64,000 nucleotides of DNA from the NCBI GenBank assembly GCA_963799485.1, contig CAWCXJ010000008.1, forward strand, positions 160,001 through 224,000, given 5' to 3'. The position numbers and the translations under genes were made by a program. This document shows positions 1 to 64,000 of this stretch, one piece after another; the first letter of the stretch is position 1, and every line of letters starts with the position of its first letter. This DNA comes from an uncultured Trueperaceae bacterium. Lineage in GTDB: Bacteria; Deinococcota; Deinococci; Deinococcales; Trueperaceae. The notes beneath the pieces are model-generated. The model saw only the letters and a program-made list of their open reading frames with translations. It made no database searches and had not been told where the DNA came from.

Positions 1-1182
1 CGCCAGCGCACCCGAGGCCATCGGTGCCGCCTGTGAAGTGCCCGTCCAGGCAGCTAAACTCAGCTCTGGCGCTGGACCGAACACGCGCTCACCCGGCGCA
101 GCCAGTTCGACTTCTTTACCGTAGGTGGCAAAACCGGACTTGACGCCGGTCAGGTCAATACTCGTAACGCTCGTTCGTAAACGTCCAGGTCCACCGTTTG
201 CTCTGGAGGCAGGGAAAGTAACCTTTTTGTCACCCGTGTTGCCGCTCGAGGCTACGACGAATACACCTTGTTTATTAGCCCATTTGATGGCTTCCTCGAC
301 CGCTTTAATCTTCGCGTCGCTGCCGAGCGAGAGGTTGATCACGTCGGCGCCCTTGTCGGTAGCCCACTGAATAGCAGCTGTAAGGTCGTCTACGTCTCCT
401 TCACCGTCAGGGTCAAGCACCCGAATAGGCAAGATCGTAGCGCGCGGCGCGACCTGGCGGATGATGCCCGCTACGTTAGTGCCGTGTCCATAACCGTCCG
501 CGTTTAAGCTCCCCTCTTCTTGGGGAAGGTTGTCGTTGTCTACAAAGTCTTTCCATTCCGAAGCCGGTGCAAGGGCCTCTGCCAGTGCTGGGTGAGAAAG
601 GTCGATGCCGGTGTCGATCACCGCCACCTTGACGTTGTAGCCCAAGTTCTTGGCTAAAGCCTGGCCTTGCTCGAGGTGAACCTGTTTCCAGATCGCCGTA
701 TTTTCGGGCATCCAGAGGTACTGACCGTCCGACCAGAGTTCAGCCCCGCCCCCCGCCCAAGTACGTGACCTGCCGCCGGCCCAGGTACGCGACCTGCCAC
801 CGGCCCAAGTGCGCGAACGCCCGTTCATCCAGGCGACTTCCCCACCCGCCAAGAAGGCGTCCCGGCTCTCCTCGACGGTAAGGTCTGCCCACACGTCATC
901 ACCTGCGGCGTCCGCTTGAACGCTTAAAGTGCTCTCGAGTCCTACAACGGCGTATACCCCCGGCTGCCAAACGACGACCTCACCGCCATAACGCTGTGCG
1001 ATGTTCGCGCGTGTGTCGCCCGGTTCTAGCATTACAGTCAGCACGTAGTCGGGCCGCGACGTACTTGTGCGCGGGCCGACAGGTGCCGAAATCTGACAGC
1101 CGGTCATAAACAGTAAGAGTGTAGCCGCAAGAAGATAATAGTTCCTCCGACCGTAACGAAGACGTAAAAGATGAAGATCCAC
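1..1182 (-). CDS. S8 subtilisin-like serine peptidase, lipoprotein (3' end runs off the window; absent from ORF track)
   Basis: Manual translation from GTG 1182 (RBS AAAGGAG): MDLHLLRLRYGRRNYYLLAATLLLFMTGC (lipobox), catalytic Asp motif VKVAVIDTGID and His motif GYGHGTNVAGII. Confidence 0.9.
   Translation of the reverse strand, partial: MDLHLLRLRYGRRNYYLLAATLLLFMTGCQISAPVGPRTSTSRPDYVLTVMLEPGDTRANIAQRYGGEVVVWQPGVYAVVGLESTLSVQADAAGDDVWADLTVEESRDAFLAGGEVAWMNGRSRTWAGGRSRTWAGGRSRTWAGGGAELWSDGQYLWMPENTAIWKQVHLEQGQALAKNLGYNVKVAVIDTGIDLSHPALAEALAPASEWKDFVDNDNLPQEEGSLNADGYGHGTNVAGIIRQVAPRATILPIRVLDPDGEGDVDDLTAAIQWATDKGADVINLSLGSDAKIKAVEEAIKWANKQGVFVVASSGNTGDKKVTFPASRANGGPGRLRTSVTSIDLTGVKSGFATYGKEVELAAPGERVFGPAPELSLAAWTGTSQAAPMASGALA
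748..822 (-). repeat. Intragenic 24-bp tandem repeat encoding (GRSRTWAG)x3 in the S8 propeptide region
   Basis: Translation WMNGRSRTWAGGRSRTWAGGRSRTWAGGG with synonymous codon variation between units. Confidence 0.9.
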
Positions 1183-1238
1183 TCACTACTCCTTTGGTGG
1201 TTGCCAACGGGTGATATTCTGCTCCGCTGCCCAAAAAG

Positions 1239-1271
1239 AGTCTAGAACGCAGAATCTGACAAAATTCTTAC
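1239..1271 (-). promoter_or_regulatory. Predicted S8 peptidase promoter: GTAAG-N6-GTCAG-N11-TAGACT
   Basis: Direct repeat with 11-bp period followed by a -10-like hexamer; same layout at 1323-1355 and 9030-9062. Confidence 0.6.
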
Positions 1272-1322
1272 GCTTCAGCACTACTTCTGCGACCGTGCTA
1301 TGAGAACCGGTTTTACCGTTCT

Positions 1323-1355
1323 GTAAGAGTTTTGTCAGCGTGTCTCAGATAGTGT
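1323..1355 (+). promoter_or_regulatory. Predicted promoter of TPR/HD-GYP/GGDEF gene: GTAAG-N6-GTCAG-N11-TAGTGT
   Basis: 16-bp site is an inverted copy (1 mismatch) of 1256-1271; same spacing to the -10. Confidence 0.6.
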
Positions 1356-1357
1356 GC

Positions 1358-1386
1358 TGGTGCGGCTCACGTCTTGAGCCGCACCA
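1358..1386 (+). other. Perfect 12-bp stem hairpin at the predicted transcript 5' end
   Basis: TGGTGCGGCTCA-cgtct-TGAGCCGCACCA, no U-tract. Confidence 0.55.
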
Positions 1387-1476
1387 TTCCAAGTACCCAG
1401 GGGATTTCAATGCGGAGGTACAACATTTTTAGGCGCAAGCGCAGGTTGTTTCAACACGCCACTACGGGTCGCAATC

Positions 1477-3939
1477 ATGTTGGATAGTTTGTCAGATCTG
1501 GTGGCAGCGGAGACAGCCAGTGTAGCTATCTCGGATCTAACACTGAAACATCTGTTCGAGGCTGCTTTAGCGGCAGGTCGTACTTACCGTAAACTGGGTG
1601 ACTTCGAAGGAGCAGCTGAACAGTTTTCTGTCGCCCTTGCGTTGGCTAAACAGTTAAAGGATGCTGGAGCCGAGGCCGATACACTAAATCTACAAGCCGG
1701 TCTGTGGAGTACAACCGGAGACACACCACGGGCATTAGCAGCTTTGGAACGTGCGCTCGAACTGGTACAAGATTCCAGATTCGGGGACCGTCAAGCCAAT
1801 ATCTTGAACAATATGGGCACGTTACATACCGTACTAGGCAACTATCCACAAGCTCTAGAATATCTTAAAAGCGCACACGACCTCTTACGAACCGTCGCCC
1901 CACGGTCCCGGAGTTCGGCGAGCAATCTGACTAATCTGGGCAGCCTCTACCAGGAATTGGGTGACTCTTCCGAAGCAAAAAATTTTTTTACCCAGGCTGT
2001 CGAGGTTGCCCAAACTGCGGGTGAACCTTTGATGGCTGCAGCTGCCCTCAACAACCTCGCTTACACCCATGCTGATGCCGGGGAGTGGCTGTTAGCGAAA
2101 GGCTACTTTCAAAAGGCGCTGACGATCAGCCAAGATGTGGGGGCTAAAGAGTACGAAATTGATAATCTCGACGGCTTAGGACGGGTCTACGCCGCTTTGA
2201 AAGATGTCGACCACGCCAGAAGAATCCATGAGGCTGTTTTAGGTAAAGCTCGAGAGATTGGCTACCTAGAAGGTGAGGGTGACGCACTACTAAACTTAGG
2301 ACGAAACTATTTAGCTCAATGTCAACCCGTACAGGCGCTTGAGTTCTTGCGTCAGGGTCTCAAGATTGCCGAGCAGCTCGAACGCCCGGTTTCGGTGTAC
2401 GAAGCGCATGAGCTGCTCGCTCAGGCATATGAGGAAACTGGCGATTTTGCCAGGGCGCTTCACCATCAGCGGGCTTATCAAGAGACGGAAAAGGCGGTTT
2501 ACAACGAGGAGAACGAGCGCCAAGCCCGTAGACTGACCTTGCAGTTTGACCTCGAGCGGGCGCGCCGTGAAGCCGAAGATTACCGCCTCCGTAACGAAAT
2601 CACCCAACAAGCTCGGGAAGATGCCGAAGCGACGGTTCGTGAGCGCACCCGCGAACTTGAAGAGGCGCAGCTCGAGATCGTCACGCGTTTAGCGGTTGCC
2701 GCTGAGTACCGTGACGACAACACAGGCGAGCATACGAGGCGCGTCGGACGTAACGCTGCTGCGATTGCCCACGCCTTGGGTTGGCCCGAAGACAAGGTGC
2801 AGCTCTTGTTTACGGCTGCCAGGCTTCACGATGTCGGCAAAATCGCGATAAGCGACCTTATCCTGCACAAACCGGGGAAGCTGGAGCCCGAAGAAATTAC
2901 CCTGATGAAGACCCACGCCGTGATCGGCGCACGCATCTTGTCCGGGGGTCACTCGCCGCTTTTACAGATGGCTGAAGAAATCGCCCTTGCCCATCATGAA
3001 CGCTGGGACGGTAAGGGCTACCCTTTAGGACTTTCGGGCGACGCGATTCCGCTATCTGCTCGTATCGTGGCTGTAGCTGACGTCCTCGACGCCCTGACGC
3101 ACGAGCGTCCTTACAAAAGGCCGTGGCCGGTAGCGGAGGCGTTAGCTGAGATAGGTCGGCAGAGCGGACATCACTTCGACCCACGCGTCGTAAAGGCTTG
3201 CTTTATGACCTTCGGCCCGGGTCAGGCGCTTTCTCCTACCGATGATCCGGCAGACTGGCCGGATACAGCTCGGCGTCTAGCCAGAGTTCCGTCGTTCCTG
3301 TCTTTACCGTATCAAGCAGAGTTGGAAGCTGCAAACTCGGTAGAGCGGCTTAAAAAGCTTTTAGCAAAAGCGGTTCAAGAACTCGAGACAAGCCGGCGTG
3401 AAGCGAAAGCGGCGTCTTTGCAGATGCATGAAATGGCGTTCACTGACCCTTTGACCGGACTCTATAATCGCCGGGCTTTTGAAGCAGACCTCGAGACCGA
3501 GGCGGCGCGTGTGCTGCATTACGGCGACCGTCTAAGTGTTCTCAACCTCGACCTAGATATGCTCAAACAGGTCAACGACGCTGAAGGCCACAAGCGCGGC
3601 GACGCGCTGTTATGCAGCTTCGCCAAGGCTGCTAGTGAACATTTGCGGGAGTGGGGCAGGCTTTACCGGGTCGGCGGTGATGAGTTTGCAGCTATCCTTG
3701 TACACACGGGAATACCACATTTTGAGGTAGTTCGTACCCGACTAGATCAGGCGGTAGCTGAGCTTAGAAAAACAGACTTTCCACAAGCGAGTGTCAGCAT
3801 GGGTATCGTCGCATTTCCCGAAGAGGTCTCTACAACTGGAGACCTGATACGTCTCGGTGACCAACGTATGTACAACGACAAGCTAAAAAGGCGCGAGTTA
3901 CGGTCTCGGTTGCACCCTTCTAAGCAAGGTGCTGAGTAG
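1477..3939 (+). CDS. TPR-repeat / HD-GYP phosphodiesterase / GGDEF diguanylate cyclase fusion
   Basis: TPR repeats ([16 protein letters not shown]), LHDVGK and [11 protein letters not shown], then [11 protein letters not shown] and YRVGGDEF. Confidence 0.93.
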
Positions 3940-4214
3940 TGCTCATGCTTACAAGAGCGTTATGGAACAGCATTTCCAAGAGGGGTTGCACCAAATATTG
4001 TCGTAGAATGTACGTGCTGGTCAGTGAAATCTAAACGGAGAGCGTTGCTGACCAGATGATACCTGGCTAGAATATGCAACCTGACAAGCGTGAAGACCCT
4101 CTAGCGAAAGATTTTCAAAGATGCAAAGAGCAGCCCCGCTACCGGGTGGTGTGATTTACTGCTTGGCTACTGCTAAAAGGCTCTAATCTACTGTTCTTGC
4201 GTCGCATTGCGGTG

Positions 4215-4390
4215 GAAAAGCAAGAAGGCGCTGTTCGCCCGCTGCTCTTCAAACGTATACACGTCCAGAGTGAATGAGGCTCGAGCGTGCGCTAAGCGGT
4301 CGGCTGACACCTTGGAGCCTGATCGCCTTAACGTAGTAGATAGGGTGCCGGAAGCCGTGAAGGCAAGTCCATATCATCAGGCCGCTCGAG
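4215..4390 (-). pseudogene. Relic of a tyrosine recombinase (phage integrase) C-terminus
   Basis: Minus strand reads LHGFRH (HxxR box), a frameshift, then KVSADRLAHARASFTLDVYT-FEEQRANSA (box II LGH...Y-like). Confidence 0.75.
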
Positions 4391-4427
4391 CCGTTTTTAG
4401 CAGCGCCCGTGCTAGACTGGCCTGCTT

Positions 4428-5267
4428 ATGAGAGTCGGCTTTATTACCCAACTACTGTGGTCTCGCTACGGCAATTTTTGGACAAAACTCGTTTCGGGCA
4501 CCGGTCTGGAACCCGTATACGCCGACGACGACGCGGTGCGGCGCGCACTTGCCGATACGCGCCTCGAGGCCGTCCCCGGTAGCGCCTTCCGACTTGCGGC
4601 GGCGCAGGCGCTTGCCCTAAACGCCGAGGTGATCTTGGCCCCTGAACTAAACCCCGGCGAGAGCGCGACCCGTGGCGGCGGGCAAGACGCCTTTATCGCC
4701 GACTTTCCGGACGCGCTGCGGGCGACGCTGGGCGGCCTGCCGCCGGTTATCGGGGTTCCGGCGTCGCTGGCAGGCGAAGGGCTGGAATCTCTGGTTGTCA
4801 GTACGCTCCTCAAGCTGACCCACGATCCCGGTCTGGTACGGCGCGTGTGGGAGCGTCACCGCACGCAGGTGAAAACGCCCCGCCTCCCGGAACCCCGCTG
4901 GCGGGTGCGCCCCTCAGAAGGTGGTACTGTCGGCGTGATCGGTCAGCCGTGGCTGCTGAGTGACGCTCTGGTAAAGCGCGTCGCCGGGGAGAGTCACTTC
5001 GTGTCACAACATCAGCTCGAGCCCACGCCCCTGCGTGCAGAGGGCCGCCGCGTCGCTGAACGGCTGGTGAGTACCGACCTCGAGGTGCTGGGTGCGGCGC
5101 GCTTTTTGGGGCGTAAAGGCAGTGTCGAACGCCTCGTAGTGGTCGCCGACGAAACGGTCGCCGCAGACGCGTTTCTCGTCGCGCAGGTGCAGAAAATCGT
5201 TTACAAACCGCTCTCGGTCGCCTATGTGCAGCGCCTCGGTGCGCCCGAAGTCCTCAGGCGGCCCTAG
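4428..5267 (+). CDS. Conserved hypothetical protein (possibly distantly related to acyl-CoA dehydratase/DUF2229 proteins)
   Basis: 279-aa ORF with host-like codon usage; TAGACT -10 just upstream; family call is weak. Confidence 0.65.
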   Translation: MRVGFITQLLWSRYGNFWTKLVSGTGLEPVYADDDAVRRALADTRLEAVPGSAFRLAAAQALALNAEVILAPELNPGESATRGGGQDAFIADFPDALRATLGGLPPVIGVPASLAGEGLESLVVSTLLKLTHDPGLVRRVWERHRTQVKTPRLPEPRWRVRPSEGGTVGVIGQPWLLSDALVKRVAGESHFVSQHQLEPTPLRAEGRRVAERLVSTDLEVLGAARFLGRKGSVERLVVVADETVAADAFLVAQVQKIVYKPLSVAYVQRLGAPEVLRRP

Positions 5268-5593
5268 TGCCGTTGCTGGCGTTTCTGGCAACTTTTGCCT
5301 ACGCGCTGATCAACGCCTTTGGGGCGTGGCTGGTGAGCCGCCGGAAACCGTGGCTTGCGGGTCTATTTATGCTCTCTGCCGTCATTTTAGTCATCGCTGC
5401 CGCCGCGTTTATCGCGAGCATCCCCTATACCCGCGTCATTCTGGTGGTCGGGCTGGTAGCGGCGTCGGTGTCGTCTTATCTAAACGCAGAGATTGTCATC
5501 GGGCGGGTTGTCTGGCGTAATCACGTGCTCCGCGCACTTGCCGCGTTCGGGATTTACCTGCTCGGTGAGCTGGCGGTGCGCTATCCGTTTTAA
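5267..5593 (+). CDS. Small membrane protein (about 4 TM helices)
   Basis: Hydrophobic 108-aa ORF; GTG overlaps the upstream TAG. Confidence 0.8.
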   Translation: MPLLAFLATFAYALINAFGAWLVSRRKPWLAGLFMLSAVILVIAAAAFIASIPYTRVILVVGLVAASVSSYLNAEIVIGRVVWRNHVLRALAAFGIYLLGELAVRYPF

Positions 5594-5609
5594 CGCCTTG
5601 CGTTAGCCT

Positions 5610-5846
5610 CTACTCACCGAAAAGTTTTTTGAGCGCGTCCTCTTTGTTGGTTTTCGTTACGGCGAAATAGCGTTCGTTATCGACCTCGAGCTGTCCACGC
5701 GCTACGAGTTTATCGAGCGCGTCGCCGATAACCTTGACCGACAGCTCCTCAAAGTGGTGCTCATCTATGTAGCGCTGCACTTCACGCAAGGACGAGCCGT
5801 GCGGGGTGGCGCGGACTGCCTCTAGAACCCAGTCATTGACGTTCAT
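5610..5846 (-). CDS. Small hypothetical protein, possibly winged-helix fold
   Basis: 78 aa; TATACT 6 nt before ATG (leaderless); helix-helix-strand pattern (SLREVQRY...LDKLVARGQLEV). Confidence 0.75.
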   Translation of the reverse strand: MNVNDWVLEAVRATPHGSSLREVQRYIDEHHFEELSVKVIGDALDKLVARGQLEVDNERYFAVTKTNKEDALKKLFGE

Positions 5847-6115
5847 GGGGTTAGTATATGACTCGCTAGTAGATAGCTTTCAATCATGTGTACTCCCAGA
5901 CTGTCGGTTTAACGTGCCTTCAGAAATGTTTACTAATGTGACTAACATGAGTAAAAAGAGAAAAAAGATTAAGAACCAATTAAAAACATTAGTTGCATAA
6001 TAGGATTAAAATCCTTTATACTTACAGAGCATTAAAATTCCCTTCGATTAAGGAGTACAATTCGCAATTCGGCATACACCTTTAGTTATAAGGCTATAGG
6101 CGAGGGGAGTTAAAT

Positions 6116-6232
6116 GTCAAGAAACACGCTGGGTCAAGAAACACGCTGGGTCAAGAAACACGCTGGGTCAAGAAACACGCTGGGTCAAGAAACACGCTGG
6201 GTCAAGAAACACGCTGGGTCAAGAAACACGCT
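6116..6232 (+). repeat. 17-bp tandem repeat GTCAAGAAACACGCTGG, 6 perfect copies plus a 15-bp partial copy
   Basis: Units start at 6116, 6133, 6150, 6167, 6184, 6201 and 6218; no spacers. Confidence 0.98.
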
Positions 6233-6250
6233 AAGACTGTTCTAATCGGA

Positions 6251-7285
6251 ATGCTCTTAGCTATAACGTTGGCTGCTTGCGGAAAAGTAGCGAGTCCAAA
6301 CGAAGCTGTCTCTGCCTCTCCAACAACCAGTGCCGGTTTTATCCCGCAGTACATGCCGGATGCAGAGTTTGCTGTCGCCTCAGAGCTTTCTTCCCAGAGC
6401 TTAGATGCAGCAGAAACACGCATAGACCTCATGGTTGCGCGCAAACACACCTTCAGTAACGGTCAAACCTTTGAATACACTACAATTGGAAATTCGGTTG
6501 TGGACGCCGACGTGATATTCGGTACGACAGAGGAACTCGAAGGAGCTTTCCAGAAGTACGAAGCTTATCTTGCAGAGGGGAACCCCCCGTTGACGCCGCA
6601 AGGTGCCATGTACGACCCCTACTGTGATGTTAGAGTTGTCTTTTGTTTTGTCACGGCTGGGAAAAAATGGGCAACAAACGGGACAACAAATGTTGTCTAC
6701 TTTGACCCACGAACACTCGACCAGTTCACTACAGCGCAGCGGACTCTTATAAGAGATGCCATGCAGCACATAACAGATAAAACGAACGTCGGGTTTCAAG
6801 CTTCTTACGGTGTGGGCAACAGGATTGAGTTTAAGAAAGCAGATGAAGGATGCCACAGCCGCGCAGGGATGGTTGGCGGAGCCCAAACATTAAATCTACA
6901 AGTTCCGAAAGCAAGTAATAATTATGGTTCCTGTTTTGTTAATTCTGACCGCTCGGCAGGTTTCGGCACAATTGCCCACGAACTCGGGCACGCTATGGGA
7001 CTGATGCACGAACACTCACGTACCGACCGTGACAGCAAGATTGATGTTTTGGTCAACAACCTTACGCCAAAAGGCTTAGACATCATGTCTCAGAAGTACG
7101 CACACCAGACGAGAACAGTCTACGACTACGCCTCAATTATGCACTATGAGAGAATTACATCTGACCCATCGTTTGTCAAATGGTCGGGGCTTACCATTTT
7201 TACTACGAAAGGCTACGGTGGGCGTGTCGGTAACAACAGGCTAACTTCTCTTGATGTTCAGGCCATCAATCAACGTTACCCATAA
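6251..7285 (+). CDS. Astacin-family (M12A) zinc metallopeptidase lipoprotein; natural start probably ATG 6114, currently out of frame
   Basis: HELGHAMGLMHEHSRTDRD zinc motif, YDYASIMHY Met-turn, lipobox LAAC; n-region KKHAK lies upstream of 6251 in the same frame. Confidence 0.9.
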   Translation: MLLAITLAACGKVASPNEAVSASPTTSAGFIPQYMPDAEFAVASELSSQSLDAAETRIDLMVARKHTFSNGQTFEYTTIGNSVVDADVIFGTTEELEGAFQKYEAYLAEGNPPLTPQGAMYDPYCDVRVVFCFVTAGKKWATNGTTNVVYFDPRTLDQFTTAQRTLIRDAMQHITDKTNVGFQASYGVGNRIEFKKADEGCHSRAGMVGGAQTLNLQVPKASNNYGSCFVNSDRSAGFGTIAHELGHAMGLMHEHSRTDRDSKIDVLVNNLTPKGLDIMSQKYAHQTRTVYDYASIMHYERITSDPSFVKWSGLTIFTTKGYGGRVGNNRLTSLDVQAINQRYP

Positions 7286-7295
7286 GGGAGCTTTT

Positions 7296-7866
7296 ATGTA
7301 CAGAACTCTGCTTTTACTCATCCTGGTTACGGTAAGCATCTCCGGTTGCAGAAATGCCTCAAGGCGCGACGAAGTAGATTTCCCAAGGACTCACCCTGCA
7401 GCAATTTATGAAAAACGCAGCTTCCAAAGACTATCTTTACGCGCAAGCTGTTATAGCTTCCGGTCTGATTGACGACTTGGGAGAAAAAGACTTTCCTCTT
7501 ACGCTGATAGATGTTTACGAAGAAAAGGCACTCAAGACCTACATTGCGGAACAGGGGTTGACCGAAGAGGAATTTCTAGCCCACCCGAAGCTGCGCGGCT
7601 TCCTGGAGCAGCACCTCATTCCAGGCTATGTTGACCTCATCAAGATTCGTAGTACGCCAAATGGTCGTTTTGTCTACACCTCGGCTGCCGGTTCCGAAAT
7701 CGTCTTTACCACCGGAGAAGACCTTACACAAACGCCTGATAATCTCAACGTTGCCGAAGCTAATGGTGTTCCCTTCAATCCATACTGTTCTGGAGAAGGT
7801 GAAGAGGGTGGACAGCTTTGCTACGCTGTCGCGCCCATTGTTCAGGATTTCGACTGGTCACGATAG
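7296..7866 (+). pseudogene. Fasciclin (FAS1)-like lipoprotein split by a frameshift near 7378-7390
   Basis: RBS AAGGGAG and MYRTLLLLILVTVSISGC in one frame; GLTLQQFMKN...LRGFLEQHLIPG (FAS1-like) in the next frame (ORF 7408-7866). Confidence 0.65.
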
Positions 7867-7889
7867 TTTTCTAACGTGAGTTTTAGGGA

Positions 7890-7925
7890 AGGCTCGAGGC
7901 TCCGGCGGTCTCGAGCCTCTTTTTT
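7890..7925 (+). terminator. Rho-independent terminator with CTCGAG in both arms
   Basis: AGGCTCGAG...CTCGAGCCT followed by a T-run, between convergent genes. Confidence 0.75.
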
Positions 7926-8919
7926 ACCTCGAGACCGACCCCGGGCCCCCCTTGCCCGATTTGTGGTAGACCTCTTGCGTCCCGCCTGAGAGTTCCCCCC
8001 ACGTCACCTGTTCGTCCAGGGTTATCACCTTCACCGGGCATGAGGCCACGCACGCGTTACAACCGTTGCAGCGGTCAGGATGAAGCTTCAAGACGCCGCC
8101 GCCGCCGTCTTTGACGGGCGTTAGTTCACGCTCAAAGGCGTCGGTCGGGCAGACATTGGTGCAAACCGGGCACATGATGCAGCCCTCGTGAACGCGCGGC
8201 AAAATCCACGGCACCTGCGTTTCGGGTTCCGGTTTTGCGGCGCGGATGGTTAACAGCCGACGCTCGAGTTCTATCGGCACGCCTTTGGCCTCGGCTTCGG
8301 TCTCACCGAAAATCTCTAGCGGCGCGAGCAGGTCGGCAGAAAACCGCTGTGTGCCGCGCACCCCGCCGCGTAAGAGCTCGCGGCGGCTGAGCGTGTCGGG
8401 GTTGTCGGTGGTGTCATAACGCGTTTCTTGCAGCACTTCGGTCAAAAGGGTGCGCCCGCGTACTTGGGCGAGGGCTCGAGCCTTCCCCAGCAGCGCGTCG
8501 ACCCGTTCCGGAACCTCGGCGCTACCGATTTTGCAGTCCTTACAGTCGTTTCTGACCATCGTCACCTTGTCTTTACGGCTCGCCAAACGCAGTACGTCGG
8601 TGGCTTGCAGCCGGGTTAGGCACTGCACACTCTGCGCCGAACCGCGCACCTGCGAACACTTGACCGGTGCGCCGGGTTGAAAAACCGGACTGCTCCTAAG
8701 TGCCTGCGACGGGCACGCCTGCACGCAGAGCCCGCAACCGGTACAGTCGATCTCGTCGATTTCGACCTGCCGGGTGATGGTGATAGCCTGATGCGGGCAG
8801 ACGTCTTTACAGACCGAGCAGCCGCCGACCGTGCGGGTGACGACCAAACAGTGTTCCGGCGTATAGGTAGGCTGGATATTGGTCGCCTTGACGATGAAGT
8901 TGAGCAGTTTATCGAACAC
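7924..8919 (-). CDS. 4Fe-4S polyferredoxin-type protein
   Basis: Multiple CxxCxxCxxxCP motifs (CTGCGLCVQACP, CIMCPVCTNVCP, CNGCNACVASCP). Confidence 0.88.
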   Translation of the reverse strand: MFDKLLNFIVKATNIQPTYTPEHCLVVTRTVGGCSVCKDVCPHQAITITRQVEIDEIDCTGCGLCVQACPSQALRSSPVFQPGAPVKCSQVRGSAQSVQCLTRLQATDVLRLASRKDKVTMVRNDCKDCKIGSAEVPERVDALLGKARALAQVRGRTLLTEVLQETRYDTTDNPDTLSRRELLRGGVRGTQRFSADLLAPLEIFGETEAEAKGVPIELERRLLTIRAAKPEPETQVPWILPRVHEGCIMCPVCTNVCPTDAFERELTPVKDGGGGVLKLHPDRCNGCNACVASCPVKVITLDEQVTWGELSGGTQEVYHKSGKGGPGSVSR

Positions 8920-9029
8920 TCTCTACAGTTTAGCTGAGTTGTGCCCCGCGGTTGTGTTTAGCTGAAACCTGTGCGTAACGACGCGTGAAATCATGGCAGA
9001 TCATCGGCGTATTCTTTCAGCCAAGGGTT

Positions 9030-9062
9030 GTTAGCTTTTTGTAAGACTTCATCTTCTATACT
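9030..9062 (+). promoter_or_regulatory. Predicted leaderless promoter of the GGDEF gene: GTTAG-N6-GTAAG-N11-TATACT
   Basis: Same architecture as 1239-1271 and 1323-1355; GTG start 7 nt after the -10. Confidence 0.6.
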
Positions 9063-9069
9063 GTGAGCT

Positions 9070-10071
9070 GTGCAGTTCGGGTCGTCTCACCGCAGCATCT
9101 GGCGGCAACGTGTGGTCGGCAGTTTAGTCGCGTTGCCGGTCAATGTGACGCTCTACCTCGTCGGCCTACTTCCCTTGCAGGGGCCGCAGCTGCTCATCTT
9201 TCTTGCACTTTTGGTCGTCTACGTCGGGGCGCTTTTTGCCAGAGACGGACGCAGCCCTATCGCCTGGCCGCTCTACCTTTGTGAAGCTGCCGCTTTAGCG
9301 CTGTTTATCCGTGAGACGGGCGGGACGACGAGCCCTTTTCAGGTGCTCGCCTACCCGCTCATGTTCGGTTCGGCGCTGACGCTGCTGCTTGGCGGCTTGC
9401 GCCCTGTTGTCGTACCCTGTCTCGCGCTGCTTACCGGCGCAGCTCTTGCGCTTGGTGGCTGGGGTACGGGTGGGTTTACGCTTTTCGCCCTCGTCAATAC
9501 CGTTGCCCTTACCAGCATGATCGCCGCCTTGCTGACGCTTAACCTCGAGCGCCGCACGGCGCGAACCGATCCGCTCCTGCCGATGGTGCTTAACCGCAGC
9601 GCCGGGCTCGAGCGGCTGACGGACTTGGCCGGCGGCAGAGGCGCGTTCTACCTGTCGTTTATCGATTTGGGCGGATTCAAGGAGATTAACGACACTTACG
9701 GTCATCACGTCGGCGACGAGGTGTTGTGGGCCGTGGCTGAACGTTTGCGTGCTTCGGTACGGGCGCCGGACATCGTGATGCGTTACGGGGGCGACGAGTT
9801 CGTCGTCGCGACAAAAGCTGCCATGCCGGGGGTTCGGCTTGCGAAACTTTTTGCCGTACCCGTAAAAACTTCAGCCGGGCCTATTCCGGTGCAGGTAGAT
9901 ATAGGCGACGTGCCGTATTCGCCCGGCGACGCGCTGCCTGAACTGTTGCGCCGCGCCGACCTGCTGATGTACGAGAGAAAGCGCTCACGACGCGCCGCGC
10001 CTCGTAACGTCCCGTTCGTAGTTTTGCCGAGGCCCGAAAAAGACGAGGTTAAGGCTCGCTCGCGCGTCTAA
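9070..10071 (+). CDS. Membrane-anchored diguanylate cyclase
   Basis: N-terminal TM helices; FKEINDTYGH, RAPD I-site (RxxD) and RYGGDEF. Confidence 0.9.
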   Translation: MQFGSSHRSIWRQRVVGSLVALPVNVTLYLVGLLPLQGPQLLIFLALLVVYVGALFARDGRSPIAWPLYLCEAAALALFIRETGGTTSPFQVLAYPLMFGSALTLLLGGLRPVVVPCLALLTGAALALGGWGTGGFTLFALVNTVALTSMIAALLTLNLERRTARTDPLLPMVLNRSAGLERLTDLAGGRGAFYLSFIDLGGFKEINDTYGHHVGDEVLWAVAERLRASVRAPDIVMRYGGDEFVVATKAAMPGVRLAKLFAVPVKTSAGPIPVQVDIGDVPYSPGDALPELLRRADLLMYERKRSRRAAPRNVPFVVLPRPEKDEVKARSRV

Positions 10072-10180
10072 AACCGTGCTGTACGGGGCGCAGCTGTCGG
10101 GGTCGGCGCTAAACCGTCGTCTCTCTTACACGTGCCGGTAAAAAGGGCAGCGTAGAGTTTGAGAGAAAGCGAGGCTGATT

Positions 10181-11077
10181 ATGACACAAAACCCGAATGC
10201 AGGCGCGAGCGGTACCTTTAAGCTGGGCGGCGACATAGAGGTCAACCGGCTCGGCTTTGGCGCGATGCGGCTTACCGGTGAGGGAATCTGGGGCGAACCC
10301 GACGACCGCGATGAGGCGATTCGTGTTCTTAAGCGTTTGCCCGAACTAAACGTCAACTTTATCGACACTGCCGACTCTTACGGCCCTTTCGTCAGCGAAG
10401 ACCTTATTCAAGAAGCGCTCCACCCTTACGACGGGCTCGTCGTTGCTACCAAAGGCGGCCTGACCCGGCACGGCCCTAACGTGTGGCCGCCTCTGGGTCG
10501 CCCCGAATATTTGCGGCAGTGCGTACTGATGAGCCTCCGCCGCCTGGGGCTAGAGACCATCGACCTCTGGCAACTTCACCGTATCGACGCTAAAACCGAC
10601 CGCGATGAGCAGTTTGCGGTAATTGCCGAGATGCAAGAAGAAGGGCTTATCCGCCACGTCGGACTGAGCGAAGTCAGCGTCGAAGAGATTCAGGCGGCGC
10701 AAAAACACTTTACGGTAGCGAGCGTACAAAACCTCTACAACCTCGTAACGCGTCAGAGCGAAGACGTTCTGGACTTCTGTGAAACGGAAAACATCGGCTT
10801 TATCCCGTGGTTCCCGCTCGCTTCGGGCAGCCTGGCGCAAGAGGGCAGCGTGCTCGACGACGTAGCGAAAAAACTAAACGCCTCGCCTTCGCAAGTGGCG
10901 CTTGCCTGGGTTTTGAAACGGAGTCCGGTGATGCTGCCGATCCCCGGCACCAGCAAGGTTTCACACCTGGAGGAAAACGTCGCCGCTGCGTCTTTAGAGC
11001 TGGGCGACGAAGACTTTAGCGCGCTTGATAAAGTAGGTAAGCAAGAGTCCGAACGGCAACAGCAAGACGCTGCTTAA
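10181..11077 (+). CDS. Aldo/keto reductase
   Basis: [38 protein letters not shown]. Confidence 0.95.
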
Positions 11078-11106
11078 GCTGGTTGGCTGGTTTTACCGCT
11101 ATTTTG

Positions 11107-11143
11107 GATGTGGTCCGCGCAGCGGACTACATCTTGTTTTATT
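11107..11143 (+). terminator. Rho-independent terminator
   Basis: GATGTGGTCCGC/GCGGACTACATC stem followed by TTGTTTTATTT. Confidence 0.7.
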
Positions 11144-11322
11144 TAGTTGTTTTATTCAGCGTCCTAAAATCTGCACCCGACGTACAGCAGTTGAGGCACG
11201 CTTGGTCTAGCGCTACATTATGTATTGTACTATACCTAGCTATGCAGTAAGCCCGACATAAGCTCATAGAGGTTGTTACCCGGTTGGCAAAGTGGGTAAC
11301 TTAAAAACCTTTAAGGAGCCTT

Positions 11323-11916
11323 ATGCCTAAAATCGGAATCATCATCAGCACCGACCGCGATACCCGTTTCGGTGACAAACCCGCCCAATGGCTTTACGAC
11401 GCGGCGCGTAAACGGAGCGACCTCGAGTTTGAAATCGTCGACCTCCGCGACTTCCCGCTGCCTTTTTTTAACGAGGTCGCCTCGAATCTCTGGGCCCCGA
11501 CCCAAAACGAAGTCGGTATTCGCTGGCAAAACAAGCTTGCCGAGTTCGACGGGTATATCTTTGTTACCGCCGAGTACAACCACAGCGTTCCGGCGGTGCT
11601 TAAAAATGCGCTCGATTACGCCTACAACGAGTGGAACAAAAAGCCTGCAGCTTACGTCGGCTACGGTTCGGTAGGTGCAGCGCGAGCTATCGAACAGCTG
11701 CGCCTGATTCAGGTTGAGTTGCAGATGGCCCCCTTGCATAAAGGCGTTCACATTCAGGGCGGCGACTTTATGGCGGTGTGGCAGGGCGGACAGAGCCTCG
11801 AGTCCCTCACCCACCTGCAACCTGGGGTTGAAGCGATGCTCGACGAGCTGGCGTGGTGGACGAACACGCTCAAAACGGCGCGTGAGCAGCCGACGCCGGA
11901 ACTCGTCGCCAAGTAG
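11323..11916 (+). CDS. NADPH-dependent FMN reductase (flavodoxin-like)
   Basis: VTAEYNHSVPAVLKNALD and GSVGAARAIEQLR; RBS AAGGAG. Confidence 0.92.
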   Translation: MPKIGIIISTDRDTRFGDKPAQWLYDAARKRSDLEFEIVDLRDFPLPFFNEVASNLWAPTQNEVGIRWQNKLAEFDGYIFVTAEYNHSVPAVLKNALDYAYNEWNKKPAAYVGYGSVGAARAIEQLRLIQVELQMAPLHKGVHIQGGDFMAVWQGGQSLESLTHLQPGVEAMLDELAWWTNTLKTAREQPTPELVAK

Positions 11917-11940
11917 CAGCACCGAGAAAAGCAGTACTGA

Positions 11941-11978
11941 GAAAAAACGCCGAACGGCAGCTCGACCGTTCGGCGTTT
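11941..11978. terminator. Probable bidirectional terminator
   Basis: AAACGCCGAACGG-loop-CCGTTCGGCGTTT between convergent genes. Confidence 0.7.
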
Positions 11979-12019
11979 CGAGTTCTTTCTAAACAAGGTC
12001 GTATACAGCAACCGGCTAG

Positions 12020-13120
12020 CTAGAAGCCGTACACCTCATGGCGTTTTTCAGAAAGCTTGTTGTGATAGCCGGTTTCTGCCAGATATTTGTCGAACGTTTC
12101 AAAGTCAACTTGCTGCTTGTTGTCTGAAAGGGCAACCGCCGGGTTCGGATGCACCTCGATCATGATGCCGTCCGCGCCGACAGCTAACCCGGCTTTAGTC
12201 AGCGGCACGAGCAGGTCGCGGCGTCCGCCGGAGTGCGTCACATCGACCAACACGGGGAGGTGGGTCTCGAGCTTGGCTAAAGCCACCGCCGACACGTCGA
12301 GCGTGTTGCGGGTGTACTTCTCAAAGGTGCGGATACCGCGTTCGCAAAGGACGACGTTGCTGTTGCCTTCGTAAAGCAGATACTCCGCCGCCATCACCCA
12401 TTCTTCGATGGTTGCCGACAGGCCCCGTTTGAGCAGAACGGGTTTTTTGGAGCGCCCGACCGCCTTCAGGAGCGTAAAGTTTTGCATGTTGCGCGCGCCG
12501 ATCTGGAGCATGTCGGCGTATTCTATAAACGCGTCCAAGTCTTTCGCGTCCATAATTTCAGAGATAAACTCGAGGCCGTAGCGGTCGCAAACGTCGCGGC
12601 CTAATTTAAGCCCTTCGGCACCCAAACCTTGAAAACTGTAGGGGTCGGTACGCGGCTTGAACGCGCCGCCCCGTAAAAGTTTAACCCCGCGTTCAGCAAC
12701 GAACTTGGCAACTGTGTCCAGCTGCTCGGCGGATTCGATGGAACAAGGCCCGGCGACCAAAACGGGCGAATGGTGGCTGCCGATAGCTACGTCGCCCAGG
12801 TAAACCACGGTGTCGTCGGTGTGGGTTTGCCGCGAGGTCAAATACTTGACCTTATCCGAGGCATCTTCTAGCTGCATACTCGCCTGAAAAATGCTTTTGA
12901 ACAAGCTTTTGACCACGCCGTCGCTAAAAGGGCCACGGTTCGCGGCTGTCAGCGCGTCCAGCATCTCACTCTCACGTACCGGGTCGTAATGCGAGGTGCC
13001 CAGCTGAGTCTGAAGCTCACCGATCTCTTCGGCTAGGCCGGCACGTTCGGAAAGCAGCTCGAGCAGTTGCAGGTTGAGCGCGTCAATGCGGGTTCGTAAA
13101 GCTTGAATCGTCGTTTGCAA
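12020..13120 (-). CDS. Bifunctional chorismate mutase / DAHP synthase (type I-beta)
   Basis: N-terminal AroQ-like LRTRIDALNLQLLELLSERA; AGPCSIES, RGGAFKPRT, IGARNMQN, LKRG, CERGIR. Confidence 0.95.
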   Translation of the reverse strand: MQTTIQALRTRIDALNLQLLELLSERAGLAEEIGELQTQLGTSHYDPVRESEMLDALTAANRGPFSDGVVKSLFKSIFQASMQLEDASDKVKYLTSRQTHTDDTVVYLGDVAIGSHHSPVLVAGPCSIESAEQLDTVAKFVAERGVKLLRGGAFKPRTDPYSFQGLGAEGLKLGRDVCDRYGLEFISEIMDAKDLDAFIEYADMLQIGARNMQNFTLLKAVGRSKKPVLLKRGLSATIEEWVMAAEYLLYEGNSNVVLCERGIRTFEKYTRNTLDVSAVALAKLETHLPVLVDVTHSGGRRDLLVPLTKAGLAVGADGIMIEVHPNPAVALSDNKQQVDFETFDKYLAETGYHNKLSEKRHEVYGF

Positions 13121-13817
13121 GGGGCACCTTCTGCTGAGACACGCGCACGACGACGATGCTCAGCTCATAGAGTAAAACCAGCGGAATGGCAACGAGTGCA
13201 AAGTTCAGCGGGTCGGCTGTCGGTGTAATCACCGCCGCCAAAATGCAGCTTACAACGATTTCGTAACGCCGCACCCCGACAAGCATAGGCGCGTAGATAA
13301 GACCCAAACGCGCCAGCAAAAAGCTGATGATGGGCATCTCAAAGATAAGCCCGAAGACGCCCATGTAGAGCAAGACTTTTGAAATATAGTCACCGATGCG
13401 GGGCAGGAGTTCGACTTGACTCCCCAAAAATCCAACGATTATAGGTAACGCCAAAGGTAAAATAACGTAATAAGCAAACACAATGCCGGAACCAAAGGCC
13501 AGTACGGTGAGAAAAACGAAAGGCACAGCCCAGCGCCTTTCTTCGGGTAACAAACCCGGCGCGATAAAGCCCCAGATTTGTCCAAGGATAATAGGAGAAG
13601 CGAGTGCTAAACCGAAGAAGGCCGTGACCTGCATAGAAACGTTAAAGGGCTCGAGAATCCCCGTAGCAATCAGATTGATATTATCGGGCAGCGGTGCCCT
13701 TAACCATGCAATCAGTGGAGTACGAAAATAAAAAGCTGCCACCGCTCCTACCAACCAGCCCCCCAGGGCGATAAACAGGCGCGTTCGCAGCTCGGCGAAG
13801 TGGTCGATTAGGGTCAA
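13083..13817 (-). CDS. tatC: Twin-arginine translocase subunit TatC
   Basis: MTLIDHFAELRTRL, WGFIAPGLLPEER, FEMP, AVITPTADP. Confidence 0.96.
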   Translation of the reverse strand: MTLIDHFAELRTRLFIALGGWLVGAVAAFYFRTPLIAWLRAPLPDNINLIATGILEPFNVSMQVTAFFGLALASPIILGQIWGFIAPGLLPEERRWAVPFVFLTVLAFGSGIVFAYYVILPLALPIIVGFLGSQVELLPRIGDYISKVLLYMGVFGLIFEMPIISFLLARLGLIYAPMLVGVRRYEIVVSCILAAVITPTADPLNFALVAIPLVLLYELSIVVVRVSQQKVPLANDDSSFTNPH

Positions 13818-13886
13818 GCGCAGTTCCTCGAGTCTAGCAAGCGGTCAACGTAACAGTTCAACACAGTAACAGACGCCGTACCGGAT

Positions 13887-14219
13887 TTAGGCTTTGACTT
13901 CTTCTTTGGCCTCATCGTGAACAGGTGAGACTTTGACCTCGGCGGACTTTACTTCAGCAGGTTGTGCTTCAGCGGCTGAAACGGTCGCTACGGACGGCGA
14001 GGTGGGCGATTCGACGATTTTCGCTTGCTTGGGCGCGGTTTGTGCGGGTTCGTCGTCGCGGTCGATGTCGTCTTTCATGTCGCGGATACCTTTGCGGAAC
14101 TCGCGCACCGACTGACCGATGCCTTTGGCCATCTCCGGCAAACGCTTGGGGCCAAACACCAACAGCACGACAACTAAGATAATAAGCAGTTCGGGTACAC
14201 CTAATGGGCCAAGTCTCAT
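13887..14219 (-). CDS. tatA: Twin-arginine translocase subunit TatA
   Basis: GVPELLIILVVVLLVFGPKRLPEMAKGIGQSVREFRKG; RBS GGAGGAGG. Confidence 0.95.
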   Translation of the reverse strand: MRLGPLGVPELLIILVVVLLVFGPKRLPEMAKGIGQSVREFRKGIRDMKDDIDRDDEPAQTAPKQAKIVESPTSPSVATVSAAEAQPAEVKSAEVKVSPVHDEAKEEVKA

Positions 14220-14276
14220 AACAGCCTCCTCCTATCAATTTAGCACCTCTCGGATGAGGCGCACGTTATGGAACGT

Positions 14277-14321
14277 TAAAAAAGGGGGTGTGAAGAAGCG
14301 AACCACCTCACACCCAAAAAA
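14277..14321 (-). terminator. Terminator after the ferritin-like gene
   Basis: GGGTGTGA/TCACACCC stem with an A-run on + (U-tract on -). Confidence 0.6.
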
Positions 14322-15299
14322 CTAGAGCGCGAGCAGCTGACCGAAGGCGTCCTCGAGTCCTGCCGGAACCGTGATGCCGTTGGGGAAAAAACCGCCTTGA
14401 GCAGTACCATCTGCCAAGTAAACGATGTTGGCAACCTGACGAAAAGTACGTGCGAAGGCAACCGAGTTTTCGTCGGTCGGGTTGATGTTGGCTTCACCGT
14501 CAAGCACGATGCCCTGGTCTTTACCGCCGCCGACACTGCCACGCAAGTCGGAGATACCTTGCACGACGTCGGCGACCGGTAAGCCGAAGGGTGTTTGGGT
14601 CTCGCGTAAGCCGTAAAGGAGCGTGCGAATCTGACCGGCGTGGTACGCCTCGACTGCGAGGATACCGGCAGCGTTTTGCAAGACGATGGGTTTGTTCGTC
14701 ACGTAAGGAGCCGCACCGTTGTAGGCGGTTACGCCGACATCTTCAAAGATGAACGCACCGTGAAGGAAGAACAGTTCATTGGCAAAGGGATTAAAAGCAG
14801 CGGCAGTTTCGGCGTCTAGGCCGAAGGCGGCAGCAGCGGCGGCGGCGAAGGCGGGGCCGAGGTCTAGAACCGGACGGTCGGCAACGGGGGCGTTCAAAAC
14901 GTCGCCGAGCGCGGCACGTAGGAAAAGCACGTGAGCCAGCTCATCGTTGGCAATCTCGTTGGCGTAAGACGCGATTTCGGGGGTGTCGAAGGCAATTGAA
15001 GTCATCCCGTCGAAGCCGTCAGGCAAGATGATCTCGGCGTCACCACCAACGGTGTTGATTTCGTCGATGCGGCCTACAGCAGCGAGGTAGAAGGCGGCCT
15101 CGAGGTACTCCAAGTTCAGCGCGAAGTTGAGGATAGCGGGGTCGAGGTTGGTGGTGGGAGTAGGCGTGGGGTTAGGGCTGGGTTGACCGATAACGCTGCC
15201 GCCACAGGCGGTTATTACGGCTCCGGTTCCCAGCAGTCCTAAATTGGCTAACAGACGGCGACGGTCGACTTTACCCTTAAACAGCTTCTGATAATCCAT
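14322..15299 (-). CDS. Ferritin-like domain protein of desiccation-related PCC13-62 type, Tat lipoprotein
   Basis: DRRRLL twin-Arg signal and ITAC lipobox; ILNFALNLEYLEAAFY, EIANDELAHV, FEDVGVTAY, ILAVEAYHAG. Confidence 0.9.
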   Translation of the reverse strand: MDYQKLFKGKVDRRRLLANLGLLGTGAVITACGGSVIGQPSPNPTPTPTTNLDPAILNFALNLEYLEAAFYLAAVGRIDEINTVGGDAEIILPDGFDGMTSIAFDTPEIASYANEIANDELAHVLFLRAALGDVLNAPVADRPVLDLGPAFAAAAAAAFGLDAETAAAFNPFANELFFLHGAFIFEDVGVTAYNGAAPYVTNKPIVLQNAAGILAVEAYHAGQIRTLLYGLRETQTPFGLPVADVVQGISDLRGSVGGGKDQGIVLDGEANINPTDENSVAFARTFRQVANIVYLADGTAQGGFFPNGITVPAGLEDAFGQLLAL

Positions 15300-15610
15300 A
15301 ACTATCCTTGTCCTTTCAAATCTCGGTTCACACTTAAAACGCTGGAAGCTCTATAAGTGCGACCCACGCCGAGGGGTTCGTGGGATAATGTGGGCTTCCT
15401 GTTACTTATACACCCCGTAAACAAAATTGGATGAGGTATTCGGTCGCAATTGTGATAGAGAGTGTAGTTTTTTACGGGCACGCGCTTTATGTGGAATTTT
15501 ACACGCGCCCGAACACTCGTGATGGTGCCAGGGCCTTGATTGCCAAGACGGGCTGTAGCTTCGTATACTGCTAGGGCAAGACAAACTTAAAGCAAAGTGG
15601 AGGTTGACGG

Positions 15611-16699
15611 ATGAAGCGTCGGGATTTTCTCAAAAAGTCCGGAGTTATAGCGGCGAGTAGCGCCTTTTCGCCTTTGATGTTTGCGAGCGCGCAGGGGAGT
15701 ATTCGCCTCGAGATGGTCAGCTCGTTCCCGTCGTCGCTGGATATTATTTACGGCGGCGGCGAGTCGGTCGCGCAAAACTTAAAGGATTTGACCAACGGTG
15801 AGGTCGAGGTGACGGTCTACCCGGCAGGCGCGCAGATAGGCGGTTTGGAGGTCTACGACGCCGTGTCTTCGGGGGCGTTCGCCCTCGGACACAGCGCCTC
15901 GTACTACTACACGGGCCGCGACCTCGCACACGCGTTTTTTGCCGCCGTACCTTTTGGTTTGACGGCGCAGCAGCACGACGCCTGGATTATCGCCGGGGGC
16001 GGGCAAGAGCTGTGGGACGAGATCAACGCGCGCGACAACCTCATCGCCTTTGCTGCGGGCAATACCGGCACCCAGATGGGCGGCTGGTTTCGCCGCGAAA
16101 TCAACACGCCCGAAGACCTGCGCGGCCTGACCATGCGGATTCCGGGTTTCGGCGGTGAGGTCATGTCCCGCGCCGGGGTCAACGTGCAAAACCTGCCGGG
16201 CGGTGAAATCTTCCTGGCCCTCGACACCGGCGTCATCGACGCGACCGAGTGGGTCGGCCCCTACGACGACGAAATCCTGGGCTTAAATCAGGCTGCACCC
16301 TACTATTACAGCCCGGGTTGGCACGAACCCGGCGCGACGCTCTGCTTATACGTCAACCTGGATACCTTTAACGGGTTCCCGCCGGAAATTCAGGCCGCTG
16401 TGCGGCTCGCGGCGAGCGCTGCCAACAAAACGATGCTCGCACGTTACGACGCCGCCAACGGCCCGGCCCTGCAACGTTTGCTAGATTCCGGCACCGAACT
16501 CCGGAGCTTTTCGCCGGAAATTTTGAGTGTGCTCGAGGGTCACATGGCGGACGTTCACACGGCAAATACCGAGGGTAACGAGTTTTACGCGCGGACTTTA
16601 GAGAGCTTCAGCACCTTCCGCGACAGTGTAAGGGCGTGGCACAAGCAGGCGGAGTACGCCTTTCAAAACTTTATCTATACCCAAGAAGAGCAGAGTTAA
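15611..16699 (+). CDS. dctP: TRAP transporter substrate-binding protein (TakP/keto-acid-like), Tat-exported
   Basis: MKRRDFLK signal; GNTGTQMGGWFRREI, MRIPG, EWVGPYDD. Confidence 0.92.
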   Translation: MKRRDFLKKSGVIAASSAFSPLMFASAQGSIRLEMVSSFPSSLDIIYGGGESVAQNLKDLTNGEVEVTVYPAGAQIGGLEVYDAVSSGAFALGHSASYYYTGRDLAHAFFAAVPFGLTAQQHDAWIIAGGGQELWDEINARDNLIAFAAGNTGTQMGGWFRREINTPEDLRGLTMRIPGFGGEVMSRAGVNVQNLPGGEIFLALDTGVIDATEWVGPYDDEILGLNQAAPYYYSPGWHEPGATLCLYVNLDTFNGFPPEIQAAVRLAASAANKTMLARYDAANGPALQRLLDSGTELRSFSPEILSVLEGHMADVHTANTEGNEFYARTLESFSTFRDSVRAWHKQAEYAFQNFIYTQEEQS

Positions 16700-16715
16700 A
16701 CCGGGTTCAAGTTGT

Positions 16716-16743
16716 AAAAAGGCTCTCTTTCGGGAGCCTTTTT
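16716..16743. terminator. Bidirectional terminator between dctP and dctM
   Basis: AAAAAGGCTC...GAGCCTTTTT. Confidence 0.8.
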
Positions 16744-18118
16744 AGCCTCGAGGATTCGCCAGAGACGGCAACCAGTTGACCAACCCTGGAAACAGCACCA
16801 AGAGCAGCAGCGCGACGAGTTGCAGCAAGATAAAGGGGATGATGCCCCGGTAAATGTGGTGCGACTTGATACTAGGCGGCGCGACCCCTTTGAGGTAAAA
16901 GAGGGCAAACCCGAAAGGCGGCGTTAAAAACGACGATTGCAGGTTCATCGCTACCAAAATACCAAACCAGGTCATCATGTCTTGCCCGAAATACTGCACC
17001 GCAATCGGCACCACAAACGGCACCACGATAAACGAGATTTCGATAAAGTCGATGAAAAACCCGAGCAGGAAGATCACCAGCATCGTAAAGAACAAAAAGC
17101 CCCACTGACCGCCGGGTAGGTTGAGCAAAAAGTTATCGACCACGCGGTCGCCGCCGAGCGCCGTAAACACCATGCTGAAGGCCGTCGCCCCGACCAGGAT
17201 GATAAACACCATGCTGGTCAGGATGACCGTCTGACGCATCGCTTCGACGAGGTTTTTGAGCGTGAGGCGGCGGTTTAACGCAGCAAGCAGCGCCGCGCCG
17301 AGTGCGCCCATCGCGCCGGCTTCGGTCGGGGTAGCGAAACCGAAAAAGATGCTGCCGAGCACGAGCAAGATAAGAAACAGCGGCGGCACGAGGCTTTTGA
17401 GTACTTTGAAAACGAGTGCGCCGCCGCGTAAGGTACGCGCTTCAGGCGGCAGCGCAGGCGCGTCTTGCGGGCGCGTGACGGCGACGAAAATCACCCACAG
17501 GATAAAGAGTCCGGAGAGCATCAAGCCCGGAATCAGCGCGCCCAAAAAGAGTTCGCCGACCGGAACACCGATCTGATCGCCTAAAATAACCAGCACGATA
17601 GACGGCGGAATAATCTGCCCGAGCGTTCCCGACGAGGCGATGACGCCCGTCGAGAGGGTTTTGCTGTAGTTGTACTTGAGCATCACCGGGAGCGCCAAGA
17701 CGCCGATGGTCACGACCGACGCCCCGACGACGCCGGTCGAGGCGGCGAGCAGTGCGCCGACCGCGACGACGGAAATAGCGAGCCCGCCGCGCAAGGAGCC
17801 GAACAGCGCCCCCATGGTCTCGAGCAGCTCTTCAGCCAGGCCGGACTTTTCCAACATCACCCCCATAAAGACGAAAAAGGGCACCGCGACCAGCGTGTAG
17901 TTGTCCATGATGTTGCCGTAAATCCGGTTCGGCAAGATGTTCAGCCGCGCCAATGGGAACACCGAATCCCAGGGCAGCGTCAGCCCCCATGAGGGTAACA
18001 GGTCGCTGGCGATGAGCGTAAATAAAACAGCCGTCCCACCCAGACTAAACGCGACCGGATAGCCGATTAAGAGGAGCAAAATTGCGACGCCGAACATCCA
18101 CAAGCTCAGGTATTCCAC
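16742..18118 (-). CDS. dctM: TRAP transporter large permease
   Basis: AVPFFVFMG, SGTLGQIIPPSI, ATPTEAGA, LTPPFGFALFYL. Confidence 0.95.
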   Translation of the reverse strand: MEYLSLWMFGVAILLLLIGYPVAFSLGGTAVLFTLIASDLLPSWGLTLPWDSVFPLARLNILPNRIYGNIMDNYTLVAVPFFVFMGVMLEKSGLAEELLETMGALFGSLRGGLAISVVAVGALLAASTGVVGASVVTIGVLALPVMLKYNYSKTLSTGVIASSGTLGQIIPPSIVLVILGDQIGVPVGELFLGALIPGLMLSGLFILWVIFVAVTRPQDAPALPPEARTLRGGALVFKVLKSLVPPLFLILLVLGSIFFGFATPTEAGAMGALGAALLAALNRRLTLKNLVEAMRQTVILTSMVFIILVGATAFSMVFTALGGDRVVDNFLLNLPGGQWGFLFFTMLVIFLLGFFIDFIEISFIVVPFVVPIAVQYFGQDMMTWFGILVAMNLQSSFLTPPFGFALFYLKGVAPPSIKSHHIYRGIIPFILLQLVALLLLVLFPGLVNWLPSLANPRG

Positions 18119-18708
18119 TAGCGGCCCGCCTCGGTCGGCGTTTGGACGGTCTCGGCTGAGGTTTGAGGCGTCTCATTGCCGATCACGACCGGATACCCGC
18201 GTAGCAGTGCAATACGTTTAATCAGCTCGCTGACGCCCTGCAAGATGAGCAGCCCAAAAGCGATAAGAATCACCGTTTTAATCGGGTAAACGGGCAAGCC
18301 CCCGGCGTTGGTGTTGACCTCGCCCTGCTGCCACGAACGCCCGACGTAGCCCCAGCTCAGGTAGAGCGAGAGCGCACAAAAAGGAAACAAAAAAAACAGC
18401 GTCCCGAAGATGTCGATCCACGCCCTGACACGCGCGCTGGTGCTGGCGTAGATGATATCGACCCGGACATGACCGTCTTTGTTCAGCACATAGGCTGCGC
18501 CGAGTAAAAAGATGAGGTTAAAGAGCTGCGTCTGCAGCGCAATGTAGAGCGTGCCGCCGAGCGACACCCCGAGTGAGCGCCCGGCGTAACGCGTCACGAC
18601 GTTAAACGCGCCGATAAAGACCATCACCAGCGTCAGCCAAAACATCACCCGACCGACCACCGTGGTTACTGCGTCGATTCCCTTTGAGATACCCAGCCAA
18701 GCTTTCAC
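18118..18708 (-). CDS. dctQ: TRAP transporter small permease
   Basis: 4 TM helices, GHVRVDI; start refined to GTG 18708 after RBS GGAGG. Confidence 0.9.
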   Translation of the reverse strand: MKAWLGISKGIDAVTTVVGRVMFWLTLVMVFIGAFNVVTRYAGRSLGVSLGGTLYIALQTQLFNLIFLLGAAYVLNKDGHVRVDIIYASTSARVRAWIDIFGTLFFLFPFCALSLYLSWGYVGRSWQQGEVNTNAGGLPVYPIKTVILIAFGLLILQGVSELIKRIALLRGYPVVIGNETPQTSAETVQTPTEAGR

Positions 18709-18854
18709 AGACCCGCCTCCACCTTTGGCAAATTGTTTTTGCAATAATCTGCACAAGTATAACTTGAGCGGTCGGTAGGCTCGAGCCTGGCTCCGCTGTA
18801 GGGGCGTCCGGTGTGGGTTCGGCTCGAGCGAAGCTGTGGTTTTTTGTGCCCGGA

Positions 18855-19118
18855 TCAGCCGGTAAACTCAAACGACCCGGCAAACGTCCACAGGCCGCCC
18901 GCGTAACGCCACAAACTCAGGCCGAGCGCGTCGCCCGCAAGCGGCTGCCATTCAGGAGCGAGAGCGCCGTAAAGAACCCCGACCTCGGCTTTGGGAACCT
19001 TGTTCTGAACCGTTACATGCGCTCTGTAATGCGGTCTGTAACCCTGTCGGTCTTGCGGCGTCAGTTGGTCTCGCCAGCGCTCTGCCAACTTTTTGAGGTC
19101 TGGCAGGTCGGGGCTCAC
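18855..19118 (-). pseudogene. C-terminal half of a 2'-5' RNA ligase (2H phosphoesterase) family gene
   Basis: Only one HxT motif (QDRQGYRPHYRAHVTVQNKV); no room for the N-terminal half before the upstream stop at 19128. Confidence 0.6.
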
Positions 19119-19127
19119 GAGCCTTAA

Positions 19128-21413
19128 CTAATCAGCCGCCGCCGCAGGCTCGAGTTCCGCCGCTTCCGGTACGGGAACGTGCGCGGCGTCTAGGCGCAGC
19201 TCGAGCAGTGACAGCAAAAAGGCCAGCGTCGATTCGGCTCCCTGATTCTGGTTTACGCGGTCGGGGTGAAGGCCGTCGCGGCAACCGCCCGTGCGCGGGT
19301 CGTAAAGCGGTAAACCGAGGTCGTTTTCGCCTAAAAACCACTCGAACGCGCGGGTCGCTTCGTCCAGGTAGCGCGCCCTGCCCGTAACCCGGTACGCTGC
19401 CAGGCACGCCGAAACGTGTGCGTGCGCCTCGACGGGTTGCTGGTCGAACCTTGCCCGGACGCCGCCCTGTGGGTAAAAGCCGTTACTACCGATGAACGTC
19501 AGGTGGTCGCCGCAGGTTTGTTCCTGAATAAGCCACTCGAGCGCACAAAGCCCTATTTCAATCAAGTCGGGTCGGCCCAGGCTGTTGCCGGTGGCAATCA
19601 GGGCGTGTGGCAGTTTGGCGTTGCAGTAGCTTAAAACCGGCTCGAACCAGGGCCAATCCGGGGAGCTGTGGGTCTGGTAAAGTCCGGCGAGTTTGTCAGC
19701 TAGTACACGCTGCACGCTTCCCGCCGAACGGTCGCCGCCGAAACGCCCCAGGTAATCGTTTAGGCCGAGCAGCGTAAACGCCCACGCTCTGGGGCTGGTA
19801 AAGCTCAGCGTTTCAGGGAGTGCTGCCTCGAACAGGTAGCCCGCCAGCCCCCGCAGGTTTTCGTCTTGTGAACGCCCCAAAACCGTCCCGAGCGCCCAAA
19901 GCGCGCGCCCGTGGGCATCTTCGGAACCGACGTCTTCGAGCCAGCGGCGCTCGAAGGTTAGAAAGTTGCGAAAGCGCCCCCGTTCGGAATTAAACGCGTA
20001 GTTGAGAAACGCCAGGTAACGCGCCGAAAACCCCTTGGCTTCGGCCACGTTGCCGTAAGCCTCGAGCCTTACCCCCGCGATCAGCGCCCGCGCGTTGTCG
20101 TCGGTGGTGTAGCCCTCGTGGTAGTTGGGAACACTGTAAAGCGCGTGCTGCACGACGCCGGTGTCGTCGCTAAGGGCTCTGAGGTGCCGCAGCTCGAGCG
20201 GCGGAAACTCGGTCGGCCTGGCACCTAACGGTTTGGGCAGCGCGGCCCGCGCCGAGTTGGCGTGCGCGCGAGCCTGTCCGAACGCTCCTTCGTAACGTGC
20301 GGCGACGGCGCTCCAGGTCATCGCGCGCCCACGCAAATAGGCGCGTTTTCGCATGGCGTTGCGCCCGGCGGCGTCCCCGAGAACTTGCCGGACGTTTTCT
20401 GCCAGCGCCGCAGGGTCGGCAAATGGCGTCAAGACCCCGCAACCGTCGGCGAGCAGCTCTTCGGCGTACCAGTACGGCGTCGAGACGATGGCCTTACCTG
20501 CGCCGAGGGCGTAGGCGAGCGTACCCGAGGTAATCTGTTCACGGTTCGTGTAGGGCGTCAGGTAGATGTCGGCGGCGCTGATAAAGGTCAAAAGCTCGCC
20601 GAGTTCGACAAAGCGGTCGTAAAAGACGACGTTTTGTTCGACGCCCAAAGACCGGGCGAGGCGCTGGAGCGACAACCGGTAGCTTTCGCCTTCGGTACGC
20701 AGGAGGTGCGGGTGCGTCGCGCCGAGGATGATGTAGACGAGTTCCGGGTACCTAGCCGTAATCTCAGGAAGCGCGCGGATGGCGTGCTCGAGACCCTTGT
20801 TCGGCGAGAGTAGCCCGAAGGTCAGTAAAACCGTTTTACCCTCGACCCCGAAGGTGTCTTTGTAAAAGCTGGGGTCGGAAAACGGTACGTCGGGAATCCC
20901 GTGCGGAATCAGCTCGATCTGTTCGCGGGCTACGCCGTAAACCGTTTCTAGAAACCGCTGCCCGAGCGCGCTCATCACGACCAAACGCTCGGAATGCCTG
21001 ATGAGGCCGTCCATCACGGCGCGTTGGGCTTCGTTGGGATGCTGCAGAACCGTGTGCAGCGTCGTCACGACGGGCGCTTTAAGCTCACGTAAAAGGGCCA
21101 GCAAGTGACCTCCGGCAGGCCCGCCGAAGATACCGAACTCGTGTTGCACGCTTACCACATCGACGTTTTGCAAGTTCAAAAAGTCGGCGGTGCGAGCGTA
21201 GTCGGCGAGGTCGGTTTGCGCCAGCTCGAAACGCACCTGTTCAGGGTAGCTGTAGCCCTCGGCGGTGTCGTTCATGGCGACGGCAAAAACCGCACCGTCC
21301 GGGTCGCGAGCCGAGAGCGCGTTGACGAGGTCGGCGGTGAACGTGGCAATACCGCACCGCCGTGGTGGAAAGTTACCGATGACAGCAACCTTACCGGGTT
21401 GGCTATAGTTCAT
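19128..21413 (-). CDS. GT4 glycosyltransferase fused to a C-terminal six-hairpin glycosidase-like domain
   Basis: PPRRCGIATFT, QHEFGIFGG, SGTLAYA; C-terminal GYTTDDNARAL, FDQQPVEA, NQNQGAESTLA. Confidence 0.9.
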   Translation of the reverse strand: MNYSQPGKVAVIGNFPPRRCGIATFTADLVNALSARDPDGAVFAVAMNDTAEGYSYPEQVRFELAQTDLADYARTADFLNLQNVDVVSVQHEFGIFGGPAGGHLLALLRELKAPVVTTLHTVLQHPNEAQRAVMDGLIRHSERLVVMSALGQRFLETVYGVAREQIELIPHGIPDVPFSDPSFYKDTFGVEGKTVLLTFGLLSPNKGLEHAIRALPEITARYPELVYIILGATHPHLLRTEGESYRLSLQRLARSLGVEQNVVFYDRFVELGELLTFISAADIYLTPYTNREQITSGTLAYALGAGKAIVSTPYWYAEELLADGCGVLTPFADPAALAENVRQVLGDAAGRNAMRKRAYLRGRAMTWSAVAARYEGAFGQARAHANSARAALPKPLGARPTEFPPLELRHLRALSDDTGVVQHALYSVPNYHEGYTTDDNARALIAGVRLEAYGNVAEAKGFSARYLAFLNYAFNSERGRFRNFLTFERRWLEDVGSEDAHGRALWALGTVLGRSQDENLRGLAGYLFEAALPETLSFTSPRAWAFTLLGLNDYLGRFGGDRSAGSVQRVLADKLAGLYQTHSSPDWPWFEPVLSYCNAKLPHALIATGNSLGRPDLIEIGLCALEWLIQEQTCGDHLTFIGSNGFYPQGGVRARFDQQPVEAHAHVSACLAAYRVTGRARYLDEATRAFEWFLGENDLGLPLYDPRTGGCRDGLHPDRVNQNQGAESTLAFLLSLLELRLDAAHVPVPEAAELEPAAAAD

Positions 21414-21617
21414 GATGTCCCCCTGGCCGTGCGCTGCAGCAGTTTGGTTTTCAAATCGAGTGGACGTGTCCCTAAACGGTCTAGCCTAGACGCTTCCCGC
21501 CGCAAGCGACTACCCCTACAAGTCTACAAAACTTCAACCTGAGAAATAAGTTACGCCGCTACGGTCGGCTACCCGGTACCTGTCCTGTCGAACTGTGCCC
21601 CGCTAACGCAGCTGCAG

Positions 21618-22574
21618 CTAAGGACCCGTCTCGTCGAGTTCGCTGGGCCAGCTGCCGCCGAGCGCGAGCCACGCAGCTACCATGTCGGCGGGAACTTGCG
21701 CGGTAAAGGTGATGGCTTCGTGGTCTCCGGGGTGCGGCAAGCTCAGGCGCAGGGCGTGCAGGGCTTGGCGGGAGATGAGGCTCGAGCCCTTGCCGTAAAG
21801 TTTATCGCCTAAAACCGGCGCGCCCAGATGCGCTAAATGAACCCGTATCTGGTGCGTCCGGCCCGTGTGCGGTTTGGCGCGAACAAGCAGGTGCTGTACA
21901 CCGTTGGGTTGCCTTGTACGAGCCAAAACGCGAAAATACGTCGAGGCGCTCCTCGGATTGCCGCCGCCGACGGTCATCTTGCGCCCGTGCTGGGGGTGCC
22001 GCCCGACGGGGCCGTCCATATAGAGATCATCGTCTAGGTTGCCGACCGCAATCGCGATGTATTCTTTTTCGGTCAGGCGCTTTTTGAACGCCGCCGAAAG
22101 TTCGCGGTGCGCCCCCAAGGTCTTGGCAATGACCATCACGCCCGAGGTGTCTTTATCCAGCCGGTGGACGATACCGGGGCGGTAGTCGCCTTCTTCGGGA
22201 TCGAACGATTTTTCTTTGGCGAGCGTCATCTTGGCGAGGAGCGCGTTCACGACCGTACCGCTCCTGACCGACGCGGTAGGGTGCGCGGTCATCCCGGGAG
22301 GTTTGTTGACCGCCGCGAGCTCGTCGTCTTCGTAAATCAGGTCGAGCGCCAGGTCTTCAGGTTCGACGCGCCCCGGTTTGGGTAGCGGGAGCTGCACCGA
22401 CACGAGTTCGGTGCCGGAAAGCTTCAAGGACGCTTTGGCGACCGGGCGACCGTCGAGCTGTACAAAACCGCCTACGACCAGCTCTTTGGCGTAGGTACGT
22501 GATAAACCGACCGCCACCGACACCGCGACGTCGAGGCGTTCGCCCGCCGGTGCCTCGAAAACCTTGATATCCAC
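21618..22574 (-). CDS. rluD: RluA/RluD-family 23S rRNA pseudouridine synthase
   Basis: S4 domain, NKPPG, HRLDKDTSG, TGRTHQIRVH, QALHA. Confidence 0.92.
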   Translation of the reverse strand: MDIKVFEAPAGERLDVAVSVAVGLSRTYAKELVVGGFVQLDGRPVAKASLKLSGTELVSVQLPLPKPGRVEPEDLALDLIYEDDELAAVNKPPGMTAHPTASVRSGTVVNALLAKMTLAKEKSFDPEEGDYRPGIVHRLDKDTSGVMVIAKTLGAHRELSAAFKKRLTEKEYIAIAVGNLDDDLYMDGPVGRHPQHGRKMTVGGGNPRSASTYFRVLARTRQPNGVQHLLVRAKPHTGRTHQIRVHLAHLGAPVLGDKLYGKGSSLISRQALHALRLSLPHPGDHEAITFTAQVPADMVAAWLALGGSWPSELDETGP

Positions 22575-22715
22575 ACATCAGCTTACCGTAGCTTACCGCG
22601 CCTGCTCAGTGGTGCGCCGCAGCTGTAATCCGTCATAAGGGCGATTTATACTGGCTGCTATGTCCAGTTCAGGTTTGGCTTTGATAAGTTCGATTACTCT
22701 AGGGAATACACAGCG

Positions 22716-23747
22716 ATGAAAGCGGAAATCAAACCCATCGCCCTCGACGCAGCGGGCGGCGACGCCATGCCGCAAGCCGCTGTCGGCGGGGCCAAGGCTG
22801 CCGCTGCTGCCGGTATCCCGGTTGTTTTGGTCGGTGACGAGACCGTGCTCCGCGCTGAACTTGAAAAACAAGGAGCCGATTTGCCTGTCCATCACGCTTC
22901 GGATGTGATCCGCATGGAAGACCACGCCGCCGATGTGCGCCGCCGCAGGGACTCGTCGGTGATGCAGGCGGTGCGGCTCGTCAAAGAAGGTCACGCGTCG
23001 GCGTGCGTGTCGGTCGGGCATTCAGGCGCGACGATGGCGGCGGCGCTCTTTGTGTTGGGGCGGCTCAGGGGGCTCGAGCGCCCGGCCATTTTAGCCAACA
23101 TCCCGACCGACCGGGGTTTTACGGCGCTCTTAGACGCCGGGGCCAACGCCGACTGCCGCCCGGCGCATCTGCAGCAGTTTGCGGTGATGGGCAGCGTGTA
23201 CGCGCGGGCGTTTTACGGGCTCGAGTCCCCCAGCGTCGGCCTGATTTCTCTGGGCGAAGAACCCGAAAAAGGCAACGAACTGACCCGCGAGGCGCACGGG
23301 CTCCTCCGCAATACTCCCGGCGTCAACTTTTACGGCAACGTCGAAGGGCGCGACCTCTTGAAAGGCACGACCGATGTGGTGGTCGCCGACGGCTTTACCG
23401 GCAACGTGATGCTCAAGCTCGCCGAGGGGGAGGCGAAAGTCATCTTCGGCTGGGTACGTGAGGCACTTTCCGGTGGCGGACTCCTGACCAAACTCGGGGC
23501 GGCCTTGGTGCGTCCGGCGCTGCGCGGCATCGCAGCGCGGCTCGACCCGAGCGAGTACGGCGCGCAGCCCCTTCTGGGCGTGAACGGTTACGCCTTTATC
23601 GGTCACGGTTCGTCGGACGCTCGAGCGGTTGAAAACGCGCTCCGCACGGCGCAGCGCGCCGTGGACGCCGAACTCGTCGCCAAACTCGTTGCGGGGATGG
23701 CGGCGCTTACGTCTGAATCTGCACCGCTTCCTACTGCCAAGGTTTGA
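22716..23747 (+). CDS. plsX: Phosphate acyltransferase PlsX
   Basis: IALDAAGGD, LDAGANAD, GEEPEKG, DGFTGNVMLK, HGSS. Confidence 0.96.
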   Translation: MKAEIKPIALDAAGGDAMPQAAVGGAKAAAAAGIPVVLVGDETVLRAELEKQGADLPVHHASDVIRMEDHAADVRRRRDSSVMQAVRLVKEGHASACVSVGHSGATMAAALFVLGRLRGLERPAILANIPTDRGFTALLDAGANADCRPAHLQQFAVMGSVYARAFYGLESPSVGLISLGEEPEKGNELTREAHGLLRNTPGVNFYGNVEGRDLLKGTTDVVVADGFTGNVMLKLAEGEAKVIFGWVREALSGGGLLTKLGAALVRPALRGIAARLDPSEYGAQPLLGVNGYAFIGHGSSDARAVENALRTAQRAVDAELVAKLVAGMAALTSESAPLPTAKV

Positions 23748-25066
23748 ACGTGACCAATCTGCTTAGTCCGCTCGAGTCCGCGCAAAACGCTCAGACGGCA
23801 AGTGGTGGAGCCGCTACCACCGAAGTCCCGGAAATCCCCCTTTTAGACGGGCAGTGGATCGCCGAATTTGAAGACACGAGCTGGCTTGCTGAAATCGGCA
23901 GGGCGGCGCAGAATACCCCTTTCGACTTTTTCGGCGGTGTGTTTCTCGATGCGGCGTTGGGGTTTTTGCTCTTCGGGGTGTTGTGGTTTTTAGTCGAGCG
24001 CTGGGCGCAAGATACCAAAGCGGGAATTGCCCGGCGCGAACTCTGGGAAGACGAGCAAAAAAAGGGAGAACTCAAGCGTACCACCCTCTTGCGGCGCTAC
24101 TTCATCTCGTTTTCGGTCTTTTTCGGACTTGCCCTGACACTCGGACTTTTTTCGCTGCGCTACCGCGTCCCGGTACTTCAGTCTTTGGCCCTGAGCGTGC
24201 AGGGGTGGTTGCTAAACGGCGGCCTGAGCCGCATCATCGCGGTCGGCGTGGTCGGCCTGGTCGTCTACTTGCTGCTCCGCGTGGTACGCAAAACCGCGCG
24301 CGCGCTTACGCCGGTTTCCGGTCAGCGCTTTGAACGCCAGGTCGCCCGCGCCGCTACCATCCGCAACGTCATCGAATCGACGGCGCGGCTTGTGCTCATC
24401 ACCTTTCTCGTGTTGTTCGTCCTTGCCCAAATCGGCCTTAACGTCTCGACGCTCTTGGCCGGGGTCGGGATTTTGGGTCTGGCCATTTCGTTCGGCGCGC
24501 AGTCCTTGGTCAAGGACGTCATTACCGGGTTTTTTATCCTGGCTGAAGACCAGTTCGGCGTCGGCGATGTGGTGACGATTGCCGGGTTGTCCGGCGCGGT
24601 CGAAAGCCTGAACCTGCGGATTACCACCCTGCGCGCCCTCGACGGCTCGGTTCATGTGATTCCCAACGGACAGATCGACAAGGTAACGGTCGCCTCGAAA
24701 GAGTGGTCGCGGAGCATCGTCGATCTGGAGGTCTCGTACCGCGCCGACCTCGACGTTGCCCTCTCTGTTATCAGCGACGAGGCCGTAAAATTTGCCGCTG
24801 CGCTCGGCTGGAGCTGGCGGATTACCGCGCCGCCGGAGGTCACGGGCGTCGAGGCGTTCGGGCCGTCGGGTATTCTTATCCGCGTGATGTTCAAGACGCT
24901 GCCCAAAGAGCAGTGGGGTGTCGGACGCGAGTTCCGCCGCCGCATTAAACTCCGGCTCGACGCCGAAGGGATCGATATTCCTTTTCCGCATACGACGCTC
25001 TATTGGGGTGAGCAGCAAAATCCGGCGCTCGGCGGGCTGCCCGAAGCCGACGAAGATACGCGTTAG
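23744..25066 (+). CDS. Small-conductance mechanosensitive channel (MscS/YbiO-like)
   Basis: GLAISFGAQSLVKDVITGFFILAEDQFGVGD, IPNG, IDIPFP. Confidence 0.92.
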   Translation: MNVTNLLSPLESAQNAQTASGGAATTEVPEIPLLDGQWIAEFEDTSWLAEIGRAAQNTPFDFFGGVFLDAALGFLLFGVLWFLVERWAQDTKAGIARRELWEDEQKKGELKRTTLLRRYFISFSVFFGLALTLGLFSLRYRVPVLQSLALSVQGWLLNGGLSRIIAVGVVGLVVYLLLRVVRKTARALTPVSGQRFERQVARAATIRNVIESTARLVLITFLVLFVLAQIGLNVSTLLAGVGILGLAISFGAQSLVKDVITGFFILAEDQFGVGDVVTIAGLSGAVESLNLRITTLRALDGSVHVIPNGQIDKVTVASKEWSRSIVDLEVSYRADLDVALSVISDEAVKFAAALGWSWRITAPPEVTGVEAFGPSGILIRVMFKTLPKEQWGVGREFRRRIKLRLDAEGIDIPFPHTTLYWGEQQNPALGGLPEADEDTR

Positions 25067-26304
25067 GGCGTCGCTGCTTGTGGTGCCGACTGCGCCCAGG
25101 TGATAAAACTCGGGGCGGTCAGTTGTGACACGGTTATCGGGATCGGATCGGGCAAAGGGTCGCCCATGTCGTAAGCGCTGAGGTCGAAAAGGGCCACCTG
25201 CTGATTTGCAACGAAGTAGATGAAATTTCGCGTAGCTTGGATGACGGCGTTTACGGCAACGACGCGGGCGCTCTCCTGGTCGAAAGTGTCGCTTTCGGAA
25301 GGGGGCGGCACGTAGGTCACCACGCCCGCCCTGGGCACGCTGAGGACAAAGGTGGCTTCGGTACTGCGCGCGTCGTTGGGGATGACGCTGGCGTTGTCCC
25401 CGGCGGTATCTACGAGCGGGCCGACTTGCGCGGTGCCGCCGACGCCGAAGCCCAAAACGTTGCGGAGGCTGTTACGAAACAAAAACACGAGCCGCTCTTC
25501 GGTAGCGGCCCCGGCGCGCCCGAGGTCAACGGCGTCGTTTTGCCCCGCCGGAACCGGAACGGCGACGACCGGCACGCTGTCAACGATATCGTCCGGGCCG
25601 AACAGCTGACCGGGCTGGGGGAGGGTGGCCCGCTGCAGTTGCAAACTCCCGGCTTCGGGGGTGGCGTAGTAGAGCAGGTCTTGGACGACGTTTTGGCTTA
25701 GGTAAAGGCCGCCCCCGGACACCCCGCCAAGCCGCGCCAAGAGCCGTTCACCCTGCAAATCCAGAATGTCGATAAAAGGCGGCAGCGGCAGCCCGCAAAG
25801 GCTCGGTACGTTCAAGACGGCGGCGTAATCGCCCCCTTGCGTGACCTGAAGGCGGTTGGGGCAAAAGATGAGTGTCTGGTTTTGCAGCGAAGTCGGTACC
25901 GGTATAAAGTCGCTAATCGTCTGTACGTCGCCCTGCTGCGCGAAGGCTACCGGGTTTGCCGGGTCGATGCCCGTCAGCGAAAAGGTCGTCAGGTAGCCCG
26001 GCGCGCCGGTTACCCCGTTCGTCAGACTCCGCGACAATACGACGAGAGAACCCCGCGCGCGTTCGCGGTCTACCACGTCGTAGTCTACGCTGGGAGCCGG
26101 CAAAGGCCGGACGCTGGCGGGCAAAAAAGCCAGCCGCTCAAGGCTGAGTGTGAGATTATCCCGAATCAGCGCGACCCTGGGCCCGGCTGCGGTTTGGTAG
26201 CCGGTGACGAGCAAGACAGGGTCTGGGGACTCGAACGTGCCGGTGCAGGCGGTAAGTAGTAGGAGCGTAGCAATCCCCGTAAAGCCTAATTTTTTGAAAT
26301 TCAT
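25063..26304 (-). CDS. Beta-rich lipoprotein of unknown function, last gene of the lpt-like operon
   Basis: MNFKKLGFTGIATLLLLTAC lipobox; ATGA overlap with the upstream gene. Confidence 0.8.
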   Translation of the reverse strand: MNFKKLGFTGIATLLLLTACTGTFESPDPVLLVTGYQTAAGPRVALIRDNLTLSLERLAFLPASVRPLPAPSVDYDVVDRERARGSLVVLSRSLTNGVTGAPGYLTTFSLTGIDPANPVAFAQQGDVQTISDFIPVPTSLQNQTLIFCPNRLQVTQGGDYAAVLNVPSLCGLPLPPFIDILDLQGERLLARLGGVSGGGLYLSQNVVQDLLYYATPEAGSLQLQRATLPQPGQLFGPDDIVDSVPVVAVPVPAGQNDAVDLGRAGAATEERLVFLFRNSLRNVLGFGVGGTAQVGPLVDTAGDNASVIPNDARSTEATFVLSVPRAGVVTYVPPPSESDTFDQESARVVAVNAVIQATRNFIYFVANQQVALFDLSAYDMGDPLPDPIPITVSQLTAPSFITWAQSAPQAATP

Positions 26305-29300
26305 GGTTCCTCCCGGCGTGGCAGGATAAAGGGTGTGTTTAGCGGTGCGGTCAGTCCCTGGTTGCTGCCGGGATAGCCGAGTGTCAGACTGATAACGCCG
26401 TTTGCGGTGTTGTAGGCCCCGTAAAGCGCCCAGCAGCAGCGGTCGAGGGTAAGGTAGATGATAGGTTGAAAGTTGTACGGTGTGGTGAAACTTCCTGGAC
26501 TGATGAAGTCCCAGGTATCGTTGAAAATGACCGAGGCGTAAAGGTCGTTCAAGACGCGCACGGTCGGGCCGAAGTCGGTAAACTGCAGCCTTTGGGTGGT
26601 GAGTGCGAATGCGCCGGCCTGCGCGGTATATTCGAGTGTCCCCTGAAGCCCCACCCGTGAAAAGAAATCGGTGGTGAGCTGCGCCGAGGCGTTACTCAGG
26701 TAGGTCAAGGGCTGCGCGCCGTCGGCAATTTCGAGCGTCGCATTGGCGTTTATACCGAAGCCGAGCGGCCCCAGCGGGGTACCGAAAAAGGTCGGCTCGA
26801 GGTTGACACGTCCGGTCAGGCTGGTATCGCTAAACCCCGGATTAGCGACCTCGCCGAAGCCCAGCGGCCCGTAGGTCGTCACGTAGATTAGCTCGTAGAG
26901 TTTGGTATTGCCCTCGCGAGTTTGGTCGAGCAGGCTGAGTTGGTACGTCACCGGGTCTTCCGGGTCTAGCTCGAGGCCGATAACTTCAGGCGGGAGCGGC
27001 GTAAAGCCCGAGGCGCTCAGCTGCACGACGTTAGGATACGTAACCGAGAAAAGCGTGTCGCTGGCGTCCCGGATGTCGAAGTCGAAACTCTGCGCGGCGC
27101 TCAGCTCGAGCGGCCCGAGCCGCCCCCTCAGGTCGTAACTTACCGCGTTCATCCGGTTGATGTTCAGGTCGCGGTCGAAACTCAGGGTCAGGCTGGGCAC
27201 GGTGTCTGCTTGGCTTTCGGTCCCGGCGGTGAGGCTCACAGTAAGCGGTTTGTACAGCGCTACCCCTTTGGTTTCGGTGCCGGGTAGGAGCGTGCTGCCG
27301 TCGTAGTAGCCGCCGTTGAAATTGCCGCCGTAAAAGTCGCTGTAGTCGCCGCCGAAGGTAGCGCTGTAGGGACGACCGTTAAAATCGTACCCGACGTTTA
27401 CGCCCAGCGTCGCGTAGGCTGTGTAGCCAAAACGCGCCTCGAGGTCGATTTCGGATTCGTTGATGGTTGCGCCCGTGCCGGTAATCGGGTTGGTCGTTTG
27501 GTTGAGGTCGTACACCCCGCTCAGCTGCAGGCTACTCGTCCAGACCGGGTTCGGTGAGGTAAAACCGACGGTCGCGCCGAGGAGCCCGAGGTCGTTTTTT
27601 TCGATATTGTAGGCCTCCTCGAGCGTGACGCTCAGCCAGTCGAGGTTGTTAAACAGCTCGGCGCGGGTCTCGAGCGGCCCGGCCTCCTGTCCATTTGACC
27701 CCACCGTGCCGAAGTCATAGTTGCGGTCGTCTTGAAACACATAGGTCTCGCTGACGCTGAGGTCGAGCCAGGGCGCGGGGGAGAGCGCCAGCTCGCCGCT
27801 CAGCGCGGTGCGGCTGTTCGGCGTGGTGCGGGCGTCGAAGGCGAAGGGCGACTCGCCCTCCAAAATGACGCGGCTGAAATCGAGCCCGAAACTGCCGCCC
27901 GTAAACGTCTGGTCGGCGCTCAGGGTGGTCGTCCAGTCCACCAGGCGCTCGAATTCACCGTTTGGATTCGTGGTGGTGTAAAGCTGCCCGGTGTAGGAGG
28001 TGCTGCCGGCGATGCTCGAGCCCGGAAACGGTGAGAGGGTCTCGAGGGTGATGGTATGCCGCTCCAGGAGCCGCCCACCCCGGATGATGAGGTTGCCGTT
28101 GCCCAGGGTCAAGGTGGACTTCTGCGCGCTGGGGTTGCTGGGGTTCGTGTAATCTTCGTATACGCCCGCTGTGACCAAAAAGTTCGAGAGCGTAAACGGC
28201 CCGACGCTAAAACTCAGGTCGTCTTGCGGGCTGAGCGTAACTTGTGCGTAGGTGCGGAGCGCCCCTTCGGGGTCATCGTAACTCGGTGAAAACGAGGCGT
28301 CGCCCAGGTCGAGGTCGAAATACGTCTGTGTGACGTAGCCGAAATCGAACCCGCCGTAAGAATCGCTTACCCGCGCTGTGAGGTTGATGATACGCGGGTT
28401 GGCCCCGTCGTCGCGCGCTAGCAGCAGGTTGGTCTGCAGCCCGGCGAGCGCCTCCTCGGTCGCGTAGCCAAAGCTGTAGGTATACTCTGCCGGCGTCCTT
28501 TCGGATCCGGCGTAGGCGGAACCCGGTAAGAAGGGCGGCGTGTAAAAGAACTGCGCCGTGCCGCGCCCCCGCTCGGTGTAAAAGCGGTGGTCGAAGCCGC
28601 CGCCGAAATAGCTTTCGGTGACCGCACCGCCCAAAATCGTTTCCGCCGGGCCGCTACTCAGCCCCGGGGTCACGTCGGCGTAGTAGCGTAGCGAGGTCAT
28701 TCCAAAGGCGCTTGCACCGAAGACGTAAGGCCAGTCGAGGGCGACCTCGGCGCGCTCCGCCAGACTGCCCCGCGTCAGATTAAAACGCGGACGGCGGTCT
28801 TCCGGGCCGAGCGGGACGACCAGTAGCGGCAGAAAAAAGCTCGGTAAATCGCGCAAATACACCGTTACGTTGAACGCGACCAAACGGTCGCCGGGATAAA
28901 AGTTCATCCGTTCGGCGCTGAAGCGGTAATCTTGCACCTTGCTCTGGCAGCGGTTACAGGGGCCGAACTGCGCTGAACTGATATCGATCTGTCCGGGTTG
29001 CCGGGTTGCCGAAACGCCTTCGATGTCGAGCGGTTCAGTAAAGATGAACACGTCTTGAAACCCGAGTTCGCCGCTGCCCAGGTCGAGGATATAGTCCTCG
29101 CCTGTAGTCGTTACGTTGTCGTAGGAGACGTTGCCCGGCCCGACGATCCGTAAAATCCGGCTTTTACGGTCGAATTCGACGTATTCGGCGATGATAGTGT
29201 CGCCGTCGACCGTAAGCCTGACTGGAGAACCCGTAATCACGATTAGTTCGGTGGTGTCGCCGCCGGGTAGGGTGATGGGGCGGCGCTCGAGGCGGTCGGC

Positions 29301-29381
29301 AGACAGGACTTTAACTTCAACCGCTTGTGACACGCCGATCAGGGCCAGCAGCAGGGCGAACAGTAGCGTGCGCCCGCTCAT
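26301..29381 (-). CDS. LptD/OstA-like outer-membrane beta-barrel protein
   Basis: Signal peptide, OstA-like beta-jellyroll N-terminus, PCNRC and LDRCCW cysteines, long beta-strand-rich body; follows two LptF/G genes; ATG overlaps the upstream TGA. Confidence 0.75.
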   Translation of the reverse strand: MSGRTLLFALLLALIGVSQAVEVKVLSADRLERRPITLPGGDTTELIVITGSPVRLTVDGDTIIAEYVEFDRKSRILRIVGPGNVSYDNVTTTGEDYILDLGSGELGFQDVFIFTEPLDIEGVSATRQPGQIDISSAQFGPCNRCQSKVQDYRFSAERMNFYPGDRLVAFNVTVYLRDLPSFFLPLLVVPLGPEDRRPRFNLTRGSLAERAEVALDWPYVFGASAFGMTSLRYYADVTPGLSSGPAETILGGAVTESYFGGGFDHRFYTERGRGTAQFFYTPPFLPGSAYAGSERTPAEYTYSFGYATEEALAGLQTNLLLARDDGANPRIINLTARVSDSYGGFDFGYVTQTYFDLDLGDASFSPSYDDPEGALRTYAQVTLSPQDDLSFSVGPFTLSNFLVTAGVYEDYTNPSNPSAQKSTLTLGNGNLIIRGGRLLERHTITLETLSPFPGSSIAGSTSYTGQLYTTTNPNGEFERLVDWTTTLSADQTFTGGSFGLDFSRVILEGESPFAFDARTTPNSRTALSGELALSPAPWLDLSVSETYVFQDDRNYDFGTVGSNGQEAGPLETRAELFNNLDWLSVTLEEAYNIEKNDLGLLGATVGFTSPNPVWTSSLQLSGVYDLNQTTNPITGTGATINESEIDLEARFGYTAYATLGVNVGYDFNGRPYSATFGGDYSDFYGGNFNGGYYDGSTLLPGTETKGVALYKPLTVSLTAGTESQADTVPSLTLSFDRDLNINRMNAVSYDLRGRLGPLELSAAQSFDFDIRDASDTLFSVTYPNVVQLSASGFTPLPPEVIGLELDPEDPVTYQLSLLDQTREGNTKLYELIYVTTYGPLGFGEVANPGFSDTSLTGRVNLEPTFFGTPLGPLGFGINANATLEIADGAQPLTYLSNASAQLTTDFFSRVGLQGTLEYTAQAGAFALTTQRLQFTDFGPTVRVLNDLYASVIFNDTWDFISPGSFTTPYNFQPIIYLTLDRCCWALYGAYNTANGVISLTLGYPGSNQGLTAPLNTPFILPRREEP

Positions 29382-30463
29382 CAGCGCCGCCACGACAACC
29401 CGAACAAGACGAGCCCGGCCACCAGATAGAGCGCCACGGGTGCCCAGCCGCCGACGACCGCCGGAACCGCCCCCTGCGCGCCCAACAGGTTCGAGACGCT
29501 CGAGGTCGCGTAGTAGATGAAGGTCAAAAACAACACCGACACCAGCCCCAAACCGAAATTACGCCGGAAACTGTAAAGCCCGATGGCGAGCGCAAAGAGT
29601 GCAAAGGCGACCGCCGCGGCAGGTTCGGCAAATTTGCGGTGCAGCGCTGTCCACTCGGCGGGTGCGTCGGTGGGGTTGGTGCCGCGCAACCGGCTTAAGA
29701 GGTCGCTGAGGCGGAGCCTGGTGAGTTCGGGCGGCGTCCCGGAACTCGCCGACAGGCCGCGAAACGGTACGGTGGCACTTTCGGCGGGTGCGTCCAGCAC
29801 GACCCGCCCGTCGCGGTAACGGAGCAGCCGGATATTTTGCAACCGCCACACCCCCGCTTGCTGGTCTAAAACGCCGCGCCGGGCGCGGATGACCTCGCTC
29901 ACGCCCTGCGACCCGCTCGGCTGAATGACGGTGACGTCCTCGACTGCGCCGCCCGCACTGAGGCCGCCGACGTAGACGCTGCGCCCGAGCGCGTCGGTAA
30001 AAAAGCTGCCCTCTTCGACGATGACTTCGGGGCTCTGCACCAGGATGTCTGAGAGCGCCTCCTGCGCGCGGTCGTAACTCCACGGCGCGACGAGTTCGTT
30101 GTTGATAAAACTTACGGCGGCGACGCCTAGACCCAGCATCAGCATCGGCAGCAGGAATTGGCGGGGTGATACGCCCAAGAGGAGCGCCGCTTTAAGCTCG
30201 CTGTCTTGACTGAGCCGGGTGACGCCTAACAGGGCTGCGAAGAGGAGCGCGAGGGGCAAACCTACCGCCGCCGCCGACGGGATGCTGTAGAGCAGAAACT
30301 CGGCGACCAGACCCGGCCCGACGCCTCTGGAAATCGCCTGGGCCAGGACGCTGTTGCTGCCCACGACCAAAAAACTGCCGAGCAGCAAGATCAGGAGCGC
30401 CGTCAGACCCGCCGCGTAGAGCGGCAGGATTTCCCGGATGAGGTAGCGCGAAAACCGCCGCAC
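29381..30463 (-). CDS. LptF/LptG-family permease
   Basis: RRFSRYLIREI, RLSQDSELKAA, LHRKFAEP; start refined to GTG 30463. Confidence 0.9.
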   Translation of the reverse strand: MRRFSRYLIREILPLYAAGLTALLILLLGSFLVVGSNSVLAQAISRGVGPGLVAEFLLYSIPSAAAVGLPLALLFAALLGVTRLSQDSELKAALLLGVSPRQFLLPMLMLGLGVAAVSFINNELVAPWSYDRAQEALSDILVQSPEVIVEEGSFFTDALGRSVYVGGLSAGGAVEDVTVIQPSGSQGVSEVIRARRGVLDQQAGVWRLQNIRLLRYRDGRVVLDAPAESATVPFRGLSASSGTPPELTRLRLSDLLSRLRGTNPTDAPAEWTALHRKFAEPAAAVAFALFALAIGLYSFRRNFGLGLVSVLFLTFIYYATSSVSNLLGAQGAVPAVVGGWAPVALYLVAGLVLFGLSWRR

Positions 30464-31524
30464 TAGCGCAACCTCACGAACGCGAGCACTGCCCCGACCG
30501 CGCCGACGACCGCGCTCGTAAACCACGCCGCGACGACCGGCGACAACACGCCCTGTTCGAAAAAACTCTCAGACAGCGTCCAGAGGGCAAAAAAACATAC
30601 CAGCAGGACGATTGTCCAACCGAACCCGGCGGCGCGTCCGCGCAGCGTCAGGCCCAATGCTCCGGCGATGAGGACGAAGATCAGGGCGCTCGAGGCGTCT
30701 GCCAGTCGCCGGTGAAAATCGAACACGTCTCCTGCGATATTCTGTCCGGCCCCCCGCGCCCTGCCGATCCGGGCGTACAGCTCACCCAGGGTGAGGTTGT
30801 CGGCGGCCCGGAGCGACTCGCCCGCGTCGGCCTCGAGATCAAAAGGCAGCGTCACCGACGCGCGTTGCCGGGGCGCAGCACCCCCCGGCGGCAAGACCTC
30901 GACCTCTTCGAGTCGCCAGGTCTTGGCTACACTGTCCCAAAGGCCGTAACGGGCGCTCCAGACCGTCCCGTCGTCGCCGTAAACCAGTGCCCCCGTTAGT
31001 TCGGCTCGAGTCCGGTCGAACGCGTCGGCGCGAATCCGGGCCGCGTGAAAAATCCCGCTGGCCTGCCTAAACGACACGTCGCGCTGCGTTTCGGCGGACG
31101 GGCGCGCGTTGTAAAAAGACGCCTCGAGTACCCCTTGCGCGATTTCCCCACGGGGCTCTAAGTAGCCGTTATTCAAGACCGCCACAGCGCTTACGAGCAG
31201 CCCGAACAGGAGGAGCGGCCCGAGCAGCGAAAGCGGTGAAATGCCCGAGGCGTAGGCGGCTTTAAGTTCGGAGTCTTTGGCGAGCCTGCCGGTTGCCAGC
31301 AGCACCGCAAAGACGGCGGCAATCGGCAGCGAGAGGTGCAGGAAAAAGGGCAGCCGGTAGAGCATGAGTTTAAGAATTGTAAAAACCGACGCGTTCTGCT
31401 CGATTAAAAAGCTCGCCCAGACGGTCAGCGTATCGACCGACAAGAGCAGGCAAAAAGCCGCGACTCCCAACAGGTAGAGCCCGCTCGTTTCACGTAAGAG
31501 GTAGGTTGAAAAGCGTTTCGGCAC
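30463..31524 (-). CDS. LptF/LptG-family permease
   Basis: KRFSTYLLRE, RLAKDSELKAAYASGIS, FHRRLA. Confidence 0.9.
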   Translation of the reverse strand: MPKRFSTYLLRETSGLYLLGVAAFCLLLSVDTLTVWASFLIEQNASVFTILKLMLYRLPFFLHLSLPIAAVFAVLLATGRLAKDSELKAAYASGISPLSLLGPLLLFGLLVSAVAVLNNGYLEPRGEIAQGVLEASFYNARPSAETQRDVSFRQASGIFHAARIRADAFDRTRAELTGALVYGDDGTVWSARYGLWDSVAKTWRLEEVEVLPPGGAAPRQRASVTLPFDLEADAGESLRAADNLTLGELYARIGRARGAGQNIAGDVFDFHRRLADASSALIFVLIAGALGLTLRGRAAGFGWTIVLLVCFFALWTLSESFFEQGVLSPVVAAWFTSAVVGAVGAVLAFVRLR

Positions 31525-31725
31525 CGCCCGAGTCTACCAAAGGGAGCGTGAGAATCAGGGTGCAGCTGAGGTCTGGTCGGTTTCAAGCTGCTCTGGTTCG
31601 TTTTAGCGTGCCGGTTGCGTGCAACTCTTGTTTTGCCTGTTTTGCCGGGTTTCTGGCTGACCGTACCGCCTTTTAGCGTGAGCCGCAAAGTTCGGCGCTA
31701 AAAATCTTGGGCCTACCGACTGCTC

Positions 31726-31759
31726 GAGTAAACCAAGGTGATGAGTAAACTAAGGTGAT
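31726..31759 (+). repeat. 17-bp tandem duplication spanning the -10 and start codon of the nitrilase gene
   Basis: GAGTAAACCAAGGTGAT / GAGTAAACTAAGGTGAT (1 mismatch). Confidence 0.8.
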
Positions 31760-32744
31760 GAACGTTCACCTCATCGCGGTTCAGGCCCAGCTGCGGCTAT
31801 CCAACTACCGGAGCCCGGAGGCGTTTGCGGCGTGGGTCTTAGAGCTTTCAGAGCGGGCAGTCGCCGGTCTGGACGACGCGCCCAAACTGCTGGCGTTTCC
31901 CGAAACGGTCGGGTTGCCGCTTTTGTTGACGCTGGGGCGTTACGCCGACGTGTCGCGCCGTACACAGCTTACAGGCGCGGCGCTGAGCGGTTTACGGCAG
32001 GAGTGGCGGCGCGTGTTGCGGGCCGCTCTCAAACACCGGGCGGTGGGGCCGCAGGCGTTTTTTGTAGCGCGGGCGCTCCCGGCGTACCGGGCGTATGTTG
32101 CGGCGTTTTCCGGCGCGGCGCGGCGTACCGGGGCGACGCTTGTCGCGGGCTCGAGCTTTCTCCCGCATATCGAAAACGAGGCGGCGCGCGGACTGCACGT
32201 CGCCGATGGACGGGTGCAAAACGTGGCGTATACCTTCGGGCCGACGGGCACTTTGCTGGGGCGGAGCGGGAAACGTTACCTGACCGGGGGGCTCGAGTCG
32301 CGTCTCGGCTTGTCCCGCGCCCCGGCTGAGAGCCTGCGCGTCTTGCACACCCCGGCAGGGCGCGTCGGGGTAGCGCTCTGTTTAGACGGGTTTTACAGTT
32401 CGGTGTTGGAGACCTTCGACGGTCTAGGCGCGGACATCGTGGTGCAACCGAGCGCCAACTACGCCCCCTGGACGCGCCGCTGGCCCCCCGACGAAAGCTA
32501 TTCGGAGGGCGAGGCGTGGCTGAGTTTGGGTCTCCGGGCCGGGCTGAGAGGGCGGCAAACGATCCGTTACGGCGTCAATCCGATGCTGGTCGGCGGGATG
32601 TTCGAGCTGCGCGCCGAGGGGAGAACGAGCATCGTCGCCAATTCGCGCTACCTCGAGGCCGAAACAGAAGGCTACAGCGGCGTCGTGGCGCTCGCGCGGA
32701 GCTGTGACGCCGAAGAGGTTGTCAGGACGACCGTAGAACTTTAA
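31758..32744 (+). CDS. Nitrilase-related carbon-nitrogen hydrolase
   Basis: Glu-Lys-Cys triad: AFPE, SGKRYL, ALCLDGF. Confidence 0.85.
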   Translation: MNVHLIAVQAQLRLSNYRSPEAFAAWVLELSERAVAGLDDAPKLLAFPETVGLPLLLTLGRYADVSRRTQLTGAALSGLRQEWRRVLRAALKHRAVGPQAFFVARALPAYRAYVAAFSGAARRTGATLVAGSSFLPHIENEAARGLHVADGRVQNVAYTFGPTGTLLGRSGKRYLTGGLESRLGLSRAPAESLRVLHTPAGRVGVALCLDGFYSSVLETFDGLGADIVVQPSANYAPWTRRWPPDESYSEGEAWLSLGLRAGLRGRQTIRYGVNPMLVGGMFELRAEGRTSIVANSRYLEAETEGYSGVVALARSCDAEEVVRTTVEL

Positions 32745-32820
32745 CCCCAACCCTCGGGGCCGGTTTACGGCGTCTTCGGGCGGTACCGCAAGAACCCGCT
32801 ACGCCCGTTAAACTGATGAG

Positions 32821-34701
32821 ATGGTGTTGTCGGCCCTTTATGACGTGGAAAAGTTTTACGGCGAGCAGGTGGTGCTGGACGGCGTCACCTTGGAGCTGCG
32901 CGCTTCATCACGAACGGCCTTGATTGGGCGTAACGGGGCGGGAAAGTCAACAATTTTACGGCTTCTCTTAAACCAAGATGCGCCCGACGGCGGCAGCGTC
33001 TTTCGGCGCGACGGGGTGAGCGTCGCGATGTTGGCGCAAGACCCCATCATCCCCCCCGGGATAAGCATTTTGGAGCTTTCCGAAACGGCGTTTGCCGAGC
33101 TGGACGAACTCGAACTTGGGTTGCAGGGGCTCGAGCACGAAGGCTTGGACGACCCCGAGGTTTACGCCCGCTGGGAAGTTCTGCACGAAACCTTCGAGCG
33201 GCGCGGCGGCTTTGAACGGCGTTCACGTAGGGATTCGGTACTCTTTGCCCTCGGGTTTCGCGGGCGCGAACACGAGGTCGCCGGCCACCTCTCCGGCGGC
33301 GAAAAAACGCGCTTGGGGCTTGCGCGCCTGTTGATGGCGCAACCCGACGTACTGCTGATGGACGAACCGACGAACCACCTCGACATGGCGATGCGCGACT
33401 GGTTGGGCGGTTATTTGTCGCGCTATCCGGGCGGCGTGCTGCTCGTCTCGCACGACCGGGCGTTTCTGGATGAGACCTGCGACGCGACCGCCGAAATCTC
33501 ACAGGGGGCGCTCCGGACGATGAATACGACCCCGACGCGTTACCGCGAAGCGCGGGCCGAGCAGGAGCGGCTCGAGGCCGCCACCCGCGCCAATCAGCAA
33601 AAAGAGCACGAGCGCCTCGCCGCCGCCGCCACCCAGATGAAACGCTGGGCCGGTCAGAGCGAAAAACTCCACCGCCGCGCCAAGGCGATGGAGCGCCGCA
33701 CCGAACGTTACGCCGCCACGATGCTCCCCGACGCCGAGGCTGCCGAGCGCCGGACCCGCTTTACCTTTCCCTGCGACGACTCCGGCGAAATTGTCTTGCA
33801 GGCGCAGCATTTGAGTAAAAATTACGGCGGTGAACAGCTTTTTAACGACGTGGACTTCGTTTTACGGCAAGGCGAACGCGCCGCGCTCGTCGGGCCGAAC
33901 GGCGCAGGAAAATCGAGCTTTTTACGGGTCGTTTTGGGCGAAGCGCCGAGCGACGACCCGCGCGCGTTGTTGCGCTTCGGCTCCCGTGTCCGCGTCGGCT
34001 ACTACGACCAGGAACTGCGCGGCGTCGAACCGGACGCAACCCTGTTTGAAGAGTTGGTCCGGCTCGTCGGTGACGGGGCGGCGCACAATCTCTTGGGGCG
34101 TTTTTTGTTTCCCTATGACGCGCAGTTCAAGCTTGTGCGTAACCTTTCCGGCGGCGAACGGGCGCGCTTGGCGCTCCTTAAGCTCACCCTTGGCGAGTAC
34201 AACTTTCTGGTGCTGGACGAACCGACAAACCACTTGGACGTCGAGATGATCGAAGCGCTCGAGGCTGCCTTAGCCGCCTACACCGGCACGCTCTTGATCG
34301 TCTCGCACGACCGGCGCTTTATCGCCCAAACGACCGACCTCGTGTGGGAGCTGGATAGTGGGCATTTTACGGCGTATGAAGGCGACTGGAGCTTTTACGA
34401 GCGTAAACGCCGTGAGCGGAGTTCTGAAGCGCCCGAAGCCGAGTCGGTACAGGTCGAAACTCCCAGAGGCGAACCCAGAGGCCCCTCGAGATGGCAACTC
34501 GGGCGCGACCAGGAGGCGTTAGAGGCGCGGATTGCCGAACTCGAGGCTGAACTCGGCGCGTTGACGCAAAAGCTTACGGCTCCGCAAACGCTCAGCGCCG
34601 ACGCGCTTGTGGAGGTGAGTGAGCGGCACGGACAGCTCGAGGCCGAACTCCTAGACGCGATGGCCCGCTGGGAAGAGACGGCACAGAGGCTCGAGGTCTG
34701 A
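32821..34701 (+). CDS. ABC-F family ATPase (Uup-like, C-terminal coiled coil)
   Basis: Two ABC domains (GRNGAGKST, GPNGAGKSS, LSGGE, DEPTNHLD twice), no TM segments. Confidence 0.94.
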   Translation: MVLSALYDVEKFYGEQVVLDGVTLELRASSRTALIGRNGAGKSTILRLLLNQDAPDGGSVFRRDGVSVAMLAQDPIIPPGISILELSETAFAELDELELGLQGLEHEGLDDPEVYARWEVLHETFERRGGFERRSRRDSVLFALGFRGREHEVAGHLSGGEKTRLGLARLLMAQPDVLLMDEPTNHLDMAMRDWLGGYLSRYPGGVLLVSHDRAFLDETCDATAEISQGALRTMNTTPTRYREARAEQERLEAATRANQQKEHERLAAAATQMKRWAGQSEKLHRRAKAMERRTERYAATMLPDAEAAERRTRFTFPCDDSGEIVLQAQHLSKNYGGEQLFNDVDFVLRQGERAALVGPNGAGKSSFLRVVLGEAPSDDPRALLRFGSRVRVGYYDQELRGVEPDATLFEELVRLVGDGAAHNLLGRFLFPYDAQFKLVRNLSGGERARLALLKLTLGEYNFLVLDEPTNHLDVEMIEALEAALAAYTGTLLIVSHDRRFIAQTTDLVWELDSGHFTAYEGDWSFYERKRRERSSEAPEAESVQVETPRGEPRGPSRWQLGRDQEALEARIAELEAELGALTQKLTAPQTLSADALVEVSERHGQLEAELLDAMARWEETAQRLEV

Positions 34702-34855
34702 TTACAGCGGTGTCGAGGAGGTTTGACAAAGTACCGCGCGAACCCTGCCTTCAAATACGACCCGGCTGCCCCTGGCGCTTTGGACCGCACGCCTGTTTGG
34801 TTGCACGGTTGAAGACGTGTTTAATGAAGACGTATTTTGAGGGCGAGCAGGCGGG

Positions 34856-35296
34856 TTAAACCTCGAGTAAACGCTCGTCTAGACGTACATCGGCGTAGCT
34901 GCGCTCGCCCATGAGATACTTGAGCATACTCTCTTCGTTTTGCGGCAATATGACGCTGCGGCTGCCTAGATGACCCTCGAGCCGCCCTACCTCAAAGCGT
35001 CCCTGAAACACGTCGGTCATCCCCCGTGCGAAAAGCAGTTGCGGATTGAAAATACCCAGACAAACGAGCCGCCGCTCCGCGAAGGTGTGGAGCGTCAGGT
35101 GCGCTTCGGGCAGCGCCAAAGCGACCGAAACCCCGTCCGGAAACCAGTAGCTGACCCTGACCGGGTCGCCACTCACGGAACCGAGCGTGTTGAGAAGCCG
35201 GTAAGCCGTTTCGATAACCCAGCCCTCGTCGTGCAGGGGAGCCGACGCGCCGTAGCCGTCGACAATCATATGTGCGCCGTAGCCGAGCGAGTTCAC
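34856..35296 (-). CDS. S-adenosylmethionine decarboxylase (SpeD)-like protein lacking the self-cleavage serine
   Basis: GAHMIVDGYG, GVSVALALPEAHLTLHTFAE (canonical motif is ESH). Confidence 0.75.
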   Translation of the reverse strand: MNSLGYGAHMIVDGYGASAPLHDEGWVIETAYRLLNTLGSVSGDPVRVSYWFPDGVSVALALPEAHLTLHTFAERRLVCLGIFNPQLLFARGMTDVFQGRFEVGRLEGHLGSRSVILPQNEESMLKYLMGERSYADVRLDERLLEV

Positions 35297-35429
35297 CCGC
35301 GTAGCCTATCACGCACGGGTACGCCGCGAAATTAGACCGTAAAACCGTAAGCTGCACCCCGACCATGCAAAAACCCTCGCCATAATGCTGCAAAGAGGGT
35401 CGCTGAAGTAGTGTGGTTCGGCTTTAGCT

Positions 35430-35479
35430 GCTCGAGCCGTAGTCATGCAGTTATGTTGCGCGCCGGAAACGGCTCGAGC
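35430..35479. repeat. Inverted repeat GCTCGAGCCGT...ACGGCTCGAGC downstream of malG
   Basis: Perfect 11-bp arms with a 28-bp spacer. Confidence 0.65.
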
Positions 35480-35481
35480 GC

Positions 35482-36798
35482 CTAGCCCTTGACACCCCCG
35501 GCGGTGTACTGCCCGGTCAGCGCGTTTTGAAACGAGTAGAAAATAATCAGAATCGGCAAGCTACCCAGCACGGCGCTTGCCGCGAGTGTGCCCCACTGCG
35601 TCTGAAAGGCGTTGTTGGTAAACGCCCGGAGGCCGATCCCGACCGTCCATTTATCGTCGCCGGTCAGGAGGATGTTCGCCAAAATGAACTCGCTGTAGGT
35701 TCCGATAAACTGCAACAAGAAGATAAACAGCAGCATCGGTACGCTGATGGGCAGGATAATCCGCCAGAACGCGCCCCAGCGGGTCGTGCCGTCAACGAGC
35801 GCAGCTTCTTCTAGACTCGGACTGATCGACTCGAGATAGCCCTTAAAAATCCACGAGGCAAAGGCAATCGCCCCACCCGAATAAGCCAAAATCAGGCCCG
35901 CAAAGGTGTTTAACAGCCCCAGGTAGTTCATCAGGTAAAAAATCGCCACCAGCGCCATAAAACCGGGAAACATCTGCACGAAGATAAAACTCAGCAGGGT
36001 ACCGTAACGCCCCTCGAACTTCATCCGGGCAAAGGCGTACCCGGCGGTCGTGCTGATGAGTACGGCAAAAATCCCGGTCAGGCCCGAGACCAAGAGCGTA
36101 TTGCGGATAAAGAGCACGACTTTTTTCTCGCTGCTCGAGAGTACCCTTTCGCCCGCCTCGTTGACCGAAAAGAACTGGTTGTTGTTGATACTGACGACCA
36201 GCACCGCCGCGCTGCCGACGAGCGTCCAGATGGCAGCTGCTTTTATCCGCTCGGTAGCGGGCGTGTTAGGATTCGCATTGTTCGCTATAATTGCGCCGAT
36301 AAGGACAATCGCGGCAACGACCAGCAGACCGACGAGCAACCACTGGTACCAGAACAAGTTCGTCTCGCTCAGGACGTTCTGGTACTGCACCAGCGAGAAC
36401 TTCGAGGGGTCGGGCAAGATACCCGCGCGCACCAGCAGGTTGCCGGTTTGCGGCGGCGGCGTATTGAGGTTGTTGATGCGGTTGAACGAAACTGCCAAAA
36501 GGTTGATGACCGGATAGAGCGTCAAGAGAATAAACACCCAGATAAAGGTGTGACTCACTGCCGTCGTCGCGTAGGCGCTCGCCTTGTTGCGGCTGGTCGC
36601 GCGTCCGTAGAGATACGCGCCCAGGATAATCGCGGTGACGACGACGACAAAGCCGATGAGCAGTTTTAGCCAACCGTAAGGAATGACCAGAAAGCGGCTC
36701 CGGTCAATTTGCGCGAAAGCGACGCCAAGTGACAGCAGGCCGAGGCACGCCGCCGTGCGAAAAAGCTTCGTGTTCGTAAAGTCCAGATAGGCGTTCAT
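35482..36798 (-). CDS. malG: Maltose/maltodextrin ABC permease MalG (N-terminally extended)
   Basis: AGYAFARMKF, QMFPG, LEEAALVDG EAA loop, C-terminal GGVKG. Confidence 0.9.
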   Translation of the reverse strand: MNAYLDFTNTKLFRTAACLGLLSLGVAFAQIDRSRFLVIPYGWLKLLIGFVVVVTAIILGAYLYGRATSRNKASAYATTAVSHTFIWVFILLTLYPVINLLAVSFNRINNLNTPPPQTGNLLVRAGILPDPSKFSLVQYQNVLSETNLFWYQWLLVGLLVVAAIVLIGAIIANNANPNTPATERIKAAAIWTLVGSAAVLVVSINNNQFFSVNEAGERVLSSSEKKVVLFIRNTLLVSGLTGIFAVLISTTAGYAFARMKFEGRYGTLLSFIFVQMFPGFMALVAIFYLMNYLGLLNTFAGLILAYSGGAIAFASWIFKGYLESISPSLEEAALVDGTTRWGAFWRIILPISVPMLLFIFLLQFIGTYSEFILANILLTGDDKWTVGIGLRAFTNNAFQTQWGTLAASAVLGSLPILIIFYSFQNALTGQYTAGGVKG

Positions 36799-38399
36799 AC
36801 GTTCGATTCCTCCTTAAGCGCGCCCGTGACGCGGAAATTGATCAAGCTGATGGCGATGGTGATAAAGAAAATTAAGAGCGAAATTGCTGAACCCAAGCCG
36901 TAGGCGTACCCTCCGACCGCCTGAAACGCCTCGTTGTACGCCCACGAGATAAGGATGTCGGTACCGCGCGCCGTCGAGGTGCCGCCGTCGTAACCGGGGC
37001 CGCCGCCGGTCAGGAGGTAAATGAGGCCGAAGTTGTTGAAGTTAAAGGCGAACCCTGTCAGGGTAATCGGCACGAGGGCGGTGCGCAGGAGCGGTAACGT
37101 CACGCCCGTCACACGCCGCCAGACGTTCGCGCCGTCAATTTTGGCGGCTTCGTAGAGGTCTTCGGGGATCGCTGAAAGTGCGCCGAGGGTTGCGGTCATC
37201 ATAAAGGGCAGGCCGAGCCACAGGTTCACCAGCAAGATTGCGCCCCTCGCAGGCCACACGTCGCCGAGCCAGTCGAGGACGGGCAGGTCGAGGAGCGCCA
37301 GAATGCGGTTGACCGCGCCGAAGTTCGAGTTCAAAAAACCTTTCCACACCTGAATGGTGATGATGCTCGGCAGCGCCCACGGGATAATCAGCAGGGTGCG
37401 GTAGAGGTTACGAAACCTGAGGTTCGGGTTGTTCAGGAAAATTGCCAAAAATACGCCGAAGACGGTGTTGATAAGGACCGTTGACACGGCGAACAAGATG
37501 TTCCACAAGAATACCGGGCCGAGTGAACGGGTTGCCTGATTAAAGATAGTACGGAAGTTTTGCCAGCCGACGAAACCGAAGTCGTTGTAGCGCGTGATGG
37601 CGGCGTAGGTCTCACCTTGGGGCAGCGGTTCGTCAAGGGTGACGGTATTGCCGTCAACTGAAAGCATCGTCCGGCGGACGCCCGCACTCGGTACCGCGAC
37701 GCCGACGTTCTCTAGATTTACCGCGCCGGGCGGCGCACGTTCCAAGGTCAAGGTATTGCCGTCTACAGCGGTGACGTTAAACTCGGCGCTGAAACCGATG
37801 TCGGTCAGCTCGAGCGTCACCACCGAGGGCGTCGTGCCTTCGGGGAGCGGTTCGGCGAGGGTCAGGGTGGTGCCGTCAAGGGCGGTTGCCGCTACGCTCA
37901 AATTACCCGAAACATCGATGAGCGCCGGAACGTCTGTGCAGCCGTTCCTTAAGGCTTGACAGCGGAGCGTCGCAGCGTCGGCGACCTCTACCGTCGCCCC
38001 CTGGACACTCGCAATATCGGTGCGGCTACTGATATTGAGCTCACCGTTACGAATCCCCGCGTAGTCGGTAAACGCCAGAATAACCGTTAAGATAACCGGG
38101 AAAAGCGCGAAGGTCAGCAGAAACAAGATAGACGGCAGCAGGTAGTACCACGGCATAATCCATTCAAAGCGCCGGGCAATGACCTGAAGCGCGACAAGCA
38201 GTACGGCTAAACCGATCAGTACCCCGACGTAAAGCGGCACGTTTGGTACCACCTGCTGAACGAGCCAGGTACCGGCAAAGGCGGCGACGGCGGCGATGGT
38301 AATCGCAAGCAGCAGCAAGAGGAGCGCTTTCCACAGCCGTGCGCCCGTCCCGCCTGAACCTTTAGGCAAATGATCCGAAACCGGACGTGAAATGTCCAC
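36795..38399 (-). CDS. malF: Maltose/maltodextrin ABC permease MalF with large periplasmic insert
   Basis: FVGWQNF, LIIPWALP, LYEAAKIDGA, NFNNF, TDILISW. Confidence 0.9.
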   Translation of the reverse strand: MDISRPVSDHLPKGSGGTGARLWKALLLLLLAITIAAVAAFAGTWLVQQVVPNVPLYVGVLIGLAVLLVALQVIARRFEWIMPWYYLLPSILFLLTFALFPVILTVILAFTDYAGIRNGELNISSRTDIASVQGATVEVADAATLRCQALRNGCTDVPALIDVSGNLSVAATALDGTTLTLAEPLPEGTTPSVVTLELTDIGFSAEFNVTAVDGNTLTLERAPPGAVNLENVGVAVPSAGVRRTMLSVDGNTVTLDEPLPQGETYAAITRYNDFGFVGWQNFRTIFNQATRSLGPVFLWNILFAVSTVLINTVFGVFLAIFLNNPNLRFRNLYRTLLIIPWALPSIITIQVWKGFLNSNFGAVNRILALLDLPVLDWLGDVWPARGAILLVNLWLGLPFMMTATLGALSAIPEDLYEAAKIDGANVWRRVTGVTLPLLRTALVPITLTGFAFNFNNFGLIYLLTGGGPGYDGGTSTARGTDILISWAYNEAFQAVGGYAYGLGSAISLLIFFITIAISLINFRVTGALKEESNV

Positions 38400-38418
38400 G
38401 TATGACCCCTTTCAGAAC

Positions 38419-38458
38419 TAAAAAAGCCGCTAGGTCGTGTTTCCCTAGCAGCTTTTTC
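38419..38458 (-). terminator. Intra-operon stem-loop/terminator between malE and malF
   Basis: AAAAAAGCCGCTAGG...CCTAGCAGCTTTTT. Confidence 0.65.
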
Positions 38459-38471
38459 TTTAAGTATTGCC

Positions 38472-39662
38472 CTAGTTTCCTTCGATTTGTGCGACCGCGC
38501 CGCTCAGCACTTGCGCGGGGTCCGAACCTTGGCTTTCCAAAAGGACGGTCAGCGCGTCGCCCATCGGCCCCCAGACGTTGCCCATTTCAGGAATGTTGGG
38601 CATCGGTTCGGCCTCTTTGTAGGCGGCGATAAAACCGGACAGTACGGGGTCGTCGGCGACGGCGGCAGCGGCCTCTAAGGAGGTCGGGATGCGACTACTC
38701 ATCTCGGCGAGTTTAATCTGCGCGTCGGGGCGGGTAAGCCACTTGGCGAAGTTTGCGGCGTCGGCCTTGTTTTGCGAAAACTCGTTTAAGAGGACGCCCT
38801 GAACGCCGATAAAGCCTTTCCAGGTGGTACCGTCCGCCATCGGTGGGATGGGCATCGCGGCAACCGGAATTCCGGCCTCGCGCGCGTTGGCAATGACCCA
38901 GGGGCCGTTATAGATCATCGCCGCCGAGCCTTCGTTAAACAACCCTTCGGCAACCGACGAATCGGTTCCGGGTGGAATCAGCCCGTAGTCGTACTGCAGC
39001 GCCTTAATCTGCTCGGCACCCTTGATTGCGCCTTCGTTGGCGAGGCCCACATCGTTCGGGTCGAGGTTGCCTTCGGCGTCGCGCTTAAAGACGTAACCGC
39101 CGTTCGAGAGAATCCAGTTGTACGAAAAGTAAAAGTTCTTGTCATCGTACAAAAAGCCGTAGGTGTCGCCGCTGGTCAGCTCCTGCGCTTTGGCGATCAT
39201 GTCCTCGTAGGTTGCCGGAAACTCGCTTTCAGGCACGAGGTCGGTGTTGACGACCAGCGCCGGGCCTTCGGAGTAGACGGGCAAGCCGAAGAGCCGACCG
39301 TTAAAGGTAAACGCCAGCCGCGCCTGTTCGGAAAGGTCGGCTAAATAGTCTTCGGTGGCAAACTGCGACATATCCGCCAGCACGCCGCCCGCTGCGAGTT
39401 CACCGAGCTGGTCGTGGGGAAGTGTGACCACGAGGTCGGCGGCTTCACCTTGCGGGGCGGCGAGGAGCATTTTCTGCTTGAGTTCACCTAATTCGATGCG
39501 GGTGATGCTCACCGGGACGCCGAACGCCGCTTCAAAGGAGGCGGCTTCACCCTGGAGCCACTCGAGGTCGGTCTCACCGAAGTGACTCCAGACCGTGACC
39601 TCTTGCGCGGTCGTTAGGCCCACCGCTAAAAGAAGCGAAAGCGCGACAAACAGCTTTTTCAT
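38472..39662 (-). CDS. malE: Maltose/maltodextrin-binding protein
   Basis: Signal peptide, PHDQLG, NFYFSY, YNGPW, PMPNIPEMGNVW. Confidence 0.92.
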   Translation of the reverse strand: MKKLFVALSLLLAVGLTTAQEVTVWSHFGETDLEWLQGEAASFEAAFGVPVSITRIELGELKQKMLLAAPQGEAADLVVTLPHDQLGELAAGGVLADMSQFATEDYLADLSEQARLAFTFNGRLFGLPVYSEGPALVVNTDLVPESEFPATYEDMIAKAQELTSGDTYGFLYDDKNFYFSYNWILSNGGYVFKRDAEGNLDPNDVGLANEGAIKGAEQIKALQYDYGLIPPGTDSSVAEGLFNEGSAAMIYNGPWVIANAREAGIPVAAMPIPPMADGTTWKGFIGVQGVLLNEFSQNKADAANFAKWLTRPDAQIKLAEMSSRIPTSLEAAAAVADDPVLSGFIAAYKEAEPMPNIPEMGNVWGPMGDALTVLLESQGSDPAQVLSGAVAQIEGN

Positions 39663-39861
39663 AAAGTTCCTTTCGGTGCTGAACTTGACACAAGCGCAGC
39701 GGCCCCGTGGGGCATTTATTTTTTACTTACACCTTAGAGCTTACACAATAAATTGAGGACAGTAAAGCGTGTTAGCCCTCAGTTGATTTTCTGTGCTGCA
39801 CGCTGCTTGCAGGGCTCGAGCGTGTTAAAAAATGCACGCTTGCAGTGTTAAGCTGGGCCGA

Positions 39862-41697
39862 ATGTTACATAACCTTTCACTCTTACACGACCCGCTGCGC
39901 GGGCGGCATGAAGGCAAGGCTGTCACCGTCGCCCTGCAAACGAGTCAACCCGTAACGGCGGCCTGGGTGCGAAGTGAACCCGACAACGAGGAGTTTTTGA
40001 GCCCACTGCTTCCTAAAGGTCGAAAGGGACGCTGGTTCATCTACCAGGGCGAGTTGCGCCTCAACCCGGCGGACACGGTGACGCGTTACGCCTTCAAGGT
40101 GTTGCCGGAAGCTTCAGCACATCAGCCGGGGCAAGTGTGGCTGAGCGAACTCGGTCAAACACCGTATTTTCCCGAACGTGCCGGACACTTTCGTTTCAAT
40201 CCGGGTTACAAGCCGGTGCCGTGGCTCTGGTCGCAAGTTTTCTACCAGATTTTTCCCGAGCGTTTTTATGACGGGGGCCCCGGCAACAACGTCGTGAGCG
40301 GCGAATACCTTTACGAAGGCAAGCCGGTCGTGGCGAAGGCGTGGGACGCGTTGCCGGAGCGTAAACAGGGGCCGAGGGAGTTTTACGGCGGCGACTTGGA
40401 GGGTATTCGGCAAAAGCTGCCGTACTTGCAAGACCTGGGTGTTACGGCGCTCTACTTAAACCCCGTCTTCACCTCGCCGAGTTCACACAAGTACGACACT
40501 GTAGACTATTTTCACGTTGACCCGCATTTTGGCGGCAACGAAGCACTGGAAACGTTGTGCGCGGCGCTGCGTGAACGCGATTTTCGCCTGATTCTAGACG
40601 CCGTGGTCAACCACACCTCGGAGCGTCACCCGTGGTTCGACCGTTACGGTGAGTACGACAAGGCTGGGGCATATGGTGGCGGCGAAACAAAAGACTTCTA
40701 CACCTTTGCTTCTGCTGACCCCGATTCGTACAGCGGCTGGATTGGTGTCAAAACTTTGCCCGTACTCGACTTTTCGCACCCCGAGGTGCGGCGGCGTGTC
40801 TACGAGGCCGACGACGCGGTGCTGCGGTACTGGTTGCGTCCGCCCTACAGCATCGACGGTTGGCGTTTCGACGTGGTGCATATGCTGGGCGACGGTACCG
40901 GGGCTAAAAACAACGCAGCGTATGTGCGCGGGTTTCGGCGGGCAATCAAGGAAGAAAACCCCGAAGCGCTGGTTTTGGGTGAACACTTTTTCGAGGCGAC
41001 CGCTTGGTTGCAGGGCGACCAGGAAGACAGCGCCATGAACTATTACGGGTTTACGCTGCCGGTGCGGGCGTTTCTGGCAGGTACCGATCACCGGGGGCAT
41101 TCTCTACAGATTGACGCGCGCGATTTTGAGTATCTGCTGACGAGGGCAAGGGCTCAACTCCCCTTTGAAATCCAGCTCTCGCAGTTCAACTTGCTCGGTT
41201 CACACGACGTCGCGCGGCTGCTCACACTTTTAGATGGCGATACTGCGCGGCTTAAATTAGCTGTGACGTTGCTGCTGACCTACATCGGCGTGCCGTGCGT
41301 CTATTACGGCGATGAAGTGGGGCTTTTGGGCGGCGATGACCCCGACTGTCGCCGGACGTTTCCGTGGGACGCGGCGCGCTGGAACCAGGACATGCTAGCT
41401 CACTACCGGGCGCTGATTGCCTTTCGGAAAAAGCGGCGCGTGTTGCAAGAAGGGCTTTTTATCCCGCTTTACGCTGAAGGGGATGTGGTCGCATTCGCGA
41501 GGGTTTTGGAAAGTGAAATGGTGTTCGTTATTGTCAACCGTGGGGAAGCGGTGGGGCTCGAGCTTGACCTCTCGCAAGTCGGCCTAAAAGATGAGCGGCT
41601 TCAGTCGTTCTTTGAAAACGAGCTTGCTCGAGTTGAAGATGGCGTTTTACAACTGACATTGGAAGCGTGCAGCAGCCGAGTCCTCTTTACAAGTTAG
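39862..41697 (+). CDS. malZ: Maltodextrin glucosidase (GH13)
   Basis: FYQIFPERF, SHKYDT, DAVVNH, DGWRFDV, GEHF, GSHD; start refined to ATG 39862, 7 nt after TAAGCT. Confidence 0.9.
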   Translation: MLHNLSLLHDPLRGRHEGKAVTVALQTSQPVTAAWVRSEPDNEEFLSPLLPKGRKGRWFIYQGELRLNPADTVTRYAFKVLPEASAHQPGQVWLSELGQTPYFPERAGHFRFNPGYKPVPWLWSQVFYQIFPERFYDGGPGNNVVSGEYLYEGKPVVAKAWDALPERKQGPREFYGGDLEGIRQKLPYLQDLGVTALYLNPVFTSPSSHKYDTVDYFHVDPHFGGNEALETLCAALRERDFRLILDAVVNHTSERHPWFDRYGEYDKAGAYGGGETKDFYTFASADPDSYSGWIGVKTLPVLDFSHPEVRRRVYEADDAVLRYWLRPPYSIDGWRFDVVHMLGDGTGAKNNAAYVRGFRRAIKEENPEALVLGEHFFEATAWLQGDQEDSAMNYYGFTLPVRAFLAGTDHRGHSLQIDARDFEYLLTRARAQLPFEIQLSQFNLLGSHDVARLLTLLDGDTARLKLAVTLLLTYIGVPCVYYGDEVGLLGGDDPDCRRTFPWDAARWNQDMLAHYRALIAFRKKRRVLQEGLFIPLYAEGDVVAFARVLESEMVFVIVNRGEAVGLELDLSQVGLKDERLQSFFENELARVEDGVLQLTLEACSSRVLFTS

Positions 41698-42799
41698 CAC
41701 TGTAGCGTCCGCTCGGCAAGGTTTGAATCGTACCTTGAAGTTCTAAAGTCATCAGGGTTGGCAACAGTTCGGGCGCACTTTTTCCGGTAGCGACAATCAG
41801 CTCATCTAACAGCGGTTCACCCCGGCTCCGAATCAGCGCCGTAAGTTCACCTAAAAATCCGGGCAGTTCAGGTTTGGGTTTTGCGGGGGTGCGTGCGTGC
41901 TGCCAACCGAACTCGCTGCGAATGTCGTCGGCACTCTGCGTTAAAACCGCGCCCTGTTTGAGCAAATCCAAGGCACCTTCAGCTCTGGGGTCGCCGAGCC
42001 TGCCGGGAACGGCGAAGACGCTGCGGCCCTCCTCGAGCGCGTACTCTGCCGTAATCAAAGCGCCCGATTTTCTGCCGCCTTCGACGACTAAAACACCTTT
42101 GGAAAGCCCGCTGATAATCCGGTTGCGTCCGGGGAAATATTCGGCTCTCGGCGACGTGCCGAGGCGGTATTCGCTCACAATCGCGCCGCGACCTTCTAAA
42201 ATGCGCTCAGCCAGGCGGCGGTTGCCACCGGGATAGATGATATCGACGCTCGAGCCCAACACCGCCACCGTCTGCCCGCCTGGTGTAGCCAACGCACCTT
42301 CGTGCGCGGCGGTATCGACCCCGAGTGCCAGACCTGAAACGATGGCGACGTTTGTTTCCGCCAGCTCTTGCGAAAAACGGCGGCTCAGCTCGAGCCCGTA
42401 GTGACTCGCGTTCCGCGTCCCGACGACGCCCAAGCTCCGCAGTTCGGTCAGCTCGCCGTGTACCGTTTCGGGTAGTGTCCCGCGCACATAGAGTACCGGC
42501 GGCGGGTCGTAAATCCGCGCCAGGGCTGCCGGGTATTCGGAGGTGCCGAGCGCTAAAAGCGTGACGTTGAGACGTTGGACCCGGGCCATTTCCGCGTCGG
42601 CCTTGGTTTGGGCGACGCCTCGAGCCGCTACAATAGCCTCGGCAAGCTTGCGTCCGATGCCTTCGACCTGCGTAAGTTCTGCCGCGCCCAAATCTGTGTC
42701 TGCGCCAACCCCGAAATGTTCGACCAAAGCCTTGATTTTGCGCGGCCCCAAACCGGGGGTGAACGAAAAGGTCAGCAGGGCGTGAAGCGCGGGGTTCAT
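41687..42799 (-). CDS. dprA: DNA-processing protein DprA
   Basis: VVGTR, VSGLALGVDTAAH, FPGRNRIISGLS, SGALITA. Confidence 0.96.
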   Translation of the reverse strand: MNPALHALLTFSFTPGLGPRKIKALVEHFGVGADTDLGAAELTQVEGIGRKLAEAIVAARGVAQTKADAEMARVQRLNVTLLALGTSEYPAALARIYDPPPVLYVRGTLPETVHGELTELRSLGVVGTRNASHYGLELSRRFSQELAETNVAIVSGLALGVDTAAHEGALATPGGQTVAVLGSSVDIIYPGGNRRLAERILEGRGAIVSEYRLGTSPRAEYFPGRNRIISGLSKGVLVVEGGRKSGALITAEYALEEGRSVFAVPGRLGDPRAEGALDLLKQGAVLTQSADDIRSEFGWQHARTPAKPKPELPGFLGELTALIRSRGEPLLDELIVATGKSAPELLPTLMTLELQGTIQTLPSGRYSANL

Positions 42800-42843
42800 G
42801 TAGGGCAATCGTAACAGGCGCGGGCGGCGCTGCCGATGAAGTT

Positions 42844-43326
42844 TTACGCGCCTTGGTCGGCAGGGCCGGGTTGGCCTGCGCCGGTTCGACCTGCGCGCAC
42901 CTCAGCGCGAAAAAAGTTTTCTGCCGCTACCGGAGAACCTGCAGCCCGCCGCAGCAGAGCGAGCTGCCCGATGTGCGTCATAGCGTCGGACAACGGGCCT
43001 TGTACAAGGCGTACCAGAAGTTCAGCATCTTGTGATTTGGACAGTTCATGCTCGAGCGCCTCGAGCATTTCATAAAACCGTGCAGTTTCGCCCTCCCAAC
43101 TCAGGTCTTGAAGCGTACCCCGGTGCGCCGCGTCACCTGTTTGCACAACTTTCAGGCCGTAGTGCAAAACCCCGCTCATGTGCCGGACGAGCCGCTGCGG
43201 TGTACGCACCCCAAACCCGAGTTCAAACGAGGCGAAGTCTGGAGGCGCGCCTTCCAGAGTCTTTTGTAAGCGGTACGCCAGCGTTGCCAGCAGGTGACGG
43301 ATAAAAAAAGTGTCGGGTGGATTCAT
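42844..43326 (-). CDS. DinB/YfiT-like four-helix protein
   Basis: RTPQRLVRHM and DAMTHIGQLALLRR histidine pattern. Confidence 0.75.
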   Translation of the reverse strand: MNPPDTFFIRHLLATLAYRLQKTLEGAPPDFASFELGFGVRTPQRLVRHMSGVLHYGLKVVQTGDAAHRGTLQDLSWEGETARFYEMLEALEHELSKSQDAELLVRLVQGPLSDAMTHIGQLALLRRAAGSPVAAENFFRAEVRAGRTGAGQPGPADQGA

Positions 43327-43402
43327 GGTGTCTACGCTACACCGTCGCTTTAGGCCGCGCTCGGTTTACCGCAGTGCAAAGCCCCCGCAAAGCCCCCGAC
43401 GC

Positions 43403-43481
43403 ACGGCTCGAGGCTCGAAAAAAGGTCTCAGAACTATCGGTCGGCAACTGTTAGAAGGTGGAACATCGGGGCTCGAGCCGT
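43403..43481. repeat. 79-bp intergenic element with 16-bp imperfect terminal inverted repeats (REP/MITE-like)
   Basis: ACGGCTCGAGGCTCGA ... TCGGGGCTCGAGCCGT (14/16 match). Confidence 0.5.
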
Positions 43482-43513
43482 CGGTAAAAATTGCCGCTGG
43501 CACGGTGCGCATC

Positions 43514-44947
43514 TCAAACCCGCTCTTTGGGCGCGCCGCGTTTCCACCGCACCCCGCCCGGCGCGTCCTCCAACACCAGCCCCAGCTCTGCCAAACGGTC
43601 ACGAATCGCGTCGGAGGTGGCAAAGTCGCGGCGCGTCCGGGCTTCCTGCCGCTGTTCACTGACGAGCTGGACAAGTCCGTCCAAGAGGGCCGTATCATCC
43701 TGCACGTTTTCCTGAACCCCGAGAATGCCGAGTACGTCCCCGGCGAGGTCGTCGAAAAAGGCTTTGGCTGCTGCTATGTACGCGGCGTCCGCGCGGCCTA
43801 GTTTGGCGTTGACATGGCGGCTTACGTCGAATAGTACGGCAATGGCCTGCGGCGTATTGAAATCGTCGTTCATCGCCGCCGTAAAACGCTCGCGGTAGGC
43901 CGTAAAAGGGTCGTTTTGCGGCGTCGCCTCACCCTCCACGCGGCGCGAAAGTTCTGCGTAAGTTTCTTGCAACCGTTTAAGCCCTTGTTTGGAGGCGTAC
44001 ACGCTTTCGTCCGAAAAGTCGCTGACGCTGCGGTAGTGCGCGCCCAAAAGGTGAAAGCGGAGCGCCGTCCCACCGTGTTCGGCAAGGAGTTCGGCAAGGG
44101 CCAAGGCACCTTTGGACTTCGCCATCTTCTCACCGCCGAAAGTCAAAAAGTTCCAGTGGAGCCAGTACCGCGCGAACGGTTTGCCTGCACCTTTCGCCTG
44201 GGCAATCTCGCACTCGTGGTGCGGGAAAATCAGGTCGAGGCCGCCGCCGTGAATGTCGAAGGTGTCGCCCAGATATTTGGTACTCATCACCGAGCACTCG
44301 AGGTGCCAGCCCGGATAGCCTTCACCCCAAGGCGAAGGCCAGTGCATCAGGTGGCCCTTTTCGGCGGCTTTCCACAAGGCGAAGTCGCGCGGGTCGTCTT
44401 TGTCGCTCCTAACCTCTACGCGCGTACCCTCTTGCTGGTCGTCGGCGTTGCGGCCCGAAAGCTCGCCGTAGTCGTCCCACGCCGATACGTCGAAATAGAC
44501 GTTGCCGCCGCGTTCATAGGCCAGGCCGCGTTCCAGTAGCGTTTGCGTCATCTCAATCTGTTCGGTGATGTGCCCGGAAGCGCGCGGGATGATGTCGGGG
44601 CGGCGCACACCGAGTTGCGCCATCGCATCGAAATACCGCCAAAAGTACTTTTCGGCAATTTCCATGGGCTCGAGCTGCTCCAAGCGCGCCCGTTTGACGA
44701 GTTTATCCTCACCCTCGTCGGCGTCGTCGGTTAAGTGCCCGACGTCGGTAACATTGGAAACGAAACGCACCCGGTAGCCTTCATGCGTAAACCAGCGGCG
44801 CACCACGTCGAAAAATACCGGGCCGCGGGCATTACCGATGTGCGGTTCACTGTAGACAGTCGGGCCGCAGACGTAAATCCCGACGTGGTTCGGGACGAGC
44901 GGCGTAAAGGTTTCTTTTTGACGGGTCAGGGTGTTGTAGAGCTGCAT
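43514..44947 (-). CDS. cysS: Cysteine--tRNA ligase
   Basis: [43 protein letters not shown]. Confidence 0.97.
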
Positions 44948-44993
44948 GGGGTCTCCTTGGGGCAGATGTGGGGGCTAGGGTCGGCTTAAAACG

Positions 44994-45032
44994 CTAGCAA
45001 CATCGTGGGGTAGTAAAGGAGAACTTACTCAT
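44994..45032 (-). CDS. Putative leaderless cysS leader peptide MSKFSFTTPRCC
   Basis: ATG 6 nt after extended -10 TGcTAAACT; ends TGT TGC TAG; contains anti-SD TCTCCTT. Confidence 0.7.
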   Translation of the reverse strand: MSKFSFTTPRCC

Positions 45033-45141
45033 GCTTAAAGTTTAGCATGGCGTCTGTTCTGACCGAGAAGCCAAGTAGACACAGCGATATTCGCGTACCT
45101 ATTTATCCTCTTGATTTGAAAAGGCTGTAACGATAAGCTGT

Positions 45142-45581
45142 TCAACCTCCCCTGACGAACGTTGTGTTGTATCGGTGGACGCTCAACTTGCTCTGAACAG
45201 ATGGATGGTCGATGATGCCCTTATAGACGCCGTAATTTCTGTAGACACGCTCTTTGTCTAACGAGTTGTCCCGCCGACGTTTGCGTTTGACAAGCTCGGG
45301 GAGCATTGCGTGAAGTTCGGTGATGACAAAGCCTTGCCCGTAAAAAGCCGTGATTTCTTCTCTGGTAAGATAAGAAGTGACAAAGAGGATGGAATCGGCG
45401 TCTGTTTCGAGAAAATTTTTCACGATGCGTTCAAATAAAGCTTGATAACCTCTTCGCTTTCGGGCCAGATGCCGCCGTTTAATCTCTGTGTTTCGTCATC
45501 TATCTCGAACACCTCGAGCCCTGAACGCGGCGCAACCGTCGATTTGCCCACACCGGAGAGTCCCAAGAGTAGAGGCTTCAT
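45142..45581 (-). pseudogene. Frameshifted P-loop (shikimate/nucleotide kinase-like) gene
   Basis: MKPLLLGLSGVGKST...EIDDE stops at 45420; the remainder continues in another frame (ORF 45142-45423). Confidence 0.6.
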
Positions 45582-45616
45582 AAGTCATCTTTTCACAAAT
45601 TATGAGGCCCGGTGCG

Positions 45617-45934
45617 TTACCAAAATATTAAGCTGGGGATATACCTTGCTTGAGGGCTGACCAAACTCGTGAGCGCGAAGAGGTGATTAAGGGCTCGAGC
45701 GTCCGAGGCCAGCGGACGGCTGCGCCCGCACCCGCGTTGGTCGAAGACGGCGTGGTACGTCTCCGGGTCGAAATTACGGCGTGCGCCGGGGGTAGAGCCG
45801 CTACCGGGGCCGCCGTGCAGGTAGACCGCCGGGATACCCGCAGGCGTGCCCACCTCTTCGTAGTACAGCGTATGAGCGTTCCCGACCTCGAGCATTCCGG
45901 AGTAAGGTTCTATTGCCGGATGGCTATGGGTCAC
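45617..45934 (-). pseudogene. pip: N-terminal fragment of proline iminopeptidase
   Basis: LYYEEVG, LHGGPGSG, FDQRGCGRSRP, then similarity is lost before the catalytic GxSxG. Confidence 0.8.
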
Positions 45935-45974
45935 TGCAGCACCAGATATATTGCAGCACCAGATATTCCTGGCA

Positions 45975-46004
45975 AACAAAAAAAGAGCCCCCGAGGACTC
46001 TTTT
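45975..46004 (-). terminator. rpmB terminator
   Basis: AAAAGAG...CTCTTTT stem with an extended U-tract on the - strand. Confidence 0.7.
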
Positions 46005-46021
46005 ACGACTTGCAAGCCGGT

Positions 46022-46249
46022 TTACGCGCTGAGCGTCCGGCCTGAGCGGATGCACGAGGTGCAAACGCGCGCGGCGTGGGCGTGACCGCCACGAAAGACC
46101 TTGACGCGTTGCAGGTTCGGGAACTTCCAGGTTTTGGTGATGCCGGTGGTTTTTTTACCGACGCCGCCCTCACGCTTGGCTTTACCGCTCTGCACGACCT
46201 TGTTGCCGACGATGGGTTTTTTCCCACAGATTGCACATACTTTTGCCAT
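46022..46249 (-). CDS. rpmB: 50S ribosomal protein L28 (zinc-ribbon form)
   Basis: [48 protein letters not shown]. Confidence 0.95.
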
Positions 46250-46311
46250 AGTCACCTCTCGCTCGAGACTCGTCTTTTTGCTCGAGCCAAAACCTTACAA
46301 GTCTAGCACAG

Positions 46312-47406
46312 CTAGACCTTGTGAAGCAAATAAACCCGTGGGTAGTGTCCGCCGTGAAAGACCTTGAAGGATGTTCTAAGCTGCCAGAGCGTCTGGTTTT
46401 GTAAAAGGTGCTCGAGCAGCCTGACTTCGTGCGTAAGTAGCACAAACCGCGCGCCCGGCGCAGCGACGCGCGCGCACTCGCTCAGCAGAGCCGGATAGAG
46501 CGCCGCGTTTTCCTTGTGCGTCCCTACGGCGTCTCCCCACGGCGGGTCGCTCACGATGACGTCGACGCTGCCCTCAGCGAGCCCGGTCGCGGTCGCGTCG
46601 GCCTCGAACAGTTCTGCCGTAAACCCTGCCGCCGCGACGTTTTGCGCGCTGCACGCAAGCGCTGCCGGATTCTGGTCGCACCCCGTAAACTGTAACGAAC
46701 TGTTTTGGAGTCCTGCTTCGGCAAGCAGCGTGCCGCTCCCGCACATCGGGTTGAACACGCGTTCACCGGGTTTTATCTCGGCAAGTCCGACCATGACTGC
46801 CGCGAGCGCCGCGTTGAGGCCGCCCGGCAGATTGCAAACGCGCCATGCTCTGGCAGAAAGGGGCCGAGGTGTCAGGCGTAAAAGGACTTCCCAACCGTTT
46901 TTGGGTGAGCGTCTTACCCGCATAAGCAGGTCGCCCTCGGCGTCTTGAACCATTCCGGTCGTTTGGGCTAGCTGTTCGCCCAAACGCCTAAACACCGCCG
47001 AGTCGTCTCCGGCGGCGCTCAGGCGAAACCCCGTAAACCTCGCCTGCGCCGTTCGGTCTTTGATTTCTCTGATGAGCCGCGAGAGATGCTCATGCCCGAG
47101 TAGCGCTTTGGGGCGCGGCACCGCAAACGTCAAAAGCCGGTACACCGAGACGACCGTCCGCAAGTTTGAAAGTTTTACGGCGTCACCGACGTAGCGAAAG
47201 GCGACTGCACCCGGTTTTTCTCTGACCTGCTGCACGCCCTTGACGCCTTTAAGTTCGGCTAGGGCAAAGGGCTCGAGCCCCGGCAATACCTCGGCCTCGA
47301 AGTCTGTTTCTTTAGGCTTGACACCTTCAGAAGGGGCGGTTCGCGGGGCCGCCTCTGGCTTGTAAGGGCGTTTGGGTCGGTGGGCTGGACGTCGTTTGGG
47401 CGGCAC
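46312..47406 (-). CDS. THUMP-associated RNA methyltransferase (UPF0020/Trm14-like)
   Basis: PGLE, NPMCGSGTLLAE, SDPPWG; start refined to GTG 47406 after GGAGA. Confidence 0.8.
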   Translation of the reverse strand: MPPKRRPAHRPKRPYKPEAAPRTAPSEGVKPKETDFEAEVLPGLEPFALAELKGVKGVQQVREKPGAVAFRYVGDAVKLSNLRTVVSVYRLLTFAVPRPKALLGHEHLSRLIREIKDRTAQARFTGFRLSAAGDDSAVFRRLGEQLAQTTGMVQDAEGDLLMRVRRSPKNGWEVLLRLTPRPLSARAWRVCNLPGGLNAALAAVMVGLAEIKPGERVFNPMCGSGTLLAEAGLQNSSLQFTGCDQNPAALACSAQNVAAAGFTAELFEADATATGLAEGSVDVIVSDPPWGDAVGTHKENAALYPALLSECARVAAPGARFVLLTHEVRLLEHLLQNQTLWQLRTSFKVFHGGHYPRVYLLHKV

Positions 47407-47460
47407 GTTCTCCACTCTACCGGACAGAGCCGCGCGTCGCGTCCCGGTAAGCTTAAAAAG

Positions 47461-48567
47461 ATGCCGCGCTCGCTCTACCTGCACGTTCCGTTTTGCCCTC
47501 ATATCTGCCCTTACTGCGACTTTCACAAGATGCGGCGGAAGCGCGGGCTGGTCGCGGCGTACCTCAAACGTTTGCGTGAAGAGGCCCAGGCGCTGCACGC
47601 CGAGTTTCCCGGCACGCTGGACACGGTTTATTTCGGTGGTGGCACGCCGTCGCACCTTCAAGATGATGAGCTGGCGTTTGTAGTCGAGACTTTACGGCAA
47701 ACGTGGGGTTTTCCGGGCGCGCAAGAGACGACGCTCGAGGCCGACCCCCTCACCTTCGACGAGGCGCGTTTGAAAATGTTCAAGGCGCTTGGGTTTGACC
47801 GGCTTTCTATCGGTTTGCAATCGACCCAGGATGAAGTCTTGAGATTTCTGGGACGGCAACACACCGGGCGTGAAGGCTTGGCTGCCGTCGAAATGGCGTT
47901 AGCCGCCGGGTTTACGGTCTCCGCCGACCTGATTACGGCGGTTCCGGGTCAAGACGCGGCGCGCGACCTGCATACACTCGCGCAGACCGGTGTGTCGCAT
48001 GTCAGCGTCTACAACCTGACGATTGAGCCCGATACGCCCTTTGCGCGGCGCGGCGTCCGGGTGGACGAAGACAAAGAGGCCGACGACTACGCGCTTGCCG
48101 ACCGAATCTTGTCGGGTTACGGGCTGGCACGCTACGAGGTCTCGAGCCACGCCCAGCCCGGTTTTGAGGCGAAGCACAACAGCGTCTACTGGTCGGGCGA
48201 ACATTTTCTGGCGCTGGGGCCGTCGGCGGCGAGCTTTGTCCCGTCACGGAGAGATACCCTGCGTCTGGTCGGCGAACGCCGCACGAACCCGCCGATCAAG
48301 GGTTGGCTGGCGGGGGAGAAGCCCGACGTGCTGCCCGTAAACCCTGAAGCGTTTGTTCAAGACGTATTGATGACCGGACTCAGAACGCGGCGCGGGGTCG
48401 ATTTGGTGCGTTTGGGTGAACGCGCCGGGTTCGATGTCAAAGCGCATTACAGCGACGTTTTGATTTCTTTAGAAGACGCCGGCTTGACCGAATACTGTGG
48501 CTTTTACTTGCGCGTAACCCCTGCCGGACTGCTACAACTCAACCGGGTTACAGCGGCGTTTTTCTAG
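47461..48567 (+). CDS. hemW: Radical SAM heme chaperone HemW (HemN-like)
   Basis: LYLHVPFCPHICPYCDF, FGGGTPS, YEVS, HNSVYW; ATG 7 nt after TAAGCT. Confidence 0.92.
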   Translation: MPRSLYLHVPFCPHICPYCDFHKMRRKRGLVAAYLKRLREEAQALHAEFPGTLDTVYFGGGTPSHLQDDELAFVVETLRQTWGFPGAQETTLEADPLTFDEARLKMFKALGFDRLSIGLQSTQDEVLRFLGRQHTGREGLAAVEMALAAGFTVSADLITAVPGQDAARDLHTLAQTGVSHVSVYNLTIEPDTPFARRGVRVDEDKEADDYALADRILSGYGLARYEVSSHAQPGFEAKHNSVYWSGEHFLALGPSAASFVPSRRDTLRLVGERRTNPPIKGWLAGEKPDVLPVNPEAFVQDVLMTGLRTRRGVDLVRLGERAGFDVKAHYSDVLISLEDAGLTEYCGFYLRVTPAGLLQLNRVTAAFF

Positions 48568-48923
48568 GGCTCGAGCAAACCTCACGCCAGCACAAACAGG
48601 GCGGGGGCGAACACGCCGATAAAAACGCCTTTAACCCATTTCAGCAACATCTGTAATCGCCCTTGCGGTTTTACGTTCGTATTCGACTTCGTGCTGCTAC
48701 GGTTCGTAACGCACTGTACCGCTAAATGTTTACGGCTAAACAAGTACACTCACAGCACAGTACCCGTTCGTGGAACTCCGGTACTGTAAGGGTGACAGGC
48801 GTGTTCAGCCGACCTCTGTGACAACAGAATGACAGGTAATGCGGGCAAACGCTGAAAAATACCAAGAACTTTGAAAGGCTACTTTGTGTACCGATTCCAC
48901 CAACTTGTACAGGTCTCGCGTTA

Positions 48924-49823
48924 GTGGCAGACGAACTCGAGCAAGCACCGCAAACCCCAACTGAAGCCATGCCCGACGCGCCCGACGAGGGCAGCGCGGT
49001 CGAAGACTTTTTTAGTACCGACGACATCTTCCGGCGGGTGCTGGCAACGGCGGCGCACGAGCTCGAGCGCCCGACGAGCACCTTCATCTGGGGCGCACTC
49101 GCCGCCGGACTTATTCTGGGCTTTTCGTTTTTAGCGCGCGCCGTCGTTACTGCCGCCGTACCGGGGCAGCCTTCCCTGGTAGGCGACTTGCTCTATCCCG
49201 TCGGTTTTATCTTTGTGATTTTGGGCCGTTATCCGCTCTATACCGAAAATACCCTAACCCCGATGACGCTCGCCTTGACCCGTTTCGCCAGCTTGCGCGA
49301 TCTGCTGCGCATCTGGGGTTTTTCGTACCTGCCCAACCTCGTCGGCGCGGGAGTGTTCGCGCTGCTGTTGGCAGCTACCGGGATCATGCGCCCGGATACT
49401 GCCGAGGTCGCTTACAGCATGGGTGAACACCTGCTAGAAGCACCCTGGGCCGACGCTTTTTTCCGTGCGCTGCTGGCGGGTTGGCTCTTGGCCGGACTTG
49501 TCTGGTTGGTGCACGCGGCGCGCGACACGGTGTCGCGGCTGCTTCTGGTCTGGCTGGTAATCTACCTGCAGGTCTCCGCTGAGCTCTACCACTGCATCGT
49601 CGGGTCGGTCGAGGTGCTTTACGTGGTTTTTCGTGGCGATGCGAGTTTCTGGGCCTATCTGAGCGACTTTCTCGTCCCGGTCACGCTCGGTAACACCGTC
49701 GGCGGGGTGGTGTTCGTTGCGGTCTTGAACTGGGCGCAGTTTAGCCCGGACAAAGGGCACGGTCAAAGGTTCGGGCCGAAACTGTCGTGGCGGGAGTGGC
49801 TGGTGGGGCGTAAAGAGCGTTGA
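48924..49823 (+). CDS. Formate/nitrite transporter family protein (YfdC-like)
   Basis: LYPVGFIFVILGR, LYTENTL, HCIVGS, TLGNTVGG. Confidence 0.9.
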   Translation: MADELEQAPQTPTEAMPDAPDEGSAVEDFFSTDDIFRRVLATAAHELERPTSTFIWGALAAGLILGFSFLARAVVTAAVPGQPSLVGDLLYPVGFIFVILGRYPLYTENTLTPMTLALTRFASLRDLLRIWGFSYLPNLVGAGVFALLLAATGIMRPDTAEVAYSMGEHLLEAPWADAFFRALLAGWLLAGLVWLVHAARDTVSRLLLVWLVIYLQVSAELYHCIVGSVEVLYVVFRGDASFWAYLSDFLVPVTLGNTVGGVVFVAVLNWAQFSPDKGHGQRFGPKLSWREWLVGRKER

Positions 49824-49893
49824 GTCGGGTGCAGCAGGTGGTGGGCTCGCGTAGAAAAAGCAGTTACAGCTGCGGGGGAATAGGGGGAGCTAA

Positions 49894-50424
49894 ATGTTTT
49901 TTGACAACTGGTTTGGACTTTTAAGGGTTCTCGTTATCACCCCACTGGCTTATCTGGCTTTAATCGTTCTTTTACGCGTCTCGGGTAAACGCACTTTATC
50001 GAAGATGAACGCCTTCGACTTTGTTATCACAGTGGCGCTGGGTTCTACCTTCGCCTCGATTATTCTCTCGAGCAACGTGGCGCTGCTAGAAGGCGTAATG
50101 GCGTTTCTGATGCTGATTGTCAGCCAGTTCGTAATTACCTGGTTGTCGGTGCGTTCCCGGACGGTCAAGCGGTTCGTCAAGTCCGAGCCCAGCTTGCTCT
50201 TTCATCAGGGTGAGTTTTTAGACCGGGCGATGAAATACGAGCGTGTTACCCGCGAAGAAGTACTCGCCGCCGTGCGCGAAAAAGGTCAAGTAGCTTTGGG
50301 GGAGGTCGGTGCGGTGGTTTTGGAAACCGACGGCACCTTTAGCATCCTCTCGCGCGCCTCTGCCGAACAACGCTCGACCTTGCAAGATGTACGCGACATT
50401 TCCGGGAGGCTGGAACACAGCTAA
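49894..50424 (+). CDS. DUF421/YetF membrane protein
   Basis: GKRTLSKMNAFDFVITVALGS, VLETDGTFSI. Confidence 0.9.
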   Translation: MFFDNWFGLLRVLVITPLAYLALIVLLRVSGKRTLSKMNAFDFVITVALGSTFASIILSSNVALLEGVMAFLMLIVSQFVITWLSVRSRTVKRFVKSEPSLLFHQGEFLDRAMKYERVTREEVLAAVREKGQVALGEVGAVVLETDGTFSILSRASAEQRSTLQDVRDISGRLEHS

Positions 50425-50429
50425 AGAGC

Positions 50430-51239
50430 CTACAAGCCCAGCAGCTGCGCGAGCCTGACCCACTCGAGGTCGAACACCAGCGTTTTAACCGCGAGCGCCA
50501 CGACGACGACCAGAAATACGCGCCGCACCACCTCGTTGTCGAGCCTTAGGGCCAAGCGCCCGCCGAGCAGCGCCCCGAAAAACATCGCTACGCTAAGCAG
50601 CAGACCGAGCGGCCAGTTGACGAGCCCGGCCCAGATATAAACGACGGTAGCGATGAGCGACGAAAACAGGTTGATGACCTTGGTCGTCGCTACAGCCTGC
50701 AAAAAGGTCATGCCGAACAGCGCGACAAACCCGGTCGTCAGCATCGTCACGTAGCCGCCCGAAAAAAAGCCGCCGTAAACACCCAAAAAAAAGGTCAGCA
50801 GGTAGCCGCCGAGCGCCGCACCCCGCCCGATGTGCGTTTTGGGCGCCACCCCGGCGCGGCGGTTGACGATGACAAACCCTGCTACCGCAAGCATAAAAAA
50901 GGCAATCAGTAGGCCCATCGCTTCAGCCGGGACGAGGGTTACGAGATACGCGCCGACCGCCGACGCAAAAAGCGTCAGGCCGATAAACAGCGGCAGCCGC
51001 GCCCGGTCGAACTGACCCTTGCCGACAAACGGCAACGCCCCGCCGAGACTCATAAAGGTCAGGGCGAGCATGTTCGTCGCCGTAGCGACGCGCGGGTCGA
51101 TACCGAACTGCAGCATCACCGGAATCGTAATCAGCGAATTTGCGCCGGTAACGACGCCGACGATGCTCGTCAGAAAGAAGAGTACGCCGAGCAGCCCAAG
51201 CTCGAGCGGCGACAGGTTAATGGGCTGCCACAGCCTCAA
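50430..51239 (-). CDS. Sulfite exporter TauE/SafE family protein (start uncertain)
   Basis: About 8 TM helices, AtATN motif, GVYGGFFSGG. Confidence 0.85.
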   Translation of the reverse strand: MRLWQPINLSPLELGLLGVLFFLTSIVGVVTGANSLITIPVMLQFGIDPRVATATNMLALTFMSLGGALPFVGKGQFDRARLPLFIGLTLFASAVGAYLVTLVPAEAMGLLIAFFMLAVAGFVIVNRRAGVAPKTHIGRGAALGGYLLTFFLGVYGGFFSGGYVTMLTTGFVALFGMTFLQAVATTKVINLFSSLIATVVYIWAGLVNWPLGLLLSVAMFFGALLGGRLALRLDNEVVRRVFLVVVVALAVKTLVFDLEWVRLAQLLGL

Positions 51240-51708
51240 AAGCGTCGAGCTCGAGCCGGTAACGACACTTTTCCCGTTCGCCGCGCCGGTAAAGGTCGCT
51301 GCCGGGCGGTACCGCAACGATTTCGGCGAGCGTCGCCCCGAGGTATTCGCAGGTCTTACGTGAAGCGATATTGTCGGGGTTGCAGGTAATCCATAAGGGC
51401 TCGAGGCCGTGCTTTTTCGCCAGCGGTAAGAGCAGGCGGCAGGCGCGCGCCGCGTAGTGCCGACCCCGGTACGCGCGCGCCACGCCGTAGCCGATATGCC
51501 CCGCGTAATGGGTGATGTAGTGCGCGTTGCTGAGCCGCAAATCGATGTCGCCCATATATGCGCCCGTTTCGGCGTGGGTCATCGTAAACGCATAATTCGG
51601 AGCCAGCCCGAGCGAGCGGCTCCCCTTATAAGTGCGCTGCAACACAAGCGTCAATTCACCGTCTTGCAACACCCCCGGCTCGTAAAACTGGACGCCCCCG
51701 ACCCGCAT
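51217..51708 (-). CDS. GNAT acetyltransferase
   Basis: GHIGYGV, YRGRHYA, ITCNPDNIASRKTCE. Confidence 0.88.
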   Translation of the reverse strand: MRVGGVQFYEPGVLQDGELTLVLQRTYKGSRSLGLAPNYAFTMTHAETGAYMGDIDLRLSNAHYITHYAGHIGYGVARAYRGRHYAARACRLLLPLAKKHGLEPLWITCNPDNIASRKTCEYLGATLAEIVAVPPGSDLYRRGEREKCRYRLELDAFEAVAAH

Positions 51709-51712
51709 GTTT

Positions 51713-52282
51713 TCAGGCGCGCCCTAGAATAATCACGCGCTCCATTACGTCGGGCTTTGTGCCGGACGGGCGCATCGGGTCGATACGTTGCAGCTTGTCG
51801 AGAACCTCCAAGCCTTCAGTGACTTGCCCGAACACGGTGTGTTTGCCGTCTAGCCAAGGTGTTTGGGCAAAGGTGATAAAAAACTGTGACCCGTTCGTGC
51901 CGGGGCCAGCGTTGGCCATCGACAACGTCCCTTTTTGTTTGTGTGAGCGCCCGTTGTCGGTTTCGTCACCAAACTCATAGCCCGGCCCGCCGCGTCCTGA
52001 ACCGGTCGGGTCGCCGGTTTGCGCCATAAAGTCTTCCAAGACCCGGTGAAAAACGATGCCGTCGTAGTAACCGTGACGCGCCAAAAAGACGAAGTTGTTG
52101 ACGGTTTCGGGGGCGTCGTCCTGAAACAAATCGACGACGATACGGCCTTTGTTCGTTTCGATCACGGCGCGGTAATCCGTACCTGCTTCTAAAACCTGTT
52201 CGGGTTTGGCGAACTTCGTCTGACGCTCACTGCTTAGCGGTTCGGCTTCTGTGTAACCTTCTTGGTAAGCTTGGGTGTCCAT
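51713..52282 (-). CDS. Cyclophilin-type peptidyl-prolyl isomerase, cytoplasmic
   Basis: [44 protein letters not shown]. Confidence 0.95.
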
Positions 52283-52292
52283 AAAAAGCTCC

Positions 52293-53162
52293 TTACGGTT
52301 TGGGTTTTTGAATGATGGTGACGGACTCTAAAATATCGGGTTTGGCGTAAAATCCGATCAGCGTGTCGCCGCTCCCGGATTGACCGACGACAGCACTGTA
52401 ACCGGCGACTTCGAAGCGTTCGCCGGGTTCGGGCAGGTTGCCAAGTTTTTGGTCGAGGTACTCCCCGAGCGTCCCCTTTGCACCCTGCGGCAACGTCAGA
52501 CCGCCCCGCCGCACCTTGGCGAGTGCGTCATCCGGTGAAAACACATATTGCGGGTCGGATGAGGCCGGGTCGATACGCTCGAGCCTGTTCAGCACGTCCT
52601 GTCCACTTATCAGGTCGCCGAAAATCGAATAGCCGCCGTCTAACCACGGCGCGGCGGCAAAGGTGATAAAAAACTGCGACCCGTTGGTGTTCGGGCCGGC
52701 GTTCGCCATCGCCAAAACGCCCGGTTCGTCGAACGTCAGGCCGTCGGCGATTTCATCGTCGAAAGCGTAACCGGGGCCGCCCGTTCCCGTCCCTGTCGGG
52801 TCGCCGGTCTGCGCCATAAAACCGTCTAAAACACGGTGAAAGACCACACCGTCGTAAAAACGGTATCGCGCCAAAAAGACGAAGTTGTTGACCGTTTCCG
52901 GGGCCTGGTCTTCAAACAAGTCGAGTACCACCGTGCCCTTGCTCGTCTCGAGCACGGCGGCGTAATCCTTGTTGGGCTCGAGCACCATCTTCGCCTCGGC
53001 GAACTCCCGCTGTGGTGCTTCGGATAGGAAGGGAACGGCGGTGTAACCTTCCGGGATGGTCGGGGTCGTTGGGGTTGCACTCTGAGGTGCACTCTGGGCT
53101 GCATTTTGAGCGAAAGCGCTCGCTAGCAGCAAGAGAAGGAAAGCTGACAGAAGTTTGTGCAT
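52293..53162 (-). CDS. Cyclophilin-type peptidyl-prolyl isomerase, exported
   Basis: Signal peptide ending [35 protein letters not shown]. Confidence 0.93.
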
Positions 53163-53328
53163 AGAGCCCTACTATATCCCGGCTTCCAGCGAGCGGTTTG
53201 CAACCGGGAGTCACGACGCAGGGCTTACGCATAGAACTTTGAGGTAAGCGTCATTTTTTGGGTCGCTTTCAGTGATAGGCAGTAGCGGCGTCCGTGCATA
53301 AACCCCAACGAAACGGCTAAACTAGCGT

Positions 53329-54282
53329 GTGTTTTCCGAGATTCGTTACGGCTGCGCCCGCGTCGCTGAAAGTTCAAGATTTGTGAGGTTGGGGGCTGAC
53401 CGCCTCGCCCCTTACGCCGAACTCGCGCTTGTCGGCATTACCACGCCCACCTACGACACCGACCATCACTTTACCGGCGGCTCCGTGACCAAAAACGCTG
53501 AAGCCGTGCTCGCCTTCAACCTCACTTTGGACACCGTAAACTTCGGCTCCGGTTATTTTCCGCACCTGCATAAACGCCCCGGCATGTCGGGCTACTTTAC
53601 CGTCGCGTCGGCGCTTAAAGACTACTTTGACGCACACGGTCCGCTCTCCGCCGACGAATTATGCGCGCTCACACCCGAAAAGACGGCGTCTATCTTTGCC
53701 CAAGACCTCAAAGACCCGGTGCGCGCCGAGCTGCTGCGGCATTTTACCGAAGCGCTTCAGCAGCTTGGCAGTTACCTTGCAGAAAAATTTGGCGGGTCGT
53801 TCGTCCGGCTCGTCGAACGGGCGGAGGGTTCGGCGGAAAGGCTCGCCGAACTGCTCGCGGTGATGCCCTATTTCCAAGATGTTTCGCAGTATGGAGCGCT
53901 GAACGTCCCGCTCTACAAACGTGCGCAGATTGCCGCGTCCGACCTTGCACTGGCATTTAACGGACAGGGATGGGGCGCGTTTAGCGACTTGGGGCAGCTC
54001 ACCATCTTTGCCGACAACCTCGTACCGCATGTGCTGCGCGTAGACGGCCTGCTCAGCTACGATGCGGGGCTCGCCGCACGTATCGATGCGGGAAAGCTTA
54101 TCGCTGCCGGGACACCCGAAGAGGTCGAAATCCGCGCTGTGGCCCTTCACGCCGTTGAGCAGCTTGCCGCGCTGCTACCGGGAGTGAGCGCCAGGGACCT
54201 CGACGTGTATCTCTGGAACCGGGGGCAAGGCGCAGCCTACAAAGCTGTTCCCCGCCACCGCACCCGCACGGTCTTTTATTAA
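53329..54282 (+). CDS. Queuosine salvage protein (DUF2419/Qng1 family)
   Basis: DTVNFGSG, YKRAQI, LTIFADNLVPHVL, EVEIRA, HRTRTVFY C-terminus. Confidence 0.85.
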   Translation: MFSEIRYGCARVAESSRFVRLGADRLAPYAELALVGITTPTYDTDHHFTGGSVTKNAEAVLAFNLTLDTVNFGSGYFPHLHKRPGMSGYFTVASALKDYFDAHGPLSADELCALTPEKTASIFAQDLKDPVRAELLRHFTEALQQLGSYLAEKFGGSFVRLVERAEGSAERLAELLAVMPYFQDVSQYGALNVPLYKRAQIAASDLALAFNGQGWGAFSDLGQLTIFADNLVPHVLRVDGLLSYDAGLAARIDAGKLIAAGTPEEVEIRAVALHAVEQLAALLPGVSARDLDVYLWNRGQGAAYKAVPRHRTRTVFY

Positions 54283-54300
54283 CAGCTTTTTACTGACAAG

Positions 54301-55140
54301 ATGACCGTTGCCGAGGGGCTAAAACTGGCTGAAGAACGGTTGCGGGGTGCAGGGCTCGAGACCCCGCAAACTGAAGCCCTCGCGCTCTTCGCGAACCTGT
54401 TACACCTCTCCCGGAGTGAACTCCACCTCAGCCGCGCCCGCGTTTTGACCCCTGCAGAAAGGGAACAACTAGCAGGGTGGCTCGAGCGCCGTAAACAGCG
54501 CGAACCTTTGCAGCACATTACCGGCCTCGCACCCTTTTACGGCCTCGAGCTAAACGTCACGCCGGACACGCTCATTCCACGCCCGGAGACCGAAAGGCTC
54601 GCCCAACTCGGTTTACAAGCCGTAAAGCAGCTTGCTGCGCCCAAAGTTTTGGACGTCGGTACGGGTAGTGGAGCCGTCGCGCTGGCGCTAAAAAACGAAC
54701 GCCCCGACGCTGTGGCGTGGGCGACCGACCTGTCAGCGGCGGCGCTGGACGTAGCAGAGAAAAATGCAAAACGTTTGGGACTGGAGATTCACTTTGCCCT
54801 TTCAGACCTGCTCTCTGCCCCCGCGGTGCAGGTATTTACCCGGAGCGCCGACCTGCTCATCAGCAACCCGCCTTATTTGCCCGCGGGCGACGCGGCGTGG
54901 CTCAGTCCTGAAGTTCAGCGTGACCCGCCGGGCGCGCTCTTTTCGGGCGCGGACGGGTTGAGGCATTTTCGGCAGCTCGCTGCACAAGCGCTCAAGCTGC
55001 TCAGACCGGGTGCGGTTTGCCTTTTGGAACTCGACCCGCGCAACGTGCGGCAGGCGCAGGCAGAGAGTAAAGCCTGGACGGAAACAGCCGTACTCACCGA
55101 CCTCGTAGGCCGGGAACGGTTTTTACGGCTCAGGCGTTAA
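54301..55140 (+). CDS. prmC: Release factor glutamine methyltransferase
   Basis: EPLQHITG, LIPRPETE, DVGTGSG, SNPPY. Confidence 0.95.
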   Translation: MTVAEGLKLAEERLRGAGLETPQTEALALFANLLHLSRSELHLSRARVLTPAEREQLAGWLERRKQREPLQHITGLAPFYGLELNVTPDTLIPRPETERLAQLGLQAVKQLAAPKVLDVGTGSGAVALALKNERPDAVAWATDLSAAALDVAEKNAKRLGLEIHFALSDLLSAPAVQVFTRSADLLISNPPYLPAGDAAWLSPEVQRDPPGALFSGADGLRHFRQLAAQALKLLRPGAVCLLELDPRNVRQAQAESKAWTETAVLTDLVGRERFLRLRR

Positions 55141-55622
55141 TTGTCGGTTTGGTATTCGGGGTTGGGTTTGGGGCGCTCGAGAAAGCTCGCGAGAATGAGC
55201 AGCGCCGCGCCGATAACGACGTACGAGTCGGCGACGTTAAACACCGGGAAGTTGAAGTTCGGCAGGTAGAAGTGGATAAAGTCGCGAACGTAGCCGAGCG
55301 CGAAGCGGTCGATCATATTGCCGACTGCGCCCGCTAAAATCAGCGTAAACGCCCACACCTGTGCCCGTGGCAACGTCCGCGAGTTTCTGATTAAATAAAT
55401 AAAAATCCAGAGCGCGACGACAGCCGACAAAATACCCAAAAGCAGCGTGGTGGTCGGGCCGCGCTGCAAGATACCGAAGGCCGCGCCGATGTTGCGGGTA
55501 TAGGTAAAGTTAAAACCCAAACCGAGGGGCACGCTCGGGCCGTTGAGCGGGAAGGTGTTGACCGCCCAGACTTTGGTCAGCTGGTCCAAAACGACGAGCG
55601 CCGCTGCAAAGATCAGATACAT
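55137..55622 (-). CDS. lspA: Lipoprotein signal peptidase II
   Basis: DQLTK, NIGAAFG, GAVGNMIDR, VRDFI, FNVAD; ATG 6 nt after TATACT. Confidence 0.95.
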   Translation of the reverse strand: MYLIFAAALVVLDQLTKVWAVNTFPLNGPSVPLGLGFNFTYTRNIGAAFGILQRGPTTTLLLGILSAVVALWIFIYLIRNSRTLPRAQVWAFTLILAGAVGNMIDRFALGYVRDFIHFYLPNFNFPVFNVADSYVVIGAALLILASFLERPKPNPEYQTDN

Positions 55623-55717
55623 AGACCAAGTATACACCGCTTACCGAAGACCGTACCGACAGGCGCACGCGAATTTACGCTTTTGTCGCAGGTACCGGGC
55701 GAAACTTGTGTTTTACT

Positions 55718-55737
55718 GTGTATATTATGTATACCCA
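55718..55737 (+). promoter_or_regulatory. Palindromic operator candidate upstream of gdh (GntR-like)
   Basis: GTATA-ttatg-TATAC inverted repeat overlapping a -10-like sequence. Confidence 0.35.
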
Positions 55738-55800
55738 ATACTTCGGCAAGCGCCCGGCGTTTGTCAGGGCGAGCGCTGGACTGCAAAGGAGGGGTACGCC

Positions 55801-58800
55801 GTGCCCGCGACCCTAAATCAACTGCAAGGCTTTATCAACCATAGTAAACGAAGCCGAACGCTTTCCGAGCGGCTCCTCGGGATACTTTTCGAACGTGCAG
55901 CGCCCGGCTTGCTGGAATGCTTCAAGCTGGACGGGCTCGAGGCGCTCGGCAAAGAAGCGCTGGCATTTCTGAGGGAACCCGGCGAGCTGAAAGTGCGTGT
56001 TTACAACCCGTCGGTAGAGACGCAGGGTTGGACAGTCCCCTACACCGTTTTGGCGCTCACGCTGCCCGACCGTCCCTTTATCGTCGATTCGGTGCGGGCG
56101 GCGGTGCGGCGGCAAGGTCTAGAGACCGCGCACGTCTTGCACCCGGTTCTAAGCGTCGTTCGGGAGGCGTCCGGCGAAGTAACCGAACTTCACAGCGCCG
56201 CCGGAGCCGCTGAAGCTGCCGGGCAACCGGGCGATAAAGTTGCTTTTGAAATGTTTTTCGTCTCCCCGGTCGAAAACAAAACGGCTCGAGACGCGTTAGC
56301 GGCTGAGGTTAGCGACACGCTTGCCGACGTGCTTTTGGCAACCCGCGATTACGGCGCGATGCTGGCGCGGGCGGAAAGCCTGGGGCTCGAGCTGAACGCA
56401 CTCACCGAAGCCGCAAGTGGCGAACGCGCGGATGAACTTGCCGAATACGCCGCCTTCATGCGCTGGCTCGAAGCCGACAACTTTATTTTTCTGGGCTACC
56501 GCGAATACGACATACTGGAACATGAGGGTGTCGAGAGCTTGAGGGTCACGCCCGGTTCGGGTCTTGGCATTCTGACTAAAAAGAACAGCGCGTATGAGAC
56601 GCCGAAGCCGCTCTCGGAGATTCCCGAAGGGCTGCGCGAGCGCGTCCTTGGCGGGCGCGTTCTGACCGTGACGAAAACCAACGCCGAAGCGACGGTACAC
56701 CGCCCGGTGCGGATGGATTATCTGGGGCTTAAAAAGGTGCGAGGCGGCCTCTATGTGGGGGAAAACCGTTTTGTCGGGCTCTTTACCTCGAAGGCGCTCG
56801 CGGCACCTGTCGAAGAGATTCCTATTTTACGGCGCAAACTGCGGCTCATCTTAGAACTCGATGGGGCCGAACCGGGGTCGCACGACTTTAAGCAGCTCGT
56901 CGCAGTATTCAACTCGCTGCCCCGCGACGAACTCTTCTGGAGCGACGCGCCGAGGCTTTTAAGCGATATTCGCACCGTCGTTACTGCCGCGCAGAGCGGC
57001 GGGGTACGCGTTACGGTGCGACCCGACCCGCTGGCGCGGGGGCTCGCGGTGATGGTCATCATGCCACGCGACCGTTTTAATTCGGGTGTGCGGCGGCGGG
57101 TACAGGCGTATCTGGCAGAGAAGCTCGGCGCGACCCACACCGATTATCAGCTGGTCATGGGTGAAGGCGACGAGGGGGTGCGGTTTCACTTTTTTTTCTC
57201 GACGCAGACCGACTACCGGGTGCTCGAGGTTGGCGCGCTCGAGCAGGGCGTCGCTGCCCTCACCCGCAGCTGGGGCGACCACCTCGGCGACCTTTTGACC
57301 CGGCAGCTGGGCCGCGCAGCAGGCGGACGGCTCTCAGCCCGTTACGCAGATGCGTTTGACGAACGCTACCGCGCCGACACGACGCCCGAAACCGCGCTGC
57401 GCGACGTGGAAAATCTGGAGCAACTCAGGCAGGCGGCGCAAGCGACGCCGGACACGCCCCCGTATCTCGTCACCTTGCTCAACCCGCACGAGTCGGCGCA
57501 CGCCTCGCAGCAGGGGCTGGGTGATGAGGCGAGCCACCTCGAGATTTATCACTTAGGCCGCACGCTCGTTTTGAGCGACGCCTTGCCGCTGCTTGAAAAC
57601 CTGGGGCTCAGGGTGCTCGAGCAGGTCGCCTACACCTTCGAACTGACCGATTCAGCCCGGACAATCTACGGCCTGGACATCTTCCGCGTCCAAAACCGTG
57701 ACGGCGAACCGCTCCGGGTCGAACACGACGGCGAACGCCTCCGCGCCGCGCTGACCGCGCTTTTGCAGGGTGACGCCGAAAACGACCGGATGAACCGCCT
57801 AGTTCTCTTTGCGGGGCTCACCGTGCGGCAAGTTGCGCTGCTCAGGGCGCTGCAGATGTACGCCGCGCAGCTGAGTATCAGCGTCAGCCGCAGCTTTATC
57901 GTCGATACACTGCTGAAGCATCCGGAGTTGACCGCGCAGCTCGTGAGGATATTTGAACTTAAGTTTGCGCCGGCTGTCCCAAACCGCGAAAGCAAACTTG
58001 CGGCGGCGCAGGCTACGTTCGAAGAAGCACTTCAGGGGGTTTCGTCGCTTGCCGAAGACGAAACGCTCCGCGCGCTAGGTAGTCTTATCGACGCCACCGT
58101 GCGGACGAACTACTTTTTGGACAAGCCTTACATTTCGTTCAAGCTCGAGTCCGCAAAGGTGCCGCACATGCCCGAACCACGCCCGCTTTTTGAAATCGCC
58201 GTGTCTGCGCCGCACGTCGTCGGGACGCACCTGCGCGGGGGCCGGGTCGCGCGCGGCGGGCTGCGCTGGAGCGACCGCCCCGACGACTTTCGCACCGAAG
58301 TCCTGGGCCTCATGAAAACCCAGATGACCAAAAACGCCGTTATCGTCCCCGTAGGTTCCAAAGGCGGCTTTGTCCTAAAAGGTGCGCCGGCCGAGCGAGA
58401 CGCGCTGCAGGCGTTTGTCCGTGAGCAGTACCAGACCTACTTGCGCGGGCTGTTGGACCTGACCGGCAATATGGTAAACGGGGAGCCGGTCGTACCGGAA
58501 GGTCTCGTGGTGTACGACGACCCCGACCCCTATCTGGTCGTCGCTGCCGACAAGGGCACGGCGACGTTTTCCGACCTTGCGAACGAGACCGCCGCCGAAT
58601 ACGATTTCTGGTTGGGCGACGCGTTCGCTTCGGGCGGCTCGCATGGCTACGACCACAAGGCCGAGGGGATTACCGCGCGTGGCGCGTGGGAGAGCGTCAA
58701 GCGGCATTTTCTCGAGCTCGGCGTCAACGTCACGCGCGACGCCGTCACCGTTTTCGGGATCGGCGACATGTCCGGCGACGTGTTCGGCAACGGCCTCCTT

Positions 58801-60600
58801 TATACCGACACGCTCAAATTACAAGCCGCGTTTAACCACCTGCACATCTTTCTAGACCCCGACCCCGACCCGGCAGCGAGTTTTACCGAACGCCAACGAC
58901 TTTTCAAGCTGCCGCGTTCGACGTGGGAAGATTACGACTCAGCGCTTATAAGTGAAGGCGGCGGGGTTTACTCACGTTTTGCCAAACGCATTCCGCTTTC
59001 CCCGCAAGCGCAGGCGATGTTGGGCGTAGACGACGCAGCGCTCTCAGGCCAAGACCTTATCCGGGCCATTCTGAAGATGCCTGCCGATCTCTTCTGGAAC
59101 GGCGGCGTCGGTACCTACGTCAAGGCGAGCAGCGAGACGCACGCGCAGGTCGGCGACAGCAGCAACAACGCCGTGCGCGTCGACGCGTCCGAACTGCGCG
59201 TCCAGGTCGTCGGGGAGGGCGGCAATCTGGGGTTTACGCAGCTTGCCAGGGTCGAGTACGCCTGCGCCGGAGGGCGCATCAATACCGACGCGGTAGACAA
59301 CTCGGCAGGCGTCGATATGTCCGACCACGAGGTCAACCTCAAGCTTGCCCTGCAGCCCCTTTTAGCGGACGGCACGCTGAGTTTTGCGGCGCGCAACGAC
59401 CTTTTGCGTGAGATGACCCGCGAGATCAACGACCTTGTCTTGCAGGACAACGCGCGGCAAGCCCTGACGCTTTCACTCGCGCGGCGGCGCTCGGAACGCG
59501 ACCCGACGCTCTTTGCGTCGCTGCAAGAATATTTGACGGAACGCGGCGGCTTGCGGCCCAGCGTCGAGTTTTTGCCGAGCGCAAAGACCGTACAGGAACG
59601 CGCCTATACTCGCCCCGAACTAGCCGTTTTGATGGCGTACACCAAAATGGGGCTTTACCGGCGACTTTTAGAAACCGATCTACCCGACGACCCGCACTTT
59701 CAGGAGTATCTTTTCAGCTACTTTCCCAGCATCTTGCAAGAACGCTACCCGGCGGCGATTCGTACACACCCTCTAAAACGCGAAATTATTGCTACGCAGT
59801 TTACCAACGCAGTCGTCGATCTGCTCGGTGTAAGCTTTGTCCACCGGGTGTTGCAAGAGACGGCCTCGAGCCCCGTCGAGGTCGTCCGGGCTGGATTGTT
59901 GGCACTCACGCTGCTCGGGGTACCCAAACTCTTGACGCGAATTTTGGAAAGTGGGGCGGAAACCGAAACGCAGTACGCCGAACTCGACACCCTCGCCCGC
60001 GCCGCTGAAGCCGTCGTCATCTGGCTCGTGCTGAGTGGCGTCCGGGTCGAACCGCTAGCGGCGTTTACCGAAGCTTACAAAAACCCACTGTGGCAACTGC
60101 GCCGCGAGCTGGAGACGGTTTTGGGTGGCAACGAGTTGGAAAACTTCCAAGCTAAAAAACGTGAGCTGGCAGAGGCTTTCGGGGCAGAGTTGACCGGAGA
60201 ACTCGTGACGCTCCCCTATTTGCCGAGCATGATGGGTGTCATCCGCGTAACGCAAGAATCAGGCGCACCTTTAGAGCGCGCAGCCCAGCACTTTTACAGT
60301 CTTGGCGAACGGCTTTCACTCGGGAGTTTGCGTGATGGGCTACTCGCGCTGCCGACGGCGAACAAATGGGAGAAAATCGCGCTCAGCACGCTCATAATGG
60401 ACTTGCGCCGGATGCAAGTCGGCTTGAGCGTCCAATATCTAGCGAGCGGCGCAGAAGCTGTCGAGGCGTTCCTGGCAAAAAATCCGCAGAGTCTCAAACG
60501 TTACGATGCGACCCTCGCCGAGGTGGCGCGGGGGGGGGACGTGGGGCTGGCGAGCGGCGGCGTATTGAGGGGACTGTTGCAGGCGCTGCTCGAGGCTTGA
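55801..60600 (+). CDS. gdh: Large NAD-specific glutamate dehydrogenase (about 1600 aa)
   Basis: RGGLRWSDR, KNAVIVPVGSKGGF, VVAADKGTATFSD, GDMSGDVFGNG, DNSAGVD; start refined to GTG 55801 after AAGGAGG. Confidence 0.95.
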   Translation: MPATLNQLQGFINHSKRSRTLSERLLGILFERAAPGLLECFKLDGLEALGKEALAFLREPGELKVRVYNPSVETQGWTVPYTVLALTLPDRPFIVDSVRAAVRRQGLETAHVLHPVLSVVREASGEVTELHSAAGAAEAAGQPGDKVAFEMFFVSPVENKTARDALAAEVSDTLADVLLATRDYGAMLARAESLGLELNALTEAASGERADELAEYAAFMRWLEADNFIFLGYREYDILEHEGVESLRVTPGSGLGILTKKNSAYETPKPLSEIPEGLRERVLGGRVLTVTKTNAEATVHRPVRMDYLGLKKVRGGLYVGENRFVGLFTSKALAAPVEEIPILRRKLRLILELDGAEPGSHDFKQLVAVFNSLPRDELFWSDAPRLLSDIRTVVTAAQSGGVRVTVRPDPLARGLAVMVIMPRDRFNSGVRRRVQAYLAEKLGATHTDYQLVMGEGDEGVRFHFFFSTQTDYRVLEVGALEQGVAALTRSWGDHLGDLLTRQLGRAAGGRLSARYADAFDERYRADTTPETALRDVENLEQLRQAAQATPDTPPYLVTLLNPHESAHASQQGLGDEASHLEIYHLGRTLVLSDALPLLENLGLRVLEQVAYTFELTDSARTIYGLDIFRVQNRDGEPLRVEHDGERLRAALTALLQGDAENDRMNRLVLFAGLTVRQVALLRALQMYAAQLSISVSRSFIVDTLLKHPELTAQLVRIFELKFAPAVPNRESKLAAAQATFEEALQGVSSLAEDETLRALGSLIDATVRTNYFLDKPYISFKLESAKVPHMPEPRPLFEIAVSAPHVVGTHLRGGRVARGGLRWSDRPDDFRTEVLGLMKTQMTKNAVIVPVGSKGGFVLKGAPAERDALQAFVREQYQTYLRGLLDLTGNMVNGEPVVPEGLVVYDDPDPYLVVAADKGTATFSDLANETAAEYDFWLGDAFASGGSHGYDHKAEGITARGAWESVKRHFLELGVNVTRDAVTVFGIGDMSGDVFGNGLLYTDTLKLQAAFNHLHIFLDPDPDPAASFTERQRLFKLPRSTWEDYDSALISEGGGVYSRFAKRIPLSPQAQAMLGVDDAALSGQDLIRAILKMPADLFWNGGVGTYVKASSETHAQVGDSSNNAVRVDASELRVQVVGEGGNLGFTQLARVEYACAGGRINTDAVDNSAGVDMSDHEVNLKLALQPLLADGTLSFAARNDLLREMTREINDLVLQDNARQALTLSLARRRSERDPTLFASLQEYLTERGGLRPSVEFLPSAKTVQERAYTRPELAVLMAYTKMGLYRRLLETDLPDDPHFQEYLFSYFPSILQERYPAAIRTHPLKREIIATQFTNAVVDLLGVSFVHRVLQETASSPVEVVRAGLLALTLLGVPKLLTRILESGAETETQYAELDTLARAAEAVVIWLVLSGVRVEPLAAFTEAYKNPLWQLRRELETVLGGNELENFQAKKRELAEAFGAELTGELVTLPYLPSMMGVIRVTQESGAPLERAAQHFYSLGERLSLGSLRDGLLALPTANKWEKIALSTLIMDLRRMQVGLSVQYLASGAEAVEAFLAKNPQSLKRYDATLAEVARGGDVGLASGGVLRGLLQALLEA

Positions 60601-60663
60601 ATACCAAAAAGAGACACCCGAAGCGTTCAAAAGCGCGAGCCGAAAACCTCCTCTGTGGGAACT

Positions 60664-60776
60664 GGCTCGAGCGGCAGATGTTCGGGCGGGCGAACTTCGA
60701 TATGCGGCAGTGTTTTTACACGGTCAAACGCCCACGGTCGAACTCGCAAACTGGTTCAACAGCCACTTTGTGTGGA
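60664..60776 (+). mobile_element. ISL3-family relic: transposase C-terminal fragment plus an ISL3-like end
   Basis: LERQMFGRANFDMRQ resembles the ISL3 C-terminal KRQMYGRAxFDLLR; GGTTCAACAGCCACTTTGTGTGGA at 60753 resembles an ISL3 terminal repeat. Confidence 0.6.
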
Positions 60777-60847
60777 GTATCTGTCAAGTCGATTTCGAGA
60801 GACGTCTGTGAGGCGCTCCAAACGCTTACGCTGGGGCTGGAGTCACC

Positions 60848-61732
60848 TTAGCTTGGCGGTTTTAACAACGCTCCAATCCGGCTCTGCAAGACGCCGCGGC
60901 TAAGCTCACCGACCTGACTGCTCTGAATAATTCCGCTTCGGTCGATAAACACGGTGGTGGGCAGCCCTACACCCCCGATTTTGGTATAGACGTCACGCGT
61001 CCGGTCGGGTGCGTTTTGCGCCGGGTCATCGAGCCAGATAGGATACTGAACACCGACGCTTTCGATAAAAGCCCGAACGGTCTCCGGAGACTCCTCGAGG
61101 TCGATACCCACGATCGTGACGCCCTGTGGCCCATACTCTTTTTGAACCGCGTCCAAAAGCGGCATCTCGCGGCGACAGGGCGGACACCACGTCGCCCAGA
61201 AGTTCAGCACGACCACCTGACCCTGGAGGCTCGCCAAACGCGCCGGTTTACCTGCTAAGTCGCTTAAGGTAAAGTCCGGCATGGGGTCGCCGGTGCGAAC
61301 GAGGTCTGTACCCAAATCCAACCTCGTCGAGGCGTAGATGAGGCCGAACAGGAGCGCAGCGACGCCGAAGCCCCCGACCAGTGCCTGAAGGTAACGTCCC
61401 CAGCTTTGCGGCTGCCGACGCCACAGTCGCCAGGCGATAAAAGCAGCGCCCACCACTGCTCCGGCTAACGGCATAAAACCGCCCTGCCACACATAAAGAA
61501 TTGTCCATGGGGTACGCCAGTAAGCGCTCCAGTTGGCGATTACAAATCCCAACCTGGCTCCGAGCAGTCCCAGCCAGACTGCGTTTTCAGCTACGCCTAC
61601 GGCCCACGCACGTTCAAGCGACATTCTGCCGGCAAAGCGACCGGCGAACCAGGGCGCGAGCACTAAGGCGAGCAGTACGCCGAAGCGTAAAACCGGGATG
61701 AGCAGTCCGCCTACCGAAAGAACTTCAGGCAC
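60848..61732 (-). CDS. Lgt-like membrane domain fused to a TlpA/ResA thioredoxin domain
   Basis: GLLGARLGFV, VWQGG (Lgt N-terminal motifs); LNFWATWCPPCRREMP, GLPTTVFID. Confidence 0.88.
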   Translation of the reverse strand: MPEVLSVGGLLIPVLRFGVLLALVLAPWFAGRFAGRMSLERAWAVGVAENAVWLGLLGARLGFVIANWSAYWRTPWTILYVWQGGFMPLAGAVVGAAFIAWRLWRRQPQSWGRYLQALVGGFGVAALLFGLIYASTRLDLGTDLVRTGDPMPDFTLSDLAGKPARLASLQGQVVVLNFWATWCPPCRREMPLLDAVQKEYGPQGVTIVGIDLEESPETVRAFIESVGVQYPIWLDDPAQNAPDRTRDVYTKIGGVGLPTTVFIDRSGIIQSSQVGELSRGVLQSRIGALLKPPS

Positions 61733-61735
61733 CGA

Positions 61736-63199
61736 TTACACCTCTTTCTTTCTCGAGTTTCGCTCTTTTATTGCAACCAAAAACAGGGCGCCGACTAAAA
61801 CGGCGCTGAGTAGCGGAACCCAGTCTCCCAACCGGACATAGAGGGTGGTCGTTTCGCTGAGGGCTACTTGTGACCGGAACGCCGCGCGGTCACCACGCGG
61901 AAACCTTGCAGTAACCCGGCCCAGCGGGTCGATAACGGCTGTAATCCCGTCGTTTCCGGCTCGAGCCAGGTAGCGGCGCGTCTCAATGGCCCGTACCCGG
62001 CCCATCTGGAAGTGCTGCTCCGCGCCTGCTGTGCGCCCGAACCAGGCGTCGTTGGAGATGTTGACAAGCAGATTCGCACCCTCTTTGACCATTGTTCGCG
62101 CCACCGCCGGAAAGGTCGATTCATAGCAGATGTAGGTACCTGCGCGGACAGCGCCCAGCGCGAGCGGCTGGTAACTGTCCCCCGGCAAGGTGCTGAGCAG
62201 ACCGGAAAGGCCGATAGCGGTAAAGATCGGGTCGTAGGCAAAGCGCAGCGACTGCCGCAAGGGAAACGTTTCGCCAAACGGTACCAGCTTGACCTTGGCG
62301 TAACTGCTCGTGACACCTTCTGGAAAACTATAAGCACGGTTTTGGTAGATACTAAAATCGCTGGTAAAGTAGGGCGCGCCGATAATGGTCGGGGTTTTGA
62401 AGCTCGCCAGTGCCGACTCGACCCGGGTATCGGTCGGCGGAAGTGGCGACGCACCCTCGGGCCAGACGACAAGATCGGCGGGGCCTTGCGCCAAGGCTTG
62501 CCGGGTGAGGCCCTCGTAAAGCGTGAGTTCGTCAACCGTGCGGCCCGCCGCCTTCTCGAGGGGGTTGACGGCTCCTTGAACCAGAATCACCTCTTGGTCG
62601 GGTGCCGGGGGTGCCGGACGGGTCAGGCCGTAACCTGTTCCGGCAACCAGCAACGCGCCCATCAGCAGTGCCGGTCGCCAGCGGTGCTCTCTCAGCGCTG
62701 CAAGCGACGCGGCTGCGCCGGTAACGAGCAAACTTATCAGGGCCACACCGCCCAGGTCGGCGAGTTGAATCAGGGGCGTCGGCAAAAAGGCGTAACCGAG
62801 CGTTCCCCAGGTAAACCCAAAGACACCTAAAGTGCGCAGATACTCCATCACAACCCAGGCGAAGGGCAGAGCCAACAAGGTATAGCGGCCTGTCAACTTA
62901 GCCGCGAGTGTGGTGAGACCCCAGAAGGTTGCCAGCAGCGGCGGAAGCAGTAGCATCGGCAAAACGATCACCGGCCCGAACAGGGCGGTGAAACTGACCG
63001 GTAACCAAAACAGATGAACAACAAAAAAAGCCGCGCCACCGAGCCAGCCCAGCCTGAACGCCTGACCGCGCGTCTCGGCGCGTGCGATCAGGCTGTACAG
63101 CAAAGCCAGGGGTAAGGGGGCCAAGAACGACCAGGGATAAGGCGTAACGGTAAAACCCAGCAAAATCCCGGCTGCCAGCGCCTGAAGCGGCGAGGGCAT
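61736..63199 (-). CDS. lnt: Apolipoprotein N-acyltransferase
   Basis: VWPE, KVKLVPFGE, ICYE, NISNDAWF, RAIETRR, NDGIT; start refined to ATG 63199. Confidence 0.94.
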   Translation of the reverse strand: MPSPLQALAAGILLGFTVTPYPWSFLAPLPLALLYSLIARAETRGQAFRLGWLGGAAFFVVHLFWLPVSFTALFGPVIVLPMLLLPPLLATFWGLTTLAAKLTGRYTLLALPFAWVVMEYLRTLGVFGFTWGTLGYAFLPTPLIQLADLGGVALISLLVTGAAASLAALREHRWRPALLMGALLVAGTGYGLTRPAPPAPDQEVILVQGAVNPLEKAAGRTVDELTLYEGLTRQALAQGPADLVVWPEGASPLPPTDTRVESALASFKTPTIIGAPYFTSDFSIYQNRAYSFPEGVTSSYAKVKLVPFGETFPLRQSLRFAYDPIFTAIGLSGLLSTLPGDSYQPLALGAVRAGTYICYESTFPAVARTMVKEGANLLVNISNDAWFGRTAGAEQHFQMGRVRAIETRRYLARAGNDGITAVIDPLGRVTARFPRGDRAAFRSQVALSETTTLYVRLGDWVPLLSAVLVGALFLVAIKERNSRKKEV

Positions 63200-63268
63200 T
63201 TGCACGGCTTTACGGCTGAGCGTTACGATCTTGGTAAATTTGAACGACTGTTCGGAATGCACGCGCCA

Positions 63269-63352
63269 AGTGTAAAAGCGAAATGTAAAGCCGATATAAA
63301 GGTAAGCGGTCGAAAGGTTCTTTACAGAGACTTTACAGATTTCTGATAGCCT
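63269..63352. promoter_or_regulatory. Back-to-back promoters, each CTTTAYA-N4-CTTTACA-N9-(-10)
   Basis: + strand: CTTTACA 63320, CTTTACA 63331, TAGCCT 63347; - strand: CTTTATA 63301, CTTTACA 63290, TACACT 63274. Confidence 0.65.
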
Positions 63353-63409
63353 TGGTAACATGCGCAGCGCACAAGATACTAAAGTACGTTTGAGCCAGTG
63401 AGGAGGCTT

Positions 63410-63631
63410 GTGAAACACCTTAGACCTTTAGCAATCGGCGTAAGTATCGTCCTCTTTGTCACAGTTGTCGTTACCACGATGTTAGGAGCCACGAGACAGG
63501 GTCCGGCAAGCATGCCGGGTATGAACATGGGAGGAAACCCCCAGACTCAAACGTACCTTGATAAATTGCTGACGCGTATACCGGGTATGAACATGGGCGG
63601 AAACTCGGACATGAACATGGGCGGAAACTAA
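63410..63631 (+). CDS. Signal-peptide-bearing Met-rich peptide (MNMGGN x3), probably the detached N-terminus of the DUF305 gene
   Basis: RBS GAGGAGG, GTG start, hydrophobic leader, repeated ATGAACATGGGMGGAAAC. Confidence 0.65.
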   Translation: MKHLRPLAIGVSIVLFVTVVVTTMLGATRQGPASMPGMNMGGNPQTQTYLDKLLTRIPGMNMGGNSDMNMGGN

Positions 63632-63635
63632 CGAT

Positions 63636-64000
63636 ATGCCTGGTGCGCTTGCCGAGCTTGCCGAACTCGAGGGCGAAGCGTTCGAAGTCGCTTTTATGTC
63701 GGTAATGACCGCGCACCACCGCGGCGCAGTCAAGATGTCCGAGTGGATTTTAGACCGCACCCAAAACCCGGATTTGCGGGCGGCGGCAAAAGCGATTATC
63801 GCGGCGCAAGACCCTGAAAACACCAAGATGATCGGCTGGCTCCAGGGATGGTACGGGCGCGGCATAGATGAAACGATGGCCAAACCCGTAGAGCAAGAGA
63901 TAACTTCGAGGATCGGTGCGGTGGCAACCGGCGACGCCGACACAGCCTTTTTAAGAGAAATGACGGCGCACCACGACAGTGCGCTTGATACGGCGCAGCT
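63636..64000 (+). CDS. DUF305 (CopM-like) metal-binding protein, runs off the window
   Basis: Manual translation: AFMSVMTAHHRGAVKMS, AIIAAQ, AFLREMTAHHDSA. Confidence 0.85.
   Translation, partial: MPGALAELAELEGEAFEVAFMSVMTAHHRGAVKMSEWILDRTQNPDLRAAAKAIIAAQDPENTKMIGWLQGWYGRGIDETMAKPVEQEITSRIGAVATGDADTAFLREMTAHHDSALDTAQ

Follow-up and report, generated by a model that had tools for sequence, protein, structure and literature searches.

Can a minisatellite between a start codon and a lipoprotein signal switch a surface protease on and off, or does it record the loss of a gene? The question arises at an astacin-type gene in a 64,000-nt stretch of DNA from an uncultured Trueperaceae bacterium (hereafter the window; its genome is G000), for which an earlier note had proposed a slipped-strand contingency locus.

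Array, start codon and reading frames

The layout described in the earlier note was borne out by the sequence and by TRF. The ribosome-binding site and ATG 6114 run straight into six identical full 17-mers (6116–6217), followed by the first 15 nt of a seventh up to 6232 (period 17, 6.9 copies, 100% matches, score 234). The unit is free of stop codons in every forward frame, and translation from ATG 6114 through six units gave the 43-residue peptide that had been read. The protease frame lies two bases on from that of ATG 6114. As had also been claimed, it carries the lipoprotein signal and, although open from 6092, contains no ATG, GTG or TTG upstream of 6251. When copy numbers from 0 to 11 were computed, the full protein was obtained with 2, 5, 8 and 11 units and not with the other eight of the twelve. 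The array-length arithmetic makes six units the OFF state and five or eight the ON state, in agreement with the claim that 2, 5 or 8 units would fuse ATG 6114 to the protease and that the loss of one unit would turn it on. The Cys falls at residue 50 with five units and at residue 33 with two, behind a longer, basic n-region. Such an in-frame start with a basic n-region is present at 2, 5 and 8 units and absent from the six-unit allele. A hydrophobic stretch and the lipobox Cys were detected by pattern scan, and the Cys is conserved in full-length relatives. Three promoter-like sites were found, compared with 1.7 ± 1.4 in shuffles.

Several sequence traits of a contingency locus are thus combined here: a perfect non-triplet repeat in the 5' coding region, a full-length ORF toggled by a change in unit number, and an intact gene body. 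The unit length departs from them. Described contingency loci typically have units of 1–7 nt and, as the earlier note had remarked, 17 nt is long beside such tracts. In the block-shuffled 375-kb contig no array passed the filter, against 13 in the real contig, so the array is not a chance product. The first 15 nt of the unit occur seven times in the 3.66-Mb genome, all within the array; a mobile or dispersed element was rejected on the basis of this single locus.

The position of the true start was read from P0002, the closest protein among 11 hits (58% identity; sister on a quick tree), the N-terminus of which is MSKGTFGQKEVKTVL / MSKGTFGQKEVKTVLVVTLLAVMLAAC. Its residues 1–8 match the ATG frame of the window (MSRNTLGQ) and the following ones match the protease frame (KHAKTVL). 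This homology, with P0002 compared as a protein, indicates that ATG 6114 is the real start and that the frame changes inside the array. A base missing at the edge of the array was disfavoured by the same homology and by the assembly error rate. From the ATG to the K of KTVL there are 33 nt in P0002, and a one-unit allele here would have 34.

Table 1. Features of the astacin locus in the window (positions of the window) and frameshift sites elsewhere in G000 (contig and position).
Feature	Position	Strand	Basis or remark
Promoter-like site TTAAAA-18-TACAAT, weak	6032..6061	+	chance level
Ribosome-binding site GAGGGGAG	6102..6109	+	read in sequence
Start codon ATG, homologous to P0002 start	6114..6116	+	N-terminus MSRNTLGQ, MSKGTFGQ in P0002
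Perfect minisatellite, 6 x 17 nt + 15 nt	6116..6232	+	repeat analysis; in frame at 2, 5, 8, 11 units
Remainder of lipoprotein signal KTVLIGMLLAITLAAC	6233..6280	+	equivalent stretch in P0002: KTVLVVTLLAVMLAAC
TAA closing the 43-aa OFF-state peptide	6243..6245	+	ATG 6114 frame with six units
Lipobox (Cys codon 6278–6280)	6269–6280	+	pattern scan
Intact astacin-family (M12A) pro-protease, predicted	6281..7285	+	Pfam, PDB, motifs
Pro-region of astacin	about 6422–6625	+	motif positions
Zinc motif HELGHAMGLMH, then EHSRTDRD	6977–7009	+	HEXXHXXGXXH and EXXRXDRD
SIMHY Met-turn with zinc-binding Tyr	7133–7147	+	motif present
Accessory two-gene cassette (astacin and partner), predicted	5862..7925	+	GC and congener comparison
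Partner lipoprotein gene (ATG 7296, signal, Cys 7347)	7296..7866	+	frame reading
Terminator-like hairpin and T run after partner gene	7890..7918	+	hairpin scan
Single-base frameshift sites in G000	C13 91043, C4 11085, C7 375073, C7 78260		alignment
Further single-base frameshift sites in G000	C4 139525, C7 22050, C7 22165, C12 61020		alignment

The astacin protease

The gene behind the array encodes a predicted zinc-dependent protease of astacin family M12A. The 335-residue pro-protease matched Pfam PF01400 (E = 3.4e-29; 102.3 bits, cut-off 22.5), and its relatives of solved structure in the PDB were astacin/BMP1 (E about 3e-13). The body is free of lesions and retains all family motifs. According to the available text of PMC9848320, the family is defined by HEXXHXXGXXH followed by EXXRXDRD and by SIMHY; it includes crayfish astacin and BMP1 and, in bacteria, flavastacin and myroilysin. 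The window protease shares both motifs, the Met-turn and the pro-region with astacin and BMP1. In contrast to the known astacins described there, it is predicted to be lipid-anchored and lies in a cassette with a fasciclin-like lipoprotein, and its host does not colonise animals, as most of the bacterial carriers covered by that source do. One homologue was assigned to Truepera radiovictrix by its source.

Proposed switch

We propose, with a probability of about 0.5, that the locus is a slipped-strand translational ON/OFF switch caught OFF in the assembly. Ribosomes starting at ATG 6114 would translate the six-unit array and terminate at 6243, having made 43 residues; in alleles of five or eight units, translation would continue into the hydrophobic signal, the lipobox and the intact astacin zymogen. 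The array may have originated as a short, imperfect two-copy repeat in the n-region that was homogenised to a 17-mer and then expanded by a genome-wide slippage process. If its length changes often enough, a fraction of the cells would carry the membrane-anchored protease. If the protease is conditionally costly, genes of its clade could repeatedly gain repeats of new units behind the start codon; such a cost would account for the recurrence of 5' repeats as well as for the frequent complete losses described below.

Related genes in the Deinococcota

A pro-region profile (A3) gave 17 matches in 11 of the 364 genomes of the phylum, corresponding to 15 clade genes when a duplicate in G000:C5 was counted once and one weak, decayed match was left out. 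Five of the 15 are out of frame between the RBS-ATG and the lipobox Cys. Their repeats (unit length in nt x copies) are 17 x 6.9 in the window, 11 x 2.3 in G001, 4 x 6 in G021:C14, which shows the textbook pattern, 7 x 3 in G246, where a second shift is present, and 7 x 1.7 in both copies of the G000:C5 gene. Of the other ten, those in G130 and G227 are interrupted by stop codons, and eight are intact. On a quick tree inspected by eye, the shifted genes were placed on separate branches among the intact ones, and their repeat units are unrelated. In G246, a change beyond unit number would be needed for a proper signal, and the shift in G001 could equally be due to one extra A in an A5 run. Other losses in the clade are a broken copy in G017 and an astacin remnant in G054.

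Under a strict criterion, 600 nt of gene starts contained four repeats and 14,842 nt of gene bodies a single one (p = 2e-4 when the window gene is left out); four of the five lie within the first 40 nt, which make up 4% of the sequence. Repeats at the start were present in 3 of 14 clade genes, compared with 6 of 1139 ordinary genes (p = 1e-4). These figures overstate the enrichment, since three of the six profile genes were picked after their repeats had been seen, the genomes are kin, and ordinary genes are selected for frame. Among the clade genes found afresh by profile A3, one of eight had a repeat (p = 0.05); the 64 astacin loci whose 5' end is visible together held three frameshifting repeats (p = 0.01). 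The comparison of orthologues that the earlier note had suggested was divided in its outcome: different repeats occupy the same spot in 5 of the 15 genes, and out of sample the count is one in eight. In the available text of PMC3711429, contingency genes are recognised when at least five homologues are frameshifted and have a tandem repeat where the shift occurs. Here five of 15 are shifted, four of them with repeats that satisfy the strict rule and one requiring the second change, in a clade that was partly defined afterwards.

Outside the clade, 50 distant astacin loci comprised two with a 5' frameshift, two decayed ones and four without a placeable lipobox; the others were in frame. Both shifted loci encode distant astacin lipoproteins. 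In L149 (G005:C8, about 628100) a C7 run directly follows the RBS-ATG, and in L007 (G027:C35) the shift lies in the hydrophobic stretch, after an imperfect 9–10-nt repeat. A metagenome scan with alignment A1 returned at least 70 distant loci (24–61% identity, E of 1e-17 or weaker).

The G000:C5 gene has a close relative, P0004, that is in frame and has an n-region reading MRVRCKVQGAKWLVALL. At the protein level, by back-translation, this n-region corresponds to the 7-mer of C5 with two more units and has the predicted length. None of 40 shuffles matched as well, a result also given by one of about 23–24 other N-termini. P0004 looks like an ON state reached by expansion and, set beside the G000:C5 gene at a paralogous locus, gives the sole indirect hint of copy-number variation. 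A scan of the genome collection for the DNA of P0004 itself returned three distant loci and no match to it. The C5 gene lies in a 5.5-kb segment present twice in tandem (G000:C5 223363–234041) with about 20 differences between the copies, containing ABC permeases, partner, astacin, a hisG-like gene and an IS. The astacin gene is out of frame in both copies, and in one of them the conserved Glu after the third zinc histidine is changed to Lys. Although the copies show about 20 differences over 5 kb, they share the shift, so that a random read error is not its cause.

Among protein sequences filtered by pro-region, 19 of 35 rows were called without a full signal and 8 of 35 from just before the lipobox, where the rows include cluster mates, pieces from contig edges and at least one piece of a gene that is intact. 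P0048, the sister of the G246 gene, and P0095 with three cluster mates, sisters of the G021:C14 gene, were called from just before the lipobox and have whole bodies. As support for a pattern at family level, these clipped signal calls are only suggestive. We put forward, tentatively and with less confidence than the switch at the window locus itself, that the clade may be a convergent contingency family in which each free-living Deinococcota lineage independently recruits a new repeat of 4 to 17 nt, supplied by the duplication-prone mutation of the phylum and placed directly after the start codon, as a reversible switch.

Possible repeat-driven decay of an acquired cassette

A serious competing explanation, which we hold to be the less probable one, is that a repeat inactivated a dispensable acquired cassette and the array then grew neutrally, giving a young pseudo-operon. 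The frequent tandem duplication of 10–20 nt in this lineage would have disabled the gene at its 5' end, where changes are tolerated. Reversion would be possible in principle but switching would not be maintained, and 5' lesions would be over-represented because clean nulls cost least. This explanation draws on the abundance of tandem arrays in the lineage. G000 contains 169 arrays with units of 10–30 nt (46 per Mb), 28 of them with three or more copies; the units peak at 12–18 nt and the arrays are mostly intergenic or frame-keeping. Samples of 0.4 Mb contained 15 arrays in G001 (37.5 per Mb) and 9 in G002 (22.5 per Mb). One perfect 14-mer with 6.9 copies lies between two same-strand genes (G000:C9 195736–195831). 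A duplication-prone process thus spans the lineage and makes such arrays without the need for selection, and neither the size nor the perfection of the window array requires selection.

Some of these arrays deserve mention in their own right. The 14-mer array is directly upstream of a secreted-looking protein, the expression of which it could affect. In-frame 12- and 15-mer arrays occur at gene N-termini (G000:C6 112121–112172, 75449–75527 and 353564–353609), one of them within a signal-like stretch. Smaller repeats in the window are located at 748–816 (24 x 2.9), 31726–31761 (17 x 2.1) and 33328–33372 (24 x 1.9).

The window array stands alone in G000 in that no other long non-triplet repeat downstream of an RBS-ATG puts a gene out of frame. 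Short repeats within the first 40 nt were present in 10 of the 950 genes that have an in-frame RBS-ATG, and six of these are non-triplet. Any non-triplet repeat was present at 6 of 388 out-of-frame RBS-ATG sites; the other five have 2–2.6 copies and are not convincingly gene starts. Among 101 lipobox ORFs, 85 start in frame, and the signal regions of these 85 lack any repeat of at least 20 nt.

The genomic setting is likewise consistent with decay. The cassette genes have a GC content of 0.48–0.49, compared with 0.62–0.66 in the flanking genes and 0.59 in the genome, and the cassette is missing at the homologous site in all four informative congeners (G004 was left out because its contig is too short). 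In G003 and G002 the flanks adjoin with almost nothing between them; G005 has other genes at the site, and G001 an ORF that we take to be transposase-like. On account of the low GC content and this absence, the two genes are interpreted as a low-GC insertion, i.e. an accessory cassette. The site as such is a hot spot of insertion, without cargo in G003 and G002 and with other cargo in G001 and G005. Elsewhere in the window (1477–3939), Pfam matches describe a TPR, HD-GYP-like and GGDEF fusion protein, a hybrid cyclic-di-GMP enzyme.

The partner gene is itself frameshifted by one extra base near 7377–7390, either a real lesion or an assembly error. The earlier note, which had described the anatomy of the locus correctly, had missed both this frameshift and the low-GC two-gene insertion. 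The partner scored 0.90 for FAS1 from language-model features, and none of six partner proteins matched a Pfam family at cut-off; a fasciclin-like protein is a candidate assignment and a lead. Members of the partner family were present in 14 of the 128 genomes of the bacterial family, often alone or in tandem and, in most of the 14, without an intact astacin. Further points in favour of decay are that all three astacin genes of G000 are OFF, one with the change next to the active site, and that 2 of the 15 clade genes carry nonsense lesions.

Three observations do not fit decay well. Neutral duplications would be expected along the whole gene, yet four of the five strict repeats are confined to the first 40 nt; P0004 has the appearance of an allele that regained its frame by expansion; and the G246 gene and P0048, compared as a protein, differ by about 0.2 changes per site, and yet both lack an upstream start and have whole bodies. 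The available text of PMC3315296 reports that N-terminal repeats are better tolerated, that in some pathogens they are enriched beyond this, and that an N-terminal OFF is a clean null. The N-terminal excess found here is equally ambiguous between tolerance and enrichment.

The slipped-strand contingency locus of the earlier note is partly supported: its anatomy and its unit arithmetic are right, and it gains from the homologous start codon and the unrelated repeats in relatives; it is weakened by the similar intergenic arrays and the signs of decay in the cassette. In favour of the switch are the true start with the shift inside the array, the lesion-free body, the recurrence in 5 of 15 genes and P0004 in frame. 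Against an adaptive switch are the arrays throughout the genome, the broken partner, the stop codons in G130 and G227, and the one in eight out of sample. A working switch and repeat-driven decay differ only in whether ON revertants arise and persist.

Possible re-initiation or assembly error

Translation could also restart at ATG 6251, five bases after the TAA, with a stub signal and poor export or lipidation, so that the repeat would tune the localisation or amount of the protease. A stop and restart within 10 nt is a signature of translational coupling in the part of PMC3711429 available, and Deinococcus is reported to use unusual initiation (PMC4007540, PMC2830850). Gene callers begin the window protein and seven other clade proteins just before the lipobox (the 8 of 35 rows above). 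We nevertheless consider re-initiation improbable, as ATG 6251 leaves nine residues and no basic n-region ahead of the Cys, and it is preceded by neither an RBS at a usable distance nor a promoter-like site. The restart codon and its distance to the Cys also vary among relatives, as would be the case for a gene caller's first codon.

About as improbable, in our estimation, is an assembly artefact, in which the true allele would be fixed in frame with five or eight units, or with six and one additional base; since 6 x 17 is divisible by three, putting back a single lost base would likewise bring the protease into frame. Conserved genes of G000 contained eight single-base frameshifts in about 361 kb aligned (six insertions, two deletions; Table 1). 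This count is based on alignment to the G001 and G002 samples, which gave 13 rows; four were set aside as a gene boundary, an rRNA shadow frame, an IS and a 7-nt deletion, and one duplicate was merged. Among the shifted genes are what we take, from their sequences, to be TrpRS, HemC and ribonucleotide reductase. These shifts are probably assembly errors, so frameshifts in G000 need to be read with care, and the +1 of the partner suits this error class. Such an error would, however, hit the 40-nt target with a probability below 0.001 (about 0.013 for the 570-nt partner), and P0002 puts the shift inside an array of seven identical copies. The layout recurs in other assemblies, including one of 330 contigs and the cleaner one of G001, with one clear shift in 259 kb. 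Even with five units, the array would be one slip from OFF. Two read runs with pieces of the organism gave six contigs identical to the window, all outside 5940–7633. Among the genomes and proteins searched, no same-species allele or second strain was found, the astacin and the partner being singleton clusters.

Programmed ribosomal frameshifting or transcriptional slippage was rejected, given the unrelated units, the lack of a conserved slippery site among the five shifted genes, and a shift of phase 1 in three genes and of phase 2 in two.

Comparison with known switches and significance

Classic translational switches include Neisseria opa, whose signal peptide region carries CTCTT repeats, and the CCAA tract of H. 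influenzae hgp. The available text of PMC3711429 adds the Haemophilus influenzae mod gene (AGTC repeats) and the Mycoplasma fermentans p78 lipoprotein (poly-A) as slipped-strand 5' switches. The window locus resembles these four in its perfect non-triplet repeat between the start and the export signal and in having one state in three ON. It differs in its 17-nt unit, its free-living Truepera-type host and its astacin target, and in being known from sequence alone. Its relatives also have unrelated units (4, 7, 7, 11 and 17 nt) instead of one inherited tract.

Longer repeats have precedents. In pneumococcal cap3A, tandem duplications switch the ORF OFF and their loss reverts it (Waite et al. 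2001, as summarised in the review PMC11163986). The likeness to the window lies in duplications longer than a microsatellite inside an ORF, with an OFF state that would likewise revert by loss of a copy. In cap3A, as described there, the duplications occur at varying places and OFF is the duplicated state, whereas the window has a multi-copy array at a fixed 5' position that would cycle through the frames. Promoter tandem repeats of M. tuberculosis vary in copy number in isogenic populations at 1e-2 to 1e-3 per chromosome, according to the available text of PMC12817950. Long-unit arrays can therefore be mutable at a switch-grade rate, although those repeats act on promoter strength and not on the reading frame.

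The main texts of the open-access literature searched mentioned neither this locus nor repeat switches in such astacin proteases. To our knowledge, repeat-driven phase variation has been studied almost only in host-associated bacteria and with units of 1–7 nt. If the decay explanation holds, the locus would be a case of repeat-driven gene loss. Frameshifting repeats would explain why the signal peptides of many clade proteins are clipped in annotations. If the switch is real, the array, together with a gene family that repeatedly gains different repeats at one position, would show how contingency loci emerge de novo from background mutation, and a minisatellite-scale translational switch with a 17-nt unit would exist outside pathogens. 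The locus would then be a clean system for asking why environmental bacteria switch a surface protease.

Follow-up and report, generated by a model that had tools for sequence, protein, structure and literature searches.

A leaderless short ORF with a conserved CGA-UGU dicodon upstream of cysS in Trueperaceae is a probable cysteine-sensing leader peptide

Introduction

In a 64,000-nucleotide stretch of DNA from an uncultured Trueperaceae bacterium (hereafter the window), the gene for cysteinyl-tRNA synthetase (CysRS) is preceded by a 12-codon open reading frame that begins directly behind a promoter element and ends in two Cys codons. Does this short ORF sense the cysteine supply of the cell and, if so, with which codons and through which output? 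Textbook leader-peptide attenuation is thought to require runs of cognate codons together with a terminator/antiterminator switch. A preliminary description of this locus had proposed a candidate cysteine-sensing attenuator in which tandem Cys codons are the sensor and a hairpin that sequesters the cysS Shine-Dalgarno (SD) sequence is the output.

Results

A leaderless short ORF precedes cysS

The cysS gene (positions 43514–44947, on the minus strand like all features described here) encodes a 477-amino acid cysteine--tRNA ligase that matches TIGR00435 (E 3.2e-138, 461.7 bits against a cut-off of 340) and is present in a single copy in the genome. Upstream of its ATG at 44947 we found each of the elements on which the proposal was built, namely an extended −10 element TGCTAAACT (45047–45039), an ATG that follows after 6 nt (45032), the 12-codon leaderless ORF MSKFSFTTPRCC with its TAG stop codon (45032–44994; TAG at 44996–44994), and a gap of 46 nt between this stop codon and cysS. 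The ORF ends with the Arg-Cys dicodon CGA-UGU (45000–45005), which is conserved in frame, and a second Cys codon, UGC (44999–44997), that directly precedes the stop. A C-rich, G-poor spacer (44959–44993) leads to the cysS SD sequence AAGGAGA (44952–44958), and codons 4–6 of the short ORF contain a TCTCCTT segment (45016–45022) that is complementary to it. Based on the promoter spacing and on the D. deserti ortholog discussed below, the transcript is predicted to start at the A of the leader ATG (45032); the leader is 85 nt long. A sigma-70 scan that also required a −35 element returned no promoter at the leader. The sole terminator-like site from that scan in the cysS leader is on the opposite strand and spans the promoter and ATG.

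Conservation of reading frame and Cys codon in Deinococcales cysS leaders

We analyzed 106 distinct Deinococcales cysS upstream regions of 260 nt each for a −10 element (TAnnnT) followed after 4–9 nt by the ATG or GTG of a short ORF with CGA-TGT in frame. Leaderless ORFs of this kind were present in 72 of the regions, and 9 further regions had CC or CCC without CGA, such that leader-peptide equivalents occurred in 81/106. Conservation of the Cys codon in relatives, on which the preliminary description had staked its proposal, was therefore borne out by positional equivalents in most regions, and 22/106 regions lacked such an ORF within 260 nt. Of the 72 CGA-TGT leaders, 70 had the extended form TGnTAnnnT 4–9 nt before the ATG. 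A CGA-TGT leader is also found at locus L102, which belongs to a T. radiovictrix MAG. Where CGATGT lay downstream of an extended −10 element and ATG, 70 of its 71 occurrences were in frame 0, and the distance from start to CGA took 21 different values, every one a multiple of three. That the frame is kept despite these changes in length indicates that the ORF is read.

It is this conservation, and not the fold, that puts the feature far above chance. Tandem Cys codons are not rare by themselves (CC in 3 of 78 promoter-adjacent short ORFs of the same genome), and they did not hold up as the core of the sensor; the invariant element is CGA-TGT, and a single Cys codon was present in 55 of the 72 CGA-TGT leaders. 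A functional micropeptide was ruled out, as the peptide is unconserved outside of Arg-Cys. Altogether, we hold it to be very probable that this is a real Cys-sensing leader peptide, and the 12-codon mini-gene at the start of the cysS mRNA most likely lets ribosomes report the cysteine supply.

The conserved sensor appears to be an Arg-Cys dicodon read by wobble

CGA preceded the sensor Cys codon in 71 of 84 upstream ORFs (uORFs), compared to 18 of 206 Arg codons (8.7%) elsewhere in those uORFs. The sensor Cys codon itself was TGT in 83 of the 84, and elsewhere in the uORFs TGC was found 31 times and TGT 22 times. In the genome of the window, CGA makes up 4.7% of the Arg codons and CGATGT accounts for 3 of 228 Arg-Cys dicodons. 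Its tRNA-Arg set is limited to the anticodons CCG, CCT, ACG, and TCT, of which ACG alone can read CGA, and there is one tRNA-Cys, with anticodon GCA. A TadA-like gene scored 146.4 bits against a cut-off of 150. These sequence patterns point to the dicodon CGA-UGU, with both of its codons read by wobble, rather than tandem Cys as the conserved sensor, which seems to be new.

In Salmonella, a his-leader assay showed that CGA, decoded via I:A wobble, is read slowly (Chevance et al., 2014; PMC4046918), and ribosomes at inhibitory codon pairs in yeast have empty A sites, an effect that extra tRNA partly rescues (Tesina et al., 2019; 10.1101/755652). Slowness is the property that a sensor would exploit, although the reported cases of slow CGA and of CGA-led inhibitory pairs are general translation effects or engineered reporters. 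Our literature searches returned no leader peptide in which a CGA immediately ahead of the cognate codon has a natural regulatory role. The idea of an I:A sensitizer rests on the yeast and Salmonella data, from phyla other than Deinococcota.

CGA precedes cognate codons upstream of other amino-acid genes

In this genome, a CGA followed by a cognate codon heads the sensors of five other amino-acid genes, metG, thrS, trpE, valS (CGA-GTT), and leuC (CGA-CTC). Among relatives, metG leaders had CGA-ATG at 14 of 29 loci, trpE leaders CGA-TGG at 15 of 29, and thrS leaders CGA-ACG or CGA-ACT at 13 of 30; the Deinococcus-like loci had these pairs in 3 of 4 cases for metG and in 4 of 4 for thrS. Sister families without CGA use codon runs, with CC or CCC for cysS, WWW for trpE, and TTT for thrS. 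The rule is not universal, as leuS (KLLLP), trpB (CGC-TGG-TGG), and aspS (DDDN) depart from it. Short ORFs with CGA before leuS (CGA-GGC), a metH part, secDF, a YbdK-type ligase, and others were judged to be chance or ambiguous occurrences, and for leuS the KLLLP short ORF and its terminator fit better than CGA-GGC.

We tentatively suggest, with slightly less than even confidence, that CGA before a cognate codon is a selected kinetic sensitizer that makes one cognate codon sufficient, and that a common CGA-X module serves Cys, Met, Thr, Trp, Val, and Leu genes in Deinococcales, coupled to a terminator, to SD masking, or perhaps to Rho. A P site occupied by the I:A-wobble tRNA-Arg would make filling of the A site highly dependent on charged tRNA.

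Pairing of the cysS SD is predicted in the window and in similar leaders

The minimum free energy (MFE) structure of 45032–44940 (−17.9 kcal/mol, z −2.07; 8 of 200 dinucleotide shuffles were as stable) contains all of the pairings that had been named for this leader. TCTCCTT is paired with AAGGAGA, and GATGT with ACATC and GCTAG with CTAGC form a nested hairpin (44965–45004) in which the 5′ arm consists of the sensor, the second Cys codon, and the stop codon. The predicted unpaired probability of the cysS SD was 0.01, compared to a median of 0.43 for 182 control genes with an AGGAG SD from the same genome, only two of which were as low, and it rose to 0.36 when a ribosome footprint was forced on CGA-UGU. 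The 5′ segment of the uORF pairs with the SD in the MFE structures of all four similar leaders of the genus. In two relatives (L003 and L004), a hairpin begins at or just after the sensor codons, with a 3′ arm that differs in sequence.

When compared with shuffled uORFs, the uORF:SD duplex of cysS ranked 58th of 200, no better than chance. The four genus leaders ranked 58, 86, 26, and 9 of 200, and family-wide 4 of 84 leaders were at rank 10 or better of 200, about the expected number. Stability from CGA to cysS had a median z of −0.03 against dinucleotide shuffles (2 of 66 leaders below −2), and in a thermodynamic model with a stalled ribosome, the SD became more accessible by over 0.3 in no more than 7 of 83 leaders. 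For the four leaders of the genus, whose alignment misplaces the anti-SD segments, RNAalifold returned only five pairs, which link the Cys/stop region to the opening codons of cysS, and none of the covarying stems that had been anticipated. For trpE, the leader of this genome has a long helix between the 5′ part of its uORF and the SD, and in the trpE family such helices are enriched (6 of 15 at rank 10 or better of 200 in the same shuffle test); a stalled-ribosome constraint did not free the SD of this trpE leader, which stayed at 0.09.

The original proposal thus divides into two parts. For the leader peptide proposed to control cysS, the promoter-ATG geometry, the frame, and the Cys codon are conserved order-wide, but its proposed output, the SD hairpin, has uORF:SD pairing that shuffles equal. 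The hairpin is predicted here and in three similar genus leaders, yet it fails the composition-controlled test. SD sequestration is a prediction that is indistinguishable from composition effects, and it is not general in the family.

A pause at the dicodon could be relayed to cysS in more than one way

In the mechanism that we favor, the cysS transcript would start at, or within one base of, the leader AUG, and a ribosome would load on the leaderless 5′ end and read to CGA-UGU-UGC-UAG. CGA would be decoded only by I:A wobble, with the tRNA-Arg whose ACG anticodon is presumably deaminated to ICG, and UGU by G:U wobble, with the sole tRNA-Cys(GCA). Because filling of the A site would be slow with CGA in the P site, the dwell time may depend steeply on charged tRNA-Cys. 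When Cys-tRNA is scarce, the paused ribosome would occupy the 5′ arm of the hairpin beside the anti-SD segment and keep the cysS SD free, such that more CysRS would be made. When Cys-tRNA is plentiful, the ribosome would terminate, the leader would refold, and cysS would be poorly translated from a paired SD. Comparison among relatives backs the promoter-ATG geometry, the in-frame translation, and the position-specific CGA and UGU; the transcription start, the pause, and the relay of the pause to cysS we infer. As a whole, the explanation by a sensor and SD unmasking stands at about even in our judgment, and that the output in this genus is mainly SD unmasking is an even call at best. Coupling by termination and reinitiation was rejected on logical grounds, because a pause would then reduce rather than increase cysS expression.

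The same sensor might act through Rho-dependent termination, which we consider rather unlikely. The C-rich unstructured leader and the untranslated early cysS RNA would load Rho, and a ribosome paused at CGA-UGU near the stop codon, or the cysS translation that it permits, would exclude it, much as happens in the tna operon. Consistent with this possibility, C exceeds G in the spacer between stop codon and SD of 63 of 66 leaders (median C 41%, G 27%). In the spacer of the window (32 nt, measured between the stop codon and a point 14 nt ahead of the cysS ATG), C is 44% and G is 16%, a difference of +0.28 that only 3% of 435 control upstream regions reached. The median z given above means that the leaders have no excess structure, as would be expected of a Rho loading site, nearly all Trueperaceae cysS leaders are without T-run terminators, and a rho gene is present (571.8 bits against a cut-off of 509). 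However, the spacer of the window is just 46 nt, few bases of which a paused ribosome would mask, and its C-richness could equally reflect diffuse anti-SD pairing. Rho loading is usually quoted as needing roughly 70–80 nt.

We find it improbable that the sensor is joined to classical transcription attenuation of the type predicted for D. deserti, with the hairpin at 45004–44965 acting as an intrinsic terminator without U-tract that a paused ribosome blocks. Relatives provide precedents, since the Deinococcus-like (L033–L036) and f5 (L037–L040) cysS leaders have a strong hairpin and a T-run after their CC or CCC codons, and in one Trueperaceae subgroup of 7 leaders, a GC-rich hairpin lies a few nucleotides 5′ of the SD, with a changed sequence in one member. 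Clear hairpin and T-run terminators were also found in the metG, leuC, and leuS leaders of this genome, in which transcriptional control thus appears to be the commoner output. The hairpin in the window, in contrast, is weak and AU-containing and is followed by C-rich sequence and not by U. No hairpin with a T-run was detected on the cysS strand of this leader; lacking a T-run, the hairpin is not a classical terminator. Furthermore, a ribosome at the stop codon and a paused one would both cover its 5′ arm, and the two states would look alike to the following RNA polymerase.

Finally, it is very unlikely that the short ORF is no regulator at all, be it a chance ORF beside the cysS promoter or a CGAUGU RNA element (for protein or tRNA binding, or T-box-like) that overlaps an ORF, for although CGATGT is conserved at the nucleotide level, lies within a small palindrome in many single-Cys leaders (e.g. 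GCG-ATGT-CGC), and tandem Cys arises by chance at the frequency noted above, it keeps its frame over 21 distances from the promoter-adjacent ATG, no Rfam family including the T-box was matched, and in-frame CGA also stands before Met, Trp, Thr, Val, and Leu codons ahead of the matching genes, a variety of cognate codons for which no single RNA motif accounts.

Discussion

The short ORF upstream of cysS is very probably a real attenuator. At its conserved core lies one Cys codon, read by wobble and preceded by CGA, a rare Arg codon that is likewise wobble-read. What seems to be new is this CGA-UGU core, the shared design of CGA and a cognate codon, and the absence of a terminator, unlike in the Deinococcus-like relatives; sister lineages appear to join the same sensor to different outputs. 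If CGA is a built-in sensitizer, bacteria would in these leaders put an inhibitory codon pair to natural regulatory use. The leaders would then also offer a simple rule for spotting single-codon attenuators in genomes, as well as a compact template for building synthetic amino-acid sensors.

In the enterobacterial trpL, hisL, pheL, leuL, and thrL systems, the reading of cognate codons in a leader peptide sets the expression of the cognate genes. Such classical attenuators have SD-led ORFs, runs of 2–7 cognate codons, and terminator/antiterminator pairs, whereas the ORF in the window is leaderless, has a single conserved sensor codon, preceded by CGA, and is followed by no terminator. Firmicutes control cysS and cysES by T-box leaders, structured RNAs of roughly 200 nt that sense tRNA-Cys charging by reading the uncharged tRNA. 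CysRS controlled by tRNA-Cys charging is the feature shared with the present proposal. An Rfam scan of 44700–45500 gave no family up to E 10 except two chance-level matches, neither of them a T-box, and scans of the cysS loci of six relatives gave nothing up to E 1, T-box included.

In Rhodobacterales, the uORFC-8-2 motif upstream of cysS contains a tandem-Cys short ORF that was read as ribosome-mediated attenuation (Brewer et al., 2021; PMC8632094). Its two Cys codons lie inside a stem, the first stem of the motif, as those of the window lie in the 5′ arm of the hairpin. The Alphaproteobacterial motif differs in that UGC dominates, the Cys codons are usually codons 14–15, and a U-run terminator is always present; the window has no U-run.

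The mechanism proposed here corresponds to that of the mycobacterial polycysteine leaderless short ORFs of the Ms5788A class, in which a duplex that sequesters the downstream ribosome binding site is blocked by a stalled ribosome (Canestrari et al., 2020; 10.1101/834739). These ORFs occur in another phylum and their targets are cysteine metabolism genes, and the available part of the paper mentions neither cysS nor a tRNA synthetase nor arginine. That class is defined by at least two consecutive Cys codons; the window has two (UGU-UGC), whereas most Trueperaceae leaders have one Cys codon behind CGA.

Within the phylum, the belief that such control was undescribed in Deinococcota had to be abandoned, as the cysS leader peptide Deide_16409 (MTALCCPSTR) of D. 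deserti was reported with a transcription start site mapped to its AUG by TEX-enriched reads, as one of 14 leaderless leader peptides of aminoacyl-tRNA synthetase and amino-acid genes (de Groot et al., 2014; PMC4007540). In the text available from that study, we found no mention of codon identity or of CGA. The two leaders share the phylum, the gene, the position, and a leaderless short ORF with Cys codons directly behind a TAnnnT −10 element. D. deserti has Leu-Cys-Cys, for which its authors predicted transcription attenuation, and the leaders that resemble its direct relatives (L033–L036; MTTLCC..., MPALCC...) have the hairpin and T-run. In contrast, the window has CGA-UGU-UGC-stop, an 85-nt leader with a predicted paired SD, and no terminator. 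What had been found once, in D. deserti, is thus an order-wide leader-peptide system, present in Truepera and in most of the 106 genomes sampled.

A probable leaderless Cys leader peptide precedes cysS

The cysS leader element is real and, judging from its sequence and that of its relatives, almost certainly encodes a leader peptide that senses Cys-tRNA for cysS. The 477-aa ORF with its ATG at 44947 on the minus strand was assigned to cysS (TIGR00435, E 3.2e-138), which is single-copy in this genome (3.66 Mb, 59% GC; the window is on contig 8) and is 94% and 88% identical to cysS of 'MAG: Truepera sp.' records, which bears out the Trueperaceae placement. On the same strand, an extended −10 element read from the sequence (TGCTAAACT, 45047-45039) is followed after 6 bases by a putatively leaderless short ORF with its ATG at 45032 and its stop at 44996-44994, 46 nt before cysS. 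This uORF (ATG AGT AAG TTC TCC TTT ACT ACC CCA CGA TGT TGC TAG) encodes MSKFSFTTPRCC. In the minimum free energy fold of 45032-44940, TCTCCTT pairs with the Shine-Dalgarno (SD) sequence AAGGAGA of cysS, with GATGT/ACATC and GCTAG/CTAGC nested within (−17.9 kcal/mol, z −2.07, equalled by 8 of 200 shuffles). The −10 element, ATG spacing, uORF, Cys codons and nested pairings of the preliminary description were all recovered in the sequence and the fold.

Beyond the cysS promoter, the upstream stretch 45142-46021 (minus strand) resembles gene debris. An open frame of 134 codons there matches a prolyl aminopeptidase model at positions 6-71 only of 307 (E 1.9e-24), and the short frames after it have no family match. 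Downstream on the same strand lies dprA (41687-42808; PF02481, E 1.2e-70); the ORF of 160 aa between it and cysS matched no family.

Conservation of the leader across the order

Upstream regions of cysS were collected from the genomes of 40 relatives, spread over five families of the order including that of this genome (f1), and from 80 named public records, mostly Trueperaceae; removal of duplicates left 106 distinct regions of 260 nt each. The Cys codon conservation that the preliminary description looked for was found, the sensor Cys being kept in most of them. TAnnnT followed after 4-9 nt by an ATG or GTG short ORF with in-frame CGA-TGT was present in 72 regions, and the −10 was TG-extended in 70 of these. 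Nine regions had CC or CCC without CGA, three had some other Cys, and 22 had no such ORF inside the 260 nt; four of the 22 carry CGATGT near −230, with a start possibly beyond the cut. By family, CGA-TGT leaders were found at 17/23 loci in f1, 3/4 in f3 and 1/4 in f4; all four Deinococcus-like (f2) cysS loci encode Leu-Cys-Cys and all four f5 loci Cys-Cys-Cys. The leader peptides range from 5 to 51 residues and have only Arg-Cys in common. The start-to-CGA distance takes 21 different values, every one a multiple of three, and where CGATGT follows an extended −10 and ATG at no more than 180 nt, it was in frame in 70 of 71 cases. Even though relatives are not independent samples, so many frame-preserving length changes mean that the uORF is read.

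Two f4 genomes (G027 and G031; loci L031 and L032) have TATAAT 7 nt before the cysS start itself and no upstream short ORF, and their cysS appears to be leaderless and unattenuated. At a further locus without a CGA-TGT leader (L011, in G012), four copies of a 12-nt unit at about −110 to −35 spell out Met-Ala-Cys-Glu x4 in a reading frame that continues through the cysS start; they may be a Cys sensor of another, repeat-based type, or else junk.

The dicodon CGA-UGU is the conserved core

The preliminary description placed tandem Cys codons at the centre of the element, but 55 of the 72 CGA-TGT leaders have a single Cys. The conserved core is the dicodon CGA-UGU, and its codon choice is position-specific. 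Immediately ahead of the sensor Cys, CGA is found in 71 of 84 uORFs, yet it accounts for only 18 of their 206 other Arg codons; 83 of the 84 use TGT for the sensor Cys, the remaining Cys codons there being TGC and TGT at 31:22. Genome-wide, CGA makes up 4.7% of Arg codons and TGT 35% of Cys codons, and among the 228 Arg-Cys dicodons of long ORFs, 3 are CGATGT.

For tRNA-Arg this genome has the anticodons CCG, CCT, ACG and TCT, so CGA is readable by ACG only, whose A is presumably deaminated to give ICG (a TadA-like gene reaches 146.4 bits, the cut-off being 150). The one tRNA-Cys has anticodon GCA; thus both sensor codons are wobble-read. A his-leader assay in Salmonella placed CGA among the slowest codons (PMC4046918), and inhibitory codon pairs in yeast are described as leading to an empty A site, with partial rescue by more tRNA (10.1101/755652). 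While CGA occupies the P site, the time that the ribosome spends on the following codon would depend steeply on the charged tRNA of that codon, and a single cognate codon would then suffice as sensor. No statement of such a sensitising role for CGA in leader peptides was found in the literature searched.

CGA precedes cognate codons ahead of other genes

The genome was also scanned for promoter-adjacent short ORFs, and the downstream genes were assigned to families. Leaderless short ORFs with CGA immediately ahead of the cognate codon were found before metG (MNGRMMQLRPGPG, CGA-ATG; L135, G000:C8:287730-289841, G000 being this genome), thrS (...ARTSLHAR, CGA-ACG; L124, C5:127774-130001), trpE (MRFKLSFQLEPQRWRL, CGA-TGG; L132, C7:451679-453313), valS (...QQRRVR, CGA-GTT; L242, C5:137130-140040) and leuC (...YARLVLL..., CGA-CTC; L240, C1:3237-4893). 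Among relatives, CGA-ATG was found at 14/29 metG loci (Deinococcus-like 3/4), CGA-TGG at 15/29 trpE loci, with Trp-Trp-Trp instead in five loci of other families, and CGA-ACG/ACT at 13/30 thrS loci (Deinococcus-like 4/4), with Thr-Thr-Thr in two loci of another family. Exceptions in the own genome are leuS (Lys-Leu-Leu-Leu-Pro), trpB (CGC-TGG-TGG) and aspS (Asp-Asp-Asp-Asn). An in-frame CGA ahead of six different cognate codons is not explicable by a single RNA motif; a decoding effect fits.

Upstream of trpE in Trueperaceae (L168-L190), the motif ...G-R-W (CGA-TGG) is kept, as is a long helix that the 5′ portion of the short ORF forms with the SD region, its sequence differing between genera. 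Of the thrS leader peptides at the four Deinococcus-like loci, three (L232-L234) have 32-33 codons with CGA-ATG plus CGA-ACT and may be double Met/Thr sensors. Two further tandem-Cys, promoter-adjacent short ORFs (L136, G000:C8:64873-66760; L126, G000:C6:108330-109214), MCCARSHRKPDFVP before a DUF892-BON-SRPBCC protein gene and MCNTACCPAEIRK... overlapping a 2-phosphosulfolactate phosphatase family gene at its start, both lack CGA ahead of Cys.

Possible routes from a paused ribosome to cysS

We give just short of an even chance to a route from pause to cysS through SD unmasking, as in the preliminary description's model, in which a ribosome paused at the sensor for lack of Cys-tRNA frees the SD. 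In favour of this model, the predicted fold pairs up the cysS SD: its unpaired probability is 0.01, whereas the 182 genes of this genome that have an AGGAG SD show a median of 0.43 (two as low), and it rises to 0.36 when a ribosome footprint is forced on CGA-UGU. In all four genus leaders (this one and three similar ones), a pyrimidine stretch in the 5′ part of the uORF is predicted to pair with the SD and a hairpin to begin at or just past the sensor codons, the sequences differing in L003 and L004. The own trpE leader has a helix of the same kind (~20 bp), and such helices are enriched in Trueperaceae trpE leaders (6/15 reach rank 10 of 200 or better). However, the cysS uORF:SD duplexes were not better than those of shuffled uORFs (genus ranks 58, 86, 26 and 9 of 200; just 4/84 family-wide at 10 or better), the covarying stems sought by the preliminary description were not found among the four genus leaders, and 66 cysS leaders showed no excess stability (median z −0.03). 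The footprint model frees the SD in just 7/83 leaders and leaves that of the own trpE leader closed. In the four genus leaders the sensor and the 5′ end are 22-28 nt apart. Were a second ribosome to load at the leaderless 5′ end while the first is paused, it would lie over the anti-SD segment, and such queuing could bring SD control into line with the weak thermodynamic signal.

Rho-dependent output, on the unlikely side in our estimate, is still a candidate because 63/66 leaders have a spacer rich in C and poor in G past the uORF stop (the own value is reached by 3% of the 435 controls) and rho is present in the genome. Although hairpin and T-run terminators follow the metG, leuC and leuS leader peptides of this genome and occur in Deinococcus-like and f5 cysS leaders, a search of the own cysS leader found none, and output through a U-less terminator is very improbable.

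Comparison with known leader peptides

The preliminary description knew of no such element in Deinococcota, but the cysS leader peptide of D. deserti has been published (PMC4007540). According to that report, D. deserti cysS mRNA begins with the coding sequence of a leader peptide of ten residues, two of them Cys, with the TSS on the leader AUG, and de Groot et al. (2014) predicted transcription attenuation; their tables give Deide_16409 as MTALCCPSTR (TSS at +1, TEX-enriched reads), and 14 such peptides are described before aaRS and amino-acid genes. The f2 leaders MTTLCCPL, MTTLCCLR and MPALCCLPMR resemble MTALCCPSTR. Tandem-Cys short ORFs before cysS are also reported for Rhodobacterales (uORFC-8-2 motif, PMC8632094), and the kind of element was therefore already known. 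From sequence comparison, we regard the own leader as positionally orthologous to that of D. deserti. New here are the CGA-UGU single-codon sensor, whose plan of CGA followed by a cognate codon recurs in at least five other own-genome leaders, and cysS leaders without a terminator in this genus. Whereas the D. deserti cysS leader has two Cys, those of Trueperaceae mostly have one, behind CGA.
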